Source: a phage. Taken from it: a stretch of DNA of 64,000 nt. Position numbers and translations under genes: made by a program. Position 1 is the stretch's first letter; the number at the start of each line of letters is the position of its first letter. A model generated the notes under the pieces. It ran no database searches. It had not been told where the DNA came from and worked only from the letters and a program-made list of their open reading frames with translations. Where the stretch lies: NCBI GenBank assembly GCA_021537435.1, contig GCA_021537435.1_3050.1; one strand, written 5' to 3'. Below, piece after piece: positions 1 through 64,000 of this stretch.

Positions 1-457
<457 letters not shown>

Positions 458-467
<10 letters not shown>

Positions 468-757
468 TTATCCTCTTTTAACTCTTGGCGATAATAACAT
501 ATCATAGTTTTCTGATCATGTACATATCGTTTTACATCATTAAGCCAAATACGAAATTCCTGGGAATCTTCGAATGGCATACCGACCCAAGCTTTACCAT
601 CAATAACTTTAACTTGCCAGGATAGTTTAGCTTCATCATATGACTTTATTTGTACTGGCCAATTAGGATGAACTGTTTCTTTCTTTACTTCTAGAGGCTT
701 TGTCGAACAACCAACTAGAAGACCAATAGATAATATTACTGCTGATAGTTTAATCAT
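458..757 (-). CDS. outer-membrane spanin candidate (lipoprotein)
   Basis: 99-aa ORF with signal peptide and lipobox LLVGC; overlaps upstream spanin-like ORF. Confidence 0.55.
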
Positions 758-1107
758 TTAGAAAGGTCCTGGATGTCTTCTGCGAACTTGTTGAAGGAGT
801 TGTTGATTTGTTTTTCAACCAATCCTGGCTTATGAGCCACCACATCCGCCTTCTTTGCGTCTTTGCGCAGTTTTTCATTTTCACGCTCAATAGCAGCAAT
901 TGCCTCACGATTTTTATTATTCATCGCATCAATATAATTATACTGAATTCGCAAATTATTTAATGCTAAAGCGTTTTCATTGGCCGTTTTTGTAATTTCT
1001 ACAACAGACGTTTCTAATCTTTCAATTTTATTTTTTAAAATTAAAGAAGTTCCGCCCAATGCAATTACAATTAATAGCAAGCCTGCTGTCGTATTACTTA
1101 ATTGCAT
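754..1107 (-). CDS. inner-membrane spanin candidate
   Basis: 117-aa ORF, N-terminal hydrophobic helix then charged coiled-coil-like region; immediately upstream of lipoprotein ORF. Confidence 0.5.
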   Translation of the reverse strand: MQLSNTTAGLLLIVIALGGTSLILKNKIERLETSVVEITKTANENALALNNLRIQYNYIDAMNNKNREAIAAIERENEKLRKDAKKADVVAHKPGLVEKQINNSFNKFAEDIQDLSK

Positions 1108-1601
1108 AAAGTTTTAATAACCTCTATAATATCGTCTTGAGAAAGACCGTTAATTAAAATATGATGTTCAGCAGGAGATTTAGAAATTTTAAAACATGCC
1201 TCAACATCTTCTGCCATATCCGATGCGCTACGATTTGGATTACTAATTCCAAGACGATGTTTTCCCGTTAAAGGATTAACGATGATATAGCATTTACAGT
1301 TGTTAATATGAACATTAGGTTGAGTCTGATTAATGAACACATCGCAATCATATTTCGCAAGCTGATTTTCTAAAAAGACTTTCATCTCCTCAACTGCATC
1401 AGGAAGCATATCACGGGCTTGCTCAAGACGACGATTTCGATATTCTTTAATGGTCGTTTTCCGCTTGACTTGTTTAGCTAAATCTTTCTTAAGATCGGTG
1501 ATATATCCAACTCGACGATTTCCTTTAAATACAGAAATCCCATCTGTAGTATCACCATATGCTTCAACGACCATCTCAGTAGTAATAAGCTGCAAATCCA
1601 T
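1098..1601 (-). CDS. alc: Alc, host transcription unfolding/termination protein
   Basis: 167-aa product MDLQLITTEMVVEAYGD... matches remembered T4 Alc; track ORF begins one Met earlier. Confidence 0.8.
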   Translation of the reverse strand: MDLQLITTEMVVEAYGDTTDGISVFKGNRRVGYITDLKKDLAKQVKRKTTIKEYRNRRLEQARDMLPDAVEEMKVFLENQLAKYDCDVFINQTQPNVHINNCKCYIIVNPLTGKHRLGISNPNRSASDMAEDVEACFKISKSPAEHHILINGLSQDDIIEVIKTLCN

Positions 1602-1665
1602 CATAAAGTCCTCATGTTATGTCAGTAAGACTACTGTAACACAACACGAGGGACTTGTAAACAGC

Positions 1666-3253
<1,588 letters not shown>

Positions 3254-3280
3254 AATAAAATGGGCCTTGTGGCCCACTCC

Positions 3281-3783
3281 TTAAAAATATTTTTTAAAAC
3301 TCATCATAACTTTATCATCAACATCATTATCAATCTGTGCTACAAGGTAAGATGACAGTTCTACTTCTTGTGGCGCGGATTGAACATTATCAGAATTAAG
3401 ATATTCACGAATCCAAGGATACGGATGTTTAACCGGAGCATCAGTAATTGGGCATGGAAGACCGCACTGTTTCATACGAGATACAGTTAAGTAATCAATA
3501 AAGCTCCACATGCTATTTGTATTTAATCCAGGAACATCGCCATCTTTAAATAAATGAACTGCCCAGTCTTTTTCTTGACGGTTAACTTCCATGAAAATAT
3601 CAACTGCTTCTTGTTCACACTCTTGAGCAATTTTAACCCATTCATCGCCATCAGTACCAGATTGAAGTTGACGAATAATATATTGGGTGCCTTTAAGGTG
3701 AAGCTGTTCATCGCGTGCAATGAACTTCATAATCTTGGCATTACCTTCCATGATTTCCATGTTTTTATGGAAGTTGAAAGTAC
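3281..3783 (-). CDS. nrdB: ribonucleotide reductase small subunit, exon 2
   Basis: in-frame ...TFNFHKNMEIMEGNAKIMKFIARDEQLHL... to stop; R2 C-terminal half; exon sizes sum to 388 codons. Confidence 0.85.
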
Positions 3784-4873
3784 CGTTATGTTCGATTGAG
3801 CTCGCTAATTCTCAATCCGTTCTCTTATGAACTGCTACATATTACTATGCAGACCAGACTATATCACAATCCCAGAGGGATTCTCCCCATTTCGAGTCGC
3901 TTGACCCTACGTCCGAAGACTAGTCGTTGAACCTTGCTTTGCAATTGTCGCCGTGCCATCGTTTATATGTTGATGGTGATAAATCTTTCTTATCACAATA
4001 TGGACAATTCAATTGAATTCTATTTGGATTTAATTTACATCTGTCATTATGTTTTAGATAAAATCCAGGACCTTTACCAATGTGACCACAGAAATCACAT
4101 GTGATTTCTTTTTGTGCAGGATGGGTCCCGTTCTTAACCATTTCTAATGTTTTTGCTGATGTTCTTTTCTTATGGTCTTCTGATAAGAAATGATGTGAAC
4201 CGTCATTTACCCGTTTTGATTGAGTTTCTGACTGCATTTTACCACCGCAAAATACATGAGTACCTTCTTTTATAGCTGCAATATTACGTTCTTTAACTTT
4301 TGCAATATGCTCAGCTTGTTGAAAATTATGTATACCTAATGCAACTCTATTTAAATTAGATTTACGCTGTATTTCACCATCTAAAAGATGAAATGTACCA
4401 TTTTCTATCTTAGATTTAATAGAGGCAATATTTTTAGCTCGTACTTCAGGGATATTAAAAATCTGGATTTCTCTAGATTTTGCGGCTTTAGAAGCTAATT
4501 CAGAAATTTCTTCAGGAGAATATTTCATTCTAAGCTTTATAGCATGACAAGCCTGGTAATCTTTTTGAGCTAAATGTATATCATAATGTTCCTGTATAGA
4601 AAGGCACATCAAATTATCTAAATCATTATTTTCACGGTTACCGTCTTTATGATGGATTTCGTATGTTCTTCCATCAGAATCTTTAGGTATAGGTCCGTTA
4701 GCATCTATCCAAATTTTTCTATAGTTCAATTGTGCATCCTCTTAAAAGTATAATCATATTTATATTATACTAATTAAAGGTGCAAGCAAAACCTTGGCTG
4801 CTAGTTTTCCATAAAGGACTTTCCAGCAATTAAAGGAGTTTTCGATAAACGTTACCGTTTAAAGGCGCATTTT
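3784..4873 (-). ncRNA. group I self-splicing intron in nrdB (about 1090 nt) carrying I-TevIII ORF
   Basis: NrdB reading frame interrupted after ...RFYVSFA plus split Cys codon; exon 1 ends in T and intron ends in G; HNH ORF inside. Confidence 0.7.
3920..4729 (-). CDS. intron-encoded HNH homing endonuclease I-TevIII, full length (269 aa)
   Basis: N-terminal HNH motif EIHHKDGNRENNDLDNLMCLSIQEH; C-terminal Cys-rich zinc finger; inside nrdB intron. Confidence 0.8.
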   Translation of the reverse strand: MNYRKIWIDANGPIPKDSDGRTYEIHHKDGNRENNDLDNLMCLSIQEHYDIHLAQKDYQACHAIKLRMKYSPEEISELASKAAKSREIQIFNIPEVRAKNIASIKSKIENGTFHLLDGEIQRKSNLNRVALGIHNFQQAEHIAKVKERNIAAIKEGTHVFCGGKMQSETQSKRVNDGSHHFLSEDHKKRTSAKTLEMVKNGTHPAQKEITCDFCGHIGKGPGFYLKHNDRCKLNPNRIQLNCPYCDKKDLSPSTYKRWHGDNCKARFND

Positions 4874-5537
4874 ACGCAAAAGATACATAAAAACGAATAG
4901 CTTCCAATGCGTTGATTACATGGAGGCAAAGGTAAAGAGATTTCATCAGATCTCGTTTAGCTCTTTGCTCAACGTCTTTATCAGCTAGAATTAGACCTTG
5001 GTCTTTATAATATTCAACCATGTCTTTAGCATTTTCCCATTCACGGGTTTTAACCAAGACATCATCATAATAGCGACCGATAGATTCAGCACGTTTCATG
5101 ATAGCTTCATCTAATACAATCTCATCAAATACCTTTGATGGATCAGTATAAAGATTTCGCATGATATGAGTATATGAACGACTGTGAATAGTTTCACTAA
5201 AAGTCCATGTAGCAACCCATGTATCAAGGCTTGGGTCTGAAATTAATGACATAAGTACAGCAGATGGCGCACGACCCTGAATGCTATCCAAAAGTGATTG
5301 ATACTTCAGGTTATTAGTAAAAATATTCTGCTGATACTGAGGAAGTTTATTAAATTGTGCAGCATCCATCATCAAGTTTACTTCTTCAGGACGCCAGAAA
5401 AATGATAATTGCTTTTCAGTCAAATCTTCAAAAACTTTATGGCGTTGAATATCATAACGCGCAATACCAAGACCTGAACCGAAGAACATAGGTTCTTTTA
5501 AAACATCAACTGGATTTGTATTAAAAACTGTAGACAT
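4874..5537 (-). CDS. nrdB: ribonucleotide reductase small subunit, exon 1
   Basis: MSTVFNTNPVDVLKEPMFFGSGL...LHVINALEAIRFYVSFA; R2 iron-centre region. Confidence 0.85.
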
Positions 5538-5571
5538 ATTATTCTCGCTTATTATAGGTTTAAATATTTAA

Positions 5572-6363
5572 TCACATATTATGTATAAGCACTTCGGTCT
5601 GAAATGATGCACCCTTCTTTTGCTTCCTATACATGGTTTCAAAATATTCAATTTTGAAATTATTAGAAAGGGCCCAATCTTTTAAAATATAATTATTAAT
5701 ATCGTCTGATAGATTATTAGTGATAATAAATTTAGACTTCGATTGTTTAATTTTGTCTAATAATTCTAATTCATCCTTTTCTTCCCAGCCTGAATATTTA
5801 AATTTAGTAGAAAGATACGGCGGGTCAATGAATAAATTTTTGTTTTCAAAATCCAAATCTCTGAATGATTTATTACTAAATGTAAATCGGTGCTGTCTAT
5901 TTTTAAATTCAGAAAATTTATCCTGCTGAGACTTATTAAAAGAAGTTCTGGAATACTTGGCTCTATTGGCGAAAGCCGCGTTATAATTCCCATTACTAGA
6001 AAATCGGATTAACGAACTGAATGAAAATAAATGTAGAACATAAAGATATAATCCGTTTTTGGTTTTATCGTATTCTTTTGACAGATTATAAAAAGGTGCT
6101 GAATCTTTGTCATTCAAATTAAAATCTTCAATAATTTTAACTATATCATTAATTGAAGATGATTTCATCTTTTTATACATGTCTATAAGAGGAGTATTAA
6201 TATCATTACATATAACATCTCTCTGACAATTCATAGAAAATCCAAGACCACCACAAAAAGCATCCAAAACAGGCTTATCGTCAAAGCGGTTTGAAAATTG
6301 TCTAATAAATGGCATATACTTATGTTTTGCACCTGGATATGTTATGGCAGGTAGGTCTTTCAT
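5572..6363 (-). CDS. Dam-family DNA N6-adenine methyltransferase (263 aa)
   Basis: SAM-binding motif DAFCGGLG near N-terminus and catalytic DPPY motif; region visibly AT-richer than flanking nrd genes. Confidence 0.75.
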   Translation of the reverse strand: MKDLPAITYPGAKHKYMPFIRQFSNRFDDKPVLDAFCGGLGFSMNCQRDVICNDINTPLIDMYKKMKSSSINDIVKIIEDFNLNDKDSAPFYNLSKEYDKTKNGLYLYVLHLFSFSSLIRFSSNGNYNAAFANRAKYSRTSFNKSQQDKFSEFKNRQHRFTFSNKSFRDLDFENKNLFIDPPYLSTKFKYSGWEEKDELELLDKIKQSKSKFIITNNLSDDINNYILKDWALSNNFKIEYFETMYRKQKKGASFQTEVLIHNM

Positions 6364-6406
6364 ATTATTTCTCGTTGTTGGTGACTCGTCCGTGAGTCAA
6401 ATTATA

Positions 6407-8671
6407 TCATAATTTACAGGATGAACAATCTTCAGCTTTTGGAGTTTCTATTTCATAATCATCAGTACCAGAACCATCACGGGTATTATGATAATAGAAA
6501 TTTTTTCCGCCAAAATACCAAAAGTACAAAAGGTCATCAATCATTACAGACATTGGAACCTTTCCTTTTGGAAAAATCTGCGGGTCATAATATGTATTTG
6601 CTGAAGCTGATTGACATACCCATTTAAGCATAATAGCTACCTGCGTAAGATAAGGTTTATTACCTTTCTTAGCTAATTTCCATGTATAATCATATAGGTC
6701 TATGTTATGTTCAATATTGGGCACGACTTGATTAAAGGAACCCTCTTTTGATTCTTTAACCGAGACTGGTCCACGTGGAGGCTCGATACCGTTTGTACTG
6801 TTAGAAACTTGGGAAGATGACTCACATGGCATAAGTGCTGATAATGTGCTATTACGGATGCCAAAGAGCTTAAGGTCTTCCCGCAGCGACGACCAGTCAC
6901 AAACGTATTTTGGAGCTGCGATTTGGTCAATCTTTTTATTGTACCAGTCGATAGGTAGTTCGCCTCGAGACCAACGAGTGTCTGAATAATATTCGCAAGG
7001 TCCTTTTTCTTTGGCGAGCTTAATGGATGCTTTAATGAGTCCATACTGTAATCTCTCAAATAGTTCATGTGTTAAATCGTTAGCATCTTCATAAGAAGCA
7101 AAGTTACTTGCCAGCCAAGCTGCATAGTTAGTAACACCTACACCAAGGTTACGACGCTTTTTAGCTTTTTCTGCTTCAGGAACTGGATATCCTTGGTAAT
7201 CCAAAAGATTATCAAGAGCACGAACTTGAACTTCTGCCAATTCATTAATTTTATCTTGGTCTTGCCAATCGAAGTTATCCAACACAAATGCAGATAACGT
7301 ACACAATCCAATTTCAGCATCAGGGCTATTCACATCATTTGTTGGAATAGCAATTTCACAGCATAAGTTACTCTGACGAATAGGTGCCTTTTCACGAATA
7401 AACGGAGTATAGTTATTCGTATTATCAATGAACTGTACATAAATCCTTGCTGTTCCTGAACGTTCAGTCATGAGCAATTCAAATAGTTCACGGGCTTTAA
7501 TACGCTTTTTACGAATATTAGGGTCTTTTTCTGCCGCTTCGTATAATTCACGGAAACGGTCTTGGTCTTTAAAATAAGAATAATAAAGCTCTCCACCCAT
7601 TTCATGGGGACTGAACAAAGTAATGTAATCGTTCTTTCCAAAACGTTCCATCATCAAATCATTCAGTTGAACACCATAATCCATATGACGAATGCGGTTT
7701 TCTTCTACGCCTTTGTTATTTTTCAAAACGAGAAGATTTTCAACTTCCAAATGCCAAATAGGATAATAAGCAGTAGCAGCGCCGCCACGAATTCCACCCT
7801 GTGAACATGATTTAACTGCAGTCTGAAAATGTTTCCAAAAAGGAATAACACCGGTATGGCGTACTTCACCCATGCCAATCTTAGAACCTTCGGCACGAAT
7901 CATACCAACGTTAATACCAATTCCAGCACGTTTGGAGATATATTCAACAATTGAAGCGGAAGCCTTATTGATAGACTTCAATGAATCTCCTGCCTCAATA
8001 ACAACACATGAACTAAACTGTCGAGTCGGAGTACGGCAACCAGCCATAATAGGAGTTGGCAATGAAATCTGTCGAGTAGATACTGCTTCATAAAAACGGA
8101 TAACATGTTTTAATCTATCAACAGGTTCGTCTTGATGCAATGCCATTCCAATAGCCATAAATGCAAACTGTGGAGTTTCATAAATTTGACCAGTGGTTTT
8201 ATCTTTAACTAAATATTTTTCTTTTAATTGCATCGCCCCGGAATAAGTAAATTCCATATCCCGCTCGTGCTTAATTTTTGATTCTAAAAATGTAATTTCT
8301 TCTGCTGAATATTTTGACAACAATTCAGGGTCGTATTTACCTTCATTTACACAGTAAGAAATATGGTCAATAAATGAACGTGGTTCATACTGCCTGTAAA
8401 CATGCTTACGAAGAGCGAACATTAAGCAGCGTGCAGCTACATATTGGTAATCAGGCTCTTCAACTGAAATAGAATTCGCAGCAGCCTTAATGACAATAGT
8501 CTGAATATCATCAGTTGTCATTCCATCACGGAGATAAGATTTAATATTTTCATATAATTCATAAGGATCTACTGATGTTCCCTCAGCTGCCCAAGATAAA
8601 ACTTTAATAATTTTTTGTGGGTCAAAGCTCTGAGAAACACCACTACTTTTGATAACATTAATTAATTGCAT
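6407..8671 (-). CDS. nrdA: ribonucleotide reductase large subunit
   Basis: 754-aa ORF; ATP-cone N-terminus and class I RNR catalytic motifs (NLCCEI, CESS); matches T4 NrdA length. Confidence 0.9.
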   Translation of the reverse strand: MQLINVIKSSGVSQSFDPQKIIKVLSWAAEGTSVDPYELYENIKSYLRDGMTTDDIQTIVIKAAANSISVEEPDYQYVAARCLMFALRKHVYRQYEPRSFIDHISYCVNEGKYDPELLSKYSAEEITFLESKIKHERDMEFTYSGAMQLKEKYLVKDKTTGQIYETPQFAFMAIGMALHQDEPVDRLKHVIRFYEAVSTRQISLPTPIMAGCRTPTRQFSSCVVIEAGDSLKSINKASASIVEYISKRAGIGINVGMIRAEGSKIGMGEVRHTGVIPFWKHFQTAVKSCSQGGIRGGAATAYYPIWHLEVENLLVLKNNKGVEENRIRHMDYGVQLNDLMMERFGKNDYITLFSPHEMGGELYYSYFKDQDRFRELYEAAEKDPNIRKKRIKARELFELLMTERSGTARIYVQFIDNTNNYTPFIREKAPIRQSNLCCEIAIPTNDVNSPDAEIGLCTLSAFVLDNFDWQDQDKINELAEVQVRALDNLLDYQGYPVPEAEKAKKRRNLGVGVTNYAAWLASNFASYEDANDLTHELFERLQYGLIKASIKLAKEKGPCEYYSDTRWSRGELPIDWYNKKIDQIAAPKYVCDWSSLREDLKLFGIRNSTLSALMPCESSSQVSNSTNGIEPPRGPVSVKESKEGSFNQVVPNIEHNIDLYDYTWKLAKKGNKPYLTQVAIMLKWVCQSASANTYYDPQIFPKGKVPMSVMIDDLLYFWYFGGKNFYYHNTRDGSGTDDYEIETPKAEDCSSCKL

Positions 8672-8988
8672 AAGTCCTCAACTTGAAAATCGTCTTTAAA
8701 CAATCGGTTAACTATATGAGCTATTATATCACCATGACACGGCTTTGGTTTACATGTGCATCCTAGCCTCATTCCACGTAAAGGCTCTAAATGTGCTTTA
8801 GTTATTTCTCCGGATTTAATTCGACGTATAAAATCTTTTTTGAATAATTCAATGGCAGCCTCCCGGCTGCCAGCATCTTTACCGACGTAATTTCCCCAAA
8901 ATGTACCACGGTGAATATTAACATCAAAGTCGGATTTATATTTATTCACTACTTGGCATAGACGGCCCGCGCGGTGATAATTCGTCAT
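8662..8988 (-). CDS. hypothetical protein (T4 nrdA.1 position)
   Basis: 108-aa ORF overlapping nrdA start. Confidence 0.5.
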
Positions 8989-9205
8989 ATTGTTTTTCCG
9001 TTAAAACAGTAATATCATAATAACAATCTGAAGAAGTTTTAACCGTAGAAATTTTATTATCAAAATACTCACGAGTCATTTTATGAGTATAATATTTTTT
9101 GCCATAAATGATAATAGGCTGATTTGGTCCTGGAACTTCTAACTCGCTTGGGTTAGGAAGTGTAAAAAGAACTACACCAGAAGTATCTTTAAATCGTAAA
9201 ATCAT
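8942..9205 (-). CDS. hypothetical protein (T4 nrdA.2 position)
   Basis: 87-aa ORF between td and nrdA. Confidence 0.45.
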
Positions 9206-9228
9206 ATATCCTCACAATTAATAATTAA

Positions 9229-9540
9229 TTACACCGCCATTTTTCCTTTCAAGACGCCGTGGGACTGATAATCTTTGAGAACGAAATCTTTAGGCCTGAG
9301 TTTAAGAATGTATTCCAATTGTTCTTTAGTAGAAAGATAGCGGAATTTATAAGGCAATCCGCCTATTACCAGTTCACAAAGCTCTTTAGGTTCACGACGC
9401 AAAATTTCTTTACATTGTTCTACGTGATTCATATAGATATGAGTATTACCACCGGAAAATATCAAATCTCCCGGAATAAGATTACACATCTTAGCTACAA
9501 TATGAACTAACGTAGCATATGATGCAATATTAAATGGAAG
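9229..9540 (-). CDS. td: thymidylate synthase, exon 2
   Basis: LPFNIASYATLVHIVAKMCNLIPGDLIFSGGNTHIYMNHV... to stop; joins exon 1 to give 286 aa. Confidence 0.9.
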   Translation of the reverse strand, partial: LPFNIASYATLVHIVAKMCNLIPGDLIFSGGNTHIYMNHVEQCKEILRREPKELCELVIGGLPYKFRYLSTKEQLEYILKLRPKDFVLKDYQSHGVLKGKMAV

Positions 9541-10556
9541 CATTATGTTCAGATAAGGTCGTTAATCTTACCCCGGAATTATATCCAGCTGCATGTCACC
9601 ATGCAGATCAGACTATATCTCCAACTTGTTAAAGCAAGTTGTCTATCGTTTCGAGTCACTTGACCCTACTCCCCAAAGGGATAGTCGTTAGGCATTTATG
9701 TAGAACCAATTCCATTTATCAGATTTTACACGATAAGTAACTAATCCAGACGAAATTTTAAAATGTCTAGCTGCATCTGCTGCACAATCAAAAATAACCC
9801 CATCACATGAAATCTTTTTAATATTACTAGGCTTTTTACCTTTCATCTTTTCTGATATTTTAGATTTAGTTATGTCTGAATGCTTATGATTAAAGAATGA
9901 ATTATTTTCACCTGAACGATTTCTGCATTTACTACAAGTATAAGCAGAAGTTTGTATGCGAACACCGCACTTACAAAACTTATGGGTTTCTGGATTCCAA
10001 CGCCCGTTTTTACTTCCGGGTTTACTGTAAAGAGCTTTCCGACCATCAGGTCCAAGTTTAAGCATCTTAGCTTTAACAGTTTTAGAACGTTTCTTAATAA
10101 TTTCTTCTTTTAATGGATGCGTAGAACATGTATCACCAAACGTTGCATCAGCAATATTGTATCCATTAATTTTAGAATTAAGCTCTTTAATCCAAAAATT
10201 TTCTCGTTCAATAATCAAATCTTTCTCATATGGAATTTCTTCCAAAATAGAACATTCAAACACATTACCATGTTTGTTAAAAGACCTCTGAAGCTTTATA
10301 GAAGAATGGCATCCTTTTTCTAAATCTTTAAAATGCCTCTTCCATCTCTTTTCAAAATCTTTAGCACTTCCTACATATACTTTATTGTTTAAAGTATTTT
10401 TAATCTGATAAATTCCGCTTTTCATAAATACCTCTTTAAATATAGAAGTATTTATTAAAGGGCAGTCCTACAATTTAGCACGGGATTGTCTACTAGAGAG
10501 GTTCCCCGTTTAGATAGATTACAAGTATAAGTCACCTTATACTCAGGCCTCAATTA
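9541..10556 (-). ncRNA. td group I intron (1016 nt) carrying I-TevI ORF
   Basis: exon 1 reads ...QRSVDVFLG then in-frame TAA; intron 5' end TAATTGAGGCCTGAGTATAAGGTGACTTATAC... as in T4 td intron; ends ...ATAATG before exon 2. Confidence 0.85.
9688..10425 (-). CDS. intron-encoded GIY-YIG homing endonuclease I-TevI (245 aa)
   Basis: MKSGIYQIKNTLNNKVYVGSAKDFEKRWKRH... GIY-YIG motif; zinc finger and C-terminal DNA-binding region. Confidence 0.9.
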   Translation of the reverse strand: MKSGIYQIKNTLNNKVYVGSAKDFEKRWKRHFKDLEKGCHSSIKLQRSFNKHGNVFECSILEEIPYEKDLIIERENFWIKELNSKINGYNIADATFGDTCSTHPLKEEIIKKRSKTVKAKMLKLGPDGRKALYSKPGSKNGRWNPETHKFCKCGVRIQTSAYTCSKCRNRSGENNSFFNHKHSDITKSKISEKMKGKKPSNIKKISCDGVIFDCAADAARHFKISSGLVTYRVKSDKWNWFYINA

Positions 10557-11105
10557 ACCCAAGAAAACATCTACTGATCGTTGATACCACTGCAAATCCA
10601 AATAGCCATTACGCACATTAAACTGATAGAACATATGACAAGGCGGTAATGCCATATATTTAAGTTCAGCTGGATTCCACGCAGAAACAATTTGTCGCCT
10701 ATCATTCGGCAGTTTTTTAATACGATCAATAACTTCTATAATTTGGTCTACACCACCAAAATCACGCCATTGTTTTCCATAAATTGGACCAAGTTCACCG
10801 CTATGGTATCCTAAATCTTTTGCTTGATTTTCGTAATTTTCATCCCAGACTGTTTTGCCTTGAATTAATGAATCATGCTGAATTAATCGTAAATCATTGA
10901 CATTCGTGCTTCCTGATAAAAACCATATTAACTCAGCAATGCAAGCTTTCCAAGCGAGCTTTTTAGTTGTTACTGCAGGAAAACCTTTGGTTAAATCCCA
11001 ACGCAATTTAGTACCGAACAAAGCAATTGTTCCTGTGCCCGTTCGGTCATCGGTTTCATAGCCGTTTTCAAGAATGTCTTTAATTAAATCTTGGTATTGT
11101 TTCAT
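10557..11105 (-). CDS. td: thymidylate synthase, exon 1
   Basis: MKQYQDLIKDILENGYETDDRTGTGT...PPCHMFYQF... TS active-site Cys region. Confidence 0.9.
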
Positions 11106-11108
11106 TTA
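11100..11108 (-). repeat. 9-bp direct repeat TAAATGAAA (minus-strand sense), td-proximal copy
   Basis: contains the td ATG; identical copy at 11517-11525. Confidence 0.6.
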
Positions 11109-11150
11109 GTACCTTATATAAATTATAATACATTTTATGAAGCTAAATAA

Positions 11151-11498
11151 TCAATACGGTTTAGCATCAAATTTTCTCTCAATTTCAGGCGTGAAATATA
11201 ATTCTTTACCGCGTTTGGAAAAGCGACCAATAATATGATAATTATTCTCATCAAACGTGATATTGCCGATATCCATAGCTTTCAACCAAATATCGATATT
11301 TCTATCCAACTTTATGTCAAAATTCCAATACGGAGAACTATTACCGAAAATACTGCAAGCGGATTCAGTAAAACAACTACTATAAATCTTGTCTTTAGGA
11401 ACTACTAATTGATAGACGCCTTTAATAAACTGAGGACCCTGCCATTTTGGTTGTTTCGCGTCTTTTTCTAATAGAATAGGGTAATAATTAAAATTCAT
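11151..11498 (-). CDS. hypothetical protein encoded by an insertion at the frd/td junction (about 115 aa; alternative GTG start at 11510)
   Basis: ORF MNFNYYPILLEKDAKQPKWQGPQF... fills a 410-bp spacer where T4 frd and td overlap; no motif recognised. Confidence 0.5.
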   Translation of the reverse strand: MNFNYYPILLEKDAKQPKWQGPQFIKGVYQLVVPKDKIYSSCFTESACSIFGNSSPYWNFDIKLDRNIDIWLKAMDIGNITFDENNYHIIGRFSKRGKELYFTPEIERKFDAKPY

Positions 11499-11516
11499 AT
11501 TTTCCGCCACGTGTTA

Positions 11517-12345
<829 letters not shown>

Positions 12346-12356
12346 TTTATCTCCTA

Positions 12357-12689
12357 TTAAAAAGGATCAGGAACATATCCACTAGCTTTAATCATTTTAA
12401 TTAATGTTACCATTCCTTTGTTAACTGCTTGTGAGATTTCATCAAAAACTTCATCATTAAAAAGTTCTAGCACACCCTTCTGAACTTTTAATTTACAGCC
12501 AACAATTTCGTCATCGCCTATAGTAAATTCATTACCGCCAATTCCACCGAAAAACTTAATTACCCCAGTTAACTGTCTTCCACGAGAATATGGGTCGTGC
12601 GATAAAGTAATATGAGTCACCCCAGGTACAGTTTTAAATTGGCAGCGGATGTTTACTTGAGCAATTCCAGTTACATGAATGTCAGACAT
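12357..12689 (-). CDS. hypothetical protein
   Basis: 110-aa ORF in early-gene array. Confidence 0.45.
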   Translation of the reverse strand: MSDIHVTGIAQVNIRCQFKTVPGVTHITLSHDPYSRGRQLTGVIKFFGGIGGNEFTIGDDEIVGCKLKVQKGVLELFNDEVFDEISQAVNKGMVTLIKMIKASGYVPDPF

Positions 12690-12699
12690 AATATTTTCC

Positions 12700-12942
12700 T
12701 CAAACAGTCTTTTTCACAATTTTCCAATCATCTTTAAACTGTTCAACATCAGAATGGTAAATCCAGAATCCTGCGCTTTCTCCATCCTCGTAAAGAGGGC
12801 ATCCATCACATTCATCTTCCCATCCCATGTCACGCAAAAGATGTTCAGCTTTTTTAACAAGTTCAGAATCTTTACCGATGATATTAAAATACCATTTACC
12901 TCTAACTTCTGAATCTTTAATACTCTGGCGTTGTAATCTCAT
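12700..12942 (-). CDS. hypothetical protein
   Basis: 80-aa ORF in early-gene array. Confidence 0.45.
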   Translation of the reverse strand: MRLQRQSIKDSEVRGKWYFNIIGKDSELVKKAEHLLRDMGWEDECDGCPLYEDGESAGFWIYHSDVEQFKDDWKIVKKTV

Positions 12943-13051
12943 TTTATTCTCCTTAGCAAGCTTTAATCAAAAGATATAAACAGACCAACATAACTATTGC
13001 CATAATATAAGGTGCGAACATTTTCTTTTCTCCATTAGTTTTGATAGGGTA

Positions 13052-13080
13052 ATAGTATCACACTACTACCCTTTTGTAAA
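13052..13080 (-). promoter_or_regulatory. early promoter (sigma-70 type)
   Basis: rc TTTACA, 17 nt, TACTAT with A/T-rich upstream tract. Confidence 0.45.
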
Positions 13081-13467
13081 CTACTTTTTGAAAGTTTTTC
13101 GCAAAAGTTCAATGATTTCATCTACATTGTTTTCGTCAACAATGCAGTGAATTTTTGTCACGCCAGAAACTATACCTTCATTAGCGGATTGAGGCTTTTC
13201 TAAAGTTACCTCAGTAAAGTATTTGAATTCTTCAGAGTAAATCTCAAAATACGTCTCAAGTGGGCCACCCGCCATGTATTCAGTGCCATCTTCCATAGTT
13301 ACACGTACCACACATTCACCAGCACAATCATCACTTTCCATTTCATCTACAACAAAACTAGGCCCGTGCTTCTCTATTAAATTTAGCATCATTACATTGC
13401 AACGGCACTCGTTAGCAAAGTCATTTTTAAATAAAGGGTTAATGATATAAGTTTTTCCAACTTCCAT
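13081..13467 (-). CDS. hypothetical protein
   Basis: 128-aa acidic ORF; early promoter-like element upstream. Confidence 0.5.
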   Translation of the reverse strand: MEVGKTYIINPLFKNDFANECRCNVMMLNLIEKHGPSFVVDEMESDDCAGECVVRVTMEDGTEYMAGGPLETYFEIYSEEFKYFTEVTLEKPQSANEGIVSGVTKIHCIVDENNVDEIIELLRKTFKK

Positions 13468-13511
13468 TTTGATTTCCTCATTTTAATAGGGGCTTGATAG
13501 CCCCTTGATAA

Positions 13512-13739
13512 TTATTGTTCAATTAATACCATGTAAAATTCTGTGTCTTCAGAATCCATACCATCACAATATTCATTAGCCATAAAGCGGGTGAGGTCTT
13601 CAAGAGGACCTTCAATAACGATTTGAATACTCCAAAACTTAGAATCTTGCACGCTTGTGATACTAAGTTCAGGATAACGATTACGAATAATTTCTTCGAT
13701 ATATTCAAAATCAACGATGTCAATATCAACTTTAGCCAT
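13512..13739 (-). CDS. hypothetical small acidic protein
   Basis: likely start [13 protein letters not shown]... with GAGGAAA RBS; the longer track ORF reads through the upstream promoter. Confidence 0.45.
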
Positions 13740-13782
13740 ATTATTTTCCTCTTTAATCATCAGCAGTATTGCCGATAGTTGT

Positions 13783-13811
13783 ATAGTACCACAGTTCTTA
13801 TAGTATGTAAA
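13783..13811 (-). promoter_or_regulatory. early promoter, conserved cassette
   Basis: rc GTTTACA, 17 nt, TACTAT; core CTGTGGTACTATACAACTATC shared with other copies. Confidence 0.5.
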
Positions 13812-13835
13812 CAACTTTGTGAAAAAATTTTTGAA

Positions 13836-13864
13836 ATAAAAAAAAGGGGACCTCTAGGGTCCCC
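13836..13864 (-). terminator. rho-independent terminator downstream of gene 32
   Basis: hairpin GGGGACC/GGTCCCC followed by U-run on the minus-strand transcript. Confidence 0.6.
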
Positions 13865-13886
13865 AATTAATTAGTAATATAATCTA

Positions 13887-14795
13887 TTAAAGGTCATTCA
13901 AAAGGTCATCCAGGTCCGTGTCATCAGCACTAGATGAACTGCCAGAGCTTGAGCTCATAAAATCATCTTCAGTTTTTGTATTGAAGTCATCAACATTGAA
14001 TGCATCCAAATCATCAGCAACTTTATCAGCTTTCTTAGCGGCAGTCGCTGCGGCACCACCCATAGCAGCAGTTCCCATAACTTGACTGAACTTAGTGCTC
14101 AGTTCTTCAAACGATTTGAATTTATCTTTAGAAGTCATTTCAGAAAGGTCAACCATTTGTTCGAACAGTTCTTTCTGGAAAGATTCATCATCAATGTTTG
14201 GAATCGCAGATTGATTCAGGAATTTAGATTCATCGTAGTTACTAAAACCAGAAACTTGTTTAACTTTCAGTACAAAGTTAGCACCTTCCCACGGACAAGT
14301 TACATCAACCGGAGTTTCACCCATTTCAACATCAACTGCAATCATTGCATTGATTTTATCCCAGATTTTCTTACCGAAACGGTATTTAAATACTTTACCT
14401 TCATTTTCTGGAGCAGCCGGGTCTTTTACTACAAGAATGTTAGCCCAGTAAGAAGTTTTACGTTTAACAAGACCGTACTCTTTATTGTCAGTGTTATACA
14501 AATCATTTTTATTGATGTACTGACATACTGGACAAGAATCGTAATCACCGTGGGTAGATGAACAGTTTTCGATATACCATTTACCATTTTTCTTGAAACC
14601 GTGATTTACAAGAATTGCGAATGGTGCTTGTTCATCATTTTTAGACGGAAGAAAACGAATTACTGCTTGACCGTTACCCGCATTATCGAGTTTCAGTTTC
14701 CACTCGCCTTTATCTTCAGAAGAAAAACCACCTTTATTTCCAGCCAGTTTAGCCATTTGTGCAGCGAGTTCAGCAGTAGATTTACGTTTAAACAT
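13887..14795 (-). CDS. 32: single-stranded DNA-binding protein gp32
   Basis: [52 protein letters not shown]...; acidic Ser/Asp-rich C-terminus. Confidence 0.9.
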
Positions 14796-14869
14796 TTTTA
14801 TTTCCTTTTTAATTTAATTAACAGTTGGTGCTATGACGATGTATGACCTCATAGCTGGTCAGTAAGATA

Positions 14870-14894
14870 ATTATAATCTATTTATAATAAGCAA
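14870..14894 (-). promoter_or_regulatory. gene 32 leader promoters: MotA-box middle promoter overlapping a late TATAAATA
   Basis: rc reads TTGCTTA, 12 nt, TATAAT, with TATAAATA between; 75-100 nt upstream of gene 32 ATG. Confidence 0.5.
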
Positions 14895-15548
14895 TTAATA
14901 CTTACAAGATTTCACAGTTTCAATAAAAACACTTTTAGCTTCCTGTGAATCAATATTTAAAATTTTTCTATAAGCCTTTAACTTTATAGAATAATTATTC
15001 CAGACTAAATTATCAGTCTGTTCATCATGTTTATCGATTATATTTAAAAACGAATCAAGCAAGATAAACGTCTCAAACGAAATTATATTCGATTGAAGTA
15101 GTTTAAAAATATAACTTGATTGGACTTTTGGATTATACTCAAAGATTTCTTTAAAAGCAGAAACTTCAACTTTTTTACTAAAATAATAAATGTTGCGAAT
15201 ATCTTCTTCAAACTTAAATTTAATTTGCTTTAAGCGTCCGATATATTCACGATAAAACACAAGTGCATCAGCGTCAGAGATGTCACCAATCCAAGCATCT
15301 TGGTTAGCAACAAGATTGCTTATAAAGATTAAAGCAAGTTCCTTTAATTTATATTTTTCTGATAACTTCTGGAAAAAATACTTATCCCTTCGCTTTTGAT
15401 AAGCGGCATCAGACACCCGCATGCACCAATTATACTTAATTACATCATACTTTCCATTCATATGTTGTTTTATCATTAAGTATAATTTATAAACTGATTT
15501 ACCATCAATATATCTTTCACCACCAGCAGGCATGCGGAGTTTAATCAT
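14895..15548 (-). CDS. 59: helicase loader gp59
   Basis: 217-aa ORF MIKLRMPAGGERYIDGKSVYKLYLMIKQHMNGKYD... matches T4 gp59. Confidence 0.85.
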   Translation of the reverse strand: MIKLRMPAGGERYIDGKSVYKLYLMIKQHMNGKYDVIKYNWCMRVSDAAYQKRRDKYFFQKLSEKYKLKELALIFISNLVANQDAWIGDISDADALVFYREYIGRLKQIKFKFEEDIRNIYYFSKKVEVSAFKEIFEYNPKVQSSYIFKLLQSNIISFETFILLDSFLNIIDKHDEQTDNLVWNNYSIKLKAYRKILNIDSQEAKSVFIETVKSCKY

Positions 15549-15883
15549 AGTAGAAAATCTAATGTATTAGTTTTTTCACAACGAACAACAGAAGGACGTA
15601 AAAGATTTTCGTCAATAGCTTCTGACTGAATTTTTTCAATTATACCCGAAGGAATAAATTTAGCAAATTGAGTTTCAGGAATAGAATTTTCTTCTAAGAA
15701 TGCTGTTGTAGCTTCAAGATAACTCATTCCAAACTCTTCTACCATTTTTTCAATAATAAATCCATTTTCTTGACGGTCAAGAAGCTTTGCAATTTCATCC
15801 TTTTCTTTCTTAATTGAAAGTTCTTTTTCTGAAAGACCGGTCTCATCGACCGGACGAATATCATTTAGAGAAAACTGTGTCAT
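15545..15883 (-). CDS. 33: late transcription co-activator gp33
   Basis: MTQFSLNDIRPVDETGLSEKELSIKKEKDEI... matches T4 gp33 (112 aa). Confidence 0.8.
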   Translation of the reverse strand: MTQFSLNDIRPVDETGLSEKELSIKKEKDEIAKLLDRQENGFIIEKMVEEFGMSYLEATTAFLEENSIPETQFAKFIPSGIIEKIQSEAIDENLLRPSVVRCEKTNTLDFLL

Positions 15884-16130
15884 AAAGTTCAACTACCTCT
15901 TCAGTTTCAGCTTCAAACACATCACGGTTATCTTTATGATACAAAGCTAACAGACGATTAAACATCTTGCCATCAACACCAAGTTCATCTTTGGCACGAA
16001 TTCGAATATCTTTAATCAATTCATTATAACCAGAAATTTTCAGTTTATGATCAGATGCTTCTTTAATAAATTTAGCCAAGTCTTCGCCATGGATAGCTTC
16101 ATCAAATTCAACCATTTCTTTTTTAGCCAT
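15861..16130 (-). CDS. dsbA: dsDNA-binding protein DsbA
   Basis: 89-aa ORF MAKKEMVEFDEAIHGEDLAKFIKEASDHKLK... Confidence 0.8.
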   Translation of the reverse strand: MAKKEMVEFDEAIHGEDLAKFIKEASDHKLKISGYNELIKDIRIRAKDELGVDGKMFNRLLALYHKDNRDVFEAETEEVVELYDTVFSK

Positions 16131-16138
16131 TATTCACC

Positions 16139-17056
16139 TCAAAATTCATTAATGCTATTAGTTAATTTAGAAAGACCCGCTTTTACAAAATATGAATAAA
16201 TTTTGCCACGCGGTGGTAATTTATATGAATTATAATAATTCACAATGTTTGAAGCAATATTATCAGGAATATAATCAAAATCAATTAGAACTAAATTTTC
16301 TTTATAACGATTATATTCAGATTCTGTGAGAAGCACCTTAGCTTGCTCACGGTCATTAGCAATAGCTTCAACAATAGAGGTTTTCATTGAAGGAGTTCGT
16401 TCACCTTCAACTCTGGTAAACCAGAAGTCAGATCGTACTTTAACTGAAGCAACGTTATCCTTTTTGTCGCCTTTAAGGATTTTAGTCATACAGTCAATTT
16501 CAGCAGAACCGCTTTTAATTTTAACCCACTTCTTGTGCATCGGTGACCATTGCTTAACATTTGGGTATTTGTGAAGTTGAGTAAAGTCACCATCCGATGA
16601 AATGATTAAAATCTTATGTCCTTCTAAAGAGAACTTTTTAACCAAAACAGCAATATGGTCATCTGCTTCATACTTATCAATATCCATAACGATGTATGGC
16701 ATATAAGCTTTCAATTCATCTATAACTTTATGGCTGGATTCAAAATAACCTTCCCAGTCCCAAGTAGATTCTTCTCGTGCTTTTCCACGGTTTTTCTTAT
16801 AATAATAAGCAAAATCACGACGCCAGTATCCAGATTTCGCGTTATCAATACACAATACAATTTTAGTGTATCCAAGAGTTTTTGCTTTTTTGACATTAAA
16901 CTTAATTGAGTTCAATATCAAATGACGAACCATTGATAAATTAATTTTTTCTTTATCTGGGAAGTTTACCAAAGCAGTTGAAAGCGCAATTTGACTAAAG
17001 TCAATTAAGCAGATTCCTTCTTTGTAATCTTCATCCAGCATCATTTCTAAATCCAT
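16139..17056 (-). CDS. rnh: RNase H / 5'-3' exonuclease
   Basis: MDLEMMLDEDYKEGICLIDFSQIALSTALVNF... FEN-family; 305 aa from second Met. Confidence 0.85.
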   Translation of the reverse strand: MDLEMMLDEDYKEGICLIDFSQIALSTALVNFPDKEKINLSMVRHLILNSIKFNVKKAKTLGYTKIVLCIDNAKSGYWRRDFAYYYKKNRGKAREESTWDWEGYFESSHKVIDELKAYMPYIVMDIDKYEADDHIAVLVKKFSLEGHKILIISSDGDFTQLHKYPNVKQWSPMHKKWVKIKSGSAEIDCMTKILKGDKKDNVASVKVRSDFWFTRVEGERTPSMKTSIVEAIANDREQAKVLLTESEYNRYKENLVLIDFDYIPDNIASNIVNYYNSYKLPPRGKIYSYFVKAGLSKLTNSINEF

Positions 17057-17118
17057 ATGAACCTCGTTCAATTAGTGAGATTTCTATTATATACCATCCA
17101 AATCTTAAAGTAAACAAG

Positions 17119-17126
17119 TATAAATA
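17119..17126 (+). promoter_or_regulatory. late promoter TATAAATA upstream of gene 34
   Basis: exact TATAAATA about 35 nt before the gene 34 ATG. Confidence 0.7.
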
Positions 17127-17160
17127 CTTATTATTGAAAACACAATAGGAGCCCGGGAGA

Positions 17161-20100
17161 ATGGCCGAGATTAAAAGAAAGTTCAGAGCAGAAGATGGTC
17201 TGGACGCAGGTGGTGATAAAATAATCAACGTAGCTTTAGCTGATCGTGCCGTAGGAACTGACGGTGTTAACGTTGATTACTTAATTCAAGAAAACACAGT
17301 TCAACAATACGATCCAACTCGTGGATATTTAAAAGATTTTGTAATCATTTATGATAACCGTTTTTGGGCTGCTATAAATGATATTCCAAAACCAGCAGGA
17401 GCTTTTAATAGCGTACGTTGGAGATCATTACGTACTGATGCTAATTGGACAACTGTTTCATCAGGACCTTATCAATTAAAGTCAGGCGAATCAATTTCAG
17501 TTGATACTGCATCTGGTAATGACATTACATTTACTTTACCATCTTCCCCAATTGATGGAGATACTATCGTTCTCCAAGACATTGGAGGAAAACCTGGAGT
17601 TAATCAAGTTTTAATTACCGCTTCAGTACAAAGTATTGTAAACTTTAGAGGTGAACAAGTACGTTCAGTACTAATGACTCATCCAAAGTCACAGTTAGTT
17701 TTAATTTTTAGTAATCGTCTGTGGCAAATGTATGTAGCTGATTATAGTAGAGAAGCTGTAGTTGTAACACCGGCAAGTCTCTACCAAGCGCAGTCAAACG
17801 ATTTTATCGTGCGTAGATTTACTTCCGCTGCGCCTATTAATATTAAACTTCCGAGATTTGCTAATCATGGCGATATTATTAATTTCGTTGATTTAGATAA
17901 ATTAAATCCTCTTTATCATACAATTGTTACTACATACGATGAAACTACTTCAATACAAGAAGATGGAACTCATTCCATTGAAGGCCGTACATCTATTGAT
18001 GGTTTCTTGATGTATGATGATAATGAGAAATTATGGAGATTATTTGACGGGGATAGTAAAGCACGTTTACGCGTTATAACAACTAATTCTAGCATTCGTC
18101 CAAATGAAGAAGTCATGGTATTTGGTGCGAATAACGGAACAACCCAAACAATTGAACTTCAGCTTCCAACTAATATTTCTGTTGGTGATACTGTTAAAAT
18201 TTCCATGAATTACATGAGAAAAGGACAAACAGTTAAAATCAAAGCTGCTGATGAAGATAAAATTGCTTCTTCAGTTCAATTACTGCAATTCCCAAAACGC
18301 TCAGAATATCCGCCTGAAGCTGAATGGGTGACTGTTCAAGAATTAGTTTTTAATGGTGAAACTAATTATGTTCCAGTTTTGGAACTTGCTTATATAGAAG
18401 ATTCTGATGGAAAATACTGGGTTGTACAACAAAACGTTCCAACAGTTGAAAGAGTTGATTCTTTAAATGATTCTACTAGAGCAAGATTAGGCGTAATTGC
18501 TTTAGCTACACAAGCTCAAGCAAATGCTGATTTAGAAAATTCTCCACAGAAAGAATTAGCAATTACACCAGAAACATTAGCTAACCGTACTGCTACAGAA
18601 ACTCGTAGAGGTATCGCAAGAATAGCAACCACTGCCCAAGTGAACCAGGATACTACATTCTCTTTTGCTGATGATATTATCGTCACTCCTAAAAAGCTGA
18701 ATGAAAGAACTGCCACAGAAACCCGTAGAGGTGTTGCTGAAATTGCTACACAGCAAGAAACTAATGCAGGTACTGATGATACTACAATCATCACTCCTAA
18801 AAAGCTTCAAGCTCGACAAGGTTCTGAATCATTATCTGGTATTGTAACCTTTGTATCTACCGCAGGAGCTACTCCAGCTTCTAGTCGTGAATTAAATGGT
18901 ACAAATGTTTACAATAAAAACACTAATAATTTAGTTGTTTCGCCTAAAGCTTTGGATCAGTATAAAGCTACTCCAACGCAACAAGGTGCAGTAATTTTAG
19001 CAGTTGAAAGTGAAGTAATTGCTGGAAAAAGTCAAGAAGGATGGGCAAATGCTGTTGTAACGCCAGAAACGTTACATAAAAAGACATCAACTGATGGAAG
19101 AATTGGTTTAATTGAAATTGCTACACAAAGTGAAGTTAATACAGGAACTGATTATACTCGTGCAGTCACTCCTAAAACTTTAAATGATCGTAAAGCAACT
19201 GAAAGTTTAAGTGGTATAGCTGAAATTGCTACACAAGTTGAATTCGACGCAGGCGTCGACGATACTCGTATCTCTACACCATTAAAAATTAAAACCAGAT
19301 TTAATAGTACTGATCGTACTTCTGTTGTTGCTCTATCTGGATTAGTTGAATCAGGAACTCTCTGGGACCATTATACCCTTAATATTCTTGAAGCAAATGA
19401 GACACAACGTGGTACACTTCGTGTAGCTACACAAGTTGAAGCTGCTGCAGGAACATTGGATAATGTTCTAATAACTCCTAAAAAGCTTTTAGGTACTAAA
19501 TCTACCGAATCGCAAGAAGGCGTTATTAAAGTTGCAACTCAGGCTGAAACTGTAGCTGGAACGTCAGCAAATACTGCTGTATCTCCAAAAAATTTAAAAT
19601 GGGTTGTACAGAGTGAACCTACTTGGGCAGCTACTACTTTGGTAAGAGGTTTTGTTAAAACTTCATCTGGTTCAATTACATTCGTTGGTAATGATATAGT
19701 TGGTTCAACACAGTCATTAGAATTATATGAGAAAAATAGCTATGCAGTATCGCCATATGAATTAAACCGCGTATTAGCAAATTATTTGCCGTTAAAAGCA
19801 AAAGCTGCAGATAGTAATTTATTAGATGGTCTAGATTCATCTCAGTTCATTCGTAGGGATATTGCACAGACAGTTAATGGTTCACTAACCTTAACGCAAC
19901 AAACGAATCTGAGTGCCCCTCTTGTATCATCTAGTACTGCTACGTTCGGTGGATCAGTTTCAGCAAATAGTACACTAACCATTTCTAATACTGATGGAAC
20001 AGCAACTCGTCTGATTTTTGAGAAAGGACCTCAAACTGGAACGAACCCGGCTCAAACGATGACAGTCAGCGTGTGGGGGAATCAATTTAGTGGGGAATCA

Positions 20101-21033
20101 AACACAACACGTTCTACCGTATTTGAAGTTAGTGATGAAACATCTTATCACTTTTATTCTCAACGCGATAAAGATGGTAATATAGCATTTAGCATTAATG
20201 GTACTGTAATGCCAATAAATGTGAATGCTTTAGGTTCTTTGAATGCGAATGGCGTTGCAACATTCGGTAGTTCAGTTACTGCTAATGGCGAATTTATCAG
20301 TAAATCATCGAATGCTTTCAGAGCAATAAATGGTAATTATGGATTCTTTATTCGTAACGCTGGTAATGACACCTATTTTATGCTCACTGCAGCCGGTGAT
20401 CAGAGCGGTGGATTTAATGCATTACGTCCATTATCAATTAATAATCAGTCCGGTCAAGTAACGATTGGTGAAAACTTAATCATTGCCAAAGGTGCTACTA
20501 TAAGTTCAGGTGGTTTAACTGTTAACTCGAGAATTCGTTCTCAGGGTACTAAAACCTCTGATTTATATACCCGTGCGCCAACATCTGATACTGTAGGATT
20601 CTGGTCAATCGATATTAATGATTCAGCCACTTATAACCAGTTCCCGGGTTATTTTGAAATGGTTGAAAAAACTAATGAAGTGACTGGACTTCCATACTTA
20701 GAACGTGGCGAAGAGGTTAAATCTCCTGGTACATTGACTCAGTTTGGTAACACACTCGATTCGCTTTACCAAGATTGGATTACTTATCCAACGACCCCAG
20801 ACGCGCGCACCACTCGCTGGACACGTACATGGCAGAAAACCAAAAACTCTTGGTCAAGTTTTGTTCAGGTATTTGATGGGGGTAACCCTCCTCAGCCATC
20901 TGATATCGGTGCTTTACCATCTGATAATGCTACAATGGGGAATCTTACTATTCGTGATTTCTTACGAATTGGTAATGTTCGCATTATTCCTGACCCAGTG
21001 AATAAATCTGTTAAATTTGAATGGATTGAATAA
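17161..21033 (+). CDS. 34: long tail fibre proximal subunit gp34
   Basis: 1290-aa ORF MAEIKRKFRAEDGLDAGGDKIINVALADRAVGTDGVNVDY...; TATAAATA late promoter upstream. Confidence 0.9.
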   Translation: MAEIKRKFRAEDGLDAGGDKIINVALADRAVGTDGVNVDYLIQENTVQQYDPTRGYLKDFVIIYDNRFWAAINDIPKPAGAFNSVRWRSLRTDANWTTVSSGPYQLKSGESISVDTASGNDITFTLPSSPIDGDTIVLQDIGGKPGVNQVLITASVQSIVNFRGEQVRSVLMTHPKSQLVLIFSNRLWQMYVADYSREAVVVTPASLYQAQSNDFIVRRFTSAAPINIKLPRFANHGDIINFVDLDKLNPLYHTIVTTYDETTSIQEDGTHSIEGRTSIDGFLMYDDNEKLWRLFDGDSKARLRVITTNSSIRPNEEVMVFGANNGTTQTIELQLPTNISVGDTVKISMNYMRKGQTVKIKAADEDKIASSVQLLQFPKRSEYPPEAEWVTVQELVFNGETNYVPVLELAYIEDSDGKYWVVQQNVPTVERVDSLNDSTRARLGVIALATQAQANADLENSPQKELAITPETLANRTATETRRGIARIATTAQVNQDTTFSFADDIIVTPKKLNERTATETRRGVAEIATQQETNAGTDDTTIITPKKLQARQGSESLSGIVTFVSTAGATPASSRELNGTNVYNKNTNNLVVSPKALDQYKATPTQQGAVILAVESEVIAGKSQEGWANAVVTPETLHKKTSTDGRIGLIEIATQSEVNTGTDYTRAVTPKTLNDRKATESLSGIAEIATQVEFDAGVDDTRISTPLKIKTRFNSTDRTSVVALSGLVESGTLWDHYTLNILEANETQRGTLRVATQVEAAAGTLDNVLITPKKLLGTKSTESQEGVIKVATQAETVAGTSANTAVSPKNLKWVVQSEPTWAATTLVRGFVKTSSGSITFVGNDIVGSTQSLELYEKNSYAVSPYELNRVLANYLPLKAKAADSNLLDGLDSSQFIRRDIAQTVNGSLTLTQQTNLSAPLVSSSTATFGGSVSANSTLTISNTDGTATRLIFEKGPQTGTNPAQTMTVSVWGNQFSGESNTTRSTVFEVSDETSYHFYSQRDKDGNIAFSINGTVMPINVNALGSLNANGVATFGSSVTANGEFISKSSNAFRAINGNYGFFIRNAGNDTYFMLTAAGDQSGGFNALRPLSINNQSGQVTIGENLIIAKGATISSGGLTVNSRIRSQGTKTSDLYTRAPTSDTVGFWSIDINDSATYNQFPGYFEMVEKTNEVTGLPYLERGEEVKSPGTLTQFGNTLDSLYQDWITYPTTPDARTTRWTRTWQKTKNSWSSFVQVFDGGNPPQPSDIGALPSDNATMGNLTIRDFLRIGNVRIIPDPVNKSVKFEWIE

Positions 21034-21041
21034 GAGGTATT

Positions 21042-22157
21042 ATGGAAAAATTTATGGCAGAGTTTGGACAAGGATATGTCCAAACGCCATTTTTATCGGA
21101 AAGCAATTCAGTAAGATATAAAATAAGTATAGCGGGTTCTTGCCCGCTTTCTACAGCAGGACCATATGTTAAATTTCAGGATAATCCTATCGGAAGTCAA
21201 ACATTTAACGCAGGTCTTCATTTAAGAGTTTTTGACCCTTCTACAGGAGCATTAGTTGATAGTAAGTCATATGCTTTTTCGACTTCAAATGATACTACAT
21301 CAGCTGCTTTTGTTAGTTTCATGAATTCTTTGACGAATAATAGACTTGTTGCTATATTAACTAGCGGAAAGGTTAATTTTCCTCCTGAAGTAGTATCTTG
21401 GTTAAGAGCTGCAGGAACATCTGCTTTTCCATCTGATTCTGTATTGTCAAGATTTGACGTATCATATGCTGCTTTTTATACTTCTTCTAAAAGAGCTATT
21501 GCATTAGAACACGTTAAACTAAGTAATAGAAAAAGTACAGATGACTATCAAACTATTTTAGATGTTGTATTTGATAGTTTAGAAGACGTTGGAGCTACAG
21601 GATTTCCTAAAAGAACATATGAAAGCGTTGAGCAATTTATGTCAGCTGTCGGTGGAACTAATAACGAAATTGCACGTTTACCAACTTCATCCGCGATAAG
21701 TAAATTATCTGACTATAATTTAATCCCTGGTGATGTTCTTTATCTTAAAGCGCAGCTATACGCTGACGCAGATTTACTTGCGCTTGGAACTACAAATATA
21801 TCTATCCGTTTTTATGATGAATCGAATGGATATATTTCTTCAACACATGCTGAGTTTACTGGACAAGCTGAGTCATGGGAATTAAAGGAAGATTATGTAG
21901 TTATTCCAGAAAATGCAGTAGGATTTACGATATATGCACAAAGAACTGCTCAAGCTGGTCAAGGCGGCATGAGGAATTTAAGCTTTTCGGAAGTGTCAAG
22001 AAATGGCGGAATTTCAAAACCTGCTGAATTTGGCGTCAATGGTATTCGAGTTAATTATGTCTGTGAATCTGCTTCACCTCCGGATATAATGGTACTTCCT
22101 ACGCAAGCATCGTCTAAAGCTGGTAAAGTATTTGGGCAAGAATTTAGAGAAGTATAA
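21042..22157 (+). CDS. 35: long tail fibre hinge protein gp35
   Basis: 371-aa ORF directly after gene 34. Confidence 0.8.
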   Translation: MEKFMAEFGQGYVQTPFLSESNSVRYKISIAGSCPLSTAGPYVKFQDNPIGSQTFNAGLHLRVFDPSTGALVDSKSYAFSTSNDTTSAAFVSFMNSLTNNRLVAILTSGKVNFPPEVVSWLRAAGTSAFPSDSVLSRFDVSYAAFYTSSKRAIALEHVKLSNRKSTDDYQTILDVVFDSLEDVGATGFPKRTYESVEQFMSAVGGTNNEIARLPTSSAISKLSDYNLIPGDVLYLKAQLYADADLLALGTTNISIRFYDESNGYISSTHAEFTGQAESWELKEDYVVIPENAVGFTIYAQRTAQAGQGGMRNLSFSEVSRNGGISKPAEFGVNGIRVNYVCESASPPDIMVLPTQASSKAGKVFGQEFREV

Positions 22158-22160
22158 ATT

Positions 22161-22189
22161 GAGGGAGCCTTCGGGTTCCCTTTTTCTTT
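22161..22189 (+). terminator. rho-independent terminator after gene 35
   Basis: GGGAGCC-TTCG-GGTTCCC followed by TTTTTCTTT. Confidence 0.55.
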
Positions 22190-22196
22190 ATAAATA
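22189..22196 (+). promoter_or_regulatory. late promoter TATAAATA upstream of gene 36
   Basis: exact TATAAATA about 24 nt before the gene 36 ATG, just after a hairpin. Confidence 0.7.
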
Positions 22197-22219
22197 CTAT
22201 TAAAATAAAGGGGCATACA

Positions 22220-22876
22220 ATGGCTGATTTAAAAGTAGGTTCAACAACTGGAGGCTCTGTCATTTGGCATCAAGGAAATTTTCCATTGAATCCAGCCGGT
22301 GACGATGTACTCTATAAATCATTTAAAATATATTCAGAATACAATAAACCGCAAGCTGCTGATAACGATTTCGTTTCTAAAGCTAATGGTGGTACGTATT
22401 TAAATAAAGTAATTTTTAATAAAGGAATGACTGTTCCTGGTGCAGGGTCAGGTGACAATGGTATTTTTGCTGGTCCTGGTGATAATGCCACATATGATAC
22501 TACAAATATGGATATTGTTTCGTGGTATGGTATTGGTTTTAAATCATCACAGGGATCAGCGGGTAGAACTGTAGTAATTAACACACGAAATGGGGATATT
22601 AGCTCAAAGGGTGTAATTGAAGCATCACAAATACGCGCAACTTCATTATCTCCAGTAAATAATTATGACCTCACGCGGAAAGATTATGTCGATGGAGCAA
22701 TAAATATTGTTACAGCAAACGCAAACTCTAGGGTATTACGCTCTGGAGATACTATGACAGGTAACTTAACCGCGCCAAACCTTTTTTCGCAGAATCCTGC
22801 ATCTCAACCATCACATGTTCCACGATTTGACCAAATTGTTATTAAGGATTCTGTTCAAGATTTCGGCTATTATTAA
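22220..22876 (+). CDS. 36: long tail fibre distal connector gp36
   Basis: 218-aa ORF MADLKVGSTTGGSVIWHQGNFPLNPAGDDVLYKS...; own TATAAATA promoter. Confidence 0.85.
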   Translation: MADLKVGSTTGGSVIWHQGNFPLNPAGDDVLYKSFKIYSEYNKPQAADNDFVSKANGGTYLNKVIFNKGMTVPGAGSGDNGIFAGPGDNATYDTTNMDIVSWYGIGFKSSQGSAGRTVVINTRNGDISSKGVIEASQIRATSLSPVNNYDLTRKDYVDGAINIVTANANSRVLRSGDTMTGNLTAPNLFSQNPASQPSHVPRFDQIVIKDSVQDFGYY

Positions 22877-22884
22877 GAGGACTT

Positions 22885-27004
<4,120 letters not shown>

Positions 27005-27034
27005 TTTGAATAAATATCCTTAAAAGGAGGGTCT

Positions 27035-27691
27035 ATGGCAGCACCTAGAATATCATTTTCGCCCTCTGATATTCTGTTGGGTGTTCTAGATCGCTTGTTC
27101 AAAGATAACGCTACCGGGAAGGTTCTTGCTTCCCGGGTAGCTGTCGTAATTCTTTTGTTTATAATGGCGATTGTTTGGTATAGGGGAGATAGTTTCTTTG
27201 AGTACTATAAGCAATCAAAGTATGAAACATACCGTGAAATTATTGAAAAGGAAAGAAATGCACGCTTTGAATCTGTCGCCCTGGAACAACTCCAGATAGT
27301 TCATATATCATCTGAGGCAGACTTTAGTGCGGTGTATTCTTTCCGCCCTAAAAACTTAAACTATTTTGTTGATATTATAGCATACGAAGGAAAATTACCT
27401 TCAACAATAAGTGAAAAATCACTTGGAGGATATCCTGTTGATAAAACTATGGATGAATATGCAGTTCATTTAAATGGACGTCATTATTATTCCAACTCAA
27501 AATTTGCTTTTTTACCAACTAAAAAGCCTACTCCCGAAATAAATTACATGTACAGTTGTCCATATTTCAATTTGGATAATATCTATACTGGAACAATAAC
27601 CATGTACTGGTATAGAAATGATCATATAAGTAATGACCGCCTTGAATCAATATGTGCTCAGGCGGCCAGAATATTAGGAAGGGCTAAATAA
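27035..27691 (+). CDS. t: holin
   Basis: 218-aa ORF MAAPRISFSPSDILLGVLDRLFKDNATGKVLASRVAVVILLFIMAIVWY...; one TM helix, large periplasmic domain. Confidence 0.9.
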   Translation: MAAPRISFSPSDILLGVLDRLFKDNATGKVLASRVAVVILLFIMAIVWYRGDSFFEYYKQSKYETYREIIEKERNARFESVALEQLQIVHISSEADFSAVYSFRPKNLNYFVDIIAYEGKLPSTISEKSLGGYPVDKTMDEYAVHLNGRHYYSNSKFAFLPTKKPTPEINYMYSCPYFNLDNIYTGTITMYWYRNDHISNDRLESICAQAARILGRAK

Positions 27692-27964
27692 TTATTTGTT
27701 TGTATACATCTCTAGATATCGATATACACCCTCAAAACCCTCGTTGAATTCGTCGATGAGGGTTTTCTTATCTTCTTGGGTTAATTCAGAAACAATTTTA
27801 CGGAATGAATTCTGATTTAACTTTCTACCTTCATGCGTTACTCCAATCTCATTCAGAAATGCAATAAAATTAGCACGATTCTCAACAATATCTTCTCTGG
27901 AAAATTTAATCAAAATAGATGCAACAGTAATAATTTCACGAACTGTATCAATGTTTTTATTCAT
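27692..27964 (-). CDS. asiA: anti-sigma-70 factor AsiA
   Basis: 90-aa ORF MNKNIDTVREIITVASILIKFSREDIVENRANFIAFLNEIG... Confidence 0.9.
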   Translation of the reverse strand: MNKNIDTVREIITVASILIKFSREDIVENRANFIAFLNEIGVTHEGRKLNQNSFRKIVSELTQEDKKTLIDEFNEGFEGVYRYLEMYTNK

Positions 27965-28125
27965 TAACTATACCACTCAATTAGTTGACTTTGTTATAAT
28001 ATCATCAGACGCTTGATTTGTAAACTGGTCTGTGTTATTTTCTTCAAAAATTTTTTCTACGAATTCCTTGAACGACTCACGTTCCTGAGCTACATTGTGC
28101 TCGATTACCTTTTCAAGATTATGAC

Positions 28126-28404
28126 TCATTCGAAATAATCTTCAATTTCGTAATCATGGACATAAATCATTATAGTTTTTAATACATCATCAATACTTTT
28201 TCCTGGAGCTGGAATTACGTAAAAATATCCTACTTTTGAGAGGTCTTTATAAGTTCCAATTAAGAAATCGTTATTCTCAAGATGTAGTTCTTCAACTAAT
28301 TCATTGACAATTGAGTGGTATAAATTTGGTAGTAACTTGTATAGCTTTTCTAGAATATCAATTTTGATTGTATATTGAACCACAGACTGAGAATCAATAA
28401 TCAT
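28126..28404 (-). CDS. arn: anti-restriction nuclease inhibitor Arn (acidic DNA-mimic protein)
   Basis: 92-aa acidic ORF MIIDSQSVVQYTIKIDILEKLYKLLPNLYHSIVNELVEEL... Confidence 0.65.
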   Translation of the reverse strand: MIIDSQSVVQYTIKIDILEKLYKLLPNLYHSIVNELVEELHLENNDFLIGTYKDLSKVGYFYVIPAPGKSIDDVLKTIMIYVHDYEIEDYFE

Positions 28405-28487
28405 AGACCTTCCCCTTATGTTTCTGTTTGCGATTAGATTCTTTAAACGCTTTCTTCTTATCCTTATGGACAGAAGCTTTATTAAAA

Positions 28488-28706
28488 TTATGTTTTGCGA
28501 CTAAATTGTTCATAGTGCTGAATTACCTCTCTTAAACATTTGCATGTGAATGAAAACTTTTTAGCTACACCACATTCAAATATATGTTCTCTTAAATCAC
28601 GTGTGTCAGTATATCCCATCTCAACGATAAAATGCCGTATTAGATTTTTATCTTTATCATTGAGAGAATTAAAATAATCGGATTTTGAATTAATTTCCCT
28701 GGCCAA
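28488..28706 (-). CDS. hypothetical protein
   Basis: 72-aa ORF with paired Cys (CGVAKKFSFTCKC). Confidence 0.4.
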   Translation of the reverse strand: MAREINSKSDYFNSLNDKDKNLIRHFIVEMGYTDTRDLREHIFECGVAKKFSFTCKCLREVIQHYEQFSRKT

Positions 28707-28986
28707 ATTGAATCACCTTCAGTTGACGTTTTAGCTCTTTTATCATCTCTTCATTCATCGCAATATAAAGATCACGTAAAGCAGGTTTTAACATTCCATT
28801 TATTGGAGAACTAAATGGGCATACATAATCTTTTCCTACGAGCTTTTTAGTGAATTCCATATTACAGAACTGAAATGCTGGTTCATTGGCATAAATTCCC
28901 CATTTAGTTGACATCATTTTATTGGCATATTCCAGCGCCTGAATTTGATTCATAATTCCATCAATTTGAAACTTTTTAATATTCAT
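28690..28986 (-). CDS. hypothetical protein
   Basis: 98-aa ORF, overlapping neighbours. Confidence 0.4.
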   Translation of the reverse strand: MNIKKFQIDGIMNQIQALEYANKMMSTKWGIYANEPAFQFCNMEFTKKLVGKDYVCPFSSPINGMLKPALRDLYIAMNEEMIKELKRQLKVIQFGQGN

Positions 28987-29447
28987 TAGTAAAGGTCCTC
29001 AGAGTAAAGTTCTTTTTCACTACCACCACGTTCAATACGTACTTGTCCGGCGTAAGTTGCAATAATCATTGCTTCTTCACGTGTCCAATAATTACTATAT
29101 TGGTCAATAAACCCTTGGTCATCATCACAAACTTGCTGAGTAACTAATTGGGGTTTAACTACATCTAAAACTTCGGCCATATCTTTAGAATAATGACGAG
29201 CACCTGGAATAACAAGAGTTCGTCCATCTTTTAATTTAAAACGATTGGCTGCGCAAACAATTCGTCGTTGATACTTTTGATTTTCATCCCAATATGCAGA
29301 CTGCCAACAGATTTCAGGAACTTCTTTTAAAATATCTTCTTCTGTATATTCACCGTTGTAAGAAGCTAATTTAGCAGCCAGACTTTCTGGAGTCTCACGT
29401 GACAAAGCTTTATCTAACAGAGCTAAACGTTCTTTAAAAGTTTTCAT
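28986..29447 (-). CDS. hypothetical protein
   Basis: 153-aa ORF, start/stop overlap with neighbours. Confidence 0.45.
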
Positions 29448-29773
29448 TTAAACCATCCTTTAATACGCTGCCATAAAGTTTTCTGTTGAGCTTTGTTAAC
29501 GCCAATTGAGCGAATAACTGGTTGAGATTCCTGAAATTCTTTATAATCAGCAAGGTAAATTTCGTAAGCTGCATCCGTAAAGGAACTTATCGCTGCCATA
29601 AAATTATTGCGAATACCTACTGGAGCATCTTTACTTTCACGAATAATCATGTATTTACCAGTCTTAATCTTTACAATAGTTCCAAGATAAGCCCCATGGT
29701 ACCAGATGTCCCACCCCTCTTGAGTGGGTTCTGCACAACGACGAAGTTCATTAACAATTTCTAACTTGTTCAT
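29444..29773 (-). CDS. hypothetical protein
   Basis: 109-aa ORF downstream of motA. Confidence 0.45.
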
Positions 29774-29783
29774 TATTTATTCC

Positions 29784-30419
29784 TCACAGTTCAGATGCTA
29801 CGGTGATTACTGCTTCAATGTTTTCTGCCGAGCGTTTAATGTCAAGATACACATTACCGTTTTTAGCGATTTTACATGACATTCCGATATCAGTAAATTT
29901 CTGAATATGGTGTTCCATCATTTTGTATCCAAAAATTCGCATATTTCCATTGTTGTTAATTTCAAAATTGCGAATTCCGTGAGTGCGTTTTTCTAAAATA
30001 GCGAGATAGTTACTACGATAAGTTTCAACCTTTTTAAGAACAAATCCATTTTCATCTAAAAGTTTTAACATGAAGTCTTTATCTTCTTCCATATCAGAAG
30101 TAATCTCGCGAGCTTTACGAGTTGCTCGTTTTTTCAGCAGTTCAGGAGCATTTTCCTGTGCATATAAAGTTGCCGCATTTGAAATAATATCCTGAGCTTC
30201 ACCAGTAATGATTAATCCATCACCAGATTTCTCCACCAGGCCTTTTTTAATCAATACCCCAATATTACTATTAACTACTGCGTTACCTAAATCTGGATGC
30301 ACCTCACGAACTTCTGCAGCTGTAATGAAATCTTTCTTAGCAATGGTAATTAAAATCGCAGCAGTTTTTTCATTCAGAACATCGTTAGAAGCTTTGATGA
30401 TGTAAGTTACTTTAGACAT
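29784..30419 (-). CDS. motA: middle-promoter transcription activator MotA
   Basis: 211-aa ORF MSKVTYIIKASNDVLNEKTAAILITIAKKDFITAAEVREV... Confidence 0.85.
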   Translation of the reverse strand: MSKVTYIIKASNDVLNEKTAAILITIAKKDFITAAEVREVHPDLGNAVVNSNIGVLIKKGLVEKSGDGLIITGEAQDIISNAATLYAQENAPELLKKRATRKAREITSDMEEDKDFMLKLLDENGFVLKKVETYRSNYLAILEKRTHGIRNFEINNNGNMRIFGYKMMEHHIQKFTDIGMSCKIAKNGNVYLDIKRSAENIEAVITVASEL

Positions 30420-30460
30420 TTTCTAATCTCCGTAATTCTGTATCAGTAGTTGATAGTTGT

Positions 30461-30489
30461 ATAGTACCACAGTATGCTTTGGTTGTAAA
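30461..30489 (-). promoter_or_regulatory. early promoter, conserved cassette, upstream of motA
   Basis: rc GGTTTACA, 17 nt, TACTAT; near-identical to the copies at 34322 and 60412. Confidence 0.55.
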
Positions 30490-30511
30490 CCGTTTTGTGA
30501 AAAAATTTTTG

Positions 30512-30541
30512 AAATAAAAAAGGGAGAGCCGAGGCTCTCCC
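30512..30541 (-). terminator. rho-independent terminator
   Basis: hairpin GGGAGAGCC/GGCTCTCCC followed by U-run (minus strand). Confidence 0.6.
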
Positions 30542-30546
30542 TAAAA

Positions 30547-30696
30547 TTACTGCATGACTGTGATAACTGTCATGATAACACGTTGAATTCCGAACGCAAG
30601 AAGACCTCCTGCTATGGCAGGAACAACACCTAAACCCGCCAGTAAAATGCTACCAGATACTAATGCCGCGCTTGTAATACCAATGAATGGACTCAT
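30547..30696 (-). CDS. small hydrophobic membrane peptide (49 aa)
   Basis: rc ORF MSPFIGITSAALVSGSILLAGLGVVPAIAGGLLAFGIQRVIMTVITVMQ; ATG overlaps gene 52 stop; below track cutoff. Confidence 0.4.
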   Translation of the reverse strand: MSPFIGITSAALVSGSILLAGLGVVPAIAGGLLAFGIQRVIMTVITVMQ

Positions 30697-32021
30697 TTGA
30701 TTTCCTCTAAATCTTTAGTGTATTCTGTAACTACATCAGTAGTTTTCCAATATTCGTTTTCTTCTTTTTTAGCTTTAGCTTCTTCAGCAAGTTTCTTTGC
30801 TTCATCGGAAGTCATATGAAAAATATTCATTCCAACTAGTTTATCAACATAAGAAGAATACATATCAATTTTAGAAAGTTCTTCGGTCAGTTCTTTGCGA
30901 GTTTTACCTTGTATAACAATTTCACCTGAAATTACTTTCTTAATGAAATGCGCCTTGGCAAAGGCTAAACGAAATGCTGATTCAGTTTCTTTGATTTTGT
31001 TATCAATTCGTTTTTGGACATAAGTTTTACGAACTTCAACGAAGTCTTTAATTAAATCAACTACGTTATCGTAAACTTGCAGCTTTCCTTTCTCATTAAT
31101 GACTGTAATATTCTGAGAACGACGCTCAATCAACCCGAAGTCTTTCATGATTTTTGCATGGCGTTCTTCTTCGTTATCACTCAAAGAGTATTCTTTGCGG
31201 AATTTAACTTTAAAGCCAAAACCATGCTCACCACAAGCATCATCCCATGTAATGAAGCCTTTATCTTCAAGCGGGTCTAAGATTTTACTCACATAAGTTT
31301 CACGATCATACTTATACGGAATCTCAGTGATATTCATTTGAGTTCGTGAAGTAAACTTGTACGTTCCACGAATTTCATATTGACCGTCAATTTCAACGAC
31401 TTCACCACGAAATTCTGGGAATTCTACCTTCGGTTTAGTTACTTTCTTTCCTTGAAGAGCTTGCAATACAGCTTTCTTGACAGAAGAAACACTATGAGGA
31501 AGAATGTAAGTTGCATAACCAGTTGCAATACCGGAAACACCATTAAGAAGAACAGTAGGAATAATAGGCAAATAGAAAGCAGGAGGAATGTGTTCTTTAT
31601 CTTGATGTACCGGAGCATATTCAGTATCTTTATATACGTTATAGAAATTTTTACTTACACGAGCAAAAATATAACGACTTGCTGCTGCTTTTTGAACAGT
31701 ACGAGAACCAAAGTTTCCTTGACCATCTAACAAAGGAAAGTTATTATTCCAAGTGTTAGCCATCAAAGCCCCCGCATCTTGCGCAGAGTTTTCACCATGA
31801 TGATATCCAAGGTCTGCTACACCACCTGCAATAGAAGCGAGTTTGTGAAACTTATCTTTATTTCCACGTGCCAAATCGAGAGCTCGAGCAATAACAAATC
31901 GTTGAACTGGCTTAAATCCATCAATCATATTTGGGATAGCACGATTTTCAACCGTGTACATAGCATAAGCCAATGCTTCATTATCAATGATACTTTTTAA
32001 ATCGCGATTATTCAGTTGCAT
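30693..32021 (-). CDS. 52: DNA topoisomerase II medium subunit gp52 (GyrA-like)
   Basis: 442-aa ORF; ...GFKPVQRFVIARAL... and active-site Tyr region. Confidence 0.9.
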   Translation of the reverse strand: MQLNNRDLKSIIDNEALAYAMYTVENRAIPNMIDGFKPVQRFVIARALDLARGNKDKFHKLASIAGGVADLGYHHGENSAQDAGALMANTWNNNFPLLDGQGNFGSRTVQKAAASRYIFARVSKNFYNVYKDTEYAPVHQDKEHIPPAFYLPIIPTVLLNGVSGIATGYATYILPHSVSSVKKAVLQALQGKKVTKPKVEFPEFRGEVVEIDGQYEIRGTYKFTSRTQMNITEIPYKYDRETYVSKILDPLEDKGFITWDDACGEHGFGFKVKFRKEYSLSDNEEERHAKIMKDFGLIERRSQNITVINEKGKLQVYDNVVDLIKDFVEVRKTYVQKRIDNKIKETESAFRLAFAKAHFIKKVISGEIVIQGKTRKELTEELSKIDMYSSYVDKLVGMNIFHMTSDEAKKLAEEAKAKKEENEYWKTTDVVTEYTKDLEEIK

Positions 32022-32025
32022 AAAT

Positions 32026-32166
32026 TTACCATACTAGTGAATGTAGTGCCATAATAACATCAGAAATGAAAAGCACGACTTGAATTAATCCGAACATTAC
32101 TCCATAATATAGTGCTACCAATAAAGTAGCAAGGGCTAATGAATAGCCCAAGATTTTCTTAATCAT
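32026..32166 (-). CDS. small membrane peptide (46 aa; T4 ac-like position)
   Basis: rc ORF MIKKILGYSLALATLLVALYYGVMFGLIQVVLFISDVIMALHSLVW directly upstream of gene 52. Confidence 0.35.
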   Translation of the reverse strand: MIKKILGYSLALATLLVALYYGVMFGLIQVVLFISDVIMALHSLVW

Positions 32167-32324
32167 TAGTAGATAACAACACAAATGTTAAATATGCACA
32201 CATACCCTGAGCTAAAGCTTGTGAAAACACGCTGCTGGCATCGATACAGATAGTTAAAACACATGCTACTATCCAACAAATAAATGAAATAACTCCTAAT
32301 AATTTTGCAATATTCATATTTTCC

Positions 32325-32405
32325 TCACTGGCGTCCGAAGACGCCTTTAGTTTTAAGATTATTACGATAGAACTGCATCACATGTTCGTTATGGAAATTG
32401 CTCAT
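32325..32405 (-). CDS. stp: Stp peptide (26 aa), known in T4 to activate the host PrrC anticodon nuclease by inhibiting EcoprrI
   Basis: rc [29 protein letters not shown]. Confidence 0.7.
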
Positions 32406-32860
32406 TAATATGCCTGCAAAACAAATTTAAAATTATCAGCCAACATACGATTCATTTCTTCAAGTGTTTGATACTCAGAATGATGATTACGGGTAAACGC
32501 TAAAGCTAACTGACCTTTTCCAAATCCCGTCGTCAGAGGTTTCATCTTAGAAGCAGGTAGATAAAATACCGTGTATGGAACATTGTTATTTGCAATAGTA
32601 CGCGCAAGCTGAGATCGACATTGGCGAATATGACTTAGAACTGCACTGAATCCTTGCTTAGAGCGCTGATTACCTACATAAAATCGTGCAGATACACACG
32701 GACTATCAAATGGACCACCAAATTTGCTCACTAAAAAGTAAAATCCAGGGTTAGACAAAATGTCTTTATGCGGAGTTCCAAAAACCCATTCACCACCCTT
32801 GATTGTACCAATAACAGTAGCACCTGCATTATTCAGATCAGTAACAGTCATGTATTTCAT
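32405..32860 (-). CDS. ndd: nucleoid disruption protein Ndd
   Basis: 151-aa [36 protein letters not shown]... Confidence 0.75.
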
Positions 32861-32919
32861 GTTAATTTCCTCTAATTATTTTCTACTCCAAGGCCGCATG
32901 AATACATACGGCCGATAAA

Positions 32920-33135
32920 TTAATCGTCGCAGTCGACGCTCAATTCCCAGAATTCTTCTACGGTGTAAGTTTCAGTATCATTTTCAATACAGAAACGTTC
33001 ATTACTGTTATTTGCTAAAGTAGCGTTAACTGTCATTTTCTCGCTGGTGCTCTTAAGAGGCGAAATACGAATTAACTGATCACCATTATCTAAACAGAAA
33101 ATTTCACCAACTTTTACATCTTTAAAAATTTTCAT
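32920..33135 (-). CDS. hypothetical protein
   Basis: 71-aa acidic ORF. Confidence 0.4.
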   Translation of the reverse strand: MKIFKDVKVGEIFCLDNGDQLIRISPLKSTSEKMTVNATLANNSNERFCIENDTETYTVEEFWELSVDCDD

Positions 33136-33250
33136 AATTCACCTCAGGGAGTATAAAATCCAAATGCAGTTGTTGACCATCCCATCCAATACGGAAAATT
33201 TGCGCCAATGTAAAACATGAGAATATAAAACCAACCACTCAGCAAATTTA

Positions 33251-33469
33251 TCATTTTACACCATTCCAAATTGTTTCAACCGCAGATTTTAAGCCATTTT
33301 GATGAATGTCCATTCCGACAACTACCATCAAATAAATTCCAACTACAACTGAACCTAAGGCAAAAATCAGCATGAAAATGAATAAAGCCGGAAAAATATT
33401 ATCGAAAAACCATTCAATAAATGTAAAAGCACTGCGTTTACGCTTCATGTTTTCCTCACATAAATCCAA
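33251..33469 (-). CDS. hypothetical membrane protein
   Basis: 72-aa ORF with two hydrophobic helices. Confidence 0.4.
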   Translation of the reverse strand: MDLCEENMKRKRSAFTFIEWFFDNIFPALFIFMLIFALGSVVVGIYLMVVVGMDIHQNGLKSAVETIWNGVK

Positions 33470-33569
33470 AGTAAGCGTTTAATACATCAATCATTAAAAC
33501 GATTGGGAATATACTCAAAACTATTAGTATTATAACTACATTCCATATAGCTTTAACAATCTTTTTCAT
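33456..33569 (-). CDS. small membrane peptide (37 aa)
   Basis: start MKKIVKAIWNVVIILIVLSIF... with GGAGG RBS; the longer track ORF reads through the early promoter. Confidence 0.35.
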   Translation of the reverse strand: MKKIVKAIWNVVIILIVLSIFPIVLMIDVLNAYFGFM

Positions 33570-33597
33570 TTTCTGTTCCTCCGTAGTTGATAGGGTA

Positions 33598-33626
33598 ATA
33601 GTACCACAGAGGAACCGTCTTGTAAA
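33598..33626 (-). promoter_or_regulatory. early promoter, conserved cassette
   Basis: rc GTTTACA, 17 nt, TACTAT. Confidence 0.5.
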
Positions 33627-33811
33627 CAACTTTTTAAAAATATTCGTAATAAATGTGAATACCAATCACCACTGCCGAAACTTGCGCAACCCACCATGCA
33701 CAAGCAATAAGTACAGAATTCAAAATTTTCATAATAACCTCATTACAAAAGTAAATGTTAAACAAATTAATGGAATACTAATTAACCAAACGAAACACCA
33801 CCATAATGAAC

Positions 33812-34084
33812 TCATAGTTCAATCTCAGCGATTTTCATTTCATTACTATTAATAGCCGCTTTAAGACTATCTGAAAGAATTACATTCCAGTGGTCATTCA
33901 TATGACCATTAACTAAGCGTGTAATTTCTTCGGGAGTTGAAAAATAAGGCGTATCAGACTCCCAATGCGATAATCCCAAGCGAGTATAAATCATACCTTC
34001 ATCATCGCTAGAATATTCAACTGACACAAACTCATCAGTTATTTTATGTTTAGCGTAATAAAATTTAAATTTCATTTTACTCAA
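33812..34084 (-). CDS. hypothetical protein
   Basis: 90-aa ORF. Confidence 0.4.
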   Translation of the reverse strand: MSKMKFKFYYAKHKITDEFVSVEYSSDDEGMIYTRLGLSHWESDTPYFSTPEEITRLVNGHMNDHWNVILSDSLKAAINSNEMKIAEIEL

Positions 34085-34287
34085 TAATCCGCTAAAAGAT
34101 CGACGATTGCATCACGAAGACACTTATTCGCAATACGTTTAAGAGCAATTTCAGTTTCTGGAGCATTTTGAATAATCATTGAATTCAATTCAGCCTCAGC
34201 AAACTGAAGTTCTTTAACTAATTCAGCTTTATATTTTCCTTGCCCTTTCTTAGCTTTTGCTCGTTTTAATTCAGCTGTAGTAAACAT
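34081..34287 (-). CDS. hypothetical protein
   Basis: start MFTTAELKRAKAKKGQGKYKAEL...; early promoter upstream; track ORF uses upstream TTG. Confidence 0.4.
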   Translation of the reverse strand: MFTTAELKRAKAKKGQGKYKAELVKELQFAEAELNSMIIQNAPETEIALKRIANKCLRDAIVDLLADY

Positions 34288-34321
34288 TTTATTCTCCAAA
34301 TCCGTATCAGTTGATAGTTGT

Positions 34322-34350
34322 ATAGTACCACAGTCCTTGTGGTATGTAAA
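34322..34350 (-). promoter_or_regulatory. early promoter, conserved cassette
   Basis: rc GGTTTACA, 17 nt, TACTAT. Confidence 0.55.
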
Positions 34351-34368
34351 CCGTTTTGTGAAAAATTT

Positions 34369-34926
34369 TTAAATGGAAAGATACCATCCGTTGTAGTTGC
34401 TTTTTCTTACAACCTTACGAAGGTCTTCTCTATCACCGATGAACTTCGGAGTGTACTGGATGACACCTGGGTGAATTTCTTTAGTGTTGAATATAATTAT
34501 ACAGTCAGCGACCTGATGATTCAGAATAGGCCCTAGATTTATTCCAGAACCATATGGATACTCTCCGCTGCATCCTGTTGTTACAGAAATCCAACGTGAG
34601 TCAGTTTGATGTGTCTTAACTTCTACACGAAGCCCGCAGTATCTTGGATGCGCCAATACATCCCATGCGTATGTATACGGGTCATTAACATCCTCTTGGC
34701 CTTTGTTAACATACCCGCTTAGCCAATCTGCTACAAAAAACTCTGCGTACACCGCGATACGACATCTTTCGATAACTTCTGCTTTATCCTGGTTCGGGTT
34801 TTGTTTTAAAGAGTATCTTGCTGTATCAGCAATTTTGACCTTCATTTCACTAGTCAAGTCACTGTTCGATAGGGTAAATGTCGGAATCTGAAATAGTCTC
34901 TGTAAACCTGGATTCGTTTTCTGCAT
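34369..34926 (-). CDS. denB: endonuclease IV (dC-specific)
   Basis: 185-aa ORF at the T4 denB position between ndd and rIIB. Confidence 0.6.
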   Translation of the reverse strand: MQKTNPGLQRLFQIPTFTLSNSDLTSEMKVKIADTARYSLKQNPNQDKAEVIERCRIAVYAEFFVADWLSGYVNKGQEDVNDPYTYAWDVLAHPRYCGLRVEVKTHQTDSRWISVTTGCSGEYPYGSGINLGPILNHQVADCIIIFNTKEIHPGVIQYTPKFIGDREDLRKVVRKSNYNGWYLSI

Positions 34927-35188
34927 TTAGACTTTCCTTTTTACCACTAAAATAAGCGTTATGTACTTTAAGAGTGCCGTAATAAATTCGATCATTTTCA
35001 TGTAAAGACTCACGGTCAAGTTCATCGAGTTTCTTTTTATCCATGACTATAACATCATTACAATAAAGAAACCCAAGTTTTTCGTGACCAAACTCAAATT
35101 TATTGCAGTACACAATATTAGCGTGATGATTTCCGTGCAGTTTAATCTCTTTTATGTCGGAATCACCGATATTCATACAATAAATCAT
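34859..35188 (-). CDS. hypothetical protein
   Basis: 109-aa ORF upstream of denB. Confidence 0.4.
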   Translation of the reverse strand: MIYCMNIGDSDIKEIKLHGNHHANIVYCNKFEFGHEKLGFLYCNDVIVMDKKKLDELDRESLHENDRIYYGTLKVHNAYFSGKKESLNAENESRFTETISDSDIYPIEQ

Positions 35189-35195
35189 AATTTTT

Positions 35196-35224
35196 CCTTA
35201 AAACAAAAGGGCCGAAGCCCCTTA
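35196..35224 (-). terminator. hairpin terminator
   Basis: GGGGC-UUCG-GCCC then U-rich tract (minus strand). Confidence 0.5.
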
Positions 35225-35226
35225 TT

Positions 35227-35421
35227 TTATTTAAATTGTGCAATTCTTTTCTCTAAACAATCTGCGTAAGATTTCATTGAGATAAATTGTGAAAGCAACA
35301 GTTCTTGCTCAACTTCATTAATCGTTAGAAACTTTGTGCTTTCTAAAAATTTGCTCAGTGCATTAATTTTGAGCATTAATTGATCGTATTCTTCTTTTAC
35401 TCGTGCTTGATAACCTAACAT
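35227..35421 (-). CDS. hypothetical protein
   Basis: 64-aa ORF between rIIB and denB; hairpin terminator downstream. Confidence 0.45.
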   Translation of the reverse strand: MLGYQARVKEEYDQLMLKINALSKFLESTKFLTINEVEQELLLSQFISMKSYADCLEKRIAQFK

Positions 35422-35435
35422 AATTTTCCTTAGTT

Positions 35436-35451
35436 AAGGGCCGAAGCCCTT
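35436..35451 (-). other. intercistronic stem-loop downstream of rIIB
   Basis: AAGGGC-UUCG-GCCCUU with no U-tract; next RBS follows immediately. Confidence 0.4.
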
Positions 35452-36388
35452 ATTTAAATTGTTCAGTAACGTCTTCAACTACTTCGTATTGACAGGTACG
35501 CATTTTAGCATCGTTGTAATCAATCGGAATTGATACTACATCGCGAGGATGCACTTTAACTTTTACAACTCGGCTGGTTGAACTGCCAAAGTGACGAATA
35601 TAAGATTTAGAACACACATGCAGACCACGAGAACAAGTTTGTGTATCATCGTCATTCACGCGAGTACGTGGCATTTTAACTACTTTACCAGGACTATTAT
35701 CAAAGGTATTTGAGTGACAGTCAAAGTAATTGCTGCGAACTACTTTCCAAGCATAGAAGTAACCATCTTCTGTAATTTCAATATCGTTTGCTACCAAGAA
35801 ATCAAAGAGTCGAGATACCGCTTTTTGGCTCGGGTTTTCCAACAGATTTTCCAAGAACGGAAAATAAAATTCAAAGTTTTCGCCTTTTTCCATCGAATCG
35901 AGAATACGATCAACTAAACCAGACCGCAATTCAATATTTTGATAGAACAAGCTTCCACCTTCAATTCGAACATCACCGGAAATATATTTTTCAACAGCGC
36001 GGCGAACATTAATTTTTTGTGCCGCTTCTTCCAATTTATCTGCAACAAGCAGATTAAGAATTTCCTGGAAGTTTGAATGAGTATTAGGAGTTGCGTTATA
36101 AGTTACACCGTCAACAGTAATTGAAATGAATTTTTTAGATGCATTCCAAATAATGTCAGATTTAGCAACTGGAGCGATAGCTGTATCGCTATTAACTTTA
36201 ACCGTAATGTCACCGCTAATGGTAACTTTGGGGCGCTCAGCTTCTTCAGCATTTTTCAAAACACGACGGATTGTGTCAACCGATACACCTTGCCAATCAG
36301 CCAATTCCTGCTGGGTGTAATTACCACTTGAATACAGTTTGACAATTTCAGCTTGTTCGTTTTTGGTCAGGCATTTAATATTGTACAT
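35450..36388 (-). CDS. rIIB: rIIB protein
   Basis: 312-aa ORF MYNIKCLTKNEQAEIVKLYSSGNYTQQELADWQGVSVDTIRR... Confidence 0.9.
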   Translation of the reverse strand: MYNIKCLTKNEQAEIVKLYSSGNYTQQELADWQGVSVDTIRRVLKNAEEAERPKVTISGDITVKVNSDTAIAPVAKSDIIWNASKKFISITVDGVTYNATPNTHSNFQEILNLLVADKLEEAAQKINVRRAVEKYISGDVRIEGGSLFYQNIELRSGLVDRILDSMEKGENFEFYFPFLENLLENPSQKAVSRLFDFLVANDIEITEDGYFYAWKVVRSNYFDCHSNTFDNSPGKVVKMPRTRVNDDDTQTCSRGLHVCSKSYIRHFGSSTSRVVKVKVHPRDVVSIPIDYNDAKMRTCQYEVVEDVTEQFK

Positions 36389-36399
36389 AATTTTCCTTA

Positions 36400-38577
36400 T
36401 TAGGCCGCAAGGGCCTTCATAGTTTTAGCGATTTGTGAAACTTCATCATCACTTAAAGAGTTGCGATAACCGATGAAGTCGGAAACAATACGGAATTTCT
36501 TAGTAAACTCAGTAACCATTTTATCACTGTTTTTTGAAGCATTGTTTGATAATACATCAAAAAGATTAGTTACTGTCCAGATGTCATGACCGATGGTATC
36601 TTTTCCACCGTTGAAATATACACCCTGTAATGAACTAACCATATTAGCGAGTCGTGTATATTCTTCAGAAACTTCATCTACGCTGAAGTACTTCATCATA
36701 AAATCTAACTCAGGATACTTAATAATTTTATCAATATATCGTTTAGCTGAACTTGAATAACCTACATACTTATCATAATCTACAGCATCAAAAGCATCTA
36801 CATATAAATCACGTAGAGTTTCAAAAATACATTGACACTGACCGAGTTCTTTTACCTTTTTCTGCAAAAGCGGACGAATAACATAAAATTCATTAATGCC
36901 AATAAGATTAGCCATACGAGTCAAAATACTCGTAGATGGATGACAAAGCGATGTAGTACCATCCATAGAGAAAATATCAGAACGATGCATGTATGCTACA
37001 TAACCAGTAATTTCATCTGCTTCTGATGTTAGCGTAAATAGTTCCTCTTTTTCCCAGCGCCCGTCTTTAATTTCAAACTTAAATGCAGTAGCAGCTTTAG
37101 GGCGAGGAGCTGTACTTTTTACTGCCTTTGGAATATAACTTTTAACTAAAGCTTCAATTTCTGACAAATAATGAATGTTAACTTCATCACTTTCAAACAT
37201 TGCCATAATATCAGGAAGCAAATCAATCTGTGATTCTACTTCCGGATTAATAAACAGAAGCCGCTCATTGTGATGAATATTCAAAGTGTTATTAAATTCA
37301 CTATCATCTAACGCGCGTGCTAATCCACGGACAATATTAACGCGATTTTTAATATTATCAATAACAATATTAATTTTTGTCGTATTAATACCAAACAGAC
37401 GATAACTTGATGCAACGGCTGAAGTTTCATGACTTTGCTTAATGCGTTTCAGTCGAGGGTCAAGATTTACTTCATACACAACCCCTGCATTGCATAACTT
37501 ACTGTCAGGTTCAAACATGCTCTGCATCTTTTTATATGACAGATTTTTAGTCGTGAATTTGACTGAATTGCTAATCATATAATCTCGAGCAGAATATCCC
37601 ATCTTCATCAATTCACGGTATGTATGACGAGGAGATGTAGATTCTTTAAATCGTTTTACATCTTCATTAAATGCTTTCTCACTGAGTTCTTTAACTCGTT
37701 CAATAATATTTTTACGAGTACGATCATCCAGTGAAAGAGCCTCACGAGATGGAGCAATATCAAGTGAACCCATTGGAAACTTAATGTAATTCACTTCATT
37801 GCGAATGCTTAGCCAGTTACGGTCTCTAATAACACCATCGATAGGATAAACAATACCGCCATAGATAGCATATAATCCACCACGATCTGGCCAGTATCTT
37901 TCTGGATTTACACCGTAATAGTCATCAAAATCCGGAAAATAATCAATTTCGCGGTCAAGACCATTAATGATAGCCAAATCTTTGAACGGTCGCATGATAT
38001 AAGAAACTTCATAAGCAAAGTTTCTAAAGTCTTTTTCTTCAACTGGAACTACGATTTCAATACCAGTTTTATCATCTGGACCCATTTCTTTTACGAATGT
38101 AGGTTTAATCTGTGGGCCATCACCATCCATGTAAGCTACATAACCACGAATTTCACCTTTATGATACGAAGTAATACTAAACGTATCAGTATAACTAAAC
38201 GGAGATTTAGAACCTAATCCAAATCCGCCAATAAAGTCATTAGATTCGGCTTTAGATGAACTGAAGTATGAATTATACAACCCAGGAGAATTATCATCAC
38301 CCTGAATATCAAAATCACTCATACCCGGACCAAAATCTCGACAAACAAATCGTGGATCTAAACGTCCAGGAACTTGAATGATAAATTTTTCAGGATTTCC
38401 ATTGAGAGCATGAGCATCAATCATGTTAGTAATCAATTCACGGACTACTGCGCGAATCTTGTTTGTATACAAATCAGATGACAGAATTTTAAATACTTTA
38501 GGATTTGCTGCGATGCTAAATGCTTTTGATTTAGAACCATTACCAAGAATTGTTTCTTTTTCAGTGGTGATAATCAT
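36400..38577 (-). CDS. rIIA: rIIA protein
   Basis: 725-aa [35 protein letters not shown]...; GHKL-type ATPase-like N-terminus. Confidence 0.9.
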
Positions 38578-38587
38578 AATTTCCTCA

Positions 38588-38791
38588 TTAATTCATATTA
38601 CGCTTAATAACTTCAGCAACTTCTAGTAGTTCATCTTTAGTTGCAGTGTCGGATTGAATTTTATCTCTAATATCTTTAAAGCGGTTTTTAAATTCTTCGG
38701 CTTCTCCCATATCGAAAAAGCGTTGAATGATTCTATATTCTCGATGAACTGCTTTATCAAAAAGTTCTAAATTTACTTTATATGATTTCAT
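38588..38791 (-). CDS. hypothetical protein (T4 rIIA.1 position)
   Basis: 67-aa ORF immediately upstream of rIIA. Confidence 0.5.
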
Positions 38792-38816
38792 TTCAATATC
38801 CTCATTTGCCCAATTA

Positions 38817-38845
38817 ATTATACCACATCCTTGTGGTAAAGTAAA
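38817..38845 (-). promoter_or_regulatory. early promoter upstream of rIIA.1/rIIA
   Basis: rc TTTACT, 17 nt, TATAAT. Confidence 0.5.
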
Positions 38846-40666
38846 CTATTGGCTCATCCATTCTTTACGAAGATCAGCATTATCTCCCATGAGCATTTCA
38901 AAAAGCTCTTTCCAGTTCTCAGGAAGTTTAACAACATCATATACTGGGTTTTGAATCATCTCACGATATTCAGATTTTTCCAAAGAGCCAAGTCCTTTAA
39001 TATAACGGATGCTATGTTTAGGTAGAGCATCTTTGGCACTCTCATATTCAGCGACTGTATAAAACCATTCTTGTTTTTTACCGACCTGAGCGATGATTAC
39101 AGGAGTTTTGACAAAGCGAATTCTTCCTTGCTCAAACAATTCTGGCCAATTACTAAAAAATCCGAGCAGAGAAGGATAAATGCTTCCTAGACCATCATGG
39201 TCAGCATCAGTCATAATAGCGATATTATGATAATTCAAGTTTTCAGCTTTTTCACCGAGAACTAGACCAGTGATTGCGCAAATATCAAATAGTTCTTTGT
39301 TTTTAAGCATATCTGCATAAGACATACCCCAACTGTTGAGAACTTTACCACGTAATGGATAACCACCATGAAGTTCTTTATCACGAACATCAATAAGATA
39401 TCCGATAGCAGAATCACCCTCAGTCAAGAAAAGAGTAGTGTCAGCATCTTTACCGCAAAGATTCGCTTTAATATGTTTATGAACCTTTGCCTTAGAGGCC
39501 TTTTTAGCTGCTTTAGTTTCAGCTGCTTTTTCTGCTGCCAATTTACGAGCCAAGGCAGCTTCAATAATTGGCATCAAAATAGCTTCATTATTTAGAATAG
39601 CGCGTGAAATCTTTTTAGCATCAAGTTGAATATGACTACGAATTTCACCAAATGGAGAAGTCAAACGCTCTTTAGTTTGAGAGTCAAATCGCATGTTTTT
39701 CATATCGCGAACAAACATAACGATAGTCAAACATTCTTTAACACGTGCTTTAGTTACATCAATTTTGAATTTACGTTTGATTTGTGGAATAAGGTCTTCA
39801 CAAATATCATCCATAACACAGTCAATGTGATGGCCACCATTCTTAGTATGAATGTTATTGACGTACGTCAACTGACGAAAACCATCCGGTGAACGACCAA
39901 CCGCAATAGAACAATTTTCTTGTTCTTGAACAATAGCATGTTCATCATACTGTCGTGCATATTTCTTAAAATTGCCCTGAACCTTTTTACCATTAAAGGT
40001 AAATTGAATATCAGGATAAACAACTGCGAGTGTCTGGAGACGATCCAGTGTAATGTCAAGATAAACTTGGGACAGCTCATTAGTTTCAAATGACATAAAA
40101 TCAGGAATGAAAGTAACACGAGTTCCTTTCCATTTTCCAGGAATATCTTCCCATGATTTATTTTCCATGCCATTTGAACAACGAACTACAATATTATTTT
40201 GACCGTCGCCAGTTTCACCAACAAACATCACAGAAAAAATGTTTGTCAAACTAGAACCAACACCATTCATACCGCCAGTGACGCGTTCTTTATCATCACC
40301 AAAGTTACCACCTGCTTTTGGAATAGTCCATGCAGCAACAGGACCAGGAATTTCTTCACCAGTAGGTGTTTTAACCATAGCCTGTGGAATACCACGACCG
40401 TTATCTTCAACTGTTACCTGATTATTTTTAATAGTAACATTAATTTTATTTGCGAATTTAAACTTAGTACGAATACCTTCATCTACTGAGTTATCGATAA
40501 TTTCATCAATAAGCTTAACAAGACCAGGTACATACTGAACACTTTCCCATTTACCAAACAGAAAGCGCTCATGCATTTCATTAGCAGAAGAGCCAATGTA
40601 CATGCCGCTACGCTTTTTGATATGTTCAATATCGCTCAGAATTTTAATTTCATTCTTAATCATCAC
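38846..40666 (-). CDS. 39: DNA topoisomerase II large subunit gp39 (GyrB-like), single uninterrupted 606-aa ORF
   Basis: GHKL ATPase motifs (DNGRGIP) and TOPRIM region in one frame; no separate gene 60. Confidence 0.9.
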   Translation of the reverse strand: MMIKNEIKILSDIEHIKKRSGMYIGSSANEMHERFLFGKWESVQYVPGLVKLIDEIIDNSVDEGIRTKFKFANKINVTIKNNQVTVEDNGRGIPQAMVKTPTGEEIPGPVAAWTIPKAGGNFGDDKERVTGGMNGVGSSLTNIFSVMFVGETGDGQNNIVVRCSNGMENKSWEDIPGKWKGTRVTFIPDFMSFETNELSQVYLDITLDRLQTLAVVYPDIQFTFNGKKVQGNFKKYARQYDEHAIVQEQENCSIAVGRSPDGFRQLTYVNNIHTKNGGHHIDCVMDDICEDLIPQIKRKFKIDVTKARVKECLTIVMFVRDMKNMRFDSQTKERLTSPFGEIRSHIQLDAKKISRAILNNEAILMPIIEAALARKLAAEKAAETKAAKKASKAKVHKHIKANLCGKDADTTLFLTEGDSAIGYLIDVRDKELHGGYPLRGKVLNSWGMSYADMLKNKELFDICAITGLVLGEKAENLNYHNIAIMTDADHDGLGSIYPSLLGFFSNWPELFEQGRIRFVKTPVIIAQVGKKQEWFYTVAEYESAKDALPKHSIRYIKGLGSLEKSEYREMIQNPVYDVVKLPENWKELFEMLMGDNADLRKEWMSQ

Positions 40667-40690
40667 TTATCCTCGTTTGGTTTCGGGAAT

Positions 40691-40715
40691 ATTATACTCC
40701 GGTAATCATAAAGCT
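40691..40715 (-). promoter_or_regulatory. middle (MotA-dependent) promoter candidate upstream of gene 39
   Basis: rc reads AGCTTTA, 12 nt, TATAAT, about 25 nt upstream of gene 39 start. Confidence 0.5.
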
Positions 40716-40732
40716 AAAGGCCGAAGGCCTTT
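40709..40732 (-). terminator. hairpin terminator-like element
   Basis: AAAGGCC-UUCG-GCCUUU then U-rich; overlaps the gene 39 promoter candidate. Confidence 0.4.
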
Positions 40733-41001
40733 TATTTAAAACGAATAGTTGAATCCTTAAAGAACAGCCCAGAACATACTGTTCCTTCTACTTTCTGCCC
40801 AGTAGGTCCAATAGCACGAAATCCAGTATGTTGGAAATCATTTTCAGAGCAACCGAACCAGTTATATCCAGTGATTTCAATATTAGTAAAACCGCTTGAA
40901 GACAAAACTTTGGTTGCATTATCAGCATCAGTACATCCTACTAAAGACACTGCTAATACTAATGCTGCAATAGAACGATTAATATATTTCATAATTTTCA
41001 C
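40732..41001 (-). CDS. hypothetical lipoprotein
   Basis: 89-aa ORF with signal peptide and lipobox LVGC. Confidence 0.5.
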   Translation of the reverse strand: MKIMKYINRSIAALVLAVSLVGCTDADNATKVLSSSGFTNIEITGYNWFGCSENDFQHTGFRAIGPTGQKVEGTVCSGLFFKDSTIRFK

Positions 41002-41369
41002 TTAAATTTAATGGCTTGAAGAAGACTAATAATTCTCAAGCGACTTCTTTCATCTTTAACTGTAAAAGAAAGAGGGTCACCAGATTTCATAGTAATAGTA
41101 CATTCAAAATCAAAATCTTCGGAAACTTCTTTGAAGAAGTCAAATTCTTCATCATAAATTAGAACATTACTCTGACAACTATGAAGAATTTTTCCATCAT
41201 TTCCAGATGCTGTACTAATCATTGTAACATTATGACCTTTCATATCTTCAACGATAAATTCACTAGTCAATATTACAGCATTAATAGAACTATTCCTATT
41301 ACTAGCAGAAAGTAGATATTTCTGTTCTTCACCTTCACGAATGCGATATTTCTTACCGATTTTAAACAT
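40998..41369 (-). CDS. hypothetical protein
   Basis: 123-aa ORF overlapping the lipoprotein gene. Confidence 0.45.
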   Translation of the reverse strand: MFKIGKKYRIREGEEQKYLLSASNRNSSINAVILTSEFIVEDMKGHNVTMISTASGNDGKILHSCQSNVLIYDEEFDFFKEVSEDFDFECTITMKSGDPLSFTVKDERSRLRIISLLQAIKFK

Positions 41370-41371
41370 AA

Positions 41372-41548
41372 TTACCCTTTAAGTAAGTCGTAAAAACCAC
41401 CATTCACATGCTTAGGAGCAGAAGGCCGACGAGTAGACAGACGATGACATTTAGGACAAACATCATTTTCTCGTTCAGAAATCTTTTTAATTTTTTCATA
41501 TTCATGCCCGCAATCTTCGGATTGGCATTTATAATCATACATTGGCAT
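41372..41548 (-). CDS. small zinc-ribbon protein (58 aa)
   Basis: rc ORF MPMYDYKCQSEDCGHEYEKIKKISERENDVCPKCHRL... with CxxC..CxxC; below track cutoff. Confidence 0.4.
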   Translation of the reverse strand: MPMYDYKCQSEDCGHEYEKIKKISERENDVCPKCHRLSTRRPSAPKHVNGGFYDLLKG

Positions 41549-41550
41549 AA

Positions 41551-41970
41551 TTATTCCTTAAAGTGTGCTTTCAACATCTGATACAAGGACCATGCCTGTT
41601 CATTATTTTCAATAGTAACTTTCATGACCGGGAATTCTGTGAAATCTTCTATTTGTTCTTGCTCTTCCTGCTTTTGCTCTTCGGACGCTTGATATGGATT
41701 TCCAACTTCGTCAAAGAACTCTGCTTCATTCGTGGAGAGCCAGATAAAGTTTTCATCAAGGATATCACCGCCTGTTGCGTATCCAACCGTGCCAGTAGAT
41801 GTCACAATTTTAGTAGGACGACTGAGATGGTCAACATCTAAAATTTTAAAAGGTTCCATACCTAAACGTCGTGCGTAGATTCCGTTATCAGTATGGTCTT
41901 TAATAAAAGCTTCCTGAGCTTGTTTATTTTTAAATTGATACCATTTATTAACTTCAAATCTAATAGCCAT
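41551..41970 (-). CDS. hypothetical protein (T4 goF position)
   Basis: 139-aa ORF with acidic Glu/Gln-rich segment. Confidence 0.4.
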
Positions 41971-42185
41971 TAATAAATTTCCTTCCAGTAAGTTGTACCG
42001 TCTTCAGTGATTTCACGGAATACACCATAAATCGGTTGTTTATCACCAACCTTTTCATACACATAAACCGAAGTCAAGTGAGTAAACTTGATGGTGTGTT
42101 CCTTTTGAACTACTACCAAATCTGGATCGAATAATACATCTTCAAATTCGTCATTAGTACAATTCTGAACAATTTTACGTTTCAT
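41970..42185 (-). CDS. hypothetical protein (T4 cef position)
   Basis: 71-aa ORF. Confidence 0.4.
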
Positions 42186-42198
42186 TACAATTTCCTCA

Positions 42199-42468
42199 TT
42201 AATTAAACAGTGGAGCGATGCGTTTCAGAAGAGTAGCAGCACCTTTGGCGAATTTTACATCATGAAAAACAGTTTCTTCTTCCGTTACAACACGAGCTTT
42301 AATGTTTTCACAATCCCAATTTTTACGAACAATCTTCAAAAGCTGCAGTAAATCTTTACATTCAGCAATATCGATAACACATCCACGAGAATCTTCCATT
42401 ATCGCACGATAACCGTAAGCCATACCATAATCGTTGAAAGATTGCTCGATGATAATTAAGTTTTCCAT
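42199..42468 (-). CDS. hypothetical protein
   Basis: start MENLIIIEQSFNDYGMAYGYRAIMEDS...; track ORF uses upstream TTG. Confidence 0.4.
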   Translation of the reverse strand: MENLIIIEQSFNDYGMAYGYRAIMEDSRGCVIDIAECKDLLQLLKIVRKNWDCENIKARVVTEEETVFHDVKFAKGAATLLKRIAPLFN

Positions 42469-42565
42469 TTTATTCTCCAAGTTGTTTTCTGTATCAGTAG
42501 TTGATATTGATATAGTACCATAATCAACTACTGATGTATATAGTTTTATGAAAAAATTTTAAACT

Positions 42566-43054
42566 TTATGCATAGAGAGCATTGCTATAGTGTTTAATCC
42601 AACTTTCAGGAATGACTTTGTATGTTCCTAAAAATACCACATTGTACAACTTAACACCATCTTCTACCCATTGATCGGTAATATATCCACACATAGCGCG
42701 AGTATAAGCAGCCTTTCCATCATCTTTGATAAATTTAAATTCGCAAGGAGCAATGAACTTAATAGCTTGACCGAGTTTCCACTTAAAGTCTACGCCTACA
42801 TGCGAAGTATCAATCGTTTCAATTCCTTTAGCAGGAACAGCTTTCAAAAACACAGATTCAAGAAATTTCGCACGAACATAGCCAAACTGAGGTTTAGACT
42901 TTCCATCTTTAGGAATGATACGCACTTTTACTTCAGAATCTTCATCTTTAACGCCATGTTTAAGCTGAATGCTTACAATTTCGACCAATTTTCCTGCTGC
43001 TTTAGAGCGGGATTTATCAGATACACGAGCTAATTCACCAATATTAATAATCAT
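42566..43054 (-). CDS. motB: MotB-like DNA-binding protein
   Basis: 162-aa ORF, same length as T4 MotB; early promoter upstream. Confidence 0.55.
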   Translation of the reverse strand: MIINIGELARVSDKSRSKAAGKLVEIVSIQLKHGVKDEDSEVKVRIIPKDGKSKPQFGYVRAKFLESVFLKAVPAKGIETIDTSHVGVDFKWKLGQAIKFIAPCEFKFIKDDGKAAYTRAMCGYITDQWVEDGVKLYNVVFLGTYKVIPESWIKHYSNALYA

Positions 43055-43098
43055 AGTTATTTCTCACTTGTTAAAAAGATTTTATACTCCGCGGGACC

Positions 43099-43127
43099 AT
43101 TATACTCTGGTCCCAAGAGTTTGTAAA
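43099..43127 (-). promoter_or_regulatory. early promoter upstream of motB
   Basis: rc TTTACA, 17 nt, TATAAT. Confidence 0.5.
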
Positions 43128-43565
43128 CTAGCTTACACGAACATTAATCACTGCGCTGCGAGGAACTACGGAGTACTCTCCAGCATGAACTACATTAAGA
43201 AGTTCAACGCCATCTTCAATCCACTGGTCAGTTACCCAACCGCCAATCGGATTCGCGAATGGACGACGAATATAAACTGCCTTACACAACAAATCAGTCG
43301 GGTCTTCAGGTTTTTCAATTTCTGTCAATAGACTAAAATCTTTTTCATAAATAATAAGCGGTGATACCATTCCATAATAGTTTCTAATTTCAATATACAT
43401 CATACCGATAAGAATTCCGCTATTAACACTAATAACAGTAAAAGGATATCCGCCAGTTAAACCAAGAAGTTCACAAAACTTATTATGAGCTGTATTAGAC
43501 AGTACCGAAAAATTCTTAATTTCATCAAATTTTTTCAATTGATAAACAGCATTATTTTTAATCAT
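43128..43565 (-). CDS. MotB-like paralogue
   Basis: 145-aa ORF; C-terminal ...GGWVTDQWIEDGVELLNVV... parallels ...CGYITDQWVEDGVKLYNVV... in the adjacent ORF. Confidence 0.45.
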   Translation of the reverse strand: MIKNNAVYQLKKFDEIKNFSVLSNTAHNKFCELLGLTGGYPFTVISVNSGILIGMMYIEIRNYYGMVSPLIIYEKDFSLLTEIEKPEDPTDLLCKAVYIRRPFANPIGGWVTDQWIEDGVELLNVVHAGEYSVVPRSAVINVRVS

Positions 43566-43575
43566 AATTTTCTCT

Positions 43576-44118
43576 TTAATCTAAGGTAATAAAGCCTTTT
43601 AATTCGGCATGGGATTTGCGGAACATTACTTGGTGCCCACCAATGATAACTTCATCTTCAGGAACTTCGTATACAGCAAGATAAAATCCTTTAGAAGCTA
43701 ATTCTTCACGCTCTTCTCGTGTGAACCATCTCATCATATCATATTCACTAGCGAAAGCAAAATGATAAAGAGCTATAAACCATCCTGGAATATAGTGATC
43801 TACGCCTACATATTCCTCTTTCTCAAATTTAGTATTAATTGCTATATTAGCATTTTTAACTAATAATTTGTCTTCGCGCGGAAGAGGAATTCTTTTGTTA
43901 TCATCACTATGATGCATAAAATTAGGTCTGCTATAACCTACCCGTAATAGCCACTCTTCGCTCCATGAATCTATTATACTCCTGTATGGCGTTATTTGAA
44001 CACAAAGATTTCGACGTATTGTTATAGCATCTTCATAATCAAGAATACTAAACGATGATTCAACACGATAAATTTTCATTTTATTATCCTCAGTAGCTAT
44101 GGTGTTATAATACCACAA
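43576..44118 (-). CDS. hypothetical protein
   Basis: 180-aa ORF; early promoter upstream. Confidence 0.45.
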   Translation of the reverse strand: MWYYNTIATEDNKMKIYRVESSFSILDYEDAITIRRNLCVQITPYRSIIDSWSEEWLLRVGYSRPNFMHHSDDNKRIPLPREDKLLVKNANIAINTKFEKEEYVGVDHYIPGWFIALYHFAFASEYDMMRWFTREEREELASKGFYLAVYEVPEDEVIIGGHQVMFRKSHAELKGFITLD

Positions 44119-44135
44119 CTAACCGAGGAAGTAAA
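44107..44135 (-). promoter_or_regulatory. early promoter
   Basis: rc TTTACT, 17 nt, TATTAT. Confidence 0.45.
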
Positions 44136-44142
44136 CAACTTT

Positions 44143-44826
44143 TTATCGTTTTGTTGGAAGGGAAAGAGGATCGCACTCTTCCTCTGACGGAGCATCTTCA
44201 AGACCCATAGCATATCGCAAAGCATACTTCATCATCAGGATGTCTTTTGCACAGTCATGAATAGAATCATGTGCAACGAATCCGTCTAAAGTTCCCTTTG
44301 GAAGAGGACATGTGGTCATATCACGAACAAGCAGAAGTGCTTCAATTCTGGTACGAATATCACGTTGATTCCAGAATTTACAAGGTTCTAACTTAAACGT
44401 ATCAAGCTCATTCTCGGAAACGCCGTTAAGACGTTGAATATCACGAATGAGATCAACTAAAATTGGAAAATCAAACGACATTCCACGGCACCAGCCCTGA
44501 GATTTCCAAGGATCGATATTATGCGCATTGATGTAATCATTAAATTTTGCAATACCATCGATGGTGCTTACATCTTCATCTGATGGTGCAATATTTTTTC
44601 GAGCTTCTGGAGATTGGTTTTTCCACCATTCGATAGTGCTTTTAGTAAAAAGACGATGTCCTTTTTGACTTTTTAAATCAAATTTGATTTTAATACCGCG
44701 CGAAACTAATTCATCAAACGTTTCAACTACTTCTGGATTAGGGTCAAAGGCAATAACAGCCAAATCAATAACAGCTGCCTTTTCACCGCTTCCCATTGTT
44801 TCAAAATCTATAATAAAATCAAACAT
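44143..44826 (-). CDS. dexA: exonuclease A
   Basis: 227-aa ORF MFDFIIDFETMGSGEKAAVIDLAVIAF... DEDDh-type 3'-5' exonuclease motif. Confidence 0.85.
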   Translation of the reverse strand: MFDFIIDFETMGSGEKAAVIDLAVIAFDPNPEVVETFDELVSRGIKIKFDLKSQKGHRLFTKSTIEWWKNQSPEARKNIAPSDEDVSTIDGIAKFNDYINAHNIDPWKSQGWCRGMSFDFPILVDLIRDIQRLNGVSENELDTFKLEPCKFWNQRDIRTRIEALLLVRDMTTCPLPKGTLDGFVAHDSIHDCAKDILMMKYALRYAMGLEDAPSEEECDPLSLPTKR

Positions 44827-45101
44827 TAAATTTTCCTCGCTAAATCGCGAATTTGACCTACAGTATAATCTTGGATATAAACTTTATTAATAGGCTCATC
44901 AATAAATTTTGCCATAGATTCAATATCTTTTTGTATCTCTTCAAGACTGTATACTATCTTTAAAGCTTTTTCGCGAATAGTAACATTATCAGGTCCTGAA
45001 TTTTCTTGGATGACAGCTTTAACATTTGCCATAAGAGATTTAAACTGATGCAAACTTAATTCAATCATTAATAACCGCCTTATAAAGATGGCTAATTTCA
45101 C
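44826..45101 (-). CDS. hypothetical protein
   Basis: 91-aa ORF. Confidence 0.4.
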   Translation of the reverse strand: MKLAIFIRRLLMIELSLHQFKSLMANVKAVIQENSGPDNVTIREKALKIVYSLEEIQKDIESMAKFIDEPINKVYIQDYTVGQIRDLARKI

Positions 45102-45321
45102 CTAAAACATAATCACTGATTGTAACAGTTTTCACTTCACCGCAAAAGAATTCTAATGCAATCAAATCTCGTTCAATTTCTTCCAATTGAAGCATTAACT
45201 TGCCTGATTCAATTTTCACGTTTTTGCGATTTTTACTATAAGCTATTTCATAAATTTCGCTCACTTTATCTTGAAGTAGATAAAACTGGTCTTTAGTTAT
45301 TTCCACGAATAGCTTCCTCAA
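45061..45321 (-). CDS. hypothetical protein
   Basis: 86-aa ORF. Confidence 0.4.
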   Translation of the reverse strand: MRKLFVEITKDQFYLLQDKVSEIYEIAYSKNRKNVKIESGKLMLQLEEIERDLIALEFFCGEVKTVTISDYVLGEISHLYKAVIND

Positions 45322-45553
45322 ATTTAATCAACAGCTTACAGACACTTTCATCTAATGTAATTACCGTATCTGTATTACTGTGATATGATTGTTTTTCAAT
45401 TCGTTTAATTGCTAGTATAGTATCACTTATAAGATTAAGCTTATAAAGGAGCTCAGCTCCTGTTACCATAACACTGAGGTTATCTTGCTTATCAGTGTGC
45501 TTCTTTATACCATCTATTAGACGATTTAAATATTTTGAATTGATGTTAATCAT
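45293..45553 (-). CDS. hypothetical protein
   Basis: 86-aa ORF. Confidence 0.4.
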   Translation of the reverse strand: MININSKYLNRLIDGIKKHTDKQDNLSVMVTGAELLYKLNLISDTILAIKRIEKQSYHSNTDTVITLDESVCKLLIKFEEAIRGNN

Positions 45554-45559
45554 ATATCC

Positions 45560-46879
45560 TCACACATAAAACACATCATAACGACCACGAGTGACACCAA
45601 CATAAAGAAGCTGCTGAGCCAATTCAGCATCTGCATAATGAATACAAGGAGTATAGATGAAAGCACGATCTACAGACATGCCCTGAGCTTTGTGGAATGT
45701 TGATGCAGGAAGTGCTTTCACTTTACTAAACTGTGATTTAGCATCCCAAAAATCACTCCACGGAGCTTTTCCACCTTTATTCCAATTTTTATACGTTTCT
45801 GCCGTTTTACCTAAAAATAAGTTAAACTTATACAGCTCTTCATCAGATGAAATTATTTTAATCTTTTCACGATAATATTCATCATCGCCGTAAGTTTCTA
45901 CTGTTAAATCCCAATGACGAATTAGATATTCTCCAGAAACACCACGAGCTTTAACAAATGTTGATGTATACTCTGCTTCTATAATACGAACTAATTGTCC
46001 GTTATTAAAAATAATTTCTGACACAGGCTTTCCATCAATTTTATATGTTTTAATTAATGGTTCCTGCATTACAATAATTTCACCAACGATAAAATCTTTA
46101 TCAGTTTCAAAAATCTTTTTGCGAATAATGTTATTTAACTTATCAACAGATTTATTCGTAAATGCCATTACGCGATTTTCAAACAAATCATCTAGTGATT
46201 TTACGATTGAAAAATAATTTACCATAAAATCGCGTAAAGCGGTATCACCAGTAAATCCACGTACTCCATGCCCGTCAACAACTTTATCATAAATCCACTT
46301 ACCGTTGCGAACATCAGTAGCTACATCAATAATAGGAGCATTACTGCGTTTAACTTCAGTGAGTTCACACTGATAAAAATCTTTATGTGTAAAGAACGGG
46401 CTGATATAAGCGGTGTTTTCTCCTGGGTCAACAGGTCTAATTTGCTTATTATCGCCTATTCCAATTATAGTACACCATGGTGGAATAGTTGAAAGCAGAA
46501 TTTTAAATAGCTTTCTATCATACATTGACACTTCGTCGCAGATTAATACTCTACATTTAGCTAAATCCGGTACTTCTTTTTGTTCAAAAAGAACGTTTTC
46601 TTCATATGTTACTGGGTTAATTTTAAGAATACTGTGAATAGTACTCGCTTCTTTCCCTGATAGTTTTGAAAGAATCTTTTTAGCCGCATGTGTAGGAGCT
46701 GCTAAAATAATGCCAGTTTCGCCCGTAGATATTAAGGCTTCAATGATGAACTTAGTAAGAGTAGTCTTACCAGTACCAGCAGGTCCATTAATAGTTACAT
46801 GATGTTTCTTTTCTTTAATAGCCCTCATAACGATGTTAAAGGCATTTTTCTGGCCTTCGGTCAAATCATCAAATGTCAT
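45560..46879 (-). CDS. dda: Dda DNA helicase (SF1B)
   Basis: 439-aa ORF; Walker A GPAGTGKTT. Confidence 0.9.
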   Translation of the reverse strand: MTFDDLTEGQKNAFNIVMRAIKEKKHHVTINGPAGTGKTTLTKFIIEALISTGETGIILAAPTHAAKKILSKLSGKEASTIHSILKINPVTYEENVLFEQKEVPDLAKCRVLICDEVSMYDRKLFKILLSTIPPWCTIIGIGDNKQIRPVDPGENTAYISPFFTHKDFYQCELTEVKRSNAPIIDVATDVRNGKWIYDKVVDGHGVRGFTGDTALRDFMVNYFSIVKSLDDLFENRVMAFTNKSVDKLNNIIRKKIFETDKDFIVGEIIVMQEPLIKTYKIDGKPVSEIIFNNGQLVRIIEAEYTSTFVKARGVSGEYLIRHWDLTVETYGDDEYYREKIKIISSDEELYKFNLFLGKTAETYKNWNKGGKAPWSDFWDAKSQFSKVKALPASTFHKAQGMSVDRAFIYTPCIHYADAELAQQLLYVGVTRGRYDVFYV

Positions 46880-47187
46880 CGTAAATTCCCTGCAATTGGT
46901 ATACTAACAATACGCCCAGTATCTAAAATTCGCCGATATAATCTTTGTGTGTCTACATCAGGCTTAACATGTTTAACTTCTATTTTATTAAACCAAAACT
47001 TGCGTGGAGTTTCAACTAATCTCGGAATTCCCATACCTAAAGCTAGTCGATACTGCTCTTTAAGAGTGGTAAATACTTTATCAGCAATCTCCCTTTCAAA
47101 AAATACAGCAGGACGATGTTCATCAAGCGGAACAGGCACTGCAAATCCATCTTTATCTCTATACACTATCGCATATACATAAAACAT
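46876..47187 (-). CDS. hypothetical protein
   Basis: 103-aa ORF overlapping dda start. Confidence 0.45.
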   Translation of the reverse strand: MFYVYAIVYRDKDGFAVPVPLDEHRPAVFFEREIADKVFTTLKEQYRLALGMGIPRLVETPRKFWFNKIEVKHVKPDVDTQRLYRRILDTGRIVSIPIAGNLR

Positions 47188-47188
47188 A

Positions 47189-47935
47189 TTATCCTCGGAT
47201 AAGTTTAAAAATTGAACAATTTAGCGGGTATCCTCTTTTCAGTTTAAGTTTATCAATAAAAGACAAGTTTTGATACCGCTCTACACCTTGAATAATTTTA
47301 TCACACATATCATATTGCATTTCTGCTTCTGACAACTTTTTCACAGTTTTCCAATCAGAGCCTTTAAGAAGAACGTTCAATTTAACAACTTCAGTGCCTT
47401 CTGCTATACGAGAACCATCAATACGAGCTTTGAGTGCTACAATCGTTAGCTTAATGTCAGAGGTTTGTTTTGATTTAGAAAGCTGAGAAATGTGTTCAAT
47501 TCGGTTTTCACGTTTTTTCTGTATAGCTTTAATTTGATTATAAGTCTTTTTGATTTTAGCCCATTTCTTTTCATCTAAATTTAGTTTATGAACTTTTTTC
47601 GCAGATGAACGACCAATTCGCAAAGCAAATAAATCACGCTTTTCAATCAACTCTTCTAAAGTATAATCAGAACGAAATGTATTGTACTTTTTCTTTACTG
47701 CAATAACATTCCCTTTAATGTATCCAACGTTATTATCAAAACGTTCTAATGATAATTTCTCTCCTTCAATACGATTATCAAAAGGTTCTCCCGAGTAAGC
47801 GCAAACTTTCTGATCTAAAATGTTCTTAATGTAATTGAAGTCTAAGTTAAAATCTTTAGAACGTCTTTTAGCAGATGCCTGAGTGTGCTCTAGACGACGT
47901 GTAATTTTACGAATTTGATTTTTAGACAGTTTCAT
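47189..47935 (-). CDS. srd: Srd-like protein
   Basis: 248-aa basic ORF at the T4 srd position between dda and modA. Confidence 0.5.
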   Translation of the reverse strand: MKLSKNQIRKITRRLEHTQASAKRRSKDFNLDFNYIKNILDQKVCAYSGEPFDNRIEGEKLSLERFDNNVGYIKGNVIAVKKKYNTFRSDYTLEELIEKRDLFALRIGRSSAKKVHKLNLDEKKWAKIKKTYNQIKAIQKKRENRIEHISQLSKSKQTSDIKLTIVALKARIDGSRIAEGTEVVKLNVLLKGSDWKTVKKLSEAEMQYDMCDKIIQGVERYQNLSFIDKLKLKRGYPLNCSIFKLIRG

Positions 47936-47965
47936 ATTTTTCTCACGGACGGGTTAACTACTTAT

Positions 47966-47994
47966 ACTATAACATTTTTACTTCAGCTTGTAAA
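47966..47994 (-). promoter_or_regulatory. early promoter upstream of srd
   Basis: rc TTTACA, 17 nt, TATAGT. Confidence 0.45.
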
Positions 47995-48051
47995 CAACTT
48001 TATGAAAAATGCTTTAAAACTTTCATGGTATAATGAATCTAAGTCCTTCCA

Positions 48052-48654
48052 TTATAGATTAAATCCTTCAAAAACAAGAGTATAGATAGTGTATGTTGAA
48101 TACTTTTTATACTCGTATCTATCCGCAATTCTAAATACACTTCCAGCTGGTATCATTACTTCTTGTTCATCTGAAACTAATTCCATATTACGATAGCGAT
48201 GGCTATCCGGAAATTTAAAACTTGGACTATATTCTTTACAACGTAGAGCTTTTATAGCATACTCCTGGAAATTAAACACCATAGGAGCTTTGAATTCAAA
48301 AATAACTTGTGTGTTGTATTCTAATCCAGAAGCAAAATGTAGAGCTATATTTTTATCATATGAAGCTGATACTACTTTATCAAATGTAATAATATCAATT
48401 CCTTGATTTAACACCTGCTTAGTCTCAACCGGAACACCTCTCCAAAGAGGTTTATCGTTTGGTTCCAAACGAGATTGGATTATTTCATTTAACCAAGAAT
48501 GATCGTCTGGCTTATTAGTAATACAATGAATTAAAAGTTCAATTTCGGATAAATTAAATCCTTCAGAAAGTAATTCTTCGCGAATAGAAGCACGCACCGA
48601 TGCATCCATTGATTTTATTTTAAAATCTTTTAATTGCATTGCTGAATATTTCAT
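48052..48654 (-). CDS. modA: ADP-ribosyltransferase ModA
   Basis: 200-aa ORF; paralogous to the next ORF; T4 order modA-modB. Confidence 0.6.
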   Translation of the reverse strand: MKYSAMQLKDFKIKSMDASVRASIREELLSEGFNLSEIELLIHCITNKPDDHSWLNEIIQSRLEPNDKPLWRGVPVETKQVLNQGIDIITFDKVVSASYDKNIALHFASGLEYNTQVIFEFKAPMVFNFQEYAIKALRCKEYSPSFKFPDSHRYRNMELVSDEQEVMIPAGSVFRIADRYEYKKYSTYTIYTLVFEGFNL

Positions 48655-49286
48655 TCAACTACCTCAATATCATACACTTTAAATGTTCCAAATGAATCGT
48701 GTAATTTTTCTTTTGAAATAGAAGTTATTTTATACTTTCCAATTGGAATCATCCATTCTTGTTCACGCACAATCATCATTAAGTTATCAGTACGTTCTGA
48801 ATCTAATCCATCGGTATCTTCATATGTATACTTAAACTCAGTATTAGGAGAAGAAAGTATAATATCGCTGATATGGTCAGAATAATTAAAAGCTTTATCA
48901 GTTTTTAAGCGAAATATTATTTCAGTGGAATATTCAACATAAGAAAAACCACATGCTGTATGCAAACTAGTAGTAAATGAATCTACTCTGTTCGTTGAAA
49001 ACACTTCTCCAACTTGTAAATCTTTAATGAGTTCTTTTGTCGATTTTGATATACCACGATATAGCTGATAAGGCGATTTAGTTAAATGCTTTTTAACGAT
49101 TTTATTCAACTGCTGATGAAGAGCTTCATTCTTTTTGGCTTCCATACATTGCCAAAGAATTGACTGTTCAAAGTCAGTAAATTTTTCACAGACCTTTTTA
49201 TACATATCATATTGAAAATCGACACTTTCAGCTTTTATAGATAACTGTTCAACATCTGCAAGATTAATAATCATGATAGCCTCCAT
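48651..49286 (-). CDS. modB: ADP-ribosyltransferase ModB
   Basis: 211-aa ORF overlapping modA. Confidence 0.6.
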   Translation of the reverse strand: MEAIMIINLADVEQLSIKAESVDFQYDMYKKVCEKFTDFEQSILWQCMEAKKNEALHQQLNKIVKKHLTKSPYQLYRGISKSTKELIKDLQVGEVFSTNRVDSFTTSLHTACGFSYVEYSTEIIFRLKTDKAFNYSDHISDIILSSPNTEFKYTYEDTDGLDSERTDNLMMIVREQEWMIPIGKYKITSISKEKLHDSFGTFKVYDIEVVE

Positions 49287-49300
49287 ATACTTCAGAAGCT

Positions 49301-49329
49301 ATCATATCATTGTTAGGAAGGAAAGTAAA
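49301..49329 (-). promoter_or_regulatory. early promoter upstream of modB
   Basis: rc TTTACT, 17 nt, TATGAT. Confidence 0.45.
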
Positions 49330-49341
49330 CAACTTTTTGAA

Positions 49342-49524
49342 TTATTTTGCCCAGGGAGCCCAGGGCGGAGGGTCAAGATGGTATGAAGCTAGTTCTTCTA
49401 GAAGAGCATCTGGGGCTTCAATTCCATAATTCTGTAATACTATACGGTACTCTTTCTTATAATCACTAGAATCATTCTGGATATTCGTAGAATGATTATC
49501 TTCTAACATCTCAAATAAATCCAT
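49342..49524 (-). CDS. hypothetical protein
   Basis: 60-aa ORF. Confidence 0.35.
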   Translation of the reverse strand: MDLFEMLEDNHSTNIQNDSSDYKKEYRIVLQNYGIEAPDALLEELASYHLDPPPWAPWAK

Positions 49525-49532
49525 ATTAATTC

Positions 49533-50003
49533 CTAGCGATAAAAACCAAATTGACGATTAGCTTCAATAATCTTTCTTTCTTCTTCGGACATTCTCCAGC
49601 GTAGTCCAACATCAAAATGAGCCCAGACCATCTTAACAAATGCATTTATATCTTTAATATCTTCAATAATGAATGTTTTACTTTTATAAGGTTGACTAGC
49701 TAATTTAACTTTATCGTCTTCAAACAGGTCAAAAAGACCGTATTCATGAGCTCTTTTATAGCCTTTAATAGTTAAAGCTTCAGAAGAAGAAAACGGTGAA
49801 TCGGTATTCTGTAAAATATCTTCAGTATGCTTTATAATTAGAATAACATTTTCTGGATATTTTCTTTCTTTTATATCTTTAATTAAAAAATCCGGATTTT
49901 CTGCTAAAGGAATAATTAATGAGCAATTTTTATTAAGTGTATTTACTGATTTACCTTCTTTAGACATAAATTCTATTGAATATCGTTTTGCTACTTCAAT
50001 CAT
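49533..50003 (-). CDS. hypothetical protein
   Basis: 156-aa ORF. Confidence 0.45.
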
Positions 50004-50156
50004 GTGATTTCCTTTTGCCTACTAATGGACCGTCAGGAATTTTGTTTTCCTGGATATATTTCTCATTTTCTTCCATCATTTTACTGCCAATTTTAAGAAG
50101 CAAATCCAGTGCTTCGTTTGCTTTAGCTTTAGCCTCTTCTAATGCCATATCTCTGT

Positions 50157-50360
50157 TCACGATTTATCCCCATAGATGTCTCTCATCAATTTAAGCGCTG
50201 AGCGTTCTAATTTCTTTTCTTTCTCAGCACTAATCATTGATTTCATCCATTCTTCTGATTCGTTCTGCATTTCTTTATTTGCTTGTTCAACCCAACCATC
50301 GTCAATATACATTGAGTTTGGTCTATTGAACCATTCAAGCATTTTCTTCAGAACTTTCAT
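50157..50360 (-). CDS. hypothetical protein
   Basis: 67-aa ORF. Confidence 0.4.
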
Positions 50361-50832
50361 TTGTTTTACCTAAAACAACAGTAGGAGCATCATCAAATTC
50401 ATGAATTTTTAGCAAATTTGGATGTAAACTATTCCACACAGAAGAAATAAAGTATGATAAAGCATCTTCACTCGCAATTATAAATTTATTTCCTTTATCT
50501 ATTTTCCAACTATATACTGAATCATACGAATAGAAAGATAAAGGATTATCATTATATTGTTCTGCGCTAACATTAATGTATTCTGATTTAGTAAATGCTT
50601 CAATTGCTCTAAATGGAATATTTGGTACAGTTTCAATAATACCAATCTTTTTAAGTTTTATTTCAGCATCTTCTGGAACTGGCATTGAAACGAAATTTTC
50701 TACGAGATACATTGGGTCACAATAACCCTTATCAATCATTACTGCTACGGTAATTGGAACGTCTTTAGCAAACGACAAACTATTACTGCTAATATACATT
50801 TCAAACAAAATCGCTTCCATAATTTTCCTCAA
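50335..50832 (-). CDS. hypothetical protein
   Basis: 165-aa ORF. Confidence 0.45.
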
Positions 50833-51176
50833 TCACAAGATGTAGATGAACAACTAGAATCACAAGAACTTCCACATGAATCGCCCGTCCATACATGAAC
50901 AGGAACAGGAACATTAGTATCATATGAATCAGAACTAGACTGTGTATTCTGCGTATTAGATGATGTAGTAGGTGTTGACCAACGCCAAGGATTTTTATAA
51001 TATTCTTGGGCTTCTTCATAAGTCATAGTAACTGCTTCTACTGTTCCATCTCCCATATAAACATATTCAACTACAGTTAAAGGGAGGTAGTCGTTTGAAA
51101 TAGGAACTACACCTTCTCCGGGAGTTGTAGAGAAAAAATCCGTAAAGAAACTTTTAAACCAATTAAAGATAAACAT
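50829..51176 (-). CDS. hypothetical protein with Cys/Ser-rich C-terminal tail
   Basis: 115-aa ORF ending ...[19 protein letters not shown]. Confidence 0.45.
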
Positions 51177-51388
51177 TACAAAAAGCCTCTTTGAAATTCG
51201 ACTCTTTGAAATCCACCCCAGTCAGTGTATCGCATTTCAGCATTGAACTCGACTGAACCATCTGCATGCATCATGAATGAATGCGTGACGATATCACAAT
51301 CCCAGCTTTTCATACCCCATTTATCAGAGATAGCTTTATCAAGAACCTTCTGGAGGTCTTCATTTGGTTTAATCCAACGATTTAACAT
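51176..51388 (-). CDS. hypothetical protein
   Basis: 70-aa ORF; early promoter upstream. Confidence 0.45.
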   Translation of the reverse strand: MLNRWIKPNEDLQKVLDKAISDKWGMKSWDCDIVTHSFMMHADGSVEFNAEMRYTDWGGFQRVEFQRGFL

Positions 51389-51414
51389 AGTGCTTTCCTC
51401 TATAAGATAATTCT

Positions 51415-51443
51415 ATTATACCATACTTGTTTTGGAAAGTAAA
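51415..51443 (-). promoter_or_regulatory. early promoter
   Basis: rc TTTACT, 17 nt, TATAAT. Confidence 0.5.
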
Positions 51444-51485
51444 CCGGTAAAATGAAAAAGGACTCCCGAAGGAGTCCTTGAATTA

Positions 51486-51722
51486 TTAACCACCTATTTC
51501 TGTAGGCGTAAACATTGCAGCATTCTTAGTTTTCCAAGTTGCTGCATCGGAAACTACATCAGAATAAGCTGCTTTTTCTGACGGAAAGATTTGATAATGA
51601 GAATCTGCAATACGGTGTTCATTTGAATATACATCAAATGCTACAGAAACTTCCATACCTTTAACTTCTTTGCCTTCACCTGCTGGATGAGTAAAGGTCT
51701 TGATGTTAACGAAACCACCCAT
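51486..51722 (-). CDS. soc: small outer capsid protein Soc
   Basis: 78-aa ORF ...VNIKTF...QIFPSEKAAYS...; minus-strand TATAAATA late promoter upstream. Confidence 0.8.
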   Translation of the reverse strand: MGGFVNIKTFTHPAGEGKEVKGMEVSVAFDVYSNEHRIADSHYQIFPSEKAAYSDVVSDAATWKTKNAAMFTPTEIGG

Positions 51723-51753
51723 AATAAACTCCTTTATTGTTTAATTACAGGTG

Positions 51754-51761
51754 TATTTATA
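51754..51761 (-). promoter_or_regulatory. late promoter TATAAATA (minus strand) upstream of soc
   Basis: rc TATAAATA about 32 nt upstream of soc start, in the 56-soc spacer. Confidence 0.6.
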
Positions 51762-51764
51762 TCA

Positions 51765-52283
51765 TCAATAACCTCGGTCTTGACGAGCGAAGTTTTCAGC
51801 ATTTTTCAGATAATAAAGTTTAAAGATTTCTTCAGCCGTAAGACCGAGACCTTGGAACATGTTCAGAACGAAATGAAGAATATCAATCATTTCGAATTTA
51901 ATTTCCAACTGGTCTTGTGGAGATAAGTCAGTAATCAGAGTTTCACGACGTTCACCGTGTTGCGACTTCCACGGCTTCCATACAGCAGATGCATCTTTTT
52001 CGCCATTGCTCATACCACCAAGAGAAGTCAGAAGTTCGCGGAATTCATCATCAATATAATCTTTCTGATTACGCAACCAATCAACAACTTCACCTGCAGT
52101 AGCCAAATCATCAGGATGACGGTTATATTCAGGTTTATCTTTAGCTAAACGAACCTGCAGAGATTTCTGCATATCAAGCATAACCTGCAGCGGGTCTTTT
52201 TCATCACCGAGAATATCCCAGTATTCATTTTGAGCTTTATCAGCACCTTCGATCAGTTGACTACATTCGTTAAAGTATGCCAT
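51765..52283 (-). CDS. 56: dCTPase/dUTPase gp56
   Basis: start MAYFNECSQLIEGADKAQNEYWDILGDEKDPLQVMLDMQ...; track ORF extended upstream. Confidence 0.85.
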   Translation of the reverse strand: MAYFNECSQLIEGADKAQNEYWDILGDEKDPLQVMLDMQKSLQVRLAKDKPEYNRHPDDLATAGEVVDWLRNQKDYIDDEFRELLTSLGGMSNGEKDASAVWKPWKSQHGERRETLITDLSPQDQLEIKFEMIDILHFVLNMFQGLGLTAEEIFKLYYLKNAENFARQDRGY

Positions 52284-52354
52284 TATTTTTCCTTTCAATT
52301 CATGGGTTAGTAGATTAATTATACAATAAATATATAAAGCAATAAGGAGGATAT

Positions 52355-52555
52355 ATGGTACAAAAATTAATGGCACTTGTTAATGCCATAAAAGGTAATA
52401 AAAAACGTATAGCTTTTACTATTTCTGCTATGGTAGGAATTTTACTCTGGAATTTTGTTTTATCACCAATTGCTATTGCTCATGGTGTTAATATTCCAGT
52501 AATTACTCTTGATACATTCGTAGATTTAGCATTTGCTTTGGTTGGGTTAATTTAA
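52355..52555 (+). CDS. small membrane protein (66 aa) on the opposite strand
   Basis: strong RBS AAGGAGG seven nt before ATG; two hydrophobic helices. Confidence 0.5.
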   Translation: MVQKLMALVNAIKGNKKRIAFTISAMVGILLWNFVLSPIAIAHGVNIPVITLDTFVDLAFALVGLI

Positions 52556-53580
52556 ATCTTAGCATATTTAGATAGCCGCATTTTAGCCATCAACCCTTGG
52601 GCAATATTATTTTTCATATATTCCATAATTTGTTCAGGGGTTGCACCTTCCTTTCTAATCATATCATTAACATCTTTTGATTTCCAGGGAGATTTATCCC
52701 AAAACATAACCCTTTCTCCTGCATCAACTAATTTAGTCATTCGTTTAATAGTGTCAGGGTGACGAGGTTCATTATCTAAAACCCATACACGTCTATCTTT
52801 AAATGGAACAATTTCTAGGTCTAATTGACCACCCGTAATAGCTATACCATTTTCAATAAAAAGTGAATCTATAGGTCCTTCTAGAACATATACATCACCA
52901 TCTTTGACTCGTTCAACTCCATAGATTTTTGTTGCCTCAGGATAAGCTTTGATGGTGATATATTTTTGAGGAGCATCTTTCTTTAATGCACGTCCTTGAA
53001 AGGACTCGGCTTTTCCGTTAGCATTATAAATTGGAATAACAAGACGAGGCTCGGGCATTTCCTTTTTATATGTTCCTGGCGCTATACTATTAACTAATTT
53101 AGGCCATTCAGTTGTAAACCAAAGATATTTCCATTTATCCTTTGGAATACAACGAGCTTTTACATATTTTATAATTGGATGGTCTTCCGCCAGTTTATCT
53201 AATCTAATGCATGACGGAAGAGATTTAATTATTTTCTTCTCAGGTTGTTTAGGAAGTTCTTTAGGTTTTTCTACTGGACGACTTTTACCTTTTTCTTTTC
53301 TTATTTCAAAGATATATTCACGATATAAATCAGGTTCAAACTCCTTTAAATATATTCCGATTGGTGCATGATAGTTGCAGTTATAACAATGAATATTTCC
53401 TTCATTATTATCACCATAATACCATCCACGGGCTTTATTTTGGTCGGTTTTTGAATCTCCACAAACAGGGCATCTAAACCGTAATTTAAAAGTTGAACTA
53501 TTATTTACTTGTACGAATTTAGGTAAATGAGCCAATGCACGGTATGCAAACTCATTATCAATCCAAGGTATTGATGACAT
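52552..53580 (-). CDS. 61: DNA primase gp61
   Basis: 342-aa ORF; N-terminal zinc-binding CPVCGDS...CYNC; TOPRIM core. Confidence 0.9.
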   Translation of the reverse strand: MSSIPWIDNEFAYRALAHLPKFVQVNNSSTFKLRFRCPVCGDSKTDQNKARGWYYGDNNEGNIHCYNCNYHAPIGIYLKEFEPDLYREYIFEIRKEKGKSRPVEKPKELPKQPEKKIIKSLPSCIRLDKLAEDHPIIKYVKARCIPKDKWKYLWFTTEWPKLVNSIAPGTYKKEMPEPRLVIPIYNANGKAESFQGRALKKDAPQKYITIKAYPEATKIYGVERVKDGDVYVLEGPIDSLFIENGIAITGGQLDLEIVPFKDRRVWVLDNEPRHPDTIKRMTKLVDAGERVMFWDKSPWKSKDVNDMIRKEGATPEQIMEYMKNNIAQGLMAKMRLSKYAKI

Positions 53581-53748
53581 TTTTACTCTTCTTTTTCTTT
53601 AGATTCCTCTTTTTTCTTTTTAGGAATCTGTTCAGGACCTTTATTTACTACAGCACCTGACGTTGTTCCAGTGGAGATATTTTCAGGATTACCACCTGAA
53701 TCTCCAGCTACCATATCTTCTTTAATAAATTCTTTATATGTTTTCATA

Positions 53749-54105
53749 TTAACCTCTATTCATAAAAGCATTAAAAATTTGGTCATCAATAGATGGAATA
53801 GCAACCTTTTCTACATCATTTAACAAATCATTAATTTCATCAGATAGCATAACGCATGTACCTTTATTTCCTGTAATTGTTACTGCACAATTACGAACGT
53901 TTTCTTTATCAAATTTTAGGTTAATATTTTCGTAGTGAAAATCCTTTAATGCCGAATATATTTTTAAAATGAAATTGTCTTTTACTACAATAAACCCAAC
54001 TTCACTATTAAAACGTGGTTCATGGAAACTGTAATAAACCTTTTCATCTATAAAATCGTATGATATTTTTTCCATTTTTAAATATGAAAATTCAGAACTA
54101 TACAT
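53749..54105 (-). CDS. hypothetical protein (T4 61.2 position)
   Basis: 118-aa ORF between primase and sp. Confidence 0.45.
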   Translation of the reverse strand: MYSSEFSYLKMEKISYDFIDEKVYYSFHEPRFNSEVGFIVVKDNFILKIYSALKDFHYENINLKFDKENVRNCAVTITGNKGTCVMLSDEINDLLNDVEKVAIPSIDDQIFNAFMNRG

Positions 54106-54117
54106 ACTAACCTCTAA

Positions 54118-54411
54118 TTACTCACCTACCACTTCAGCGATGATATTTTTATTATTAAAGTTTTTATCGCAATACAGAACATAATTATACTGCATTACAC
54201 CACCAGACTTAAGCTGTTTTTGTACTTCAGCTTTCATTTCAGGACGGTCACGCTCAACAATATTCATAATATCTGCTTCAATTTGAGTTTCAACTTCAGT
54301 CTGATCTGCAGTCATAGACCATTCACACAAATCTTTGTCATAACCCGCCATAGCAGGCTGAGCAGCACAAGAAGATAAAGCAAAAATTGTAGCAAAGATA
54401 AATTTTTTCAT
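54118..54411 (-). CDS. sp: Spackle periplasmic protein
   Basis: 97-aa ORF with signal peptide MKKFIFATIFALSSCAAQPAMA. Confidence 0.7.
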   Translation of the reverse strand: MKKFIFATIFALSSCAAQPAMAGYDKDLCEWSMTADQTEVETQIEADIMNIVERDRPEMKAEVQKQLKSGGVMQYNYVLYCDKNFNNKNIIAEVVGE

Positions 54412-54471
54412 GATAATCTCCTCAGTAGTTTATGTTTATATAGTATCTCAATTTCCAATAAAAGTAAACAG

Positions 54472-54771
54472 CTATTTTAAAACTTCTGCATAATCACATG
54501 TTACAAACTGTTTCTCTAACTTGACGATTTTACGAAAGTATCTTTTGCATTGGCGAATCTGCCGCTTTGTAGGGCGCACAGCAAACTTAATAAATTCAAC
54601 TCGACCAAATGGAGGGCTTTCTTCTGCCGGAATATCTAATACTAATTCCCACGTATCTGCAATAAGTGCTTTGAATTGAGTATTTTTCCTGACGTTATAC
54701 GGTGTAGGTTTAAATAAAACGATATGCATATTATCCTCGGCAATCCACTTCGCATACTTTCTTGTCATCAA
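54472..54771 (-). CDS. hypothetical basic protein (T4 61.4 position)
   Basis: 99-aa ORF overlapping dmd. Confidence 0.45.
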   Translation of the reverse strand: MMTRKYAKWIAEDNMHIVLFKPTPYNVRKNTQFKALIADTWELVLDIPAEESPPFGRVEFIKFAVRPTKRQIRQCKRYFRKIVKLEKQFVTCDYAEVLK

Positions 54772-54913
54772 TGAAAGCTTTAACTAGTGCTTTATTAACT
54801 TCAGCATATTGATTAGTAGCCCAGTGAACGTCATCTTTCATCATTGTGATTTCTTTAGTAAACATGCTTTCATTCTTAAACCACCCCATAAAAACTACCT
54901 TTACTAATTCCAT
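54731..54913 (-). CDS. dmd: Dmd, inhibitor of host RnlA/LsoA toxins
   Basis: 60-aa ORF MELVKVVFMGWFKNESMFTKEITMMKDDVHWATNQYAEVNKALVKAFIDDKKVCEVDCRG. Confidence 0.8.
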   Translation of the reverse strand: MELVKVVFMGWFKNESMFTKEITMMKDDVHWATNQYAEVNKALVKAFIDDKKVCEVDCRG

Positions 54914-54942
54914 AACAATCTCCTCATTTAACCAACAAGACT

Positions 54943-54971
54943 ATTATACCATAGTCTTGTCGGCTTGTAAA
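54943..54971 (-). promoter_or_regulatory. early promoter upstream of dmd
   Basis: rc TTTACA, 17 nt, TATAAT. Confidence 0.5.
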
Positions 54972-56399
54972 CTAAAATTTTAATTCATTCGCCAAAGCAT
55001 CTAACTGAGCTCGAGCGGATTCGTTTCTTTGATAGCGATTCTGTTCAGCCTGAATCTGCTGTGAACCTGCTACTTCGTTCACTTCGGTTGGAGTAGAATC
55101 TTGTTCAATTTCTACCCATTTCTGATTTCCTTTTTGAACACCCATCAAAAACTTATTCCATTTATTCTTATCACCATATCGTGATTTGATTTGCTTAATG
55201 AGTTGTTGTTCAGCAGCTGCTAGCTCCTCGGTTTCAATGACCGCAAGCATAAAATCGGCTGTTGCTGGAAGACCGGCAGATTCTGCAATATCGCTCATGT
55301 TAACATCAGAAGAATCCCAAGCTTGCTTACCAACCTGTGCTGCAGTCCAAAGAACAGTTTCAGTTTCAACAGCCAAAGCACGCAATTCTTCTGCGATGGC
55401 TTTAACAGTTGTGTAACTATTTTCTGAATAAACTCTGATGCGGCAAGATTTACAAATACCTAGATAGTCAACAATAATGATTGTTGGAACAAAATTCTTC
55501 TTGAGCTTCAATTCGTTTAAAAGAGATCGAAATGTATTAGCGTCTGCTCCACCAGTAGGATATTGCTTAACGATTAAACGGCCGAGAGTAGATTTCTCAC
55601 GCCATTTTTCCATCTTTCCTTTATATTCAGCGTAAGAAATATGCCCATCATCAATGTCATCAAGAGAAACATCAAGCATATTAGCATCAATACGCTTAGC
55701 ACAAACTTCTTCTGCCATTTCCATGGAAATGTAAAGAACGTTATGCCCGAGCTGCAAATAATCTGCTGCCAATGAACACAATCCTAATGACTTACCGACG
55801 TTAACACCAGCCATTAAAACGTTCAGTGTTCCAGTTTCAGCTCCGCCTTTAGTAATTTTATTTAGAATTTTGAGTTTAAATGGAACCTTACGAGCTTTAT
55901 TCATATAAGATAGCCAACGTGCTTCGTAGTCATCCATCCAATCATGACCAACGTAACTATCAAATGAAATTGATAATGCTTGGCGCATGATGTCAGGAAT
56001 AGCACCGACATCCGGCATTTTCTTATTTCGTTTTTCCGGAGGAAGCTCAGCATTAGTTTGAATTTCAATTATTTTAGACGTAGCATTAAACATCGCCCTT
56101 TGCTGAACATATTTTTCTGTTTCTTTTACTAACCAGCTGTGGTCTTCTGGAGAATCGGCTAGTTTCGAAATAAGTGTTTTTACACCAGAATATTCTGTTT
56201 CAGTAAATGAACTATTTTCTAATGCAACATTTAACGCATTAATAGATGGAACGCTATGGTATTCATTAACATGAGATTTAATTAATTTGAATGTATTTTT
56301 AGCTGGACCACTTTCAAAATATTCTGAATCCATATATGGCCAAACTTTTGAAAAATAAGCTTGATCAAATATGAGATGAGAAAGAATAATTTCTACCAC
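54972..56399 (-). CDS. 41: replicative DNA helicase gp41 (DnaB family)
   Basis: 475-aa ORF; Walker A GVNVGKS. Confidence 0.9.
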   Translation of the reverse strand: MVEIILSHLIFDQAYFSKVWPYMDSEYFESGPAKNTFKLIKSHVNEYHSVPSINALNVALENSSFTETEYSGVKTLISKLADSPEDHSWLVKETEKYVQQRAMFNATSKIIEIQTNAELPPEKRNKKMPDVGAIPDIMRQALSISFDSYVGHDWMDDYEARWLSYMNKARKVPFKLKILNKITKGGAETGTLNVLMAGVNVGKSLGLCSLAADYLQLGHNVLYISMEMAEEVCAKRIDANMLDVSLDDIDDGHISYAEYKGKMEKWREKSTLGRLIVKQYPTGGADANTFRSLLNELKLKKNFVPTIIIVDYLGICKSCRIRVYSENSYTTVKAIAEELRALAVETETVLWTAAQVGKQAWDSSDVNMSDIAESAGLPATADFMLAVIETEELAAAEQQLIKQIKSRYGDKNKWNKFLMGVQKGNQKWVEIEQDSTPTEVNEVAGSQQIQAEQNRYQRNESARAQLDALANELKF

Positions 56400-56408
56400 A
56401 CTTACTCC

Positions 56409-56771
56409 TTAAAAGAATTTAAATTTTTTCTTTGACCTTTTATTAAATGCATCTTGTAGTTGCATTGTAATACATTTTTCTACATGAGGAGCTAACTCAG
56501 CTTTTCTTTCTTGGTCAAGAACAGCAAAGTCCATTACGACTTTTCCATCAACCCAATCTAATTTTGTCACATACACAATGTGTGTAGAACCGTCTTCTAG
56601 TTTAATGACAATCTCCTGGATAACATTTTCCATGGCAGATTTAATTATCTTAAGAGATTCATTAAAAAGACGTTCTTTTCTTTCTTCTTCCCCCTCCGAA
56701 GAGGGGGATTCATCGATAATTTCTAGATCTAAATCTAAATCATCTTTATTCATTAAATTCTTCCATATCAC
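56409..56771 (-). CDS. acidic hypothetical protein (T4 gene 40 position)
   Basis: 120-aa ORF between uvsX and 41. Confidence 0.45.
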   Translation of the reverse strand: MIWKNLMNKDDLDLDLEIIDESPSSEGEEERKERLFNESLKIIKSAMENVIQEIVIKLEDGSTHIVYVTKLDWVDGKVVMDFAVLDQERKAELAPHVEKCITMQLQDAFNKRSKKKFKFF

Positions 56772-57927
56772 TTAACTGATCTAGGTCAGTTTCTAAATCA
56801 GCTGCTGATTTACTTTTACTTTCTGGAGATTTAAATTTTTCAACCTTTGAGTTAATCAATTCATCAACTTCAGCTTCAACAATTTCATTACTATCAATAG
56901 CACCTAACTGATAAGCACGTTTAATAGCATCTCGGAATGGCTGATGCTTAAATAAAGGACCCCAGAATGTAGTGCAGTTGGTATCTTTTGCACGCCAAGA
57001 TTTTTCTTCGCGAATCATCTCACCGGTTTCTTCGTCAAGAAATTCACGAGCATACCAGCCATTTTTAGGTTTTACCACAAATCCTAATTCTAGAGCCATA
57101 TCTAACAATCCAGAATAAGGATCGATGCCACCGTCAAATTTAACATCAATAAAGAATTTACTTTTTTCTTTAACGGTACGAGATTTTTCTACATTTAGAA
57201 CAAATTGATACCCCTGAAGATCAGAACCATCTTTAATCTGGCGCTTACCGATAATGAATACAGTATCAGCCGAATACATTACGCCTGTACCACCTGTCAT
57301 CACGGTTTTACTAAACATTTCAATTGTTTCAATTGTATGGTTAACCGCAACACATGGAATGTTTTTAATACTAAAATAAGGAGTAACAATACGGAATAAT
57401 GACTTCAGTGATTTAGCACGAGTCATATCTGCCACAGATTTTTCATTCAAGGCATCTTCCGTTTCTTTCTTAGAAGCCATATTACCAATTGAGTCAATGA
57501 ATACAATAACTTTTTCACCACGCTCAATAGCTTCAAGCTGATTCACCATATCAATTTTCAGCTGTTCAACTGACTGAATTGGTGTATGAATTACTCGTTC
57601 CGGGTCAACTCCCATGGATCGCAAATAAGCTGGAGTAATACCAAATTCGCTATCATAGAATAGACATACCGCGTCAGGATATTTGTTCAAATACGCCGCA
57701 ACCATGGTCAAAGACATATTTGATTTAAAGTGTTTAGAAGGACCTGCAAAAATAGTTAAACCAGACTGCATACCACCATCAATCGCACCTGAAATAGCGA
57801 TATTAAGCATTGGGATTTTTGTACGGATTACATCCTTTTCATTAAAGAATTTAGATGTAGTCAGTTCAGCAGTCATTTTAGAAGTGGAAGCTTTAATCAA
57901 ACGGGATTTTAAATCTGCAATAGACAT
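56746..57927 (-). CDS. uvsX: UvsX recombinase (RecA-like)
   Basis: 393-aa ORF MSIADLKSRLIKASTSKMTAELTTSKFFNEKDVIRTKIPMLNIAISGAIDGG... Confidence 0.9.
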   Translation of the reverse strand: MSIADLKSRLIKASTSKMTAELTTSKFFNEKDVIRTKIPMLNIAISGAIDGGMQSGLTIFAGPSKHFKSNMSLTMVAAYLNKYPDAVCLFYDSEFGITPAYLRSMGVDPERVIHTPIQSVEQLKIDMVNQLEAIERGEKVIVFIDSIGNMASKKETEDALNEKSVADMTRAKSLKSLFRIVTPYFSIKNIPCVAVNHTIETIEMFSKTVMTGGTGVMYSADTVFIIGKRQIKDGSDLQGYQFVLNVEKSRTVKEKSKFFIDVKFDGGIDPYSGLLDMALELGFVVKPKNGWYAREFLDEETGEMIREEKSWRAKDTNCTTFWGPLFKHQPFRDAIKRAYQLGAIDSNEIVEAEVDELINSKVEKFKSPESKSKSAADLETDLDQLSDMEEFNE

Positions 57928-58004
57928 TCATTTTTTCCATAGGCATCATTATATTTTCCTCACTGGTTAAAGATAAAGTAATTATAACACAATAAATTTA
58001 GGCA

Positions 58005-58853
58005 TTAATCAACTGCTATTGGATGAATAGCATTAAACTTATGAAACGCTTCTGATTTTTCTTTGCGCGAAACACACATGCGAAGAACCTTTAATGGCTC
58101 ATCTTCTTCACCCAACGATTTTCTCTTTTCAATATTCGATGTTTTCCAACGAGCTTGCTCTGGAAACTCTCTATTGATTTGCTCAAGAGCTCTATTATGT
58201 TTTGAATTACTACGAATTGAACTACATCCGCCGGGAGCCTGTGCTTTTCCAGATACAACCAGATATTTGAACAAGGCCAAATGCGGATAACCTTGATTAA
58301 TTAAATTGAGAAATGCATACATATCTTCGCATAAATCAATTTTTCCATACCCAATTTGTTCTGTCGTAAGTTTTCCAAGGTCATACCATGTATTCGTGAA
58401 TCCATATGAATTTTCACGATAATTACCCCAAGATGAAGTAATTTTAAAAATAGGCAGACGAGCATGACCATGATAATACCCGCAATCCATGGCATCTTCA
58501 ACGTATTGAATCAATTCATAGAACTGTTCACGGGTTAATTGATTAATTTTATCTACGCAGCGACGATCATCTTTCTTTCGCATTGAACTCATACGAATAG
58601 TAGTATCATCATCAATCATCCAAATTCGTTGACCTGCATACATATCAGTAATTGCTTTACGAGTACCAGCAATTCCATTAACATCATCAGGAATAGTTAT
58701 AATTTTAGCTCTAGACCCATAAGCGTCATAATAAGCTTTTTCTTCGTGTTCACGTACTACAATATGTGGTTCATAATCAGTCGGAAACATATCAAGGGCA
58801 GAAACTGCCCCTACGCGTTGATAGCTTGGAATTACGAATTGAATCATTTCCAC
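58005..58853 (-). CDS. DNA glycosyltransferase, GT-A fold with DxD motif (likely T2/T6-type beta-glucosyl-HMC alpha-glucosyltransferase)
   Basis: 282-aa ORF with QRIWMIDDDTTI; sits at the T4 beta-gt locus between 42 and uvsX but does not resemble T4 beta-gt. Confidence 0.6.
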   Translation of the reverse strand: MEMIQFVIPSYQRVGAVSALDMFPTDYEPHIVVREHEEKAYYDAYGSRAKIITIPDDVNGIAGTRKAITDMYAGQRIWMIDDDTTIRMSSMRKKDDRRCVDKINQLTREQFYELIQYVEDAMDCGYYHGHARLPIFKITSSWGNYRENSYGFTNTWYDLGKLTTEQIGYGKIDLCEDMYAFLNLINQGYPHLALFKYLVVSGKAQAPGGCSSIRSNSKHNRALEQINREFPEQARWKTSNIEKRKSLGEEDEPLKVLRMCVSRKEKSEAFHKFNAIHPIAVD

Positions 58854-59584
58854 TCACCGTTATAATCTTTTTTCGCAATATGAGTTTCGCCAGTTTTCCA
58901 CCAATGGTCAACCAAATAAAAATGACGGGAATACACGTGAAGGCTCCCGACATTCCATATAATGGAACCTGCTTTATACTGACGAGTTGAATCACCTGCA
59001 TTCAAATCAGATACTAATTTATCTAGTACGTATTTTTGCCATGCATAATCATTACGGAATCCGAAGACCACGTCATTTGAACGCATGCTTACTACTGCAT
59101 TGACTTTCTTATCACGAATCAGGTACTGTACTGTATTCGTACACATGAAATCTGACATACCATCTTTATTGTAGTCAAACTGCATGGATGGACGAGTATA
59201 AATCATGATACCACGTCGAGAATCAGGATTTTGACCAAGTTCAGCTAAACACATATCATACTGGGCATAGTTATCTTCTGACCAGATGGCCCAACCATAA
59301 TTCGAGTTAATTTCGCCTTTAGAAGATGCTACCTGTTGCCAAATCTTCGGTGTTTCGCCCGGAATATCTTTAACAAACAAACTTTTAGATTTATACCATT
59401 CAAGTTCACGCTGAATGTATTCATCATTAAGAGCGCCAAAAATAAACGGTTCATCTGCTACAAATGATGCGCCAATAATTTCAATAGTTTTAACGCCAGT
59501 TTTATCAATTACGAAATCTTTTTCCTTTAACGCAATTCCCAAATGAAGACGAGTTTCTTCAACTGTCAAAGAGTCATTAATCAT
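58844..59584 (-). CDS. 42: dCMP hydroxymethylase gp42
   Basis: 246-aa ORF MINDSLTVEETRLHLGIALKEKDFVIDKTGVKTIEIIGASFV... Confidence 0.9.
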   Translation of the reverse strand: MINDSLTVEETRLHLGIALKEKDFVIDKTGVKTIEIIGASFVADEPFIFGALNDEYIQRELEWYKSKSLFVKDIPGETPKIWQQVASSKGEINSNYGWAIWSEDNYAQYDMCLAELGQNPDSRRGIMIYTRPSMQFDYNKDGMSDFMCTNTVQYLIRDKKVNAVVSMRSNDVVFGFRNDYAWQKYVLDKLVSDLNAGDSTRQYKAGSIIWNVGSLHVYSRHFYLVDHWWKTGETHIAKKDYNGEWK

Positions 59585-59737
59585 TTAAACCTCAATTGAT
59601 ACATTCATATTTAACTTGTAACAGTAATAAACTCCACCCTATAATAAGCGTTGGAATCATACAAGGAACCGTTACGCTATAGTATATACTTATTATAATC
59701 ATCAAGATTAAAAGCAATACTGTTAAAATTTTGCTTT

Positions 59738-59989
59738 TCATTCCTTCTCTCTGATGATAATTACTTGATTTTGCTGCACAGATTTTTTAGTTTCACCCGC
59801 AATTGACCAAATAAATGTAATAAACCAACCAATAATTGACCAGTTAAACAGTAAAGATGTGAAAAAGATTCCTACTGTCGATTTTGACCCGCGCATCAAG
59901 GCGATGAACCATGGAAGCATGTATATAATAATAGCCAACACGCATGAAACTAAAACCATAAAAATTGAACCTGCTACTAAAGTTTCCAT
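59738..59989 (-). CDS. imm: immunity (superinfection exclusion) membrane protein
   Basis: 83-aa ORF with two TM helices. Confidence 0.7.
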   Translation of the reverse strand: METLVAGSIFMVLVSCVLAIIIYMLPWFIALMRGSKSTVGIFFTSLLFNWSIIGWFITFIWSIAGETKKSVQQNQVIIIREKE

Positions 59990-59996
59990 CTTTTCC

Positions 59997-60377
59997 TCAC
60001 TTAGTCAAATTTTTTACACATGAATTATAAGAATTCACTACATACTCCATTGGAGCATTTTTACCAGTTCGCCATTGGTAATTATTAGCCCAATTAGCCC
60101 AAAGTTCGGCGCAGTAGTTTTCAATTTTTTCTTCGCGTGTAATTACATCTGAATTACGATATGCTTGAGCAGATTCATCTGGACGAATGGCTTCGTCAAA
60201 ATTCGCCTGCATATGTTCTACTGTCTGTTTTGGAGCTTCTTTATAACACTTGACGTTAGGATTATAAAATTTGCTTGAACAGTTTACAATTTTTCCTACA
60301 TCAGATTGATTTACTACCGGTCCTTGAGCTACACAACCAGTAAGACCCAATGCAATAACCAAAATAGCGATTTTCAT
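59997..60377 (-). CDS. hypothetical lipoprotein (126 aa)
   Basis: start MKIAILVIALGLTGCVAQ (lipobox LTGC); the longer track ORF reads through the upstream early promoter. Confidence 0.5.
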   Translation of the reverse strand: MKIAILVIALGLTGCVAQGPVVNQSDVGKIVNCSSKFYNPNVKCYKEAPKQTVEHMQANFDEAIRPDESAQAYRNSDVITREEKIENYCAELWANWANNYQWRTGKNAPMEYVVNSYNSCVKNLTK

Positions 60378-60411
60378 TTCATTCTCCAAATCCGTATCAG
60401 TTGATAGTTGT

Positions 60412-60440
60412 ATAGTACCACAGAGGAACAGTCTTGTAAA
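60412..60440 (-). promoter_or_regulatory. early promoter, conserved cassette, upstream of the imm.1-position lipoprotein gene
   Basis: rc GGTTTACA, 17 nt, TACTAT. Confidence 0.55.
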
Positions 60441-60523
60441 CCGTTTTGTGAAAAATTTTTTAATGAATTCCAAAGGTCCAGAATCATCTATTTTTCCTAA
60501 GTATAGATTTATATTACTTGTAT

Positions 60524-60546
60524 GAAAAAGGGACCCGGAGGTCCCT
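60524..60546 (-). terminator. rho-independent terminator downstream of gene 43
   Basis: hairpin GGGACC/GGTCCC followed by U-run (minus strand). Confidence 0.55.
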
Positions 60547-60558
60547 AGATTTATTCTA

Positions 60559-63255
60559 TCAGCCAAACAGGAAGTCTAACGAAGCTTTTTCCTCATAGTC
60601 CATACCTGCCGATTCACACATGCCCGCAAGCGGTTTAACAAACGATTTTTGGAACAAAGTTGAGTAGTCAATCCAAGACAGTACGTCAGAACGAATTTCT
60701 TTTGGAAGTTCCGTACCCGATGGCCAAGCAATGCACTTGTCACCAAATGGATTTCCTTCACGTAATGGAAGAACCATTACCTTATTTCCATCCAAAATTG
60801 GAGCTACACCTAAACCGTTAACAGCTCGACGATAAGTTAGTACACCACGAATATGGAATGGGCATTTAAATCCTGGCCAACCTTTATCATCATATTTCGC
60901 TATATCGTTCGCAGTTTTTACTTCAGCAATAACTTTATAGTCAAGTTGACGATATTCTTTCTCAAAGTTCTTGTAGTATTCTTGGACAGACTCTTCGCCT
61001 TCTTGAAGAATACGACGAATACTTTCTTCGAGAGCTTTTTGTACTGCTTTTGGTGTTGAGCTCTGCTGAGTTTCCATACCCATGATTTTTAGATGTGGTT
61101 CGGCAAATCGCTTATCTTCCATATCATAAACGTTCAGAGCATAACGTTTTTTCGCTTTCCAAAATCCACCAACACCCTTTGAACCAAGCGGAGGGCAAGA
61201 AATAGCTTCACGGTCCATATGCATCAGATGCTCGCGGTTATTCATATAGTCACATAACTCACGATATGCAACATCAATCATCGGTTCCATCTTTTTCTTA
61301 CCGAACTGATTCATGAATTCAACTAAATCATTTTGTTCTTTAAAGCGGTCAAGACCTACTTTTTCAATTACTTTATCTACACAAACATATACCGAATCAG
61401 TATCACCTGCTGCGATGAAATCTTCACCATTAGTTCCACATACTTTATTCAGATATTCATTAATTTTGCGAGCAATCCATTGAATACCGACTTGACCGAA
61501 AATTGTGATAGCAGTAGCATTTCGCAAATCATAGTAGCGAAAATGAATATTACCAAGAGCACCATAAAGACTGTTAATAAGAATTTTACGGTTCAGCTGA
61601 TTTGTGTTAGCAAGCGTAGCTGCTTTTTCACATTCTTCGATCAGACTATTAAGAACAGATTCAGTGTAATTCGATAATTCGTTTAAGAAATCATCATTGA
61701 ACTTAACATATCGTTCAACTTCCGGTTTAGTTGAACAAGACCCTGCACCTTTCATAATAATCTTTTTAATAGCTTCGGCATTCATTTCTTCCGCGAACAT
61801 TTTCTTTTTCCAATCTTTACGCTGGAAAAATACTTTAGCGATTTCCTTTGGAATGATACCTTCTTGGTGCTTATCATACATCCATCCATTCGGAGAGCAA
61901 GAATATTCATCACTTGGCTTAGGAGCTGTTCCTGCGATATATTCATGAATTGGATGAACTTTAAACTGCCCACGAATAGTCTCAGGACTAATGTTAACCT
62001 GACGAATAATGCTAGGATACAGAGACGTCAAGTCAAAACTCATAATGTATCGACGAGCAATCGGTTTAGGTTCAAACACAAATGCACCTGGAAAACTCTG
62101 TTTAACGTGCGAACCTTGTTGAGGAATAACCTTATGTTCACCTTTCAGTGAGTTAAAAATAATAGCATCCCAAGTTTTAATAGGACTCATTACACCAGAA
62201 AAAGGCATTTTAGCGTAATAAGACATACTTAAAACTAGATCGATAAACCCACGAATTTTATCAATTGCTTGAACTGATTCTACGTCAATGATGTTATAAC
62301 TAATGTATCGTTGATGATTAGTCTCACGAAGTTTATTAATAGGACCATCGTACGGCAATTTACCTTTTTTGGTTTCATGTTGAGCAACTGATTCCAAAGA
62401 GAACGATGGCAAATTAGTAAATGCGAATTTCTTGTACAAATCTAAATAATCAAGAATAGATACGCCATCAATAGAATAAATTTCTTTGCTACCGTACATA
62501 TTTTGAATTAGTTTAGATTTTACTCGACCGATTGGAGAGAAGCGTTTCATACTGCGTTCACCGAGAACCATTTTAACGCGATTCATGATATACGGAACGT
62601 CAAATCCCTCAATATTCCAACCAGTAAAAATAGCAGGTCGTTTTTGTTCCCAGAGATTAATATATTCCATGAGCATATCACGCTCATTATCAAATGGCAT
62701 ATAAATTACTCGGTCAAGAATTTCTTGAGGAACTTCATCACCACCTTCACAGTCAAGCTTAGCAGCTAACTTTGCATCCCATTTTGATACTGAACCGTAC
62801 ATTGAATTCAACAAATCAAAGACGTAAAAACGATCGTCAATTGAATCATAATGAGTGATAGCATCAATTTCATATTCTGCTTTCATTGGGTCAGGAAATT
62901 TATCACCAGTAACCTCAATGTCGCAGTTAGCTACACGAACAAATTTTCGGTCATAAACAATTTCTGAACCATATGTATCACTGATATAAGCGAGTTTAAA
63001 ATCGTTCATACCAAGAGCTTCGAGACCGATGTCTTCCATTCGTTTCATCCAATCTCGTGCATCTTTCATTGATGGAAATTTTTGAGGAGCACAGTTTTTA
63101 CCATAAATGTCTTTGTATTTTGACTCTTCCTTACAATGCCTAAACATAGTCGGAAGATATTCTACTTCACGAGTACGTTCCTTTCCGTTTTCATCAATAT
63201 AGCGCTCAACAATGTTATTTCCGACTGTTTCGATAGAGATATAAAATTCTTTCAT
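60559..63255 (-). CDS. 43: DNA polymerase gp43 (family B)
   Basis: 898-aa ORF MKEFYISIETVGNNIVERYIDENGKERTREVEYLPTMFRH...; exo motifs and DTDS polymerase motif. Confidence 0.95.
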   Translation of the reverse strand: MKEFYISIETVGNNIVERYIDENGKERTREVEYLPTMFRHCKEESKYKDIYGKNCAPQKFPSMKDARDWMKRMEDIGLEALGMNDFKLAYISDTYGSEIVYDRKFVRVANCDIEVTGDKFPDPMKAEYEIDAITHYDSIDDRFYVFDLLNSMYGSVSKWDAKLAAKLDCEGGDEVPQEILDRVIYMPFDNERDMLMEYINLWEQKRPAIFTGWNIEGFDVPYIMNRVKMVLGERSMKRFSPIGRVKSKLIQNMYGSKEIYSIDGVSILDYLDLYKKFAFTNLPSFSLESVAQHETKKGKLPYDGPINKLRETNHQRYISYNIIDVESVQAIDKIRGFIDLVLSMSYYAKMPFSGVMSPIKTWDAIIFNSLKGEHKVIPQQGSHVKQSFPGAFVFEPKPIARRYIMSFDLTSLYPSIIRQVNISPETIRGQFKVHPIHEYIAGTAPKPSDEYSCSPNGWMYDKHQEGIIPKEIAKVFFQRKDWKKKMFAEEMNAEAIKKIIMKGAGSCSTKPEVERYVKFNDDFLNELSNYTESVLNSLIEECEKAATLANTNQLNRKILINSLYGALGNIHFRYYDLRNATAITIFGQVGIQWIARKINEYLNKVCGTNGEDFIAAGDTDSVYVCVDKVIEKVGLDRFKEQNDLVEFMNQFGKKKMEPMIDVAYRELCDYMNNREHLMHMDREAISCPPLGSKGVGGFWKAKKRYALNVYDMEDKRFAEPHLKIMGMETQQSSTPKAVQKALEESIRRILQEGEESVQEYYKNFEKEYRQLDYKVIAEVKTANDIAKYDDKGWPGFKCPFHIRGVLTYRRAVNGLGVAPILDGNKVMVLPLREGNPFGDKCIAWPSGTELPKEIRSDVLSWIDYSTLFQKSFVKPLAGMCESAGMDYEEKASLDFLFG

Positions 63256-63304
63256 AGATATTCCTTAGTTTATAGCCCGAGTTATTAGGCTCTTGATATA
63301 TTAT

Positions 63305-63331
63305 ACTCCAAATAAGGGGCCGAAGCCCCTT
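63305..63331 (-). terminator. hairpin terminator downstream of regA
   Basis: GGGGC-UUCG-GCCCC then UUAUUU on the minus-strand transcript; overlaps a TATAAT upstream of gene 43. Confidence 0.5.
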
Positions 63332-63333
63332 GC

Positions 63334-63702
63334 TTAATTACCAATCGTATATTTAGGAACGAGTTTCCATTCGTGTTTCTGTTTAAAAGAAATAACTCGG
63401 AAGTTATTGGTTAAATCTTTCATAAAAGTTCTTTGACCAGGAACGATTTCAATCAGTCCCCAATCTTCTAACAGCCATGCAATCGAATCACGACGAACTT
63501 CATCTTCTTCTGTCATTTCAACCTGACGGCCATCCATACGAAGCATTTCTTTAAAATGAACGATATAGTATAGTCCTTTTTTCTGAAGAATGTGGCAGGA
63601 CTGATACAGAACTTTATCTTTATTGTTAGCAATTCCCATGCGAGTCAAAGTTTCTTTTACTTTCAGAAAATCTTCAGGTTTTTTAAGAGTAATTTCAATC
63701 AT
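63334..63702 (-). CDS. regA: translational repressor RegA
   Basis: 122-aa ORF MIEITLKKPEDFLKVKETLTRMGIANNKDKVLYQSCHIL... Confidence 0.85.
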   Translation of the reverse strand: MIEITLKKPEDFLKVKETLTRMGIANNKDKVLYQSCHILQKKGLYYIVHFKEMLRMDGRQVEMTEEDEVRRDSIAWLLEDWGLIEIVPGQRTFMKDLTNNFRVISFKQKHEWKLVPKYTIGN

Positions 63703-63703
63703 T

Positions 63704-64000
63704 TTACCATTCCAATGCTAGTTTTTTGAGTTGTTTCTGTTCTTTTACATTCTTAGTCACTTCTTTTAAAAAATCATCCGTGACTAAACCTTTTAGTTCT
63801 TTTAAAACTAAAGGAAGTTTTCCATTTTTAGTAAGAATTGATTTATAGTTAATTGCATCATTTGTATTAACTTGATACCGCTTAGCAAGTAACTTAATAA
63901 TCAATACTTCAGTAGAATCTTCGACCAGTTTTGCCCATTTACCATATCTTTTACCCCGAGGAACAGCAGCCATCAGATAATTAAAATGGGCTTCATCGCT
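63704..64000 (-). CDS. 62: clamp-loader small subunit gp62, C-terminal part (gene runs off window end)
   Basis: ORF open to the window edge; stop abuts regA start. Confidence 0.7.

Follow-up and report, generated by a model that had tools for sequence, protein, structure and literature searches.

A probable T2-type configuration of the Tequatrovirus anti-TA island carrying a short AdfA-like gene

The region between the helicase and primase genes of T4 has already been proposed as an 'anti-TA island', with its remaining genes named as candidates (Srikant et al. 2022, eLife, PMC9391042). Dmd is a direct inhibitor of the HEPN RNase toxins RnlA and LsoA (PMC8266594, PMC9391042). Gene 61.4, now named tifA, encodes an 85-aa inhibitor of the type III toxin ToxN whose activity is abolished by deletion of the start codon (PMC9391042). 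TifA binds both ToxN and RNA, trapping ToxN in a ribonucleoprotein (PMC10853763), and a central basic cluster of K55, R56 and R59 is reported to be needed for RNA binding. Position 41 of TifA tunes the strength of inhibition, F being weaker than S or H, and T4 TifA is sufficient against chromosomal toxIN and limiting against plasmid-borne toxIN. Spackle inhibits the gp5 tail-spike lysozyme in the periplasm and acts in superinfection exclusion rather than anti-defence (PMC7677548), and AdfA, the product of T4 61.2, binds DarT1, with residue 164 deciding this binding (PMC11825919). T4-like phages also carry promoter-early stem-loop (PeSL) cassettes (PMC2839356, PMC4122927).

Here we describe the corresponding interval in a window of 64,000 nucleotides of phage DNA. 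Our analysis covers the identities and layout of the genes, the paralogy between a 118-aa protein and the C-terminal part of AdfA and the three states in which the locus occurs; for what Dmd, TifA, Spackle and AdfA do, we rely on the literature.

Layout of the cluster and identity of its genes

The source phage is a Tequatrovirus (T4-like) with ~98% nucleotide identity to Shigella phages sb3 and pSs-1. Over the 1.7 kb around the cluster, identity to sb3 is 97.9%, and this stretch recurs at 90% identity or more in 510 phage records. The whole interval very probably represents the T2-type configuration of the Tequatrovirus 'anti-TA island', with two early transcription units between helicase gene 41 and primase gene 61. 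The features, in the direction of transcription, are as follows.

54972-56399, minus strand: helicase gene 41, 475 aa; gp41 99.6% identical to T4
54943-54971, minus strand: early promoter of dmd-tifA, 11/12 sigma-70-type matches, inside a 15-bp stem-loop
54731-54913, minus strand: dmd (61.5), 60 aa; 58/60 identical to T4
54472-54729, minus strand: tifA (61.4), 85 aa, pI 9.8; 84/85 identical to T4
54412-54471, minus strand: tifA-sp spacer with a weaker early-promoter-like site and the sp Shine-Dalgarno sequence
54118-54411, minus strand: sp (61.3), 97 aa with signal peptide; 95/97 identical to T4
53749-54105, minus strand: short AdfA-like gene of the RB32ORF033c type, 118 aa, acidic
53747-53801, minus strand: ~55-nt repeat unit (last 14 codons, stop, and Shine-Dalgarno sequence and ATG of the next gene)
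53583-53747, minus strand: 61.1, 54 aa; 52/54 identical to T4
52552-53580, minus strand: primase gene 61, 342 aa; gp61 98% identical to T4

Four of the five products matched curated Pfam families: Dmd (PF17587, full length, E = 9.2e-45, 151.3 bits against a cut-off of 27), Spackle (T4_Spackle, PF25676, E = 6.8e-45, 152 bits against 27), TifA (DUF7279, E = 2.3e-20, 72.7 bits against 24.5) and the 118-aa protein (AdfA, PF23813, E = 4.1e-8, 33.3 bits against a gathering cut-off of 27). Because these matches come together with the 510 records at 90% identity or more, the cluster ORFs are real and lie far above chance. An NCBIfam search returned nothing for any of the five proteins. The remaining product, 61.1, is rich in Gly, Ser and Thr, ends in a KKKKEESKEKEE tail, is conserved and matched phrog_1823 (7e-34), with neither a Pfam nor an NCBIfam match. 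The genes are tightly packed, with stop-start gaps of one base for dmd/tifA and for the 118-aa ORF/61.1 and of two bases for 61.1/61, and each start in the cluster is preceded by a Shine-Dalgarno sequence.

A first-pass annotation of the window had placed four ORFs between genes 61 and 41. All four are there on the minus strand at the positions it gave, but the true total is five, since the list omitted the 54-aa gene 61.1 (53583-53747), which occupies the start of the interval. Its 99-aa basic ORF (54472-54771) also proved to be an over-extension of an 85-aa product that begins with the ATG at 54729. We rejected the upstream TTG start because it would overlap dmd by 41 nt, has no Shine-Dalgarno sequence and has no counterpart among annotated homologues, all of which are 85 aa long (those of T4, RB18 and T2 among them); the ATG, by contrast, lies one base past the dmd stop and has GAGGA upstream. 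As an anti-defence candidate, with toxIN and darTG among the tests named, the same ORF was well chosen, for it is T4 61.4/TifA, the published ToxN inhibitor (PMC9391042, PMC10853763). The 60-aa ORF had been called Dmd and another ORF periplasmic Spackle, and both assignments hold, the first from the full-length Pfam match and identity to T4 at 58 of 60 residues and the second from the T4_Spackle match, 95/97 identity to T4 and the signal peptide. Its view of the neighbourhood as an anti-defence cluster is likewise borne out by the two toxin inhibitors and had appeared in print as the 'anti-TA island' (PMC9391042). The term 'island' covers only part of the cluster, however, because neither Spackle nor 61.1 is known to act in anti-defence.

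Dmd differs from the T4 protein by Q30H and T34N and matched 'Antitoxin Dmd' in the PDB (5hy3_B, 4e-36), as Spackle matched 'Protein spackle' (6x6o/7cn6; 2e-61 for 6x6o_A). A PDB sequence search with TifA gave no match. TifA lies immediately downstream of dmd as in T4, has I83V as its sole change and retains F41 together with the basic residues K55, R56 and R59; since all four of these residues are present, it should behave like T4 TifA.

A promoter scan found an early sigma-70-type promoter between gene 41 and dmd (54971-54943), consisting of TTTACA, a 17-nt spacer and an extended -10 element, TG-TATAAT. This agrees with the reported transcription of dmd-tifA from an early promoter upstream of dmd (PMC9391042). 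The promoter overlaps the 15-bp hairpin, which has a ΔG of −22.1 kcal/mol and a z-score of −6.2. The spacer between tifA and sp contains GTTTACT followed by TACTAT, a site that we read from the sequence and that scores below the promoter-scan threshold. It is probably the start of a transcript comprising sp, the 118-aa gene, 61.1 and 61, and 'a promoter downstream of tifA' has been mentioned in the literature (PMC9391042). No intrinsic terminator was found in a scan of the cluster, and an Rfam search of the region matched no family.

In the arrangement that we propose, the first unit, dmd-tifA, would be driven by the strong early promoter and yield two stoichiometric toxin inhibitors, Dmd plugging the HEPN RNases RnlA and LsoA, and TifA together with RNA binding ToxN into an inactive ribonucleoprotein. 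The second unit would start at sp, whose product would block the gp5 lysozyme of superinfecting phages in the periplasm, and continue with the 118-aa AdfA paralogue and 61.1.

Relation of the short gene to AdfA and states of the locus

The first-pass annotation had treated the 118-aa ORF as a candidate linked to T4 61.2. The link stands insofar as the protein passes the AdfA gathering score, but the gene is a half-length paralogue and not an orthologue. The Pfam match covers only positions 113-211 of the 211 in the AdfA profile, that is, the C-terminal module alone. In PHROGs, the protein belongs over its full length to phrog_4122, its own family of 118-aa proteins, and phrog_3781, the 210-aa AdfA family, is a weak second match. 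Complete identity to T4 AdfA is confined to the last 14 residues, SIDDQIFNAFMNRG; the remainder is weakly similar. When the short family was aligned with the C-terminal half of AdfA by hhalign, the probability was 97.8% (E = 8e-13) with the tail included and 20% (E ~1e-3, 32-34% identity over ~60 residues) without the last 16 residues, the tail-less match being centred on the motif VGxIxVKDNxI. Because removal of the tail reduces the similarity to this level, membership in the Pfam AdfA family leans heavily on the tail.

Some phages, RB18 and PhiZZ23 among them, have both genes, arranged in tandem as sp, 61.2, short gene, 61.1, and the RB18 record annotates the short gene as having 'some similarity to gp61.2; RB32ORF033c'. 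The position directly downstream of sp, where an adfA orthologue would be expected, is thus not that of the short gene, which in these two phages sits between adfA and 61.1. As separate tandem genes in the same genomes, the two are paralogues, and we therefore regard the 118-aa ORF, judged by its sequence, as a separate single-module paralogue of AdfA (T4 61.2, 208 aa) rather than its orthologue. DNA alignment of the window with T4, RB18 and PhiZZ23 defines three states of the locus.

RB18-type state: sp, adfA, short gene, 61.1
T4-type state: sp, adfA, 61.1
Window/T2-type state: sp, short gene, 61.1

In the two-gene phages, the ~55-nt repeat terminates both adfA and the short gene. The repeat would thus serve as a substrate for loss or gain of cassettes, and recombination between its two copies would yield the T4 state. 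Among phage records, adfA was found in 487, the short gene in ~290 and the window-type junction of sp with the short gene in ~139, T2 included; the two-gene state, at ~150 records, was obtained by subtraction only, and the census is approximate. The T2 copy of the short gene is 94% identical to the copy in the window.

Structure prediction also distinguishes the two proteins. In the AlphaFold2 model of the 118-aa protein (mean pLDDT 83.6), five strands are followed by a helix, a short strand and a second helix, after which a flexible linker leads to the terminal helix. In the model of an AdfA 96% identical to that of T4 (mean pLDDT 73), the five-strand-plus-helix pattern occurs twice before the terminal helix. 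The full two-module architecture of ~208-216 aa is therefore absent from the short protein, which is predicted to contain one such module. An HMM built from short proteins only matched AdfA residues 113-210 (iE 1e-7 to 1e-12) and, in the same register, weakly matched residues 33-74 (iE 0.0015-0.03). Together with the secondary-structure patterns, this weak match suggests that AdfA may be a tandem fusion of two modules, of which the short protein would be one. An internal duplication of AdfA cannot be upheld from sequence alone, as hhalign of its N-terminal against its C-terminal half returned only a 12-residue motif at a probability of 7%; all that still speaks for it is the weak N-terminal HMM match and the secondary-structure pattern seen twice. 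From the alignment and models, the site of the RB69 R164H change falls in the helix after strand 5. At the position of RB69 R164, a His in T4, the 118-aa protein has Asn72 in the MAFFT alignment, or Cys73 in a register displaced by one residue, in place of the His required for DarT1 binding.

The short protein and AdfA have an invariant DDQIFNAFMNRG tail in common. Its core, DDQIFNAFM, is invariant in proteins of 118, 120, 125, 145 and 208-216 aa, although their bodies are so diverged as to be barely recognisable as related. The tail codons differ synonymously between genera (GAT/GAC, CAA/CAG, GCT/GCA/GCC, TTT/TTC and AGA/CGA), which indicates that it is the protein sequence that is conserved and that recombination alone does not account for the conservation. 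Both models place the tail beyond a flexible linker as a helix of its own, predicted with low confidence. A comparison of the tail with known docking motifs found no match; a common docking helix is our speculation as to its role.

The family is tiny. An exhaustive HMM search of 1.84 billion representative proteins recovered seven representatives at 50% identity, all phage-like, and no bacterial relatives of the short/AdfA family. With so few clusters and no bacterial relatives, an origin from an antitoxin is not arguable. Foldseek against BFVD with the short protein returned family members only, and a PDB sequence search with it gave no match.

Possible functions of the short protein

By analogy with AdfA, the short protein most likely binds some host toxin rather than acting as an enzyme, and we put forward an anti-defence role for it tentatively. 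Like AdfA, it would neutralise the toxin by binding, the body of the protein providing specificity and the C-terminal helix a function common to the family. A bolder and rather unlikely reading is that the short protein is a stand-alone functional module from a small, polymorphic phage family in which the five-strand-plus-helix body varies while the DDQIFNAFM helix, used for docking, is invariant. AdfA would then consist of two such modules fused in tandem, and the short form would neutralise a host defence toxin, possibly a different DarT, or would account for the DarTG2 resistance of T2-type phages. The ~55-nt repeat would then let phages swap or stack specificities.

Published experiments with DarT bear on the target. 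T2 has been said to 'naturally lack[] an adfA homolog' in a survey that kept blastp matches only if they covered >75% of the full length (PMC11825919), and a filter of this kind would miss the short AdfA-like gene that ~290 T-even phages including T2 carry. T2 ΔadfN is unable to plaque on DarTG1 cells (PMC11825919). Since T2 carries a copy of the short gene 94% identical to the one studied here, the short protein evidently fails to neutralise that DarT1 at native expression, and the E. coli DarT1 examined to date is probably not what it targets. [quoted passage not shown] As the latter strain has no short gene, the short gene is not a general anti-DarTG2 factor.

These same experiments weigh on the narrower idea that the 118-aa protein is an anti-DarT factor with the mechanism of AdfA, aimed at a DarT homologue other than the tested E. 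coli DarT1. The idea gains from the AdfA gathering score, from retention of the module bearing the specificity helix (that of RB69 R164H, after strand 5), from the authors' own proposal that AdfA alleles without activity are matched to other DarT homologues (PMC11825919) and from the DarTG2 resistance of T2 and T4 lacking adfN. Nevertheless, the full DarTG1 sensitivity of T2 ΔadfN, the persistence of DarTG2 resistance in T4 ΔadfA ΔadfN and the weak similarity of the body to AdfA make it rather unlikely.

Alternatively, long and short AdfA-like proteins might not be toxin binders in the main; the DDQIFNAFM helix might dock to a common phage or host machine that the bodies modulate, neutralisation of DarT1 then being a side activity of some alleles. 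Invariance of the tail across diverged bodies, with synonymous codon changes between genera, and its modelled position as a separate helix behind a flexible linker are consistent with such docking, as is the observation that deletion of adfA in T4 has no DarTG1 phenotype. However, a two-hybrid assay shows binding of DarT1 by AdfA(RB69 R164H), which also rescues phage, and no match of the tail to a known docking motif was found; the proposal is speculative and we consider it quite improbable.

The least credible view is that the 118-aa gene is a functionless remnant of adfA left by a 5' deletion: although the protein aligns with the C-terminal half of AdfA only, shares its last 14 residues exactly and resembles a gene whose own deletion has no phenotype in T4, its body outside the tail is only ~33% identical to AdfA and so fits a recent truncation poorly, and the gene coexists with intact adfA in RB18 and PhiZZ23, has its own Shine-Dalgarno sequence and ATG and ~20 N-terminal residues (the first strand) without an AdfA counterpart, has full-length homologues at 47% identity in another genus, Gaprivervirus (VR7, TH15 and TH41), is intact in ~290 phage records and is confidently modelled as a complete domain (pLDDT 83.6), so that decay is highly improbable.

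The short gene offers a concrete and cheap candidate for anti-defence screens, and the role of the conserved C-terminal helix could explain how the AdfA family works.

Comparison with described systems

The island concept has been published, as have the roles of Dmd, TifA, Spackle and AdfA, and all but one of the five genes have known T4 counterparts that are 96-99% identical. What we add is modest: the three-state cassette structure of the locus, in which the states would be interconvertible, the conserved tail and an AdfA that is probably built of modules.

Relative to the T4 island, dmd-tifA(61.4)-sp-adfA(61.2)-61.1 (PMC9391042), the cluster has the same position between 41 and 61, the same strand and order and the same early promoter, with TATAAT as the -10 element of the dmd promoter where T4 has TATAGT. 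Its Dmd, TifA, Sp and 61.1 products are 96-99% identical to those of T4. In contrast, the 61.2 (adfA) slot is empty, and the 118-aa paralogue, which is missing from T4, adjoins 61.1. Dmd is near-identical over its full length to the crystallised protein (PDB 5HY3) apart from the two substitutions given above, and Spackle is equally close to its own structures (PDB 6X6O and 7CN6), with A13S in the signal peptide and K53E. TifA is co-operonic with dmd and has F41 here as in T4, only residue 83 differing.

With AdfA (T4 gp61.2, RB69 ORF034; PF23813), the 118-aa protein shares the C-terminal module, the VGxIxVKDNxI motif, the identical SIDDQIFNAFMNRG end, the locus and the absence of any enzymatic motif. 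It is nonetheless half as long, has one module instead of two and a body that is ~33% identical, and the equivalent of residue 164 is Asn or Cys where AdfA has His or Arg.

The locus finally bears some likeness to PeSL cassettes. The repeat shared by adfA and the short gene differs from them in that it consists of a coding 3' end and a translation-initiation region and not of a promoter/terminator element. The early promoter before dmd, however, is fused to a strong stem-loop in the manner of a terminator/promoter composite, and the locus varies through gain and loss of small ORFs between repeats.

The -10 allele of the dmd-tifA early promoter

54925-54985, minus strand: early-promoter region of dmd and tifA, 61 nt

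In the window, the -10 element of the early promoter from which dmd and tifA (the ToxN inhibitor gene) are read is a perfect TG-TATAAT, whereas all six phages compared (T4, T2, RB18, PhiZZ23, ECP52 and vB_SsoM_113) carry TATAGT at this position. No exact copy of the 61 nt was found among 50,697 phage genomes, the closest reaching 98.4%, and the IMG/VR counts were 0 versus 4. The G-to-A change at the -10 element also closes the final, loop-adjacent pair of the 15-bp hairpin. Because tifA dosage is limiting for escape from plasmid-borne toxIN (PMC9391042), the TATAAT version could be a natural up-promoter allele.

Gene 61.1 and the dam position

53583-53747, minus strand: the 54-aa gene 61.1
52355-52555, plus strand: 66-aa ORF of the RB32ORF030w type, occupying the T4 dam site
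5572-6363, minus strand: 263-aa ORF with just 35% identity to T4 Dam

The product of 61.1 is rich in Gly, Ser and Thr, ends in the tail KKKKEESKEKEE and found no family in Pfam or NCBIfam; phrog_2086 matches it at residues 8-53. Its equivalents are longer than the window's 54 aa: the RB69 one, which carries the annotation gp61.1, has 92 aa, and that of the Mosigvirus phage vB_VIPECOMC06 (phrog_2086) has 155 aa. T4 dam is missing from its T4 site between genes 56 and 61, and the 66-aa ORF found there overlaps the end of gene 61.

The island in related genera

VR7 sequence, 1-2800: Gaprivervirus island, larger than the window's
RB69 sequence, 3155-4656: region with imm and imm.1

The VR7 island holds two 61.4/TifA-like genes, a short AdfA-like gene of 119 aa and VR7ORF039c, a 145-aa protein whose sole shared part is its DDQIFNAFMKRD tail. 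In RB69 the sp-dmd interval contains imm and imm.1, the genes for superinfection immunity, and the 61.4/tifA homologue separates these two from dmd. The same interval of vB_VIPECOMC06 likewise has two genes corresponding to imm and imm.1, one with the annotation 'superinfection immunity protein' and, adjoining it, a hypothetical gene. In both phages, therefore, superinfection-exclusion genes adjoin one another.

Follow-up and report, generated by a model that had tools for sequence, protein, structure and literature searches.

A predicted glucosyltransferase gene of the T2/T6 type at the gene 42–uvsX locus of a Tequatrovirus

The DNA analysed here, a stretch of 64 kb referred to as the window, comes from a Tequatrovirus whose identity to the Shigella phages sb3 and pSs-1 and Escherichia phage ECp13 is about 97% across 25 kb. 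The six-frame list of open reading frames (ORFs) of the window contains a 282-aa ORF with a GTG start on the minus strand at 58005..58853. This ORF is real and has gene 42 and uvsX as its neighbours, as claimed in the initial annotation, and PHROG profiles confirm the identity of both (Table 1). The gene, designated ba-gt with ba-GT as its product, occupies the same slot in T2, T6, pSs-1 and phage 107. The placement of gene 42 is syntenic with that in T4, T2, T6 and pSs-1, and beyond gene 42 the window carries imm, an imm.1-like gene and gene 43 encoding DNA polymerase in the T4 gene order.

The length of 282 aa given by the initial annotation holds for the longest ORF, but the protein itself is likely to be 280 aa long. 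An ATG at 58847, two codons inside the longest ORF, overlaps the stop codon of gene 42 as ATGA. In T2, pSs-1 and phage 107, the orthologues are annotated from the equivalent ATG, which gives a coding sequence of 843 nt for 280 aa, and P0001, a metagenomic cluster representative of 280 aa, begins at the same ATG. Because of the ATGA overlap, the annotated starts of the orthologues and the start of P0001, the ATG at 58847 is most likely the start codon of ba-gt. The GTG at 58853 was rejected because it is merely the start of the longest ORF and the orthologues use the ATG. Through the ATGA overlap, ba-gt is translationally coupled to gene 42. Neither the G+C content of ba-gt (0.35–0.38), which equals that of its flanks, nor its distribution, with copies in hundreds of relatives, points to a recent foreign acquisition. 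A terminator-like hairpin at 58793–58813 inside the 5' end of the ba-gt coding sequence is kept in the T2 and T6 DNA, but it was given no weight because the surrounding coding sequence is equally conserved in these phages.

Table 1. Features at the ba-gt locus of the window
Feature	Position	Strand	Description
uvsX recombinase	56746..57927	-	393 aa; PHROG 97, 1e-109; downstream flank
Spacer between ba-gt stop and uvsX start	57928..58004	-	77 bp; TAATGCCTAA, 13 nt, TATAAT (57981-57986)
ba-GT/TAGT (beta-glucosyl-HMC-alpha-glucosyltransferase) coding sequence, predicted	58005..58847	-	280 aa plus TAA stop at 58005-58007
E174-D175 (C-E-D)	58323..58328	-	first residues of helix 174-184 (model)
DxD-type motif D79 D80 D81 (GAT GAT GAT)	58605..58613	-	C-terminal end of strand 74-79 in the model
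Gene 42, dCMP hydroxymethylase	58844..59584	-	246 aa; PHROG 160, 6.8e-66 (thymidylate synthase/dCMP hydroxymethylase family)

The spacer between ba-gt and uvsX contains a TGCCT box 13 nt upstream of TATAAT. The spacer has no -35 hexamer, and a sigma-70 scan found no full -35/-10 site in it. By comparison with T4 middle promoters, it resembles a MotA-dependent middle promoter, and so it presumably contains a putative promoter of this type for uvsX. In T4, segA, a gene for a GIY-YIG homing endonuclease, lies between beta-gt and uvsX (T4, L002 3563–4400), whereas the window, T2, T6 and pSs-1 lack segA and have just the 77-bp spacer at this position. On the other side of gene 42, the interval between gene 42 and imm contains a 49-aa hydrophobic ORF (59592–59741, minus strand; PHROG 3610, unknown function), which overlaps imm by 4 nt. 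The annotations of pSs-1 and phage 107 include this ORF, whereas those of T4, T2 and T6 leave about 150 bp empty at this point. A G+C-rich hairpin with 7 perfectly paired bp at 60529–60546 (AGGGACC-CGGA-GGTCCCT) lies just past the stop codon of gene 43; on the minus strand it leads into a T-run, and it is probably the terminator after the DNA polymerase gene.

Two genes distant from the locus are also of T2 or T6 type. The large subunit of topoisomerase II is encoded by a single 606-aa ORF (38846–40666, minus strand), and its C-terminal part matches the small-subunit profile (PHROG 7229), so that this ORF is an unsplit T2-like gene 39. In T4, the gene is split into genes 39 and 60, and translational bypass is involved. 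The gene product 38 (gp38) of the window is 263 aa long (26213–27004, plus strand; PHROG 2056, 'tail fiber protein; host specificity', 2.6e-109), and it corresponds to the adhesin of T2/T6 type, which remains at the fibre tip, and not to the short T4-type gp38 chaperone.

The ba-GT protein of the window is identical to the pSs-1 protein at all 280 positions, and a 100% identical protein is found in at least three independent phage isolates. Full-length comparisons with the T2 and T6 enzymes, to which the initial annotation had pointed, give 276/280 identical residues (99%) for T2 and 274/280 (98%) for T6. The few substitutions include K92 and I101 of the window protein, which are common to pSs-1 and phage 107. 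The likeness to the T2/T6 enzyme (gene ba-gt/ggt) extends to the length, the locus, the ATGA coupling to gene 42, the DDD motif and the GT-A fold. The protein scores 38.8 bits with PF20691 (TAGT, TET-associated glycosyltransferase), for which the gathering score is 27.5, over positions 2–205 of the 205 positions of the profile, and it also matches PHROG 842, 'beta-glucosyl-HMC-alpha-glucosyltransferase', with a value of 1.9e-89. The Pfam scan gave no match of ba-GT to PF09198, the family of T4 beta-GT. High identity to T4 beta-GT had been named beforehand as evidence against a T2/T6-like pattern; BLASTP between the ORF product and this 351-aa enzyme yields noise (best E = 3.4), in agreement with the lack of resemblance noted at the outset. 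These similarities make it highly probable that the ORF encodes a T2/T6-type ba-GT (TAGT), a transferase of the second glucose on already glucosylated DNA. Support for this assignment comes from orthology and family membership, the fold, the conserved motifs, synteny and the intact reading frame; the chemistry and the defence phenotypes are taken from the literature.

A PDB sequence search found no solved relative of ba-GT, the best hit being a chance match with E = 0.78. An AlphaFold2 model of the window protein, built from ten homologues, has a mean pLDDT of 70.9 and a pTM of 0.75, with low confidence in four loops (residues 87–100, 130–149, 194–210 and 278–280). The model has an alternating strand-helix topology, in which an acidic DxD-type motif follows the fourth strand, and matches GT-A/GT2 structures, in keeping with the earlier classification as a GT-A type DxD glycosyltransferase. 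The RIWMIDDDTTI string reported in the initial annotation is present in the sequence, and its three aspartates, D79, D80 and D81, do not vary among 10 homologues with identities as low as 32%. By analogy, D79-D80-D81 may bind the metal and the UDP-sugar. D175 is invariant and E174 is nearly invariant in the family, and a comparison with the 'ED/TED' motifs of GT2 enzymes makes this pair a candidate catalytic-base region. The motifs and the topology of the model fit an inverting, metal-dependent GT-A enzyme, from which a beta linkage would be expected with UDP-alpha-glucose as the donor. An AlphaFold3 model of T6 TAGT has also been described as GT-A, sister to GT2 (PMC13216743). Cellular inverting GT-A enzymes of GT2 (BcsA, SpsA, TarS and AvpGT) share just 9–14% identity with ba-GT. 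Unlike these enzymes, ba-GT would have DNA-bound glucose as its acceptor, and the phage proteins constitute a Pfam family of their own.

The 1-kb region around ba-gt has megablast matches in 528 phage records, in which the gene is repeatedly annotated as beta-glucosyl-HMC-alpha-glucosyltransferase. A tblastn search finds a ba-GT homologue in 690 phage records, of which 472 reach at least 95% identity, and copies of about 64–66% identity are present at the same locus in T4-like phages of Klebsiella, Enterobacter, Citrobacter and Salmonella. Just 29 records contain DNA of a T4-type beta-gt, and all of these are T4 or its closest relatives. With 690 records against 29, ba-GT is the norm at this locus in T4-like coliphages and T4 is the exception. 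The 'different' glucosylation pattern proposed in the initial annotation is thus different relative to T4 but is the majority arrangement within Tequatrovirus. T4 beta-GT (b-gt) occupies the same slot downstream of gene 42 and shares with ba-GT the role of UDP-glucose-dependent transfer to modified phage DNA with a beta linkage. However, T4 beta-GT has a GT-B fold (PDB 1JG7, as cited in PMC13216743) in place of the GT-A fold predicted for ba-GT, and its acceptor is hmC itself, whereas that of ba-GT would be the glucose of alpha-glucosyl-hmC. The records of RB55 (KM607002) and RB59 (KM607003) label a T4-type beta-gt as 'beta-glucosyl-HMC-alpha-glucosyl-transferase', and that of AR1 (NC_027983) names a TAGT-type gene 'b-gt'. 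Since the names are swapped in these three records, product names alone are unreliable for separating beta-gt from TAGT.

Orthology with the T2/T6 enzymes supports the T2/T6-like gentiobiosyl-hmC implied by the initial annotation, and the pattern in the DNA of this phage would arise as follows. The gene 42 product would make hydroxymethyl-dCMP, so that the phage DNA is replicated with hmC, and an alpha-glucosyltransferase (alpha-GT) encoded outside the window would add an alpha-linked glucose to hmC. As an inverting GT-A enzyme, ba-GT would then bind UDP-glucose and a divalent cation through D79-D80-D81 and attach a second glucose to the first one at its 6-OH in a beta-1,6 linkage to produce gentiobiosyl-hmC. 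The identity of 98–99% to the T2/T6 enzymes suggests that beta-1,6 transfer from UDP-glucose to alpha-glucosyl-hmC is the catalytic activity of ba-GT. The bulkier disaccharide may alter which host defences act on the DNA, giving partial protection from Brig1, an alpha-glucosyl-hmC glycosylase, while the DNA would still be a target of GmrSD/BrxU-type systems. Neither alpha-gt nor T4 beta-gt is present in the 64-kb window as judged by tblastn with the T4 genes (best E = 0.33). In T6 and in pSs-1, the closest relative, alpha-gt lies 6.7–7.6 kb beyond gene 43, and so alpha-gt of this phage would be expected at about 70 kb, about 7 kb past the right end of the window. Because the window contains no alpha-gt, the step forming the acceptor is deduced from these relatives.

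The T2/T6 enzyme adds the second glucose to alpha-glucosyl-hmC to produce gentiobiosyl-hmC (PMC13216743), and the T6 reaction is known as beta-1,6 transfer from UDP-glucose to alpha-glucosyl-hmC DNA (PMC11078745; Kuno and Lehman 1962 cited in PMC13216743). A ba-gt deletion mutant of T6 loses gentiobiosyl-hmC, retains solely alpha-glucosyl-hmC and becomes more sensitive to Brig1, and Brig1 fails to degrade the DNA of wild-type T6 in vitro (PMC11078745). The combination of alpha-GT and TAGT is the common one (PMC13216743). In Tequatroviruses of the Durham collection with this combination, the position of TAGT is syntenic with that of T4 beta-GT, and HPLC/MS detects alpha-glucosyl-hmC and alpha-gentiobiosyl-hmC but no beta-glucosyl-hmC (PMC13390438). 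The enzyme of one Durham phage, Some, is 98.6% identical to the window ba-GT, and about two-thirds gentiobiosyl-hmC has been reported for this phage (PMC13390438).

The degree of diglucosylation varies considerably, gentiobiosyl-hmC being about 5% in T2 but about 70% in T6 as well as in several of the Durham phages (PMC11078745, PMC13390438), and three Durham phages show intermediate ratios (PMC13390438). As this spread occurs among phages with nearly identical enzymes, carrying the gene does not by itself set the pattern. Both T2 records (AP018813, L004 3283–4125; PV648363, L008 201–1043) carry the R11H and P251S substitutions in ba-GT. Across the family, including members with as little as 32% identity, Arg-11 is invariant and Pro-251 nearly so, and the window ba-GT has both residues, like T6 and phage Some. 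A tentative and somewhat doubtful explanation, given as a correlation only, is that the low gentiobiosyl-hmC level of T2 could be due to a hypomorphic enzyme with R11H and P251S, in which case the window phage would be of the high-gentiobiosyl type. If true, this would represent natural allelic variation of a known enzyme and not a new system. Alternatively, ba-gt of the window phage might contribute as little as that of T2, leaving its DNA essentially alpha-monoglucosylated. The T2 gene, 99% identical and yet associated with about 5% gentiobiosyl-hmC, and the intermediate Durham phages speak for this alternative, but the window has R11 and P251 as in T6 and Some instead of R11H and P251S as in T2, which again is a correlation only, and so limited a contribution of ba-gt is considered unlikely.

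It is far less probable that ba-GT glucosylates bare hmC directly as an analogue of T4 beta-GT to produce monoglucosyl beta-hmC. The position of ba-gt at the T4 beta-gt locus would agree with such an activity, and distant TAGT homologues are present in phages without alpha- or beta-GT, so that some of them may use other acceptors (PMC13216743). However, the window protein is 98–99% identical to the T2/T6 enzymes, loss of the gene in T6 abolishes gentiobiosyl-hmC and leaves alpha-glucosyl-hmC (PMC11078745), and the Durham Tequatroviruses with alpha-GT and TAGT contain no beta-glucosyl-hmC by HPLC/MS (PMC13390438), all of which argue against such an activity.

Public T6 records contain lesions in ba-gt. 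MH550421 (L006 4895–4980) has TAG in place of CAG at codon 10, and its coding sequence is annotated from Met-20 as 261 aa, and AP018814 (L003, about 3735–3745) is missing one GAT of the GAT-GAT-GAT repeat, changing DDD to DD. These lesions could be mutations in phage stocks or sequencing errors. The window ba-gt has neither of them (compare 58605–58820). The idea that the ORF is a decayed, non-functional remnant draws on the lesions in these two T6 records, but it has hardly any chance of being correct for the window copy, which is full length with every family-invariant residue, encodes a protein 100% identical in at least three independent isolates and is coupled in translation to gene 42. 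Nothing contradicts the assignment of the ORF product as ba-GT.

The finding is correct but ordinary in that the gene, its position, the GT-A fold, the role in gentiobiosyl-hmC formation and the effects on Brig1 and GmrSD/BrxU are already known; the fold, the synteny and the defence role of ba-GT have been described in papers of 2024–2026. For the window, the assignment is a routine annotation. The sugar pattern on hmC decides whether T-even phage DNA is visible to McrBC/McrA, GmrSD/BrxU, the Brig1 glycosylase, CRISPR-Cas and type II restriction, and so distinguishing ba-GT from a T4-type beta-GT helps to predict the host range of such phages and to choose enzymes for handling their DNA.
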